Both the position numbers and the translations under genes were made by a program. This document shows, piece after piece, positions 1 through 32,000 of a stretch of DNA of 32,000 bases. The notes below the pieces were generated by a model. The model made no database searches, had not been told where the DNA came from, and was given only the letters and a program-made list of their open reading frames with translations. The stretch is from assembly GCA_001695645.1 (NCBI GenBank), contig LVZN01000001.1, positions 150,001-182,000 on the forward strand. The letters run 5' to 3'. The stretch is from Erysipelotrichaceae bacterium MTC7 (lineage in GTDB: Bacteria > Bacillota_I > Bacilli_A > Erysipelotrichales > Erysipelotrichaceae). The stretch's first letter is position 1, and every line of letters starts with the position of its first letter.

Positions 1-125
1 ATAATCCCTTCCAAGGCGATGTTAATAACTCCACTTCGCTCTGAGAATAGTCCACCAAGAGCTGCAATGATGATTGGTGTCGCCATAACTAGTGCAGCTG
101 GGAACATTTGTAAGAATAATTCCAT
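1..125 (-). CDS. ABC transporter permease (second permease of BMP/nucleoside-type importer), N-terminal fragment running off the window
   Basis: ATG at 125-123 lies one nt after the TAA (129-127) of the upstream permease, with SD TAAGGAGGG about 8 nt upstream. Translation is MELFLQMFPAALVMATPIIIAALGGLFSERSGVINIALEG, a hydrophobic N-terminal TM segment typical of YufQ/NupQ/RnsD-type permeases. Confidence 0.8.
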   Translation of the reverse strand, partial: MELFLQMFPAALVMATPIIIAALGGLFSERSGVINIALEGI

Positions 126-126
126 A

Positions 127-1236
127 TTATTTTCCCTCCTTACTAGTTTCTAGCGTATTTGGTTTGCCTTTGTTGTGTTTACGTAGGGCAAGTTTGTTCA
201 ACAATAGACGAATTCCATATTGCATAGCCACAAAGAGTACGATAAATGCAGAAATAATTTCATTGATTTCTTTTGGCACTCCAGTTGCTTGCATCAATGG
301 TGCCATAACTTTTAATAAACCAAATAACAACCCTGCAAGTACGATTCCAATGGCATTGAACGCACCTACAAAGGCTACGGCAATTCCATCAAATCCATAG
401 TTTTCAAATCCACTAAGTACACGTCCCATATTGAATACACCTAGTGACATGATCGCTCCAGCAAGTCCAGCTAAAGCTCCCGCGATCATCATAGAAAGAA
501 TGATATTACGTTTTGTTTTCATCCCTGCATAATCTGCAGCGTGTTCGTTATGTCCTGTTGCACGTAAACTAAAACCAAATGATGTTTTGTTTAAGATAAA
601 CCAGTATCCAAACACACATAATGCAACAATCAAAATTCCCCAGTGCAAACGTGAGTTGTTTGTGATACTGCTTAATACATCTGAACTTAATGATGCCGAT
701 GTAGGAATTACAACCGTTTTTGAAATACTTGAACCTGGTAATGATTTAAGAATAAAGTTACTTAAATACATTCCAAAGTAGTTCAACATGATACATACAA
801 CAACTTCATTGATTTTAAAGTTACTTTTTAATAATCCAGGAATAAAGCCCCAAAGTGCTCCAGCAAGTGCTCCTGCAAGAACTGCAGCAACAACATGTAA
901 AATTCCAGGAAGTGGAACAAGAATTGCAACAACAACACTTGCACATGCTCCAACCATAAACTGCCCTTCTGCTCCAATGTTGAACATTCCTGTCTTGTAG
1001 GCAAAGGCAACCGATAATCCAGTAAGAATCAAAGGTAAAGAGAAGACGATGAATTCTCCAGTGTTACGTAAGTTGAAGACTGGTCGCATCGTTGTCATTC
1101 CAGTAAGTCCACGTAAAATGGCATTGAATAAGACCATTGGACTATATCCAGAGACAATCAAGATGAGCAATCCAAGAAGTAAACCAAGACCAACGGATAC
1201 TAACGATACTTTTAAAGCTGACGTTTTCTTATTCAT
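127..1236 (-). CDS. ABC transporter permease (first permease of BMP/nucleoside-type importer)
   Basis: Polytopic hydrophobic protein. I prefer the start MNKKTSALKV at 1236 (AGGAGGAAGGG SD, 8-nt overlap with the ATPase stop) over the ORF-track start at 1335. Sits in an operon with a BMP lipoprotein and a duplicated ABC ATPase. Confidence 0.85.
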   Translation of the reverse strand: MNKKTSALKVSLVSVGLGLLLGLLILIVSGYSPMVLFNAILRGLTGMTTMRPVFNLRNTGEFIVFSLPLILTGLSVAFAYKTGMFNIGAEGQFMVGACASVVVAILVPLPGILHVVAAVLAGALAGALWGFIPGLLKSNFKINEVVVCIMLNYFGMYLSNFILKSLPGSSISKTVVIPTSASLSSDVLSSITNNSRLHWGILIVALCVFGYWFILNKTSFGFSLRATGHNEHAADYAGMKTKRNIILSMMIAGALAGLAGAIMSLGVFNMGRVLSGFENYGFDGIAVAFVGAFNAIGIVLAGLLFGLLKVMAPLMQATGVPKEINEIISAFIVLFVAMQYGIRLLLNKLALRKHNKGKPNTLETSKEGK

Positions 1237-2767
1237 GTGTCCCTTCCTCCTTGTATTTTTCTCCTGCCATGTATAAACCAATGTCTTTAAAGTCGGTTTT
1301 ATCACGGTCGATAAATGCGGTACGTTCTCCATCATGAATCACGACAACACGATCTGAAAGGTCAAGAATTTCATCAAGGTCAAGTGACATTAACAAAACC
1401 GCTTTTCCGTTATCGCGTTCTTCAACGATACGTCCGTGAATGTATTCAATCGCTCCAACATCGAGTCCGCGTGTTGGTTGTACAACTAGCAACAACTTAG
1501 GACTACGATCCAATTCTCTAGCAATAATTGCCTTTTGTTGGTTTCCTCCTGACATACTACGTGTTAAGGATTCTTTTCCTTCTCCACTACGTACGTCAAA
1601 TTCATCGATGAGTTTATCAGCGTGTTTATTGATTACATCCATTTGCAGAATACCGTGTTTTGCGAATGGTGCGTCTGCATATGACTGTAGGATAAGGTTT
1701 TCTTTCAACAAGAAATCAAGAACCAAACCATATTTATGGCGGTCTTCTGGAATATGTCCCATCCCCTTATCAAAACGCTCTTTTACTGTACAATTGCGAA
1801 TATCTTCACCACAAAGTAAGATTTCTCCTTTACTTGCTTTCATCAACCCAGCAAGTGCATAGATAAGTTCACTTTGTCCGTTTCCGTCAACTCCAGCTAA
1901 ACCTACGATTTCACCGGCACGAACATTGAAGGAAAAGTCTTTCACCAATTGTTTCTTGCTATCGCTTTCCACACATAAGTCTTTTACTTCTAAAACAACT
2001 TCACCAGGATTGGCTGGTTTTTTATCGATGGTAAAGTTTACGTTACGTCCAACCATCATTTCTGCCATTTCTGGAATTGATGTTGTTTTCACATCAACGG
2101 TATTGATGTATTTCCCACGACGTAAGATGGTACACTCATCAGCCACAGATTTGATTTCTATCAGTTTGTGCGTAATCAAAAGAATACTTTTTCCTTCTTT
2201 TACCAAACGTTTCATAATATCAATCAAATCATCAATCTCTTGCGGTGTTAAGACCGCTGTCGGCTCATCGAAGATTAAGATTTCAGCATCACGATACAAC
2301 ATTTTTAGAATTTCAACTTTTTGTTGCATCCCAACAGAAATATCTGAAATCTTCGCATTAGGATCCACATTGAATCCGTATTGTTCTGATAGTTCTTTGA
2401 TTTTGCGGTTAGCGGTTTTGATGTCAATCACATTCATTTTGTTTTTGACAGGTTCATCACCTAAAATTATGTTTTCGGCTACAGTAAATGAATCAATAAG
2501 TTTAAAGTGTTGATGCACCATCCCTATTTTTAATTCTGTAGCTAAGTTTGGATCCATTTCTTTAATCGTTTCACCATGCACCTTTATGACACCTGAGGTT
2601 GGTTGGTAAAGACCGAAAAGAATGGACATTAATGTAGATTTTCCTGCTCCGTTTTCACCAAGTAAAGCATGGATGGATCCTTCTTTCAAACGCAACGTAA
2701 TGTCATCGTTTGCTTTGATTCCCGGGAATTCCTTGGTGATATTTAGCATTTCAACAGCGTATGCCAT
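1229..2767 (-). CDS. ABC transporter ATP-binding protein with two fused ATPase domains (nucleoside/sugar CUT2-type)
   Basis: Walker A GENGAGKST plus a second P-loop GVDGNGQS. Signature-like motifs ISVGMQQK and MSGGNQQK. 512 aa, typical of RnsA/NupO/YufO-type ATPases. SD ATAGGAGGAAG. Confidence 0.9.
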   Translation of the reverse strand: MAYAVEMLNITKEFPGIKANDDITLRLKEGSIHALLGENGAGKSTLMSILFGLYQPTSGVIKVHGETIKEMDPNLATELKIGMVHQHFKLIDSFTVAENIILGDEPVKNKMNVIDIKTANRKIKELSEQYGFNVDPNAKISDISVGMQQKVEILKMLYRDAEILIFDEPTAVLTPQEIDDLIDIMKRLVKEGKSILLITHKLIEIKSVADECTILRRGKYINTVDVKTTSIPEMAEMMVGRNVNFTIDKKPANPGEVVLEVKDLCVESDSKKQLVKDFSFNVRAGEIVGLAGVDGNGQSELIYALAGLMKASKGEILLCGEDIRNCTVKERFDKGMGHIPEDRHKYGLVLDFLLKENLILQSYADAPFAKHGILQMDVINKHADKLIDEFDVRSGEGKESLTRSMSGGNQQKAIIARELDRSPKLLLVVQPTRGLDVGAIEYIHGRIVEERDNGKAVLLMSLDLDEILDLSDRVVVIHDGERTAFIDRDKTDFKDIGLYMAGEKYKEEGTHE

Positions 2768-2808
2768 ATCTTCCTCCTATTTTATAATTATCTAAGTTAA
2801 TTTTATCA

Positions 2809-2836
2809 TAAGAAAAAGGGGATGGACATCCCCCTT
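2809..2836 (-). terminator. Intra-operon rho-independent terminator/attenuating hairpin after the binding-protein gene
   Basis: Minus strand reads GGGGGATG-TC-CATCCCC followed by TTTTTCTT. It lies in the 92-nt gap between the lipoprotein gene and the ATPase gene. Confidence 0.6.
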
Positions 2837-2859
2837 ATTCTTGATTTAGTTAAGAACGA

Positions 2860-3918
2860 CTAGTTAGTCCCACCATTTGAAATTGTTGGTTCTTCAGACA
2901 CTTTAATAGTTCCATCTTTGATTCCAGCTACAGCACTGTCTAATGCTTTTGTAATTGCTTCAGATAAGTTTGGATTTTCTTCTGGGTATCCAACTCCATC
3001 AAGGTCAAAGTTGTAAGTGATTGTTTCTGCTTTGAAATCACCATCTAGTACTTGTTTACAAGCATCGTAAGTTGAAACATCAACACGTTTTAGTGCAGAA
3101 GTTAAGATTACAGAATCTCCATTTGCCATTTTTCCATCTTCGTATTGGTCACGGTCAACTCCAACTGTGAATACTTTATCGCCTTTTTCCGTACGTTCTT
3201 GTGCTTCTTGAATCACACCGTTTCCTGCATTACCAGCAGCAGCATAGATAACTTTCGCTCCAGCATCGTATTGTTTAGCAGCTAGTGTTTTCGCTTTTCC
3301 TGCATCATCGTATGATCCAGCGTAGTCAACGTAAATTTTTACATCTGGGTTAGCAGCTAATGCTCCTTGTTCGAAACCAGCTTGGAATGCTCCGATAACT
3401 GGTCCTTCCATACCACCGATAAATCCAACACTGTCAGATCCTAATTCTTTAGCTTCCATTGCAGCAGCCATACCAGCTAAGTATGAACCTTCGTGAGCAG
3501 CAAATACAGCAGATTGTACGTTGTCAGCTTCAACAACAGCATCGATAATTAAGAATTTCGTTTCTGGGAATTGTGCAGATACATCTTTCATTGCATCTTC
3601 AAATAAGTATCCAGCAGCAACTACTAGATCATATCCATCTTCAGATAATTGTGTAAGGTTACTTACGTAATCAGCTTCTGCTTTTGATTCTAGGTATGTA
3701 ATACAGTCATCACCTAATTTTTCATCTTCAGCGAATTTTTTAATTCCTTCCCAAGAACCTTGGTTGAATGAACGGTCGTCAATACCACCCATATCAGTTA
3801 CGAAACCAATTTTTACCTTACATGCTGAATCATCTTTTTTGTCATCTGATGATCCACCACAAGCCGTTAATCCAAAGACTAACATTGCACACAGTGCGAA
3901 AATACTAAATTTTTTCAT
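2860..3918 (-). CDS. BMP-family (PnrA/Med/TmpC-like) substrate-binding lipoprotein, probable nucleoside receptor
   Basis: Signal peptide plus lipobox FGLTAC-GGSS. Periplasmic-binding-protein-like sequence rich in FIGG/AAGNAGNG motifs typical of basic membrane protein family. SD ACGGAGGTAAAG. Confidence 0.88.
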   Translation of the reverse strand: MKKFSIFALCAMLVFGLTACGGSSDDKKDDSACKVKIGFVTDMGGIDDRSFNQGSWEGIKKFAEDEKLGDDCITYLESKAEADYVSNLTQLSEDGYDLVVAAGYLFEDAMKDVSAQFPETKFLIIDAVVEADNVQSAVFAAHEGSYLAGMAAAMEAKELGSDSVGFIGGMEGPVIGAFQAGFEQGALAANPDVKIYVDYAGSYDDAGKAKTLAAKQYDAGAKVIYAAAGNAGNGVIQEAQERTEKGDKVFTVGVDRDQYEDGKMANGDSVILTSALKRVDVSTYDACKQVLDGDFKAETITYNFDLDGVGYPEENPNLSEAITKALDSAVAGIKDGTIKVSEEPTISNGGTN

Positions 3919-3964
3919 CTTTACCTCCGTGGGACACTCCCTAAAAAATATTTAGTCAATTTAT

Positions 3965-4807
3965 TTATACGACAATTACAGGCCCTTGTCTATTAAGACA
4001 AGCAATTTTCTTATACTTTATTGCATCCGCTTCACTTACCGTCTGCGAACCAAAGACAGCCACCCCCTCGGCACGAACACCATAGGGTCGATAACGCAAT
4101 AACTTATAAGGAATGTCTCCATTTAGATGTTTACTTACATAATCGACGGTACACGTGTTTTGTCGATCTTGACTTGGCAATAACACCGTGCGTACTTCGA
4201 CCAATTTGTCTACGCTTTGTAAGTACTCTAAGTTGGCAAGGACTACCTTATTGTCATATCTGCAAAGCGTTTGATGAAATGCTTCATCAGCTGCTTTTAC
4301 ATCTAACATAACACCATCACTTACTTCAAGTAGGTCGGTATAATCTTGAAAATCATACGCACCATTGCTATCAATAAGACAGGTTAAACCCAATTTTTTC
4401 ACTTCCACAAAAAGATCGTGGATAAAGTCTGCATAATTCATACACTCTCCACCACTCACCGTGATTCCACTGATGAATAGGGCGTGTTGTTGAATGTAGG
4501 CAACCAGTTCTTGCACATCATACGTACGCACTTTCGGGGATGACATGTGCTTACATACGTTGATACAAGTATCGCAGTCGATACATTTTTTTGAATCCCA
4601 GAGAACTTTACCATCTACTTTCGTTAGTGCTTGGACTGGGCATGTCGGTATACAATCACCACAATTCACACAAACGTTAATTGTTTCTGGGTTGTGGCAA
4701 TACAAGCAACGAAATGGACACGATTGAAAGAATATCGTTGTTCGATTTCCTGGTCCATCTACATTGGAAAAGGGGATAATTTTATTTACAAGTGCAGTTT
4801 TACTCAC
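3965..4807 (-). CDS. yjjW: Glycyl-radical enzyme activating protein, YjjW-like (radical SAM)
   Basis: CPFRCLYC (CX3CX2C) radical-SAM cluster after FSNVDGPGNR. Two extra ferredoxin-like clusters, CVNCGDCIPTCP and CIDCDTCINVC. SGGE motif. GTG start at 4807 overlaps the yjjI stop (GTGAGTAA). Confidence 0.85.
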   Translation of the reverse strand: MSKTALVNKIIPFSNVDGPGNRTTIFFQSCPFRCLYCHNPETINVCVNCGDCIPTCPVQALTKVDGKVLWDSKKCIDCDTCINVCKHMSSPKVRTYDVQELVAYIQQHALFISGITVSGGECMNYADFIHDLFVEVKKLGLTCLIDSNGAYDFQDYTDLLEVSDGVMLDVKAADEAFHQTLCRYDNKVVLANLEYLQSVDKLVEVRTVLLPSQDRQNTCTVDYVSKHLNGDIPYKLLRYRPYGVRAEGVAVFGSQTVSEADAIKYKKIACLNRQGPVIVV

Positions 4808-6299
4808 TGTAAATCTTGCGACTTAACGCTTTTCCTTTTTCCTCTGCACCTTTTCCGAACATTGTTACTTGGTTAAGACTTGCTTCATTGTTTCTTAATT
4901 TTTCTATTTCACTACGTTTCACTAAATAACCAGTGACACGCACAACATCATTGTCAGCATTGTATCCTGAGAAATAACGCATTCCACTTGCAAGTGCGCC
5001 TTTGATAATTTGTAACACAGCTTCTGGTGTTTTAACCCAAGTTTCGTCAAACTTGAAGATATCACCAACACCGGAAACAAAGTGTTTGTGCATTTTTGCT
5101 TCTAGTAAAATATGATCACGTAATTCAGGTTCACTACCAATTGGAATTCTAACTCCTGGCGAGTTTTCCGTTCCATCACTATCAATACCTACTTGTGCAT
5201 GCATGACATAGGTATCATCACACGCTTGGCAATACACACCTTTATGGTTAACGACAAGTTCATGCATCGTATCAAGAATTTGTAGACCAAGCTCTGTAGC
5301 TGCTTCATTATGTCCGTAACCTTTGTTTGGATCATCAATGTTCAATAAATGGTTCACACATTCGGCAAGTCCAACTACACCAAACATTCCTGTGAAGTTC
5401 TCTTGTTTAACGAATCCTTCTTTAACCAAGAAGTTGCTTTTGAAGAAACTTGATTCTTCCACAATGTAACGTATTCTTTGATCCATGTTTGTAAGCATGA
5501 TATTCACGTAGTTTGGTAATACATTTGTGATAAAGTCATTTGCATCTTTCGCTTTTAAAGAAGCATTGTACAAACGAATTCTTGGCAAGGTGTAACCTCC
5601 ACCACCAACGCGTAGGGAGTTGTAACAACTTACGATTGCATATTCACTTGAACCAGCATCTTTTTGATACATCACATCATTTGCAAAACTAGGTTTACTT
5701 GTTGCTAACATACATTTAACACTAGCGACACCAAATTCATCACTTGTCTTTTCGGGGTTGTAAAGTAATGTAATGTTTGGAATTGCAAGTTGCATTTCTT
5801 CTGTCAGCTCCAAGATGATGCGACTTGTACGATTGTCTTCTGGACCGATGTTTGCATGAACGAAGCTATCCGTCAACGTACTATCGATGTGTTGTAAGAA
5901 TAAACGTAACGCTTTTTTTGTTTCGTTTGCATTAACATCAAATGGTGCAAGTAATTTTGAGAAGTTTCCTAAGTATACTGGAAACGATGTAATACTTGGA
6001 ACATGTTTGTAAAATATCAACAAGGTGTTCGTAGCTTCCCAAATATCTGTTGGTGGTTCTAAGTTCAAAAACTTACAACCTTTTTCCATTAATAAACTGT
6101 AGTCAGGCACAATGTACCGTGGGCGGTATGGTGCAAGACCCTCACCTAAATCGCATAGAATTTCATCGTTCAATGCAGCAATCCACTCAGGATCACGCGC
6201 AAGTGAATCATCCATGTTTTCCGCTAATCGAGCAAGTGACAACACTTGTTGTTCATACGTTAAGGTTGGATCACTAATAATATCGTGAACTTTGCTCAT
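4800..6299 (-). CDS. yjjI: YjjI-family glycyl radical enzyme (DUF3029), substrate unknown
   Basis: 499 aa. C-terminal glycyl radical fingerprint DVVRVTGYLV about 40 aa from the end. Size and pairing with a YjjW-type activase match my recollection of the E. coli YjjI/YjjW pair. SD AAGGAG 12 nt after the deoB stop. Confidence 0.75.
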   Translation of the reverse strand: MSKVHDIISDPTLTYEQQVLSLARLAENMDDSLARDPEWIAALNDEILCDLGEGLAPYRPRYIVPDYSLLMEKGCKFLNLEPPTDIWEATNTLLIFYKHVPSITSFPVYLGNFSKLLAPFDVNANETKKALRLFLQHIDSTLTDSFVHANIGPEDNRTSRIILELTEEMQLAIPNITLLYNPEKTSDEFGVASVKCMLATSKPSFANDVMYQKDAGSSEYAIVSCYNSLRVGGGGYTLPRIRLYNASLKAKDANDFITNVLPNYVNIMLTNMDQRIRYIVEESSFFKSNFLVKEGFVKQENFTGMFGVVGLAECVNHLLNIDDPNKGYGHNEAATELGLQILDTMHELVVNHKGVYCQACDDTYVMHAQVGIDSDGTENSPGVRIPIGSEPELRDHILLEAKMHKHFVSGVGDIFKFDETWVKTPEAVLQIIKGALASGMRYFSGYNADNDVVRVTGYLVKRSEIEKLRNNEASLNQVTMFGKGAEEKGKALSRKIYSE

Positions 6300-6311
6300 A
6301 TGTTTCTCCTT

Positions 6312-7511
6312 CTACTTGTCAAGTTGACTCGTAATTTGTGCTAAGACACTTTGACCGATGGTACCTTCTGGCATAGCAACATCAAAGTTATCACAGATCG
6401 TTGCCCCTAAATTCGCAAACGTTGTGAATTCTGGAATATGGTTTCCTGATTTCATGTTTTTGCTGTAGGCGATACATGGTACCGTTTCTTTGGTATGATC
6501 ACTACCTTCATAAGTTGGATCGTTACCGTGGTCGGCTGTGATAATCACAAGATCATCATCTTTCATTCGTTCAATGAAGATACTTAGTTTTTCATCGAAA
6601 CTTTCCAATTCTTTTCCATAACCAACTGGGTTTCTACGATGACCCCAAAGGGCATCAAAATCCACTAGGTTTGTGAAACAGAATCCGGTAAAATCTTTTT
6701 CTAACAATTCAATGGTTTGTTCCATTCCATGAACGGAACTTTTACTTTTGTATGCTTCTGTAATTCCTTCACCATCGAAGATATCTTTAATTTTCCCAAC
6801 ACTGATCACATCATAGTCATTGGCTTTTAAAGCATCCAATGCGGTCTTTCCGTATGGTTTTAATGCATAGTCATGGCGATTTGCCGTACGTACAAATTCA
6901 CCTTTTTTGCTTCCTGTGTATGGACGAGCAATTACTCGACCCACCATCCATTCTGGACGCATCGTTAATTCACGTGCGATTTCACAGTATTTGTATAATG
7001 TTTCAACTCCCATGGTTTCTTCATTCCCACAAATTTGGAGAACTGAATCCGCTGAAGTATAAACAATCAAGACACCGTTGTTAATTTCATCTTCACCAAA
7101 TTCATCTAGAATTTCAGTTCCTGATGCACTTTTGTTCCCAACGATTTTACGCCCCGTGCGTTTTTCTAATTCATCGATAAGTTCTTTTGGAAATCCGGTT
7201 TCGGTAAAGGTTTTAAATGGAGTTTTAATTTCCAATCCCATCATTTCCCAGTGACCGGTCATCGTGTCTTTTCCAACACTTGCTTCTTTCATTTTTGTGT
7301 ACACCGCTTTAGGTTCTGCAACTGCAGGGACGCTAGCTAGCGGCGTAAGATTTGCCATTCCTAAACTTTGTAAGGTTGGAATGTTGAAGTTTGGCATGTG
7401 ATCAGCAATATGTCCAAGGGTGTTTGCCCCTTTGTCATAACCTGGTAGATCATCTGCCCCAACGCCTAATGAATCGACGACGATAGTAAATATACGTTTA
7501 TAGTTTTTCAT
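6312..7511 (-). CDS. deoB: Phosphopentomutase
   Basis: 399 aa. Alkaline-phosphatase-superfamily motifs ([25 protein letters not shown]) characteristic of DeoB. SD AAGGAG. Confidence 0.92.
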
Positions 7512-7522
7512 TGAAATACTCC

Positions 7523-8239
7523 TTATAGTTTAATTGCACTCTCCAAAGCGACTTCCATCATTTCATTGAATGAGTTCTGTCTCTGCTGAGCAGTTGTTAC
7601 TTCGTGTGTAACAAGCGAATCAGAGATTGTTAGTAAACAAGCAGCTTTCTTTCCTAAGATTTCTGCGTTGTGGAACAATGCAAAGCTTTCCATTTCAACA
7701 CATACACAACCGTGTTTTTCATAGAACTCAACATGTCCATCCACATTGTCTTCGTGATAGAACACATCACTTGAGTGAATGGTATTTTCGTGTACCGTTT
7801 TTCCAGTCTTTGTTGCTGTATCTGCAATCAAAGCATTTAGTTCTCGGTTTGGTTCAATTGTATCTTTCGTGTATCCTGATTGTGCTAAGGCAAACGTTGA
7901 TTCACTCCATGCATCTTTTGCTAAAACAAGATCGAATAATTTCAACTGATCTGTATATGCTCCAGCGCTACCGATTCGAATGATAGCTTCCACATCAAAG
8001 AATTTAAATAACTCATAGGAGTAAATTCCGATGCTTGGCATTCCCATTCCAGAACCCATAACACTAATTTCCTTTCCTTTGTATGTTCCTGTAAAGCCGA
8101 ACATATTTCTAACACTATTAAATTGTTTTACATCCTCTAAGTATGTATCTGCGATATACTTAGCACGCAAAGGATCTCCCGGCATCAGAACAACTTTAGC
8201 AATTTGTCCCTTTTCTGCTTGAATGTGTGGTGTTGCCAT
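7523..8239 (-). CDS. deoD: Purine nucleoside phosphorylase, DeoD type
   Basis: 238 aa. [30 protein letters not shown] and VEMES motifs typical of hexameric PNP. SD GAGGAGG. Confidence 0.92.
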
Positions 8240-8266
8240 ATTATTTCCTCCTCATGACAAGCGATT

Positions 8267-8295
8267 TTTATAAATTGTGACGCTTGTCTTTACAA
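8267..8295 (-). promoter_or_regulatory. Candidate sigma-A promoter of the deoD-deoB-yjjI-yjjW-ABC operon
   Basis: Minus strand has TTGTAA (8295-8290), a 17-nt spacer, then TATAAA (8272-8267), about 28 nt upstream of the deoD ATG. It is overlapped by ACAAGC/GCTTGT repeats. Confidence 0.4.
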
Positions 8296-8357
8296 GCACA
8301 CTATAACTTGTTGTATAATAAGAAAAAAGGCCACTTGTCCCTTTTTTGGAGAAAAAT

Positions 8358-9095
8358 ATGAAATTTTTATTAGATCAAATCGACCATTTATTACAACCGG
8401 ATACCTATGCATTTCTTTCGACGTTTTTGGAACATTGTCCTAAGCAGATACTCATGCGCATGGATATTGTCCATTATCCCAAAGGGCATATCATCATGCA
8501 TACAGGTGATCCCAACAAAGATGTATTCATTTTAATCAAAGGGGGAATCGAAGGTGTGGACGAATCCGTTCCAACCATCCCTTACACATTCAGTGATTTG
8601 CGTCCGATTGATGTACTTGGTGATTACGAGTTGTTTAGCAACGTTGCTACTCGTTATGTATCCTTGCGAACAACAACCGAAACCACGTGTTTACGCTTAA
8701 ACGCACAGGACTATCTCAGTTGGATGAAAACGGATATTCACGCATTGTTTATGCGTATGGGAATGCTAATGCTTGTGCTTGGTCAAGAAACACAGTTCCA
8801 TCGACAGTTCTTATTTCTTGATAACGAAACGCGACTTTTGCTTTTTCTACTTGAACAAGTGCAAAAGAAAGCGAAACAGTTTCCTTATAAAATTGATGCC
8901 AGTCGTGAACAGATCGCTTCGCGAATTGCCAGTAGCATTCGCACACTCAACCGCACCTTATCCAAACTGGAAGATATGAACATGATCAGTCGATCTCACG
9001 GAAAAATCATCATCTCCAAGAATCAAAGTAAACGAATTGAAGCAGCTATCCATCAAGCGGAAGCAGATTTAAAATTAACTTTGCCAAAAATATAA
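8358..9095 (+). CDS. Crp/Fnr-family transcriptional regulator (cNMP-binding-like domain plus C-terminal HTH)
   Basis: N-terminal beta-barrel-like region (GDPNKDVFILIKGGIEG). C-terminal HTH (SREQIASRIASSIRTLNRTLSKLED). I prefer the ATG at 8358 (GGAG 6 nt upstream) over the TTG at 8346. No N-terminal Cys cluster, so not a classical FNR. Confidence 0.75.
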   Translation: MKFLLDQIDHLLQPDTYAFLSTFLEHCPKQILMRMDIVHYPKGHIIMHTGDPNKDVFILIKGGIEGVDESVPTIPYTFSDLRPIDVLGDYELFSNVATRYVSLRTTTETTCLRLNAQDYLSWMKTDIHALFMRMGMLMLVLGQETQFHRQFLFLDNETRLLLFLLEQVQKKAKQFPYKIDASREQIASRIASSIRTLNRTLSKLEDMNMISRSHGKIIISKNQSKRIEAAIHQAEADLKLTLPKI

Positions 9096-9118
9096 AAAGT
9101 TTCCTCTCGAAAACTTTT
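9094..9118. terminator. Bidirectional AT-rich hairpin between convergent crp-like and lytTR genes
   Basis: AAAAAGTTT-cctctcg-AAAACTTTT with A/T runs on both sides. Confidence 0.45.
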
Positions 9119-9121
9119 CTT

Positions 9122-9793
9122 TTATGCAGTTTTTGCGCGAATGTATCGCAACAATTTTGGTTTTCTTGATCTTGAGATTGGCAAACGCACATGATTATGC
9201 AATTCTACCTCATCTCCTTCAATTCGAAAGATATATTCATAGTTGACTAAAATTCCGCTATTTACACGTACAAAGTCATATGGTTCAAATTCTTCGCTTT
9301 TCTTGTTCATACTACCACGTTCATAGAACTCACCACGTTTTGTGTAGTACACCAAGTTCTTTTCTTCTTTTAAAATATAGTAAATATCATGATATTTTAG
9401 TTTCAACGTAATACCATTATAAGAGAATAAATATTCGTTATGTTTACGCAAACGAATGTTAATCATATCTTTGATGCGAAACAGTTCATTTTCAAAGTCA
9501 CCACGCTTGATGCGAAAGATTCGACCATAGTTTACGCTTTCACTTTCATAACCATCTTGGCATAGATAAATATATACACTGTTGCTTTTGTCAAAGTTCA
9601 ATGCACTTGTAATACGCACATTATTATAAGCCTCGTTTAAAATAACAACATCATATTGTCCAGTATCTTCTTTCACTAAATCAATAATCTTTTCAAAGTA
9701 ACTGAAAGTAAATTCATCACTTAAAATCTTGGGTAATAAAAAGATAATATCCTTAGCAATCTTCTCTTGTTCGACTATCGCTACTTTTAACAT
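9122..9793 (-). CDS. LytTR-domain DNA-binding protein with degenerate receiver-like N-terminal domain
   Basis: C-terminal LytTR-like region (YYILKEEKNLVYYTKRGEFY...FVRVNSGILVNYEYI). The N-terminal receiver-like fold lacks an acidic pocket (VAIVEQEK, DVVILNE). I prefer the start MLKV at 9793 (AGGAGA about 9 nt upstream). Confidence 0.7.
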   Translation of the reverse strand: MLKVAIVEQEKIAKDIIFLLPKILSDEFTFSYFEKIIDLVKEDTGQYDVVILNEAYNNVRITSALNFDKSNSVYIYLCQDGYESESVNYGRIFRIKRGDFENELFRIKDMINIRLRKHNEYLFSYNGITLKLKYHDIYYILKEEKNLVYYTKRGEFYERGSMNKKSEEFEPYDFVRVNSGILVNYEYIFRIEGDEVELHNHVRLPISRSRKPKLLRYIRAKTA

Positions 9794-9853
9794 ACACATG
9801 GTCTCCTAACGATATTATACACTATTCTCAAATATTTTCATAAGAGATAATCA

Positions 9854-9882
9854 TTGACAAAAACGGAAATGAGATTTATGAT
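9854..9882 (+). promoter_or_regulatory. Candidate sigma-A promoter of copA-csoR
   Basis: TTGACA (9854-9859), a 17-nt spacer, then TATGAT (9877-9882). Confidence 0.55.
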
Positions 9883-9888
9883 TGTGAC

Positions 9889-9905
9889 ACACCCCTAGGG
9901 GGTAT
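9889..9905 (+). promoter_or_regulatory. CsoR-type operator (GC-rich pseudo-palindrome)
   Basis: ACACCCCTAGGGGGTAT with a perfect CCCCTAGGGG core (9892-9901), immediately downstream of the -10. It resembles the TACCC...GGGGTA CsoR boxes known from Bacillus copZA. csoR is encoded in the same operon. Confidence 0.6.
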
Positions 9906-9923
9906 TAGAATTGAGGTGTTACA

Positions 9924-12449
9924 ATGAAACAAAAAATCGACGTAACCGGAATGACATGTAGTTCTTGTGCTGCACATGTTGAAAAAGCGGTGAAAAAACT
10001 GCCAGGCACAAAAGAAGCAAATGTTAACTTGATGCAAAACAAGCTTGTCATTGACTATGACCCAGAAAAGACAAGCCAAAGTGATATCAACAAAGCAATC
10101 GAAGATGCTGGTTATGGCATAAAGCAAGATGTACAAAGTAAAGAGGGCGACAACCAATTTGCCAAAGAAGCAAAACAAGCCAAACAAAAACTTTGGATAT
10201 CTGTCGTCTTGTTAGTCATCCTAATGTACATTTCTATGGGTAGTATGATTGGTTTACCACTTCCATCCTTTCTTGATGGTTTGCACAATGCAATAACCTT
10301 TGCAATGGTGCAGTTCTTGCTTACCTTAATCATATTGAGTATGCACGCACATTACTTCACCAATGGATTTAAAGCATTATTCCACCGTGCACCAACGATG
10401 GATTCACTAATTGCCCTTGGTAGTAGTGCCGCATTACTTTATGGTATATATGCCATCATCATGATGGGACAAGGTCTTGCTAACCAAGACATGCATATGG
10501 TACACAACTATCACATGGATTTGTATTTTGAGAGTGCAGCAATGATCGTTACACTAATTTCTGTAGGTAAATACTTAGAAACACGTTCCAAAGGAAGAAC
10601 GAATGACGCCATTCAAAAACTTATGGATTTAACACCAAAGACCGCATTTGTCTTAAAAGATGGTCAAGTGGTCGAAGTTGCCATTGAAGATGTACAAAAA
10701 GATGATCTTCTCATCGTAAAAACTGGAGCAAGCATTCCCGTTGATGGTTTGATCGTTGAAGGAAACGGAACCTTTGATGAAGCCTTAATCACCGGAGAAA
10801 GTATTCCCGTTGAAAAACACGAACAAGATAAAGTCATCGGTGGAACTATCCTGGTTTCTGGATACATTCAAATGCAAGCAACGAAGATTGGTGAAGACAC
10901 GACCATTGCGAAGATCATTCAATTGGTTGAAGATGCAAACTCTTCAAAAGCACCAATAGCAAAACTTGCAGATCAAGTAAGTGCCGTATTTGTTCCCATT
11001 GTAATCGTGATTGCAACCGTAGCGACATTCACTTGGTTACTACTTGGATATGATCTTAGTTTCTCTTTATCCATTGGAATTGCTGTACTTATCATCAGTT
11101 GTCCTTGTGCTTTAGGATTGGCAACCCCAACAGCCATTATGGTTGCAACTGGTAAGGGTGCCCAGCTTGGTATCTTATTTAAAAATGCAGAAAGTTTAGA
11201 ACAAGTTGGTAAAATGGATACCATTGTACTAGACAAAACCGGAACCTTAACCAAAGGAAAACCAGAAGTTACCGATGTGATTAGCGACAATGAAACACAA
11301 CTATTGACCATCGCCTATGCTATGGAGCATAAAAGTGAACATCCCTTAGCTAAGGCGATTGTGAACTATGCAAGCGACAAGGAAAAAGCTGATTTCACCA
11401 TGGATACGTTTGAACAAGTTGCTGGTCAAGGAATTCAAGCAAGCAAAGATCAAACCATCTATTTTGCAGGAAATGCGAAAATGATGGAAATCAACAACAT
11501 TGATATTCATTCTTATGCACAAAGTGCAACCCAGTTTGCTAGCGAAGGAAAAACGGTACTCTATTTTGCACAAGATGTAAAAGCAATGGGTATGATTGCA
11601 CTTGCAGATGTGTTAAAAGATAGTAGCATCGATGCGATTGATGCACTTAAACAGCTCGGTAAAGAAGTTGTCTTGTTAACTGGTGACAATAAGCAAACCG
11701 CTGCAGCCATTTCACATAAAGCGCATATTGATACCGTAATCGCTGAAGTGTTACCTGAAGATAAAGAACGTTATGTGAAAGAATTACAAGCACAAGGAAA
11801 ACAGGTTGCTATGGTTGGTGATGGAATTAACGATGCTCCAGCACTTGCAAGAGCCAACGTAGGAATTGCCATTGGTGCAGGAACCGAGATCGCCATGGAG
11901 AGTGCGGATGTCGTGCTTATGCATAGTGATTTGATGGATGTTGCCACAAGTATTCAATTAAGCAAAGCAACCATTCGCAATATTAAACAAAACTTATTTT
12001 GGGCATTCTTCTACAATGCAATTGGAATTCCCTTAGCCGCTGGACTATTCTATCCGGCATTCCAAGTGAAACTAAACCCAATGTTTGGTTCAGCAGCCAT
12101 GAGTTTATCAAGTTTATTCGTTGTTAGTAACGCTTTACGCTTACGTTTCTTTAAGCCAACCTATACAAGTATAAAAAAAGCGCCACAAACAACGGAAACA
12201 AAAGTTATCAATGAAACAGAAAAGAAAGGAGGATTACCTATGAACAAAGTAATCCATATTAACGGTATGATGTGTGCCAACTGTGAAAAACACGTCAACA
12301 ATGCACTAAACGCAATTGATGGAGTAGAAGCTAAAGTTGATTTAGCAAACAACCTTGCCAATGTAACATTAGCTCAAGATGTTGATGATTCAACCCTAAC
12401 AAAAGCAGTTACGGATGCAGGTTATGAAGTTACTTCCATTGAAGGTTAA
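9924..12449 (+). CDS. copA: Copper-translocating P1B-type ATPase with N-terminal and C-terminal HMA domains
   Basis: GMTCSSC N-terminal HMA, TGES, SCPCALG (CPC), DKTGT, GDGINDAP. A second HMA (GMMCANC) occupies the last 69 aa. Confidence 0.93.
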   Translation: MKQKIDVTGMTCSSCAAHVEKAVKKLPGTKEANVNLMQNKLVIDYDPEKTSQSDINKAIEDAGYGIKQDVQSKEGDNQFAKEAKQAKQKLWISVVLLVILMYISMGSMIGLPLPSFLDGLHNAITFAMVQFLLTLIILSMHAHYFTNGFKALFHRAPTMDSLIALGSSAALLYGIYAIIMMGQGLANQDMHMVHNYHMDLYFESAAMIVTLISVGKYLETRSKGRTNDAIQKLMDLTPKTAFVLKDGQVVEVAIEDVQKDDLLIVKTGASIPVDGLIVEGNGTFDEALITGESIPVEKHEQDKVIGGTILVSGYIQMQATKIGEDTTIAKIIQLVEDANSSKAPIAKLADQVSAVFVPIVIVIATVATFTWLLLGYDLSFSLSIGIAVLIISCPCALGLATPTAIMVATGKGAQLGILFKNAESLEQVGKMDTIVLDKTGTLTKGKPEVTDVISDNETQLLTIAYAMEHKSEHPLAKAIVNYASDKEKADFTMDTFEQVAGQGIQASKDQTIYFAGNAKMMEINNIDIHSYAQSATQFASEGKTVLYFAQDVKAMGMIALADVLKDSSIDAIDALKQLGKEVVLLTGDNKQTAAAISHKAHIDTVIAEVLPEDKERYVKELQAQGKQVAMVGDGINDAPALARANVGIAIGAGTEIAMESADVVLMHSDLMDVATSIQLSKATIRNIKQNLFWAFFYNAIGIPLAAGLFYPAFQVKLNPMFGSAAMSLSSLFVVSNALRLRFFKPTYTSIKKAPQTTETKVINETEKKGGLPMNKVIHINGMMCANCEKHVNNALNAIDGVEAKVDLANNLANVTLAQDVDDSTLTKAVTDAGYEVTSIEG

Positions 12450-12451
12450 TC

Positions 12452-12724
12452 ATGCACGCTGATCACAAGAAAGTCGAGCGGTATTTAAAAACCGCTCGTG
12501 GTCAGATTGATGGCATCCTTAAAATGATTGAAGAAGATAAGTATTGTATTGATATTGTTAACCAAGTGTTGGCAAGCGAAGCACTCTTGTCCAAAGCTGC
12601 CAAACAAATCTTACTGGGTCATATTCAAGGATGTATCGTCGAGAGTTTTGAATCCGATGATGAAGTGTATCAGACAGAGAAAATGGAAGAACTAGCTAAA
12701 GTACTTGACCGCATTGCAAAATAA
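12452..12724 (+). CDS. csoR: CsoR-family copper-sensing transcriptional repressor
   Basis: 90 aa. C32-H57-C61 ligand pattern with the spacing (25, 4) of the CsoR C-H-C signature. Starts 2 nt after the copA stop. Confidence 0.88.
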   Translation: MHADHKKVERYLKTARGQIDGILKMIEEDKYCIDIVNQVLASEALLSKAAKQILLGHIQGCIVESFESDDEVYQTEKMEELAKVLDRIAK

Positions 12725-12760
12725 AACCAGAGTGGAAATCCATCCAACTCTGGTTTTTTT
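12725..12760. terminator. Bidirectional rho-independent terminator between csoR and rubrerythrin
   Basis: AAAACCAGAGTGGA-aatcca-TCCAACTCTGGTTTTTTT. Confidence 0.75.
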
Positions 12761-12765
12761 ACGAT

Positions 12766-13332
12766 TTATTTGTGGTTTGAAAATCTTGTGTTTGTAAATT
12801 TCTTTTCTTCCACTGCAAATTCAGCTTGACCAAATCCACATACTGGACATACTTGAGGTGCTTCTACACCTTCTGCATGGTATCCACAGATTCCACATAC
12901 CCAAACTGTTGATTCGTCTTTTTTGAACACTTTTCCTTCTTCTACATTTTTAAGAAGATCTAAGTAACGTTCTTCGTGACCTTTTTCAATTTTAGCAACT
13001 TGTTCCATTTGGAATGCAATTTTCTTGAATCCTTCTTCATGTGCATCTTTTGCCATACGGTCATACATATCAGTCCATTCGTAGTTTTCACCTTCAGCAG
13101 CTGCTTTTAAGTTATCAGCAGTTGTATGAATTTCTCCACCTTGAAGTGCTTTGAACCATAACTTCGCGTGTTCTTGTTCATTACGTGCTGTTTCTAAGAA
13201 AATTTCAGCGATTTGTTCCATACCTTCTTCGCTAGCTTTTTGTGCAAAGTACGTATACTTGTTTCTTGCCATTGACTCTCCAGCAAATGCCTCTAATAAA
13301 TTCTTTTCTGTTTTTGATCCTTTTAAATCCAT
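12766..13332 (-). CDS. rbr: Rubrerythrin
   Basis: Ferritin-like di-iron N-terminal domain ([26 protein letters not shown]). C-terminal rubredoxin-type CGICGY...CPVCG. SD ATAGGAGG. Confidence 0.92.
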
Positions 13333-13346
13333 GTCTGTCTAACCTC

Positions 13347-13733
13347 CTATTTATCTAAACAATCCTTGCAGACTCCTTTAACAACAACCTCATGTGAGTG
13401 GATATTTCCAACCACTTGGTCGTGTGTAAATTGATTTTGGTATTCTGGGTCGAACGGTGCTTCCAAATCATACAAGTTATGACACTTCTCACAGAAGAAA
13501 TGATAATGTGGCTCACTTGTTTTATCGTATACAAAGCGGTCACCATCAATTGGAATTTTCCGTACTTGTTGGATGTCACTTAGAATTCCTAAGTTTCGAT
13601 AAATCGTTGCCAGCGATATTTTTAAACCAGCTTGATTCATCCCTTCATAGATTTGTTCTGCACTTGCATGCCCTGGCATACTTTGCATAAATTCCATAAT
13701 CATATCTCTTTGTTTTGAGTGTTTATATGTCAT
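13347..13733 (-). CDS. perR: Fur-family peroxide-responsive repressor (PerR-like)
   Basis: Winged-helix N-terminal domain, HYHFFCEKC and CKDC zinc motifs. Start MTYKHSKQR at 13733 (GGAAGGAGGAG SD). The longer ORF-track start would overlap the -10 box. Operon partner is rubrerythrin. Confidence 0.85.
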   Translation of the reverse strand: MTYKHSKQRDMIMEFMQSMPGHASAEQIYEGMNQAGLKISLATIYRNLGILSDIQQVRKIPIDGDRFVYDKTSEPHYHFFCEKCHNLYDLEAPFDPEYQNQFTHDQVVGNIHSHEVVVKGVCKDCLDK

Positions 13734-13761
13734 AAAGCTCCTCCTTCCTGAATACTCACCC

Positions 13762-13790
13762 ATTATAACACTTACTTTTTCATTTGTGAA
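13762..13790 (-). promoter_or_regulatory. Candidate sigma-A promoter of perR-rbr
   Basis: Minus strand has TTCACA (13790-13785), a 17-nt spacer, then TATAAT (13767-13762) preceded by TGT (extended -10 like). Confidence 0.55.
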
Positions 13791-13795
13791 TAGTT

Positions 13796-13812
13796 TTAAG
13801 AATGATTCTTAA
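13796..13812. promoter_or_regulatory. Fur/PerR-type box, perfect 8-1-8 palindrome
   Basis: TTAAGAATGATTCTTAA. It contains a 7-1-7 core TAAGAAT-n-ATTCTTA analogous to the PerR box TTATAAT-n-ATTATAA, and lies 5 nt upstream of the -35. Confidence 0.55.
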
Positions 13813-13988
13813 TTTTATTTTACTTTTTTGAAAAACACCTCATCCCTTACGATCAAAATCTAGATAAAAGCAAGATATAAAGTGATTTAAGATTTGTCTT
13901 ACAAATACAATCATTCTTAGTTGAAGTATAGCATATTTTCATTTACTTTCACGTGAAGCAAACGTTTTATTCCATTGTGCATCATGTA

Positions 13989-14021
13989 CCAAAAGAAAAG
14001 ACTTTTCAAATTGAAAGTCTA
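13989..14021 (-). terminator. Rho-independent terminator of the LRR surface protein gene
   Basis: Minus strand has AGACTTT-caatttga-AAAGTCT followed by TTTCTTTTGG. The stem overlaps the TAG stop. Confidence 0.55.
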
Positions 14022-15674
14022 GTCTGTAACTCTTGTCTTTTTGCGTCCTAGTAATATAGCAATGACAATACTTGTCATTCCTAACAAGACAACATAGGTT
14101 TGGGTTTCATTTGTTTCAAACCCAGTAATTGGTTGCTCTATTGGTGTACTGACTACATGCGGTGCACTTGGTTTGGGTGAACTATCAACAGCTGGTAATG
14201 TTTGCTCAATACGTTCCCACTGTGCTGTATAGATGACATCCTGCAGAACTGTTTGTTGCAGCGCTGGTGACCAGCCAACAAAGCTATAGCCTTCTCTTAC
14301 AGGCGTACCGACAAACATCGGCGTTTCCATGCCTGCTTCTAGGGCATAGCTTTGATCAGGAAATATCTCTTCATCGACTACACCATCACTGTAAGTCACC
14401 TGATGTATGGTTGGTAAAACCTTATATACGTAAGTGACTTCACATGCTGCATCAGTAAACTGACCTGATGGTGTACCCATAATTTTGTGTAGCATATATC
14501 CATCAAATGACTTCTCTTCTGCCACATAGGAAGTAGCAAGTTCACCTTTCATTTCCACAGGCGGATGCAATTCTTCGCGATTTTCAGTTTCATAGCGGAC
14601 GGTTACCTTTCCCTGTTTTGGAATTACACGATATTTGTGATAGTAAATGGAATTTTGAAAGGCTCCACCTTTCACATGGATGATGAGAACATAGTCTCCT
14701 TGACTGTTCACTGCCTCTTGATTAAACCAAAGTTTTCCATTTTTTGCAGGATCACTTACTTCTAACTTTGTTGCATTGGCAAGCATCGTTTCTTCACTTT
14801 CGCCTTCTGTATATACTGCTTTGTATAAATCCACAAGATGTTCACCTTTTTCATGTAAGGATGCAAATGTATCAAAAATAGCAAGACCGCGAACTTCTTG
14901 ACTTTCATTTTGGATAACTTCTTGTATTTCCGTAGACTGGTTACTTTGTAGTTGCAATCCCTTACTGTTGATTTGACGAATAAAAGCATGTTCTTCTAAA
15001 TTCACATCAACTAAGTGATTGGCTCCAAAAACTAGCGTTCTTAGTTTCGTTAATGAAAGTAAGCCTTTTGGTAAGTTTGTTAGTTTTGCGTTATATGCAT
15101 AAAGTTCTTCCAAGTTTATCAGCTTACCAAAATCGCCAGGTAATGCTTGTACTGGACTTCCCGTAACATTCAAGCGTACCAAGTTTTTTAGGTCAGTCAT
15201 ACTTTCAGGCAAACTTGAAATACCGGTATCATTAATTTCAAAGCGCTTTAGTTGTTGCAAATACTTGATTTCTTCAGGAATACCTCCCTGCATTTGTTTG
15301 TTATGGTTCAATTCCAATCGCTCCAAATATGGCAATTGTAGTACTTCCTTGGGAAATGCTTGAAGATGATTCTCATTGACGGTAAGGGTTTTAATATTTG
15401 TAAAATGTTCAATACCCTGCAATGTTGTAATCTGTTTCTTTCCTAACTTTACGACATGCAAACCAATGAGATCCGCTTCTACTAAAACATCGTCCATCTC
15501 TTTTACCAGAATGCGAGCAATTTCTTGTGCAAGTCGTTCATCAGCAAACACCTCGCGAATAGTTTTTCCAACCGCTTGGTTTTCTAACTGATCTGCATGT
15601 ACCTTGATTGGTGGTGTACATGTTGCAATCAAAACAAACACAAGAAAAAACACACTAAATATTTTTCTTTTCAT
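14019..15674 (-). CDS. Secreted, cell-surface anchored leucine-rich-repeat (internalin-like) protein
   Basis: Signal peptide MKRKIFSVFFLVFVLIATCTPPIKVHA. About 22-aa LRRs (LxxLxLxxNxLxxLP). A C-terminal Listeria-Bacteroides-type repeat (REGYSFVGWSP...YTAQWE). Then xPITG, a hydrophobic stretch and an RKKTR tail. Confidence 0.8.
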   Translation of the reverse strand: MKRKIFSVFFLVFVLIATCTPPIKVHADQLENQAVGKTIREVFADERLAQEIARILVKEMDDVLVEADLIGLHVVKLGKKQITTLQGIEHFTNIKTLTVNENHLQAFPKEVLQLPYLERLELNHNKQMQGGIPEEIKYLQQLKRFEINDTGISSLPESMTDLKNLVRLNVTGSPVQALPGDFGKLINLEELYAYNAKLTNLPKGLLSLTKLRTLVFGANHLVDVNLEEHAFIRQINSKGLQLQSNQSTEIQEVIQNESQEVRGLAIFDTFASLHEKGEHLVDLYKAVYTEGESEETMLANATKLEVSDPAKNGKLWFNQEAVNSQGDYVLIIHVKGGAFQNSIYYHKYRVIPKQGKVTVRYETENREELHPPVEMKGELATSYVAEEKSFDGYMLHKIMGTPSGQFTDAACEVTYVYKVLPTIHQVTYSDGVVDEEIFPDQSYALEAGMETPMFVGTPVREGYSFVGWSPALQQTVLQDVIYTAQWERIEQTLPAVDSSPKPSAPHVVSTPIEQPITGFETNETQTYVVLLGMTSIVIAILLGRKKTRVTD

Positions 15675-15825
15675 TTCTATGTACGCATTGCATACCCTGT
15701 TGCAATGCTCCTCCTTTACTTGTCACACACGTTTATAAAAATGTGTACCAATCAATGTAACAGGAGAAAAACATAAATCGAAATGTTTGTCATAGACAGC
15801 TCTTTTTTTGTCACAGACGTAACGT

Positions 15826-15867
15826 AAAAAAAACACTAGGTAACTCGCATCTTTGCAAGCTACCTAG
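15826..15867 (-). terminator. Rho-independent terminator after grcA-like gene
   Basis: Minus strand has CTAGGTAGCTTGC-aaagat-GCGAGTTACCTAG (with G-U pairs) followed by TGTTTTTTTT. Confidence 0.75.
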
Positions 15868-15871
15868 CATT

Positions 15872-16108
15872 TTACATTCCTTCATGCATCGTTCGATTGA
15901 TGACGTCATCTTGTTGTTCTTTGCTTAACTTATTAAAGTTAACTGCATAACCAGAAACACGGATGGTCAATTGAGGATAACGTTCAGGGTGTTTTTGTGC
16001 ATCAAGTAATGTTTCACGCGTAAACACGTTCACATTCAAATGGTGTCCTCCACTTTCTGTGTAACCATCAATCATCGTAACAAGATTATCCACACGATCA
16101 TTTTTCAT
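15872..16108 (-). CDS. grcA: Stand-alone glycyl-radical domain protein (GrcA/YfiD-like PFL spare part), 78 aa
   Basis: [54 protein letters not shown] is nearly collinear with the C-terminal radical domain of pyruvate formate-lyase. It has its own SD AAGGAGG and ATG. Confidence 0.85.
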
Positions 16109-16139
16109 AGATTACCTCCTTCATAAACACAAATATTAC

Positions 16140-16994
16140 TTACAATTCTTTAAAATATTGAATCGCTATCGAACCAATTCCCGTGTGCACACCTACCACA
16201 CTGACAAGTTTAATCAGTTGATAACTTGCATTTGGAAACTGACCTTTACACATTTCCATAAACTTTTGTCCAAGCTCTTCTGCTTTTACATGTGTTACGG
16301 TAATGTTGTAATTATCACCTAACCCTGGTATTTCTTTTTTCATAATGGCCAAGGTTTCATCAAGTGCTTTACTCATTGTTCGCACTTTTTCTTTAACGTC
16401 GACTTTTCCACTTGTTCTTTTATTGATTTCAAGGATTGGCTTAATCTTTAAAAATCCACCAAGTGTTGCAGCTAATGGTGTTAAACGTCCACCACGACGC
16501 ATATGTTGTAAATCATCAGGAATAATGAGCGTATCTGTCGTATCACAAATATCACTAAGAATTTGCATAATTTCATCAATTGATTTTCCTTGTTCGTAAA
16601 GTTCTTTTGCTCTTACGACCATATATCCTTCAACGACAGCAGTTACATGGTTATCAAATCCATAAAAGATCAGTCCAACTTGTTTGGCTACCATTTCCAT
16701 GGCATCCATCGTTCCACTTAACCCTTTACAAATTGGGACACAAAAGACTGCTTCATATCCATCTGCTTTTAGTTTTGTAAAAAGCTCTTCAATCATACCA
16801 ACTGGTGCAAGTGATGTTTTTAACACTTTGTGTTGTTCCATCAACTCGTTCACTTGATCGACATTGATATCTTCATTTTCTAAATATGCGTGATTTCCTT
16901 CTGAAATCTGTAAAGGGACACTGTATACACCACGTGTAGCAGCTTCTTTTACGGTCCATCCAGTTCCACTATCTGTTACAAATGCAATTTTCAT
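16140..16994 (-). CDS. DegV-family (FakB-like) fatty-acid-binding protein, paralog 3
   Basis: MKIAFVTDSG..., LKTSLAP, RGGRLTPLAA..LKIKPIL, HTGIGSIAIQY motifs of the DegV/EDD fold. Confidence 0.88.
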   Translation of the reverse strand: MKIAFVTDSGTGWTVKEAATRGVYSVPLQISEGNHAYLENEDINVDQVNELMEQHKVLKTSLAPVGMIEELFTKLKADGYEAVFCVPICKGLSGTMDAMEMVAKQVGLIFYGFDNHVTAVVEGYMVVRAKELYEQGKSIDEIMQILSDICDTTDTLIIPDDLQHMRRGGRLTPLAATLGGFLKIKPILEINKRTSGKVDVKEKVRTMSKALDETLAIMKKEIPGLGDNYNITVTHVKAEELGQKFMEMCKGQFPNASYQLIKLVSVVGVHTGIGSIAIQYFKEL

Positions 16995-17004
16995 TCATCA
17001 TCAC

Positions 17005-17853
17005 CTAAACTTTCTTAACGTATTGTAGACCAACTGCTCCTGTTCCTGTGTGAGCCGCAATTACAGGTGCAAGTAAGCCAAATATTTTTTGATCTGTATC
17101 CACTGCATCAAAATATAAATCTTTCATCATTTGTGCAGATTCATCCGCATTCACATGGAGAATGGCAATTACGTAGTTATCATCAATCCCATGCGCTAAA
17201 AATGTATCAACCGCTTGTTTAATCGCTTTTGACATCGTTCTTACTTTGGCAAATTGATCAACCTTTCCCCCACTTGATTCATTCAGTTTCAAAATTGGTT
17301 TGATTTTTAACATTCCTCCAAGTTTTGCAGCAACGGGTGTAAGTCGCCCTCCTGCTGCTAAGTGATCTAAGTTTTCAACAATCAACAACGTATCACTATC
17401 TTGAATCGACGCTTCCAAACGTTTGATAATATCTTCAAGTGCGACACCCTCATCAACTAAGCGTTTTGCACTTTCTGCAATGTATAGTTGCATATATGCT
17501 GTTGTATAAATTTCAACACAACTAATTGGTAGACCTACGTTATCCGCAGCAAGTTTTACTGCTTGCATCGTTCCTGAGATTCCAGCACTTAATGGCACAA
17601 AAATCAAATGTTCATAACCATCTGCTTTCATTTGTTCAAGCATTTCTTCGACCAATCCAATGGGTGGCAAACTTGTTTTTAGCATCTTACCATCTTCAAT
17701 CATTTGAAAAATTTGTTCGGTTGTTGTATCCACCCCATCCAAATAGACATTTTCATCATCAATGATTTGTAATGGTAAGAAATATAACCCTTTGGCTTCC
17801 ACCTGCTCTTTGTTTAAACCACACCCACTGTCGGTTAATACTGCAATTTTCAT
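17005..17853 (-). CDS. DegV-family (FakB-like) fatty-acid-binding protein, paralog 2
   Basis: MKIAVLTDSG, LKTSLPP, AGGRLTPVAA..LKIKPIL, HTGTGAVGLQY. Clearly paralogous to 16140-16994. Confidence 0.88.
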   Translation of the reverse strand: MKIAVLTDSGCGLNKEQVEAKGLYFLPLQIIDDENVYLDGVDTTTEQIFQMIEDGKMLKTSLPPIGLVEEMLEQMKADGYEHLIFVPLSAGISGTMQAVKLAADNVGLPISCVEIYTTAYMQLYIAESAKRLVDEGVALEDIIKRLEASIQDSDTLLIVENLDHLAAGGRLTPVAAKLGGMLKIKPILKLNESSGGKVDQFAKVRTMSKAIKQAVDTFLAHGIDDNYVIAILHVNADESAQMMKDLYFDAVDTDQKIFGLLAPVIAAHTGTGAVGLQYVKKV

Positions 17854-17869
17854 GTTTGTTTATTCTCCT

Positions 17870-18727
17870 CTAATTTGTTTTCAATGTTGTTTGTACAGCC
17901 ACACAGCCTAGTCCCCCATGACAAGTTAAGACTGTTGGTAATTCTATGATTTCACATGTAATATCATCAAAGTATGCTTTTGCTATTTTCTCAACTTTTT
18001 GTGCTCCACTATAGTTGTTTGCATGTAAAATGTATACTTTATGCGTTAAGGCAGTCACATTGATACTTTTCAGTTTATCGACTGCTTCTGAAATCAGTTT
18101 TGTCTCCGTACGAGCAACTGCAAACTTATCGACAACACTACCATCTTCCTTTAAATATAGAAGAATTTTTATACGAAGTAAAGAAGCAACGTTTGCCGCA
18201 ATTGGGGAGATTCTTCCACCACGTTTTAGCTGCGTCAAACTCTCTGGATAGAGAAATGAAAAACTGTTTTTGCACTTCAAATCAATGGTTTTTAAGATTT
18301 CATCGATTGTTTTATCTTCATCCGCCATTTGTTTAGCCGTTTTTACACAATCATAAATTGGCGAACCCACACTACGTGTATCAATAATGTAAACATTATC
18401 CATACCAAGATCTTCTTTAACCATGTGATAGGTATGGTTCGCCCCACTTAATGAAGACGAACAAGTAAACACAAGAATTGCTTCATAATCTTTGCTTTTC
18501 CATTCTTCCATTCGTTGTGTTACATAACCAATACTTGGTTGGGATGTTGTTGGCACAACCCCATTTTCAAGTTCTCGATATAAGGTTGGTTTATCAATAT
18601 CAATTAAATCTTTAAATTCACGGTCGTTGATAATGACACTAAGTGGCATCAACTCAACACCTAAGGCATCAGCCATTTCGAAATCCATGGCACTTGTTGT
18701 ATCACATACAATTAAATAGTTTTTCAT
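17870..18727 (-). CDS. DegV-family (FakB-like) fatty-acid-binding protein, paralog 1 (more divergent)
   Basis: IVCDTTSAM, PTTSQPS, RGGRISPIAA..LRIK, HGGLGCVAVQ. Confidence 0.85.
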   Translation of the reverse strand: MKNYLIVCDTTSAMDFEMADALGVELMPLSVIINDREFKDLIDIDKPTLYRELENGVVPTTSQPSIGYVTQRMEEWKSKDYEAILVFTCSSSLSGANHTYHMVKEDLGMDNVYIIDTRSVGSPIYDCVKTAKQMADEDKTIDEILKTIDLKCKNSFSFLYPESLTQLKRGGRISPIAANVASLLRIKILLYLKEDGSVVDKFAVARTETKLISEAVDKLKSINVTALTHKVYILHANNYSGAQKVEKIAKAYFDDITCEIIELPTVLTCHGGLGCVAVQTTLKTN

Positions 18728-18839
18728 GTTTCTACCTCGCTATCTTTATTTTACCACATTATACACTGGTTGAAAGGAAAAACCACGTCATAGCCACACC
18801 TTGATTTTCTTTCATTTTAATTCATGGTATGATATTTAC

Positions 18840-19460
18840 ATGTATCGAATTCTAGAAAATACCAATCATGAAATCATCATTGATAAAAGTCGTTTCATTT
18901 GTTATCTATTTCGCGTTTTTAGTGAACAAGGAGCAAAAGATGAAATTGCTGCAGTGAAAAAACTGCATCCAAATGCAACCCATCATTGTTATGCCTTTAT
19001 GATTGGTGCACACAATGAAATCCAACGCAGCAACGATAATGGGGAACCCAGCGGAACTGCAGGCGCTCCAATTCTTGATAGTTTAACCAAAAATCAGATG
19101 AACGATACCCTTGCGGTAGTCGTTCGTTATTTTGGAGGCATCAAGCTAGGAGCAGGTGGCTTGATTCGCGCGTATTCAAAAAGTACAAGTGAAGCACTTA
19201 AACATGCCATCATTACCCAAAAGATGCAAACCATGGTGAGTCAACTCACCTTCGATTATGCATTTATTGGTGTGCTTGACCATTATCTTAGCACCAACAA
19301 CATTATCATTCTTGATAAACAGTACGAAGAACTTGTCACCTACACACTTCGCAGCGTGAGTGATTTTAGTAGGGATATTCAGGAGTTAAGCAGCGGAAGA
19401 TATCCATTAGAATTTATCAAAAATGAAGAGGTGGAAATTGAAGTACAGCCTGAAACGTAA
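18840..19460 (+). CDS. yigZ: YigZ/IMPACT-family protein
   Basis: DKSRFICYLF, HHCYAF, NDNGEPSGTAGAPIL, GGIKLGAGGLIRAY motifs of UPF0029/IMPACT. I prefer the ATG at 18840 (MYRILEN). The ORF-track TTG at 18801 has no SD. Confidence 0.8.
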   Translation: MYRILENTNHEIIIDKSRFICYLFRVFSEQGAKDEIAAVKKLHPNATHHCYAFMIGAHNEIQRSNDNGEPSGTAGAPILDSLTKNQMNDTLAVVVRYFGGIKLGAGGLIRAYSKSTSEALKHAIITQKMQTMVSQLTFDYAFIGVLDHYLSTNNIIILDKQYEELVTYTLRSVSDFSRDIQELSSGRYPLEFIKNEEVEIEVQPET

Positions 19461-19502
19461 AAGAACTACAAACTAGTGATACTAGCATGCAGTTCTTTTT
19501 TT
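19459..19502. terminator. Bidirectional terminator between yigZ and HAD phosphatase
   Basis: AAAGAACTACA-AACTAGTGATACTAGCA-TGCAGTTCTTTTTTT, a long imperfect hairpin with an inner CTAGT/ACTAG pairing. Confidence 0.7.
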
Positions 19503-20289
19503 ATGCTTGCCTAAGAAAATCTTCCAAGGTTGTTAGTACCGCTTCTTCATCATTGCTTCCAATGATGTGTTTTGCGACTTTTTTTACTTCTGGATGTGCA
19601 TTGGACATGGCGTAACTTTCACCAACTTCTTGCAACATTTGATAATCATTTAAATAATCACCAAACGCCATAATTTCATCCTTACGTAGATTGAGCAGTT
19701 CTTCGAGTTTACGAATGCCAAACCCTTTGTTTACACCAGTTTTACTAAAGTCCATCCATTCACTGGCAGAAATCGCCAAATCACTATCGCCTTTGATTGG
19801 CGCGAATATCTTTTCATAGTCTTTGGAATTGTAACCTTCAAAATACAATGCCATTTTCACGACATCATCATCCACTTCTGCAAAGCTATCCACCCAAATA
19901 AGCGTTGGATAATAGACATGAAACGTGTTAGCAAACCTTTCGTGTTCTTTTAACCCATAGGCTGCATGTGCAGTTGCAAGGATGGGCACAATGTCTTTAT
20001 ACTTGCGTACTTCAGTAGTTATCTGATCGACTACACTTGGATCAAGTTTACTCGTGTAAATAATCTTTCCTTGATGAAAGAGTACACCACCATTTTCCGC
20101 AATGATGGTAAAGCGATCTTTAAATTTGGGAAAGTCACGTTGTACACTTGCTAAAGAACGACCGGTGGCAATACCCACAGCATAGCCACGTTGTAACAGC
20201 TCTTCAAAAATAGCATCAGCTTTTTTAGGAATACTTTTATCGGAATGCGAAAGGGTTCCATCCATATCACTTAATATTAATTTAATCAT
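19501..20289 (-). CDS. Cof-type HAD-IIB phosphatase
   Basis: SDMDGTL, GIATGRS, FGDYLNDYQM motifs. 262 aa. Confidence 0.85.
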   Translation of the reverse strand: MIKLILSDMDGTLSHSDKSIPKKADAIFEELLQRGYAVGIATGRSLASVQRDFPKFKDRFTIIAENGGVLFHQGKIIYTSKLDPSVVDQITTEVRKYKDIVPILATAHAAYGLKEHERFANTFHVYYPTLIWVDSFAEVDDDVVKMALYFEGYNSKDYEKIFAPIKGDSDLAISASEWMDFSKTGVNKGFGIRKLEELLNLRKDEIMAFGDYLNDYQMLQEVGESYAMSNAHPEVKKVAKHIIGSNDEEAVLTTLEDFLRQA

Positions 20290-20297
20290 CAGCTCAC

Positions 20298-21080
20298 CTA
20301 CTTTAATGCAAACTCTTGCTTTAACGTTTGAATGACAGCAAGATCATCATTGCTACCAATTACGTGTTTTGCGATTTCTTTGACAGGTTCCACAGCATTT
20401 GCAACTGCATAACTTTCACCTGCGTTTTTCAACAATTCATAATCGTTCATGTAATCGCCAAACGCCATGGTTTCTTCCTTGGTAATGTTAAGCAACTCTT
20501 GTAGTTTTTGCAACGATCTTCCTTTGTTTAAATCTTTGGCAAAGATATCAATAAAGTCTGCCCCTGAATACACGACGGTGTAATCTTCTTTAAATGGTTC
20601 TAGTTCTTTAACAAAACTTGCCGCATTTCCATCGGGTAAATACAATGAAATCTCTAAGATTTCATCATCGACACGACATAAATCATCAACCATATCCACC
20701 GCTGGGAAATGGTGTTGCAAGATGGGTAATGCAAAAGCAAACTCTTTTTCAATATATGCTGTCTTTAACCCAGAAGCAACAATACAATATCTACCCGCAA
20801 CCAGTTCTTTTACGTTTTTCATAATGGTTGCATCTGTTGTTTCTACATGAATGATCTTCCCTTTGTGACTAATCACCGCCCCATTTTCAGCAATGATTGT
20901 TAAATTGGCAAAATTACGCTTGAAGTCACGTTTTAAAGAACCAAGAGAACGTCCGGTTGCAATACCACAATAAACCCCTTTTTCTAACAATTGTTCAAAG
21001 ACTGAATGAATTTCCACTGGTATTTCAAAGTTTGATTTCACGAGTGTTCCATCCATATCCGTTAATACTAATTTTATCAT
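20298..21080 (-). CDS. Cof-type HAD-IIB phosphatase (tandem paralog)
   Basis: TDMDGTL, GIATGRS, FGDYMNDYEL motifs. I prefer the start MIKLVL at 21080 (GAGAGGTG SD). Confidence 0.85.
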   Translation of the reverse strand: MIKLVLTDMDGTLVKSNFEIPVEIHSVFEQLLEKGVYCGIATGRSLGSLKRDFKRNFANLTIIAENGAVISHKGKIIHVETTDATIMKNVKELVAGRYCIVASGLKTAYIEKEFAFALPILQHHFPAVDMVDDLCRVDDEILEISLYLPDGNAASFVKELEPFKEDYTVVYSGADFIDIFAKDLNKGRSLQKLQELLNITKEETMAFGDYMNDYELLKNAGESYAVANAVEPVKEIAKHVIGSNDDLAVIQTLKQEFALK

Positions 21081-21153
21081 ACACACCTCTCATACAATCC
21101 ATTTAAGTATAGCATGAAATGCAATCTTCTTTATAACGTGTCTGCACAATTAC

Positions 21154-21188
21154 ACAAAAAAAGTGACCAACTATCTAAAGTTGATCAC
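21154..21188 (-). terminator. Rho-independent terminator after PFOR gene
   Basis: Minus strand has GTGATCAACT-ttagat-AGTTGGTCAC followed by TTTTTTTG. Confidence 0.75.
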
Positions 21189-21221
21189 CTTTACCCTATG
21201 AAAAGGGATTACAGTTACTGA

Positions 21222-24200
21222 TTATTCGAATTCAGCTAATCCAGTTAAACGACGGAAACGTTTTTCAGCATCACTTCTAGTTTTAGCGAACGCAGCTTCT
21301 GCGTGTTCTTCACCAGTAAGTTTTAATAATGCAGAGTAACGAGTTTCATTCATAATAAATGTTTGGAACTTGTCGAAGTCTGGGTTTTTGAAGTCAATTT
21401 GTAATGGTTTTTCTAGACGTGGATCGAAACGATACAATGGCCAGTAACCACATTCAACTGCAGCTTTTTGTGTTTTTTGGTGATTCATTAATCCACCTTT
21501 AATTCCGTGTTCAATACATGGAGAGTAAGCGATAATTAATGAAGGTCCTTGGTAAGCTTCAGCTTCTTTAATTGCTTTCAATGTTTGGATCTTGTTTGCT
21601 CCCATAGCGATACTTGCAACATATACATGTCCGTATGCCATAGCGATTTGTCCAAGATCTTTCTTAGCAGTTTGTTTACCACCAGCTGCGAATTTTGCAA
21701 TACTTGCAGCTTGACTTGCTTTACTTGATTGTCCACCAGTGTTTGAGTAAACCTCAGTGTCAAGAACTAAGATATTAACGTTTAATGCGTTAGCAATAAC
21801 GTGGTCAAGTCCACCGTATCCGATGTCATATGCCCATCCATCTCCACCAACGATCCAAATTGATTTACCAACTAGGTCACGTTCGTAGTTTAATAATTCT
21901 TTAACTGCTTCGTTTTTACTTGCTTTTACACCAGCAACGATTGCATCTTTACAAGCACGTTGAGCTTCACGGTTATCGTTAGCATCAATGTATGCTTGGA
22001 ATGCTTCTTTTAATTCAGGTTCAACATCGTTGATATTTTTTTCCATGATATCAAGGATTGTTCCTTCTTTGAATGTTTGAGCAAGTGCCATACCATATCC
22101 GTACTCAGCGTTGTCTTCAAATAGTGAGTTCGCCCATGCAACCCCTTCACCGTTTTTATCAGCGATGAATGGTGTCGATGGAGTAGATCCACAGTAAATT
22201 GAAGAACATCCAGTAGCGTTTGCTACCATCATGTCTTTACCGTAAAGTTGAGAAATCAAACGGTAGTATGGAGTTTCCCCACAACCTGGACATGATCCAC
22301 TTACTTCAAAGTAAGGAGTCATGAATTGACTTTCTTTTACAGCATTTGTTTCGTAGTAACCTAATTTAGGTTCAGTTTCTTTGTATAAGTAGTCAGCTAA
22401 AGGAGCTTCTGGTAATACTTCGTGAATATCAACCATTTCAAGTGCTTTGTTGCCACCTTTACCTGGACATTCTACAGCACAAAGTCCACAACCAACACAG
22501 TTGTCTGGTGAAACTTGAATGCGGTATTGGAATTCTTCAACGCCTTTACCCATAGGTGCAATTGTTGTAAATTCTTGTGGTGCATTTTTAATATCTTCTT
22601 CTGTTAATAAGAATTGACGGATTGTCGCATGAGGACAAACAAATGAACAGAATCCACATTGGATACAGTTTTCTGAATGCCATTTAGGTACTTCTGTTGC
22701 AATGGTACGTTTTTCCCAGAAAGAAACATTGTTTCTCATAGAACCATCAAGTAGGTCGTATTTTGTAAATGCAGATACTGGTAAGTCGTATCCCATTGCC
22801 ATATTGATTGGTGCAACGTGTTTGTCGAAGTATTCATCTCCAGTTGTTGATGATAATGGATCTGATTTTAAATCAGCCCATGCTGGATCTACTGTAACTT
22901 CAACTAAACCAGCTTTACCTTCATCGATTGCTTTGTAGTTCATCTCTACAACTTCATCACCTTTTTTACCATATGATTTTTTAGCAGCTGCTTTCATTAA
23001 GTCAATTGCTTTGTCATAAGGCATAATGTTTTCGTTAAGTGCGAAGAATGCAGATTGTAAGATTGTGTTTGTACGACGTCCCATACCAATCTTAGCAGCG
23101 ATTTCTGTAGCATCAATGATGTAGAATTTCGCATGTTTTTTCGCCAATTGTACTTTGATACGGTTTGGCATTTGGTTGATAATATCTTCTTTCTTGAAGG
23201 TTGTGTTAAGTAAGAATGTTCCTCCATCTTTTAATGAACGAAGTAAGTCATACTTGAACATGTATGCATCAAGTGAACAAGAAATAAAGTCAGCTTGGTT
23301 GATGTAGTATGTTGAACGGATTGGACTTGATCCAAAACGTAAGTGACTACGTGTAACCCCACCAGCTTTTTTAGAGTCATATGCAAAGTAAGCTTGTGCA
23401 TATAAGTCTGTGTTATCACCGATAATTTTAATTGAGTTTTTGTTTGCAGACACAGTTCCATCTGATCCTAGACCCCAGAATAAACATGAAGTGTAGTCAC
23501 TAGCAACTTTAAAATCTACATCTTCCGTTAATGATAAGTTTGTTACATCATCAACGATACCAATTGTAAATTCTTCTTTTGGTGCATCTTTAGCAAGTTC
23601 ATCGTATACAGCTTTAATTTGACCTGCAGTTGTATCTTTTGAACCTAATCCATAACGACCACCAATGATTGTGATATCTTTACGGTCTTTTAAGACAGAT
23701 AATACATCTAAGTATAGTGGTTCTCTAGCACCCATTTCTTTTGTACGGTCAAGTACTGCAATACTCTTAACTGTACTTGGAAGTGCATCTAAGAAGTATT
23801 TTGCTGAGAATGGACGGTATAAGTGAACTTTCATAAGTCCAACTTTAGCTCCACCTTTATTCATTGTGTCAATTGTTTCTTGAATTGTTTCAGTTACAGA
23901 ACCCATTGCAATAATGATACGTTCTGCATCTTTTGCACCATAGTAAGTAAATGGAGCGTAGTTACGTCCCGTTTGTTTACTGAATGCTTTCATGTAATCA
24001 GCTACGATATCAGCGATTGCATCGTAGTGTTGGTTTTGTGCTTCTTTTCCTTGGAAGAAAATGTCATCATTTTCTGCCCCACCACGTGTTACAGGGTTTG
24101 TGTGTGGGTTTAAAGCATTTTGACGGAAGCGTTCTAAAGCTTCTGTATCAAGTTGATCTTTTAAGAAATCGTAATCCATTGTTTCAATTTTTTGGATTTC

Positions 24201-24734
24201 ATGAGATGTTCTAAATCCATCAAAGAAGTGGATAAATGGAACTGATCCTTTAATTGCAGCTAAATGCGCAAGTCCACTTAAATCCATTGCTTCTTGCACT
24301 GAGTGTGAAGCAAGAATTGCACATCCGATTTGACGACATGCGTAAACATCTTGGTGATCCCCGAAAATATTAAGTGCACGACTTGCTAAAGCACGAGCAG
24401 CAACGTGGATAACACCTGGTAATAATTCCCCAGTCATTTTGTAAATGTTTGGGATCATTAACAATAAACCTTGTGAAGCAGTGTATGTAGTTGACAAAGT
24501 TCCACCTTGAAGCGCACCATGCACTGCACCAGCAGCACCTGCTTCCGATTGTAACTCACTAACTTTCACTTTTTGTCCAAATACGTTTTCTTTACCTTGT
24601 GTTGACCAAGTATCAGTTACTTCGGCCATTGGTGAAGATGGGGTAATTGGATAAATTCCAGATACTTCAGTAAGAGCGTAAGCTCCATATGCAGCAGCTG
24701 TATTTCCGTCCATAGACACGAAATTTTTTGCCAT
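21222..24734 (-). CDS. nifJ: Pyruvate:ferredoxin (flavodoxin) oxidoreductase, single-polypeptide NifJ/PFOR type
   Basis: About 1170 aa. Two 4Fe-4S motifs, CIQCGFCSFVCP and CVGCGLCAVECP. TPP-binding GGDGWAYDIGYGGLDH. Start MAKNFVSMDG at 24734 (AAAGGAGG SD). Confidence 0.93.
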   Translation of the reverse strand: MAKNFVSMDGNTAAAYGAYALTEVSGIYPITPSSPMAEVTDTWSTQGKENVFGQKVKVSELQSEAGAAGAVHGALQGGTLSTTYTASQGLLLMIPNIYKMTGELLPGVIHVAARALASRALNIFGDHQDVYACRQIGCAILASHSVQEAMDLSGLAHLAAIKGSVPFIHFFDGFRTSHEIQKIETMDYDFLKDQLDTEALERFRQNALNPHTNPVTRGGAENDDIFFQGKEAQNQHYDAIADIVADYMKAFSKQTGRNYAPFTYYGAKDAERIIIAMGSVTETIQETIDTMNKGGAKVGLMKVHLYRPFSAKYFLDALPSTVKSIAVLDRTKEMGAREPLYLDVLSVLKDRKDITIIGGRYGLGSKDTTAGQIKAVYDELAKDAPKEEFTIGIVDDVTNLSLTEDVDFKVASDYTSCLFWGLGSDGTVSANKNSIKIIGDNTDLYAQAYFAYDSKKAGGVTRSHLRFGSSPIRSTYYINQADFISCSLDAYMFKYDLLRSLKDGGTFLLNTTFKKEDIINQMPNRIKVQLAKKHAKFYIIDATEIAAKIGMGRRTNTILQSAFFALNENIMPYDKAIDLMKAAAKKSYGKKGDEVVEMNYKAIDEGKAGLVEVTVDPAWADLKSDPLSSTTGDEYFDKHVAPINMAMGYDLPVSAFTKYDLLDGSMRNNVSFWEKRTIATEVPKWHSENCIQCGFCSFVCPHATIRQFLLTEEDIKNAPQEFTTIAPMGKGVEEFQYRIQVSPDNCVGCGLCAVECPGKGGNKALEMVDIHEVLPEAPLADYLYKETEPKLGYYETNAVKESQFMTPYFEVSGSCPGCGETPYYRLISQLYGKDMMVANATGCSSIYCGSTPSTPFIADKNGEGVAWANSLFEDNAEYGYGMALAQTFKEGTILDIMEKNINDVEPELKEAFQAYIDANDNREAQRACKDAIVAGVKASKNEAVKELLNYERDLVGKSIWIVGGDGWAYDIGYGGLDHVIANALNVNILVLDTEVYSNTGGQSSKASQAASIAKFAAGGKQTAKKDLGQIAMAYGHVYVASIAMGANKIQTLKAIKEAEAYQGPSLIIAYSPCIEHGIKGGLMNHQKTQKAAVECGYWPLYRFDPRLEKPLQIDFKNPDFDKFQTFIMNETRYSALLKLTGEEHAEAAFAKTRSDAEKRFRRLTGLAEFE

Positions 24735-24981
24735 TTTGTTATGTCCTCCTTTAAACAGTCTTAGCACACTTCATTATAGTACTAAACACGTAAAAAAAAA
24801 AGGGCTTTCCATGTTTTTCTAAAAACCCAAAACATTCTGAAAAAGGTTCATAAAGTTAGAATTCATCTAACTTTACGCATTTCTTTCAAAAAAATGAAAA
24901 GGGTTTCAAAAAAAGGTTCAAGAAACACGCCCCGTTTTTGATTATGTTATATAACTTAGTCTTTGATGAAAGTAAAATGTT

Positions 24982-25881
24982 TCATCGATTTTCAAGTTTT
25001 CCACTGACAATTTTCTCTTTAATCAGTTGTACGGTATCTTTACTTCCAGCAAAGATTCCACTACTCAAACTACTTGCTACATTGCGCGACAAACATTCTT
25101 GAATGAATTGGTAGATATCACCTTCTTGTTCGTAACATAAGGCAATCCCTGCTGCAATAGCACCCAAATAGACCTGTTCGCTTTCATCTTTCACTTTGCA
25201 AGTTCCATAATACATTTGATTTTCTACACTCACGAGAATTCGATTGTTTTTCATTGCTAGCACAAGGATTCGTGCATACTTGTGTAACTCTTTAGCTAGA
25301 GCCACAAATGTATCTTCTTCCATCGCATCCAGTTGAAAGGTATCACAAACATCCTCATAAGCAAGAACGAGTACATTGCTATATGCATCCAATTCCATCA
25401 CCTGCTTTGCTTTGATGACACCTACGACAATGTTTCCTTTGTCTTTTGCACTTTGGAACACGGCTTGCAAATCTTTTGCTGGCACACTATTTGCATCACT
25501 GATAATGCAGACATCTTGTGTTTGAATTTGGCTTTTTGCTAGCAATGCATACAATTTCAACTGTTGGCTATCGCTTGTATAAAAATCCTCTTGAAAGGTT
25601 TGTATGAGCGTTTCATCTTCGTACATACGAACATCCAGGTTGTTATGTTTTGCTATTTCAAGCACCTCACTTTGGTATGGTTCAAGAAAATCCTTTGCAT
25701 CACTTCCAAGCATGCTCATGACTTGATAAGCAAGATCTTCTTGTTTAATATAATCAGCACACTGCATTCCATCACCCATCACTTGGTAGGTTACGTGTTG
25801 ACTATAAAACTGACCATCTTCATCAGTTGTTCCACGAACGACCTTTTGCAAGTATGGATATACGGATAAGATTTGTATCAT
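24982..25881 (-). CDS. Divergent PfkB/ribokinase-fold-like protein lacking the catalytic GAGD motif (function unknown)
   Basis: My by-eye alignment to ribokinase: YQVMGDGMQCADY against the GGKGANQA region, and KDESEQVYLGAIAAGIALCY against the DTxGAGDxFxGAL region. ATGA overlap with the nnr stop. SD GGAGGAAC. Confidence 0.45.
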   Translation of the reverse strand: MIQILSVYPYLQKVVRGTTDEDGQFYSQHVTYQVMGDGMQCADYIKQEDLAYQVMSMLGSDAKDFLEPYQSEVLEIAKHNNLDVRMYEDETLIQTFQEDFYTSDSQQLKLYALLAKSQIQTQDVCIISDANSVPAKDLQAVFQSAKDKGNIVVGVIKAKQVMELDAYSNVLVLAYEDVCDTFQLDAMEEDTFVALAKELHKYARILVLAMKNNRILVSVENQMYYGTCKVKDESEQVYLGAIAAGIALCYEQEGDIYQFIQECLSRNVASSLSSGIFAGSKDTVQLIKEKIVSGKLENR

Positions 25882-27377
25882 CTTTGTTCCTCCAACTTCC
25901 GTAAAACTTGTTGTATTTCTTTTAGTACATCGGTTGGAAGTAAAGAGAACACACTCTTCCTTCGTTTGACCCGATCTCCCGCATAGGCATGTAAAAACAC
26001 CCCTAAGATGGCAGCTTGTTCTGCCTGTTTATTTTGTGCATATAAACCTGTGATACACCCGGCAAGCACATCACCACTTCCACCTTTTGCCAACCCGTTG
26101 TTACCATAGGTATTCACATACACATTTTGACCATGGAAAATCAAAGTCGTTTCACTTTTCAAAACCAACGTAGCTTTGGGATATTTCTCCATAAATTGAT
26201 TTCCCCAGTATAAAAAGTCATCAATAACTTCTTTTACACTAATGCCCATGATATCGGCAAATTCTTTTGGATGTGGCGTTAAGATGAGATGATCACGATT
26301 TGTATAATCCGCTTGGACTTGTGCAAACGCCCATAAGGCATCCGCATCCAAAACCAAAGGTTGATCACTATCAAGCAACATGCGCACCATCTTGACAACA
26401 GCATCATTGCGACCAATGCCACAGCCAGCTAAGATTACACTATAGCGATCCAGTTGTCCTCGTAAGACTTCTATGGCACCTTGACTAATCAATCCTGCAT
26501 CATCCGGTAAGGAGATAATCATGGATTCAAACACATTGGTTGCAATCACATCACGAATACTTTGTGGCACAGCACAAGTCATCATACCTGCTCCACTTCG
26601 TAAAGCACTTAAACTAGCCATTGTGATTGCCCCACTCATTTGCACACTTCCACCAACACAAAGCACTTTTCCATAATCGGCCTTGTTGGAGTGCATCAAA
26701 CGTTCTGGCAACAATGCTGCCATGTTCTTTTTCTCAATTAGAAAGATGTGGGATTCCACTTCATCAATATATACTTGTGGAATTCCAATGTCCAAAACAT
26801 GCACATCTCCTGCACATATTCGTCCTGGATAAATATACAATCCGACTTTTCCTGCTTGAAGCGTATACGTTGCTTTGGCTTCTATGGCAACTCCCAAAAC
26901 ATGTCCCGTGGCACTATCTACACCACTAGGAATATCAACAGAGACAATATCTATACCCGTTTCATTCATTTGTTCAATCATATCTTTGTACATTCCTGTA
27001 ACTTCACGGTCTAAACCGGTACCAAAAATACAATCGATAAGTAAGGTCGCTCCTTCAAAGTTATCAATGAATGGCACTCCAGCAATCACACAAGCTTCAC
27101 GATTTAATTGTGTTTCTACTGTCAACTTTTGCGTTTCTAATGGGTATACGAAAACCTCTTTATCAGCAGCATACAAATGACGTGCTAGCACGTAACCATC
27201 ACCACCGTTATTTCCACCACCACACACAATAATGATTTTTTCTTTTTCTTCTAATCTTTGCATGATGGCTTCAAAAAGTGCAAACCCGGCATTCTCCATA
27301 AGTTCTAAACTTGGAATCACACTCTCGATTGTCTTTACATCCACATCATGCATTTGTTTTCCCGTTAACAATTTCAT
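25878..27377 (-). CDS. nnr: Bifunctional NAD(P)H-hydrate repair enzyme (epimerase plus ADP-dependent dehydratase)
   Basis: YjeF-N motif CGGGNNGGDGYV. C-terminal carbohydrate-kinase motif AKGGSGDVLAG. I prefer the ATG at 27377 (MKLLTGKQM) over the TTG at 27395. Confidence 0.88.
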   Translation of the reverse strand: MKLLTGKQMHDVDVKTIESVIPSLELMENAGFALFEAIMQRLEEKEKIIIVCGGGNNGGDGYVLARHLYAADKEVFVYPLETQKLTVETQLNREACVIAGVPFIDNFEGATLLIDCIFGTGLDREVTGMYKDMIEQMNETGIDIVSVDIPSGVDSATGHVLGVAIEAKATYTLQAGKVGLYIYPGRICAGDVHVLDIGIPQVYIDEVESHIFLIEKKNMAALLPERLMHSNKADYGKVLCVGGSVQMSGAITMASLSALRSGAGMMTCAVPQSIRDVIATNVFESMIISLPDDAGLISQGAIEVLRGQLDRYSVILAGCGIGRNDAVVKMVRMLLDSDQPLVLDADALWAFAQVQADYTNRDHLILTPHPKEFADIMGISVKEVIDDFLYWGNQFMEKYPKATLVLKSETTLIFHGQNVYVNTYGNNGLAKGGSGDVLAGCITGLYAQNKQAEQAAILGVFLHAYAGDRVKRRKSVFSLLPTDVLKEIQQVLRKLEEQR

Positions 27378-27390
27378 AGTTCCATTATAC

Positions 27391-27420
27391 AACAAAATAG
27401 GGACAAATTGCCCCTATTCC
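27391..27420 (-). terminator. Terminator-like hairpin after the 139-aa hypothetical gene
   Basis: Minus strand has AATAGGG-gcaatttgt-CCCTATT followed by TTGTTG. Short stem and modest U tract. Confidence 0.45.
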
Positions 27421-27422
27421 TT

Positions 27423-27842
27423 TTATTGATGTAGATAGGACAACCAGTTGGAGTCAACCATCGCTTTAAGGTGTTTGCTGCTATAGCTCATTTCACCCGC
27501 TCCATCGATCATGACATAGAACACAACTGGTTCTCCTTCATAGATAAAACGTACCGTATATTTATAGTGTTTCTTTTTTAACTCAAAATGTTCAATTTGC
27601 ACTTTATAGTAAACAAAGGTTTCTTTTTCATCAATGGTTTGTAAGACCATGCGATCTGCACCAACAACCAATTTATAAGGTCGCTCCTCATAAGTGCTAT
27701 CATCTTTGCTTGGTTGCATAACGAAAGACAACAAACCTTTCTTTTTACCAAAACTTTGAAACACAATCATGGTATTTTGCGCCGGTTCGATTCCTTGACT
27801 TAAGGCAAAGTCATCCATTTCACTTTTTGTTGGTAGTTGCAT
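27423..27842 (-). CDS. Hypothetical soluble protein, 139 aa (no motif recognised)
   Basis: Intact ORF with SD AAAGGAGATG, 32 nt downstream of the membrane-protein gene and probably co-transcribed with it. Confidence 0.6.
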   Translation of the reverse strand: MQLPTKSEMDDFALSQGIEPAQNTMIVFQSFGKKKGLLSFVMQPSKDDSTYEERPYKLVVGADRMVLQTIDEKETFVYYKVQIEHFELKKKHYKYTVRFIYEGEPVVFYVMIDGAGEMSYSSKHLKAMVDSNWLSYLHQ

Positions 27843-27874
27843 GAGAACATCTCCTTTATCAATCCAATTATATC

Positions 27875-28516
27875 CTAATCACGTTTTAAGGCAAACTTAC
27901 GAATAGAGATTTTCCCATTTGTTTGTAGACGTTCAAACACTTGCACAAACATCGATACCAGCGGTCCTGTTGTAAATATACAGAAAATAGTTCCTAAACC
28001 AACGACACCACCCATAATAAATCCACTAACTAATAAAAAAACATCAACACCCATCCGTGCAACGCGAAAGCTAATTTTTGATTTTTCTTCAATATAATAC
28101 GCAATGGCATCAAATGGATTCATTCCTTGTTTGTAGATGATAAGCAAAGCATATGACAAACAAAGCACAAACTGGGCAATAATCACGATAAAGACTTTTG
28201 CCCCTACACTCATTAGTGCCAACTGTTGCAAATCAATGATATGACAGAAAAAATCGATGGCAAATCCTGCAAGTGCATTATATAAGATGGACATCCACCC
28301 CATTTTGTCGCGTGCCACAAGCAGCCCTAATGTAATAAATAGGATACTTGTAATACGTGATCCCCATCCTAGGGATACATGCAAACTCTTATGTAAACCT
28401 TCGTTGAACACCGTAATGGCATCACTCCCTAAACCAACACCAACAAATAGAGTACATCCAAGACCCAATAAAAGTACTGCAATAAGCAATACGATCCATG
28501 CTTTAACATCTTTCAT
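27875..28516 (-). CDS. Small polytopic membrane protein (about 6 TM; possibly YczE/DUF6198-like)
   Basis: 213 aa with hydrophobic segments throughout. N-terminal LGLGCTLFVGVGLGSDAITVFNEGL resembles YczE-type proteins from memory. SD GAAGGAGATG. Confidence 0.6.
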   Translation of the reverse strand: MKDVKAWIVLLIAVLLLGLGCTLFVGVGLGSDAITVFNEGLHKSLHVSLGWGSRITSILFITLGLLVARDKMGWMSILYNALAGFAIDFFCHIIDLQQLALMSVGAKVFIVIIAQFVLCLSYALLIIYKQGMNPFDAIAYYIEEKSKISFRVARMGVDVFLLVSGFIMGGVVGLGTIFCIFTTGPLVSMFVQVFERLQTNGKISIRKFALKRD

Positions 28517-28535
28517 ACATTCATCTCCTTCAACG

Positions 28536-28585
28536 AAAAAAAACCTACACCAAAAATAACTGCAAGGTTATCCTGGGTAGGTTTT
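28536..28585 (-). terminator. Intrinsic terminator/attenuator hairpin about 20 nt upstream of the membrane-protein start codon
   Basis: Minus strand reads AAAACCTACCCAGGATAACCTTGCAGTTATTTTTGGTGTAGGTTTTTTTT. The outer stem is AAACCTAC/GTAGGTTT plus CCA/TGG, the inner stem is ATAAC/GTTAT, and there is a U8 tract. Confidence 0.6.
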
Positions 28586-28703
28586 AACTTGTCTTACTCA
28601 TCTTTTACTTCTTAACAAGATGTAATTTAACATAGTTGTTTACGTTTGTAAACGAAAACAATAAAAAAGTTATCAATTATATGTAAGCGAATACAAAAAA
28701 TCG

Positions 28704-30338
28704 TTAAATATTTTGTATCGCCCTTTTCGCTAATGCTTGCAATGCTTCAGAAGCATCCCAAAAGAAGGCATCCCCACCAACAACTTTACTCACTTCACCT
28801 CGTTCTAGGAACGTTTTTACTTTTTGTTGGACCCCTGAGAAATACACACTTCCTCCATTTGCTCTCGTTTCTTGGCAGAATGTTAGAATTTCTTGGACAC
28901 CAGAAGTATCAATATTTGCTACACCACGCATCGATAAAATTAAATGTTTACTATTTGCATCTTTGATTTGATTAGCAAAGGACTCTGCTGTTCCAAAAAA
29001 GATAGGACCTGTAATGTAGATAACTTGTACATCTGTAGGCAGTTCGCCTTCTTTAAATTTAATACGTGAAGGATCCACATCGCTAATACTAACTTCAACA
29101 TTACTAGCTCGAACAACAAACAAGAACATCGCAATGAAACATCCCACTGCAATGGCTACAGTTAAGTCAAACAAGACAGTACAAACTAAGGTTACACTGA
29201 ACTTTACAATGGCTTGTTTGAAACGATGTGAAAATATATAACGAATGCTTTCCCATTCATTCATTCGCCAAGCGGTTACCATCAAAACTCCAGCCAGTGC
29301 TGCCATTGGAATTTGTGACATAAATGGACTTAACAAAAACATCGAAAGCAATAAGACAAGACCTTGAATCCAACCAGTCATTCGTGTTTTTGCCCCTGAC
29401 TTAATGGCTACACTTGTTCTAGCAATGGCTGCAGTTGCAGGTACACCTCCAAAGAAAGGCAAGATGACATTCCCAATTCCTTGGGCAACTAGTTCGCGGT
29501 CATTTTTCAGTTTCTCTCCACTCATTTTTCCAGCCACTGCTCCACATAGCAAACTTTCAATCATTCCTAAAGCAGCAATGGAAATTGCAGGCATCAAGAC
29601 GACATCCCAACGAACCCCAAAGAAATCATTTGGCACAAGTCGTAAGTTGTGAATTAGTGTTTGAGGGATTTCGCCAACCATTTGCACCGGAAACTTAAAC
29701 ATCATTTGCGCACCAATCATTAAAATAATAGATACAAGTGATGCTGGAACTTTAGCTCCCCATTTCTTTGGCCAAAGCATCATCAACACAATCACAAATA
29801 AACCGATACCTACTGCATAGATATTTGGTGATAGTCCATCTTTAAATATATTGATGACTTTACTTAGCGTTTCTTCTCCATGGCTACTTACACCCAAGAA
29901 GTTTTCCACTTGACCCAACGCAATAATTAAAGCGATACCTGAAGTAAATCCTGTAATAATTGGTTTTGGTAAAAAAGCAATCACACGACCCGCCTTCAGC
30001 ATACCTGCTAGTATCAAAAACACACCTGATAAAACACCTGCTACCAACACGGTTTTTACTCCATACTTTGAAGCTAATGGTATTAAAATTGCTGCCATTG
30101 CTCCAGTTGGACCCGATATTTGATACGACGCACCCGAAAACGTACCAATAATTACAGCAGCTAGTATTGCCGTAATTAATCCAGATGCCGCATCCATTCC
30201 ACTTGCAACCCCAAATGCCAATGCAAGTGGTAATGCAACTGCTGCAACCGTAATACCTGCAAGTGCGTCTTTTGTAAACTTACCTGCATTGTAACCCGCA
30301 AATTCTTTTCTTAAATCCTCAACGTACTCTCTTATCAT
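28704..30338 (-). CDS. SulP-family inorganic anion transporter with C-terminal STAS domain
   Basis: 544 aa. N-terminal DALAGITVAAVALPLALAFG motif, a multi-TM core, and a C-terminal STAS-like region (LILSMRGVANIDTSGVQ). SD TAAGGAGAA. Confidence 0.9.
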   Translation of the reverse strand: MIREYVEDLRKEFAGYNAGKFTKDALAGITVAAVALPLALAFGVASGMDAASGLITAILAAVIIGTFSGASYQISGPTGAMAAILIPLASKYGVKTVLVAGVLSGVFLILAGMLKAGRVIAFLPKPIITGFTSGIALIIALGQVENFLGVSSHGEETLSKVINIFKDGLSPNIYAVGIGLFVIVLMMLWPKKWGAKVPASLVSIILMIGAQMMFKFPVQMVGEIPQTLIHNLRLVPNDFFGVRWDVVLMPAISIAALGMIESLLCGAVAGKMSGEKLKNDRELVAQGIGNVILPFFGGVPATAAIARTSVAIKSGAKTRMTGWIQGLVLLLSMFLLSPFMSQIPMAALAGVLMVTAWRMNEWESIRYIFSHRFKQAIVKFSVTLVCTVLFDLTVAIAVGCFIAMFLFVVRASNVEVSISDVDPSRIKFKEGELPTDVQVIYITGPIFFGTAESFANQIKDANSKHLILSMRGVANIDTSGVQEILTFCQETRANGGSVYFSGVQQKVKTFLERGEVSKVVGGDAFFWDASEALQALAKRAIQNI

Positions 30339-30445
30339 ATTTATCTATTCTCCTTATAAACAAGAATTTCACCGCGTTCCATTATATATGGTTATGCATT
30401 GAAAGTAAATTTATGTTTACAGACCCTCCGTGTTTTCCCGACATA

Positions 30446-30477
30446 AGAAAAGCAACAATCTTTCGATTGCTGCTTTT
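30446..30477 (-). terminator. Rho-independent terminator after trpA
   Basis: Minus strand has AGCAGCAATC-gaaa-GATTGTTGCT followed by TTTCTTATG, directly after the TAA stop. Confidence 0.7.
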
Positions 30478-31245
30478 TTAGATAGCACTGACAAGGTCAT
30501 TGACATATTCATAAATTGCTTGGTTTGCACCTACTGGGTGTTGTTCACACAGTTTGACAATGGCACTACCTACAATCACCCCATCGGCTATTTTCGCATA
30601 ATCATGAACTTGTTGTTTTGCGTGAATGCCAAAGCCAATGGCAACAGGTACACTGGTTACTTGTTTGATTTGTTTTATGATGGTATCTAGATCAGTAGTA
30701 ATGTTATCTCTTGTTCCTGTTACCCCCAATGAACTAACTAGATAGACAAATCCCCGTGATTTCTTTGCCACTGCTTGGATTCGTTGTTTACTTGTTGGTG
30801 AAACAAGTAGAATTTGATCCACTCCATACCTTTCGCAATAACTCGCAATCTCCTCACTTTCTTCAAACGGAATATCAGGAATGATAATACCATCAACTCC
30901 GACTTGCTTGCATCTTGCAAAAAAGCGATCATATCCGTAGGCGTATACAGGATTGGCGTAGGTTAAAAACACGAGCGCAATTTGACTAACTTTGCGAACC
31001 TGTTCAACAATCGTGAACATATCTTCCGTTTTGATATCTTTATCAAGTGCGCGTATATTTGCTTGTTGAATGATTGGTCCTTCTGCTACCGGATCCGAAA
31101 AGGGAATTCCAATTTCTACAAGTGAAGCACCAGCCCTTTCCATCGCTAGTATGTTATCTACACTAGCTTGGATACCACCATCTCCTCCTGTGATAAACCC
31201 AATAAACGCTTTTTTATCTGCAAAAGCTTGTGCAATTCTACTCAT
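30478..31245 (-). CDS. trpA: Tryptophan synthase alpha chain
   Basis: [37 protein letters not shown] motifs. Start MSRIAQAF at 31245 overlaps the trpB stop by 8 nt. Confidence 0.92.
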
Positions 31246-32000
31246 GTAAATCAACCCCCTTATATCGTGCAATTGCTGCAACATCTTTATCACCGCGTCC
31301 CGATAATGTCACAATAATACTATCCTCTTTGGATAAGGTTGGTGCAAGTTTCATGGCATAGGCAATAGCATGACTGCTTTCTATTGCCGGAATGATTCCT
31401 TCGATCCTTGATAAATAATGAAAAGCATCGACAGCTTCATCATCGCTAATGGCAACATAGGTTGCTCTTCCTACATCATGTAAATGTGCATGTTCTGGCC
31501 CAATGCCAGGATAATCAAGACCTGCAGAAATGGAGTATACGGGTGCAATTTGTCCCACCTCGTCCTGACAAAAATAACTTTTCATACCGTGAAAGATACC
31601 TTTTGGACTGTTGGAAGTGATGGTAGCTGCATGAAGTGTACTATCAATTCCTTTACCCGCTGCTTCACAACCAATCAAAGCAACATCTTCATCGTCAATA
31701 AAGTTGTAAAAACTTCCCATGGCATTACTACCTCCACCAACACAAGCAATGATTGCTTTTGGTAAACGTCCTTCCTTTTCCAATACTTGTTCCTTCATCT
31801 CTTGGGAAATAATTGCTTGAAAATCACGAACCATCATCGGAAATGGATGTGGTCCCATCACACTACCAAGTACATAATGTGTATCATCCATGCGACTTGC
31901 CCATTCACGCATCGTCTCATTGACTGCATCTTTTAAGGTTTTTGTCCCTGTAGTTACAGGATGTACTTTTGCCCCTAACAGTTCCATCCGATATACATTT
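31238..32000 (-). CDS. trpB: Tryptophan synthase beta chain, C-terminal part (5' end lies beyond the window)
   Basis: [33 protein letters not shown] motifs. The reading frame stays open to the window edge. Confidence 0.92.

Follow-up and report, generated by a model that had tools for sequence, protein, structure and literature searches.

YjjI and YjjW are recognised as a glycyl radical enzyme and its radical-SAM activase, belong to the families TIGR04040 (and PF11230) and TIGR04041 respectively, and are represented in E. coli by b4380 and b4379. No function or substrate has been assigned to YjjI in the searchable literature, in keeping with the original prediction, and an August 2026 preprint, in which a radical probe labelled E. 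coli YjjI at Gly465 in vivo, still terms the protein uncharacterised (bioRxiv 10.64898/2026.08.13.742689). Both genes are listed among the FNR-activated genes of E. coli (PMC2634741), and anaerobic conditions induce both in Yersinia intermedia (PMC3792023). The yjjW-yjjI pair of E. coli K-12 directly adjoins deoCABD in divergent orientation, which confirms the adjacency given in the original prediction, and it has no adjacent transporter.

The second group of described systems relevant here is the BMP/PnrA-type nucleoside ABC importers, which include PnrA (Treponema, Streptococcus), NupNOPQ and RnsBACD, although nucleoside binding is not common to all BMP proteins. These are composed of a PF02608 lipoprotein, a two-domain ATPase and two BPD_transp_2 permeases, with a hairpin located 3' of the binding-protein gene.

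Operon anatomy

The window (the whole 32-kb stretch of DNA analysed) contains eight same-strand genes at positions 1-8239 of the minus strand, with a divergently oriented regulator upstream:

8346..9095, plus strand: Crp/Fnr-family regulator, divergent from deoD (PF00027, cNMP-binding, and PF13545, HTH_Crp_2)
8240..8345, minus strand: intergenic region 5' of deoD, with leader and promoter (palindrome GCTTGTAAAGACAAGC; GGAGG ribosome-binding site, read from sequence)
7523..8239, minus strand: deoD, purine nucleoside phosphorylase, 238 aa (TIGR00107 284.6 bits, cut-off 232; PF01048)
6312..7511, minus strand: deoB, phosphopentomutase, 399 aa (TIGR01696 522.9 bits, cut-off 341; NF003766 529.6 bits)
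4800..6299, minus strand: yjjI, YjjI-family glycyl radical enzyme, 499 aa (TIGR04040 679.6 bits, cut-off 498; PF11230 694 bits)
3965..4807, minus strand: yjjW, radical-SAM activase, 280 aa, GTG start (TIGR04041 347.5 bits, cut-off 250; PF04055 and Fer4 families)
2860..3918, minus strand: BMP/PnrA-family lipoprotein, ABC importer substrate-binding protein, 352 aa (PF02608 242 bits; lipobox LTAC)
2815..2836, minus strand: terminator-like or attenuator hairpin 3' of the BMP gene (9-pair stem, then T run)
1229..2767, minus strand: ABC transporter ATPase with two ABC domains, 512 aa (PF00005 twice, 173 bits)
127..1335, minus strand: ABC permease 1, BPD_transp_2 (PF02653 156 bits; translation)
1..124, minus strand: ABC permease 2, N-terminus, continuing past the left window edge (matched by the N-terminus of permease 2 from Breznakia pachnodae, locus L002)

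The coordinates bear out the tight spacing originally described: deoD is separated from deoB by 11 nt and deoB from yjjI by 12 nt, the yjjW start overlaps the yjjI stop by 8 nt, and the BMP gene follows yjjW after 46 nt. The 92 nt gap 3' of the BMP gene contains the hairpin at 2836-2815, which is the sole strong terminator-like hairpin on the minus strand and lies, as had been claimed, only after the lipoprotein gene. Permease 1 probably begins at position 1236 (ATG), so that its start overlaps the stop of the ATPase gene, and permease 2 starts with the ATG at 124-122. A scan of the region upstream of deoD (8240..8345) gave no strong sigma-70 match. The Crp/Fnr-family regulator, a homologue of which occupies the same divergent position in B. 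pachnodae, would be a candidate regulator of the operon.

DeoD and DeoB are orthologues of the deoCABD products scoring above the equivalog cut-offs, and follow the same logic of phosphorolysis and then mutase. The window differs from deoCABD in lacking deoC (as predicted) and deoA, and in having yjjI-yjjW and the importer genes inserted; tblastn identified no homologue of DeoC, DeoA, NupC, Cdd or nucleoside hydrolase in the whole 32-kb window. The genes of the putative importer stand in the usual order, and its ATPase clusters with ATPases adjoining BMP genes in 36 loci; the sole NCBIfam model that it matches, and only weakly (86 bits; cut-off 400), describes a putative B6 transporter. YjjI and YjjW, far above their family cut-offs, belong to the same two families as the E. 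coli pair, with 39% identity for YjjI, and the S-C-Y-N and RVTGY motifs, overlapping genes and deo neighbours are common to both. Whereas the E. coli genes are divergent from deoCABD, those in the window lie inside a co-directional run from deoD-deoB to the BMP-ABC genes, with neither deoC nor deoA in view.

On balance we lean towards the explanation that YjjI performs anaerobic radical chemistry on the ribose or pentose moiety of imported nucleosides, within a nucleoside-utilisation operon. The BMP/PnrA-type ABC system would take up nucleosides, DeoD would convert purine nucleosides to base and pentose-1-phosphate, and DeoB would shift the phosphate to C5. YjjW, with S-adenosylmethionine and a reduced [4Fe-4S] cluster, would activate YjjI to its Gly457 radical, and YjjI would then carry out an oxygen-sensitive step on the pentose, as the nucleoside, pentose-1-phosphate or pentose-5-phosphate. 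We infer the substrate class from gene context, and the reaction type from fold similarity together with the lack of any other conserved partner enzyme of unknown function.

Fold and active site of YjjI, and its activase

The glycyl-radical motif of YjjI (VVRVTGYLV) places Gly457 42 residues from the C-terminus, close to the ~40 first estimated, and Cys225 lies in the S-C-Y-N loop. Both residues are conserved in essentially all of 368 YjjI-family members, although for Cys225 this is partly circular given that the set was chosen on an SC[YF]N motif. Cys49 and Met305 are each ~98% conserved, and Glu53 is invariant, as are several His, Asp and Arg residues. An AlphaFold model (pLDDT 88) predicts that YjjI is a minimal glycyl-radical barrel with Cys225 at the tip of a beta-hairpin. 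Foldseek ranks class III ribonucleotide reductases first (E 6e-15, TM 0.66-0.78), with PflD and PFL nearly as high (TM 0.71-0.74). The Pfam PFL-like and NRDD models tie at 28.6 bits each, the first covering residues 156-233, just before the Cys loop, and the second residues 238-349.

The original prediction had read reductase-like chemistry from the G-Y-L context of the radical glycine. That context is not diagnostic, because the YjjI motif (RVTGYLV) shares features with both E. coli NrdD (RVCGYLG) and PFL/GrcA (RVSGYAV, seen also, as noted before, in a GrcA-like gene at 15872-16108); the lean towards class III ribonucleotide reductase comes independently from Foldseek. Besides being the best structural match, that enzyme shares with YjjI the C-terminal G-Y-L glycyl radical and the cysteine at the finger-loop tip, and a ribose-containing substrate is suspected for YjjI. 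Several defining NrdD features are missing from YjjI despite the Foldseek ranking: it is ~200 residues shorter, and profile searches and sequence reveal neither an ATP cone nor specificity-site features, no zinc ribbon (CX2C...CX2C) ahead of the Gly loop and no NrdG-type activase, while the position aligned with the essential second cysteine C175 is not Cys in a low-confidence profile alignment. PFL-like enzymes (PflB, PflD/YbiW, HypD, CutC, glycerol dehydratase), which have PflA/PflC-type activases, share the RVxGY motif and ten-stranded barrel (TM 0.6-0.74), but are 750-850 aa in length as compared with ~500 aa, and YjjI has neither the PFL Cys-Cys pair nor the eliminase Cys-x-Glu, with Thr before the radical glycine in place of Ser, Cys or Ala.

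The translation of YjjW contains, as predicted, CPFRCLYC (CX3CX2C) and two ferredoxin-like 4Cys motifs, CVNCGDCIPTCP and CIDCDTCINVC. It is an activase of the ferredoxin-insert type, like those of the eliminases, and among characterised activases it best matches that of hydroxyproline dehydratase (150 bits). The two-cluster insert sets it apart from NrdG, against whose model it scores 40 bits (cut-off 126).

For a pentose-directed YjjI, the Gly457 radical would convert Cys225, at the Cys-loop tip, to a thiyl radical, which would take a ring hydrogen beside a hydroxyl; loss of the neighbouring C-O bond would follow, as it does in the first half of the ribonucleotide reductase reaction. The specific version that we prefer, as a tentative choice that may well be wrong, is reductive 2-deoxygenation of ribose to 2-deoxyribose, with formate the probable reductant, from which deoxygenated ribonucleoside carbon would pass through DeoC to glyceraldehyde-3-phosphate and acetaldehyde. 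This version is weakened because some deep YjjI lineages carry another residue (His, Asp, Tyr or Ser) in place of Cys49, without co-variation with Met305.

YjjI could instead use redox-neutral lyase or dehydratase chemistry on substrates of this class (nucleosides or pentoses derived from them), which we consider rather unlikely. Radical 1,2-elimination of water or base is exemplified by diol dehydratases, choline TMA-lyase and the anhydro-sugar-phosphate enzymes PflD/YbiW, and the product would be a keto-deoxy pentose, not 2-deoxyribose. Such chemistry is consistent with Cys225 as the sole strictly conserved cysteine, with the replaceable Cys49 and the non-Cys residue at the C175 position (in the same low-confidence alignment), and with an activase of the eliminase type; PflD/YbiW, solved with bound anhydro-sugar phosphates, is among the high structural matches, and Glu53 and the invariant His, Asp and Arg residues could be acid/base groups. 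However, the YjjI loop is Cys-Tyr-Asn and not the eliminase signature, NrdD stands above the eliminases in the Foldseek ranking, and the neighbourhoods contain no conserved downstream enzyme for the unusual keto-deoxy product.

Genomic linkage of yjjI to nucleoside genes

Among 80 species-level yjjI loci (GTDB species), 30 have a BMP gene within 10 kb of yjjI. An unbiased Pfam scan of the directly flanking genes (n=125) found Bmp to be the commonest (22), with the cognate ABC ATPase (11), PfkB (5, mostly ribokinase-like) and ADP-ribosylglycohydrolase (4) also represented; a RihC-like nucleoside hydrolase is present in six of the 80 loci, and cdd, upp and deoA/B/C/D recur. The predicted linkage to nucleoside genes holds in several clades, with BMP as the common partner, but deoB/deoD specifically are rare (2/80 apart from the window) and the link is not universal. 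B. pachnodae, the closest cultured relative, extends the run of the window as deoD-deoB-yjjI-yjjW-BMP-ATPase-perm-perm-cdd-deoA. In Enterobacterales the partners are deoCABD and/or the NupC transporter instead of BMP: deoCABD adjoins yjjI in E. coli and Edwardsiella, and NupC, a nucleoside transporter non-homologous to BMP-ABC, adjoins in Edwardsiella and at locus L085.

A second census covered metagenome contigs carrying YjjI proteins from other clades, 39-51% identical to that of the window (46 loci of at least 8 kb), with BMP in nine loci, nucleoside hydrolase in five and deo genes in four. One locus (L167) is a single run, yjjI-yjjW-cdd-deoA-deoC-deoB-deoD, with gaps of 7-17 nt through cdd-deoA-deoC-deoB-deoD save for 175 nt before deoC, and another (L097) reads deoC-BMP-ABC-yjjI-yjjW. 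YjjI is strongly and repeatedly linked to nucleoside genes, more widely than to deoB/deoD, in several clades and via non-homologous transporters. The suggestion that YjjI replaces DeoC is not favoured, because DeoC lies in the yjjI gene run or adjoins yjjI in E. coli, Edwardsiella, L032, L097 and L167.

It is unlikely, in our estimation, that this neighbourhood is uninformative and that the substrate of YjjI is some other small metabolite, belonging perhaps to anaerobic nitrogen metabolism or to central carbon metabolism, with only chromosomal position or anaerobic regulation common to yjjI and the deo/transporter genes in some lineages. Nucleoside genes are missing nearby in more than half of the 80 loci and in about half of all loci, those of C. 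botulinum, Ferrimonas, Anoxybacter, Alkaliphilus, an archaeon and Proteus included, and yjjI-yjjW stands alone, without a nucleoside link, in all five distant lineages examined and in Proteus. Synteny can also be inherited, as is shown by the Erysipelotrichaceae, where the pair lies within a block of conserved housekeeping genes (RNase J, FtsK, MiaB), and a 2011 co-expression biclustering of E. coli and Salmonella grouped yjjI with nar, nitrate and nitrite genes (PMC3228777). Against this, the linkage recurs with non-homologous transporters (BMP-ABC and NupC) and alternative cleavage routes (phosphorylase plus mutase, or hydrolase plus ribokinase), in at least six different gene orders spread over the YjjI tree among clades less than 60% identical, and extends through the tightly spaced L167 run. 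Nucleoside genes are also concentrated close to yjjI, with 64 at 5 kb or less and 13 at 5-10 kb (binomial p = 7e-6, given the DNA surveyed).

We give little credence to a biosynthetic rather than catabolic role, in which YjjI, as a pared-down alternative to class III ribonucleotide reductase or as a reductase of nucleosides, would supply DNA precursors from salvaged ribonucleosides or ribonucleotides; the top Foldseek matches, the Pfam NRDD model and the link to nucleoside import are in its favour, but the NrdD and NrdG features listed above are missing, E. coli also retains nrdDG, catabolic enzymes such as DeoC, DeoB and hydrolases are the usual partners, and the family is small and patchy (473 matches among 1.84 billion representatives). 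Action on the released nucleobase, by anaerobic ring reduction or cleavage, is likewise very improbable: base-handling genes are nearby (phosphorylases, hydrolases, cdd, upp), but the pentose is the common denominator because the partners span purine (DeoD) and pyrimidine (DeoA, Cdd, Upp) enzymes, the sugar-side enzymes (DeoB, DeoC, ribokinase) are linked equally, and we know of no glycyl radical enzyme with a heteroaromatic base as substrate.

The recurrence of the yjjI-nucleoside link in many unrelated anaerobes points to an undescribed oxygen-free step in nucleoside-sugar metabolism.

Organization of the yjjI operon

The yjjI-yjjW pair lies within a run of eight minus-strand genes that begins with deoD and continues leftwards through the genes of an ABC importer to the left edge of the window.

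Genes of the yjjI operon in the window, in order of transcription, with family-model scores
7523-8239, minus strand: deoD; DeoD, TIGR00107, 284.6 bits (cut-off 232)
6312-7511, minus strand: deoB; DeoB, TIGR01696, 522.9 bits (cut-off 341)
4800-6299, minus strand: yjjI; 499 aa, TIGR04040, 679.6 bits (cut-off 498.3) over residues 3-496, and PF11230, 694 bits
3965-4807, minus strand: yjjW; 280 aa with a GTG start, TIGR04041, 347.5 bits (cut-off 250.2)
2860-3918, minus strand: BMP/PnrA lipoprotein; PF02608, 242 bits, lipobox LTAC
1229-2767, minus strand: two-domain ABC ATPase; PF00005 twice
127 to about 1236, minus strand: ABC permease (BPD_transp_2); PF02653
start at 124, running off the window edge, minus strand: second permease, BPD_transp_2-type

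The genes are closely spaced, with gaps of 11 nt between deoD and deoB, 12 nt between deoB and yjjI and 46 nt between yjjW and the lipoprotein gene, and an 8-nt overlap of yjjI and yjjW. The pair is translationally coupled and is located inside an operon for base removal, pentose phosphate isomerisation and, presumably, nucleoside import. The sole strong terminator-like hairpin on the minus strand is at 2836-2815, 3' of the lipoprotein gene; in ABC operons a hairpin at such a site is common and need not stop transcription. ORF coordinates and a hairpin scan agree with the original prediction in gene order, spacings and hairpin position, and the motifs it listed (VVRVTGYLV in YjjI, CPFRCLYC and two Cys clusters in YjjW) are all present in the translations, where both YjjW clusters read CX2CX2CX3C.

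Pfam matches show the BMP/PnrA-type importer set to be complete, with its PF02608 lipoprotein, double ABC ATPase and two BPD_transp_2 permeases, and its ligand is presumably a nucleoside, judging from the family and from the cdd, deoA and nucleoside hydrolase genes co-located with it in relatives. No match to DeoC or DeoA/Pdp was found within the window by tblastn. In Breznakia pachnodae (locus L002) the run reads deoD-deoB-yjjI-yjjW-BMP-ATPase-permease-permease-cdd-deoA; with cdd and deoA following the permeases there, the window operon probably extends beyond the left edge, and cdd and deoA of this organism may lie just outside it. Breznakia (Erysipelotrichaceae) also provides the nearest named relative of the YjjI protein, at 77% identity. 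Elsewhere in the window are genes for rubrerythrin, pyruvate:ferredoxin oxidoreductase and a GrcA-like protein of 78 aa containing RVSGYAV, and this content fits a strict or facultative anaerobe. The GrcA-like gene, for a glycyl-radical spare-part protein, is followed by three DegV-family paralogues in tandem (15872-18727).

Divergent from deoD is a gene for a Crp/Fnr-family regulator (8346-9095, plus strand), lacking an FNR-like N-terminal cysteine cluster, which occupies the same position in B. pachnodae (L002 7194-7946, minus strand). A palindrome, GCTTGTAAAGACAAGC, is located 5' of deoD at 8281-8296, and is resembled by CTTGTC-N6-GACAAG at 3985-4002 in the 3' end of yjjW; either could be an operator for this regulator, or be due to chance. 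CRP ChIP peaks have been reported within the yjjI/deoC intergenic region, yjjI/yjjW are among the FNR-activated genes of E. coli (PMC2634741), and the pair is anaerobically induced in Yersinia intermedia (PMC3792023).

YjjI and YjjW constitute known, uncharacterised families. Literature searches over papers open without subscription, with YjjI, YjjW, the family identifiers, and glycyl radical enzyme combined with nucleoside terms, returned no assigned substrate or function. The predicted radical glycine of E. coli YjjI, Gly465, has been probe-labelled in vivo, which is indirect evidence for the radical (bioRxiv 10.64898/2026.08.13.742689), and a 2011 biclustering study guessed a role in nitrogen metabolism for yjjI from its co-expression with nar genes (PMC3228777). 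The adjacency of yjjI and deo genes in E. coli is already evident from public annotation; documentation of a cross-clade link of yjjI to nucleoside transport and cleavage was not found in the literature searched.

Gene neighbourhoods of yjjI

Two samples of yjjI loci were compared. The first consists of 80 loci, one per GTDB species, whose YjjI proteins are 55-77% identical to that of the window, and the second of 80 metagenome contigs with other YjjI clades (39-51% identical), counted on the 46 loci that are 8 kb or longer; ORF clusters were counted on 82 loci, the 80 of the first sample together with the window and E. coli. ORFs of the fetched loci were finally chosen by homology-weighted selection. 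Longest-ORF gene calling was dropped, having lost YjjI in 13 high-GC loci to a longer antisense shadow ORF. This ORF of ~543 aa over high-GC yjjI (L022 5966-7609, minus strand; L030 9950-11587, minus strand; nine more loci) clusters across species and is an artefact, not a gene.

YjjW adjoins YjjI in 71 of the 82 loci, and the next commonest neighbours are an ABC ATPase (36 loci), BMP (31) and paired permeases (27). Targeted phmmer searches place a BMP gene within 10 kb of yjjI at 30 of the 80 first-sample loci, a fraction that, like all linked fractions here, is a lower bound because many contigs are short. In an unbiased Pfam scan of genes directly flanking yjjI-yjjW (n=125), Bmp is again at the top (22), followed by ABC_tran (11), PfkB (5) and ADP-ribosylglycohydrolase (4); among six PfkB neighbours examined four are ribokinase-like, and one is above the ribokinase equivalog cut-off. 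Also recurrent in the first sample are genes for a nucleoside hydrolase of RihC type (6 loci), for cytidine deaminase and uracil phosphoribosyltransferase, and for a mutase of the PGM/PMM family. The original prediction had proposed a test for enrichment of deo genes as well as BMP transporters; the association with genes of nucleoside uptake and catabolism held, and deoB and deoD proved not to be usual partners. They, like deoA and deoC, are each present in only 3-4 of the 82 loci, window and E. coli included. The 46 loci of the second sample include nine with BMP, five with nucleoside hydrolase and four with deo genes, and as the species within each sample are related, neither set of counts represents independent events. 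Over both samples, 64 nucleoside genes lie within 5 kb of yjjI versus 13 at 5-10 kb (binomial p 7e-6 for the surveyed DNA).

A stronger argument than the counts is the variety of architectures, together with the use of non-homologous transporters. Transporter genes are placed co-directionally downstream of the pair, divergently upstream with a convergent BMP gene, co-directionally upstream, or, together with hydrolase genes, in three other ways, and these arrangements are scattered across the YjjI tree. In Edwardsiella and in a Morganellaceae-like genome (L085) a NupC-family nucleoside transporter adjoins the pair. deoCABD is adjacent and divergent in Edwardsiella and in E. coli, the latter as stated in the original prediction; in Proteus neither deoCABD nor a NupC-family transporter is beside the pair. 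Altogether, deoC is in the same run as yjjI or adjacent to it in five independent contexts, among which two metagenome loci are the clearest cases of a shared operon: L167 (7131-13953), with yjjI-yjjW-cdd-deoA-deoC-deoB-deoD in one run, and L097 (4348-12354), with deoC-BMP-ATPase-permease-permease-yjjI-yjjW. In L167 yjjI and yjjW overlap by 8 nt and the subsequent gaps are 7-17 nt, apart from 175 nt ahead of deoC. A further locus with a Gram-negative context (L141) has the order PfkB-yjjI-yjjW-x-nucleoside hydrolase.

Several loci have additional features. A conserved module adjoins yjjI-yjjW and the BMP transporter in L028, L033, L042, L070, L075 and L078, encoding a RihC-like nucleoside hydrolase and an ADP-ribosylglycohydrolase-family protein of 646-676 aa, the C-terminal half of which is unassigned; the modules of L070, L075 and L078 also contain a BD-FAE esterase. 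Judging from the composition of this module, the substrate may be a nucleoside that is modified or ribosylated. In Anaerorhabdus (L026, L067, L074) the BMP gene directly follows yjjI without an intervening yjjW, and the activase must be located elsewhere or be missing. Neighbouring RNase J, FtsK, MiaB, RNase Y and RecA genes were rejected as functional partners, reflecting housekeeping synteny of one family.

Relationship of YjjI to other glycyl radical enzymes

The YjjI family numbers 473 hits among 1.84 billion representative proteins, with about twenty full-length clusters at 50% identity. It reaches Archaea, as one homologue (P0129, with His at position 49) is encoded with its activase amid archaeal eIF-1A, NMD3 and RIO1 genes (L091, JGI 3300037598 contig). 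A 574-aa database protein matching both PF11230 (YjjI) and PF01791 (DeoC), P0274, is probably a gene-calling error or a chimera across the divergent E. coli yjjI and deoC genes.

The glycine of the RVxG[FY] loop, Gly457 in VVRVTGYLV, occurs in 366 of the 368 family members compared, and Cys225 is invariant in these 368, a set partly chosen by this motif. Conservation is at least 98% (n=368) at Glu53, Arg61, Tyr62, His148, Asn175, Lys202, Ser224-Cys225-Tyr226-Asn227, Arg240, Arg275, Glu294, His367, Gln369, Asp375, Arg384 and Arg454-x-Gly457-Tyr458. An AlphaFold model built from 23 sequences (pLDDT 88, pTM 0.88) places Cys225 at a beta-hairpin turn between strands 220-224 and 227-230, a predicted equivalent of the classical glycyl radical enzyme Cys loop, and Foldseek shows the barrel to resemble the ten-stranded barrels of NrdD, PFL and PflD. 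Class III ribonucleotide reductases (Prevotella copri, Streptococcus thermophilus, phage T4, Thermotoga) come first among PDB matches (E as low as 6e-15, query TM 0.64-0.78), followed by PflD/YbiW, proline-derivative dehydratases and PFL (E 1e-12 to 1e-9, TM 0.6-0.74); the model's preference for NrdD is real but modest. No solved structure of a YjjI relative was found with a YjjI profile against all PDB chains, the best matches (E 0.1-0.6) being to YbiW and PFL near the Cys loop. Of the Cys-loop comparison originally proposed, the loop and barrel are recovered in the model, and the Cys-Cys pair of PFL (~760 aa) is replaced by Ser224-Cys225-Tyr226-Asn227 in the 499-aa YjjI.

The likeness to NrdD does not extend to its accessory features. 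YjjI contains no Cys in residues 361-499, whereas E. coli NrdD has a C-terminal zinc ribbon (CYEC...CPKC) at residues 644-665, and it lacks a Pfam match to the NrdD ATP cone. The Pfam NRDD match is weak, covering 112 of 562 profile positions at 28.6 bits, the same score as for the PFL-like model, and no NrdD model is among the NCBIfam matches. YjjW, too, stays below the cut-offs of the NrdG model TIGR02491 (40 bits against 126) and of TIGR02495 (83 against 131). The original prediction took the G-Y-L context of the radical glycine, more like that of class III reductases, as a hint of reductase- or dehydratase-like chemistry, an argument we discarded as evidence for a reductase after comparison of the NrdD and GrcA motifs.

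In an hhalign alignment, C175 of E. coli NrdD, an essential second cysteine of the active site that is located on the first strand of the barrel and joined by Met382 in formate-dependent enzymes, falls between Tyr62 and Ile63 of YjjI, where there is no Cys, but the probability is only 34% and the YjjI equivalents of C175, M382 and C384 are therefore tentative. Cys49 and Met305, each about 98% conserved, could in principle be counterparts of the NrdD Cys/Met pair; the co-variation expected of such a pair was tested and none was found. In several deep lineages residue 49 (codon about 6153-6155) is instead His, Asp, Tyr or Ser; since each of these could donate a proton, an acid/base rather than redox role is suggested. 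Its relation to nucleoside linkage is uninformative, with Cys in 16 of 16 linked and 60 of 65 unlinked loci. The 1,2-eliminases (glycerol/propanediol dehydratase, CutC, HypD) have Cys-x-Glu where YjjI has Cys-Tyr-Asn, with Asn227 in 368 of 368 sequences. Lacking several features of NrdD and the Cys-loop motifs of PFL and the 1,2-eliminases, YjjI belongs to a distinct minimal branch outside the characterised subfamilies.

Candidate substrate and reaction

The association of yjjI with genes of nucleoside uptake and catabolism is real and recurrent, though facultative, its usual form being a transporter rather than deoB or deoD, and operon-type association of yjjI-yjjW with nucleoside genes recurs across clades. 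The partner genes represent two routes to pentose-5-phosphate, phosphorylase plus mutase or hydrolase plus ribokinase, and include both purine and pyrimidine enzymes, so that the common denominator is the pentose and not any one base. We therefore lean, if only slightly, towards a nucleoside, or a nucleoside-derived pentose or pentose phosphate, as the YjjI substrate. YjjW would put a radical onto Gly457 and Cys225 would be turned into a thiyl radical, which would take hydrogen from the pentose ring of the substrate, with loss of the adjacent C-O bond. As no other conserved protein of unassigned function accompanies YjjI and YjjW, the product is expected to be one on which ordinary enzymes act. 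The simplest candidate would be a 2-deoxyribose compound, already handled by DeoA/DeoD, DeoB and DeoC. One tentative proposal, rather unlikely as a specific reaction, is a ribose-level reductive 2-deoxygenase acting on a ribonucleoside, ribose-1-phosphate or ribose-5-phosphate, a stripped-down relative of the anaerobic ribonucleotide reductase.

A redox-neutral elimination is likewise unlikely; YjjW has a two-cluster ferredoxin insert of the kind typical for eliminase activases, and YjjI itself departs from the eliminase Cys-x-Glu. That the nucleoside neighbourhood is misleading appears improbable, set between stand-alone yjjI-yjjW pairs with no nucleoside genes (C. botulinum, Ferrimonas, Anoxybacter, Alkaliphilus and an archaeal contig) and absence of a nucleoside gene from roughly half of all loci surveyed on one side, and the concentration of such genes within 5 kb of yjjI on the other.

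YjjI is among the last E. coli glycyl radical enzymes without a reaction, and its family extends to gut Firmicutes, clostridia and archaea. The cross-clade nucleoside link narrows the candidates from any anaerobic metabolite to a few purchasable nucleosides and pentose phosphates, and a long-open question thus becomes directly testable. If the 2-deoxygenase proposal is true, fermenters could split RNA-derived ribose via DeoC into glyceraldehyde-3-phosphate and acetaldehyde and at the same time dispose of reducing power or formate; ribonucleotide-reductase chemistry would serve catabolism for the first time, and pentoses would gain a new entry route. In gut anaerobes RNA turnover is the source of much nucleoside carbon. 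A deoxygenation or dehydration of ribose, if that is the reaction, would give the fermentation of nucleosides and pentoses a new branch. It would also inform the relationship between ribonucleotide reductase chemistry and the glycyl-radical family at large.
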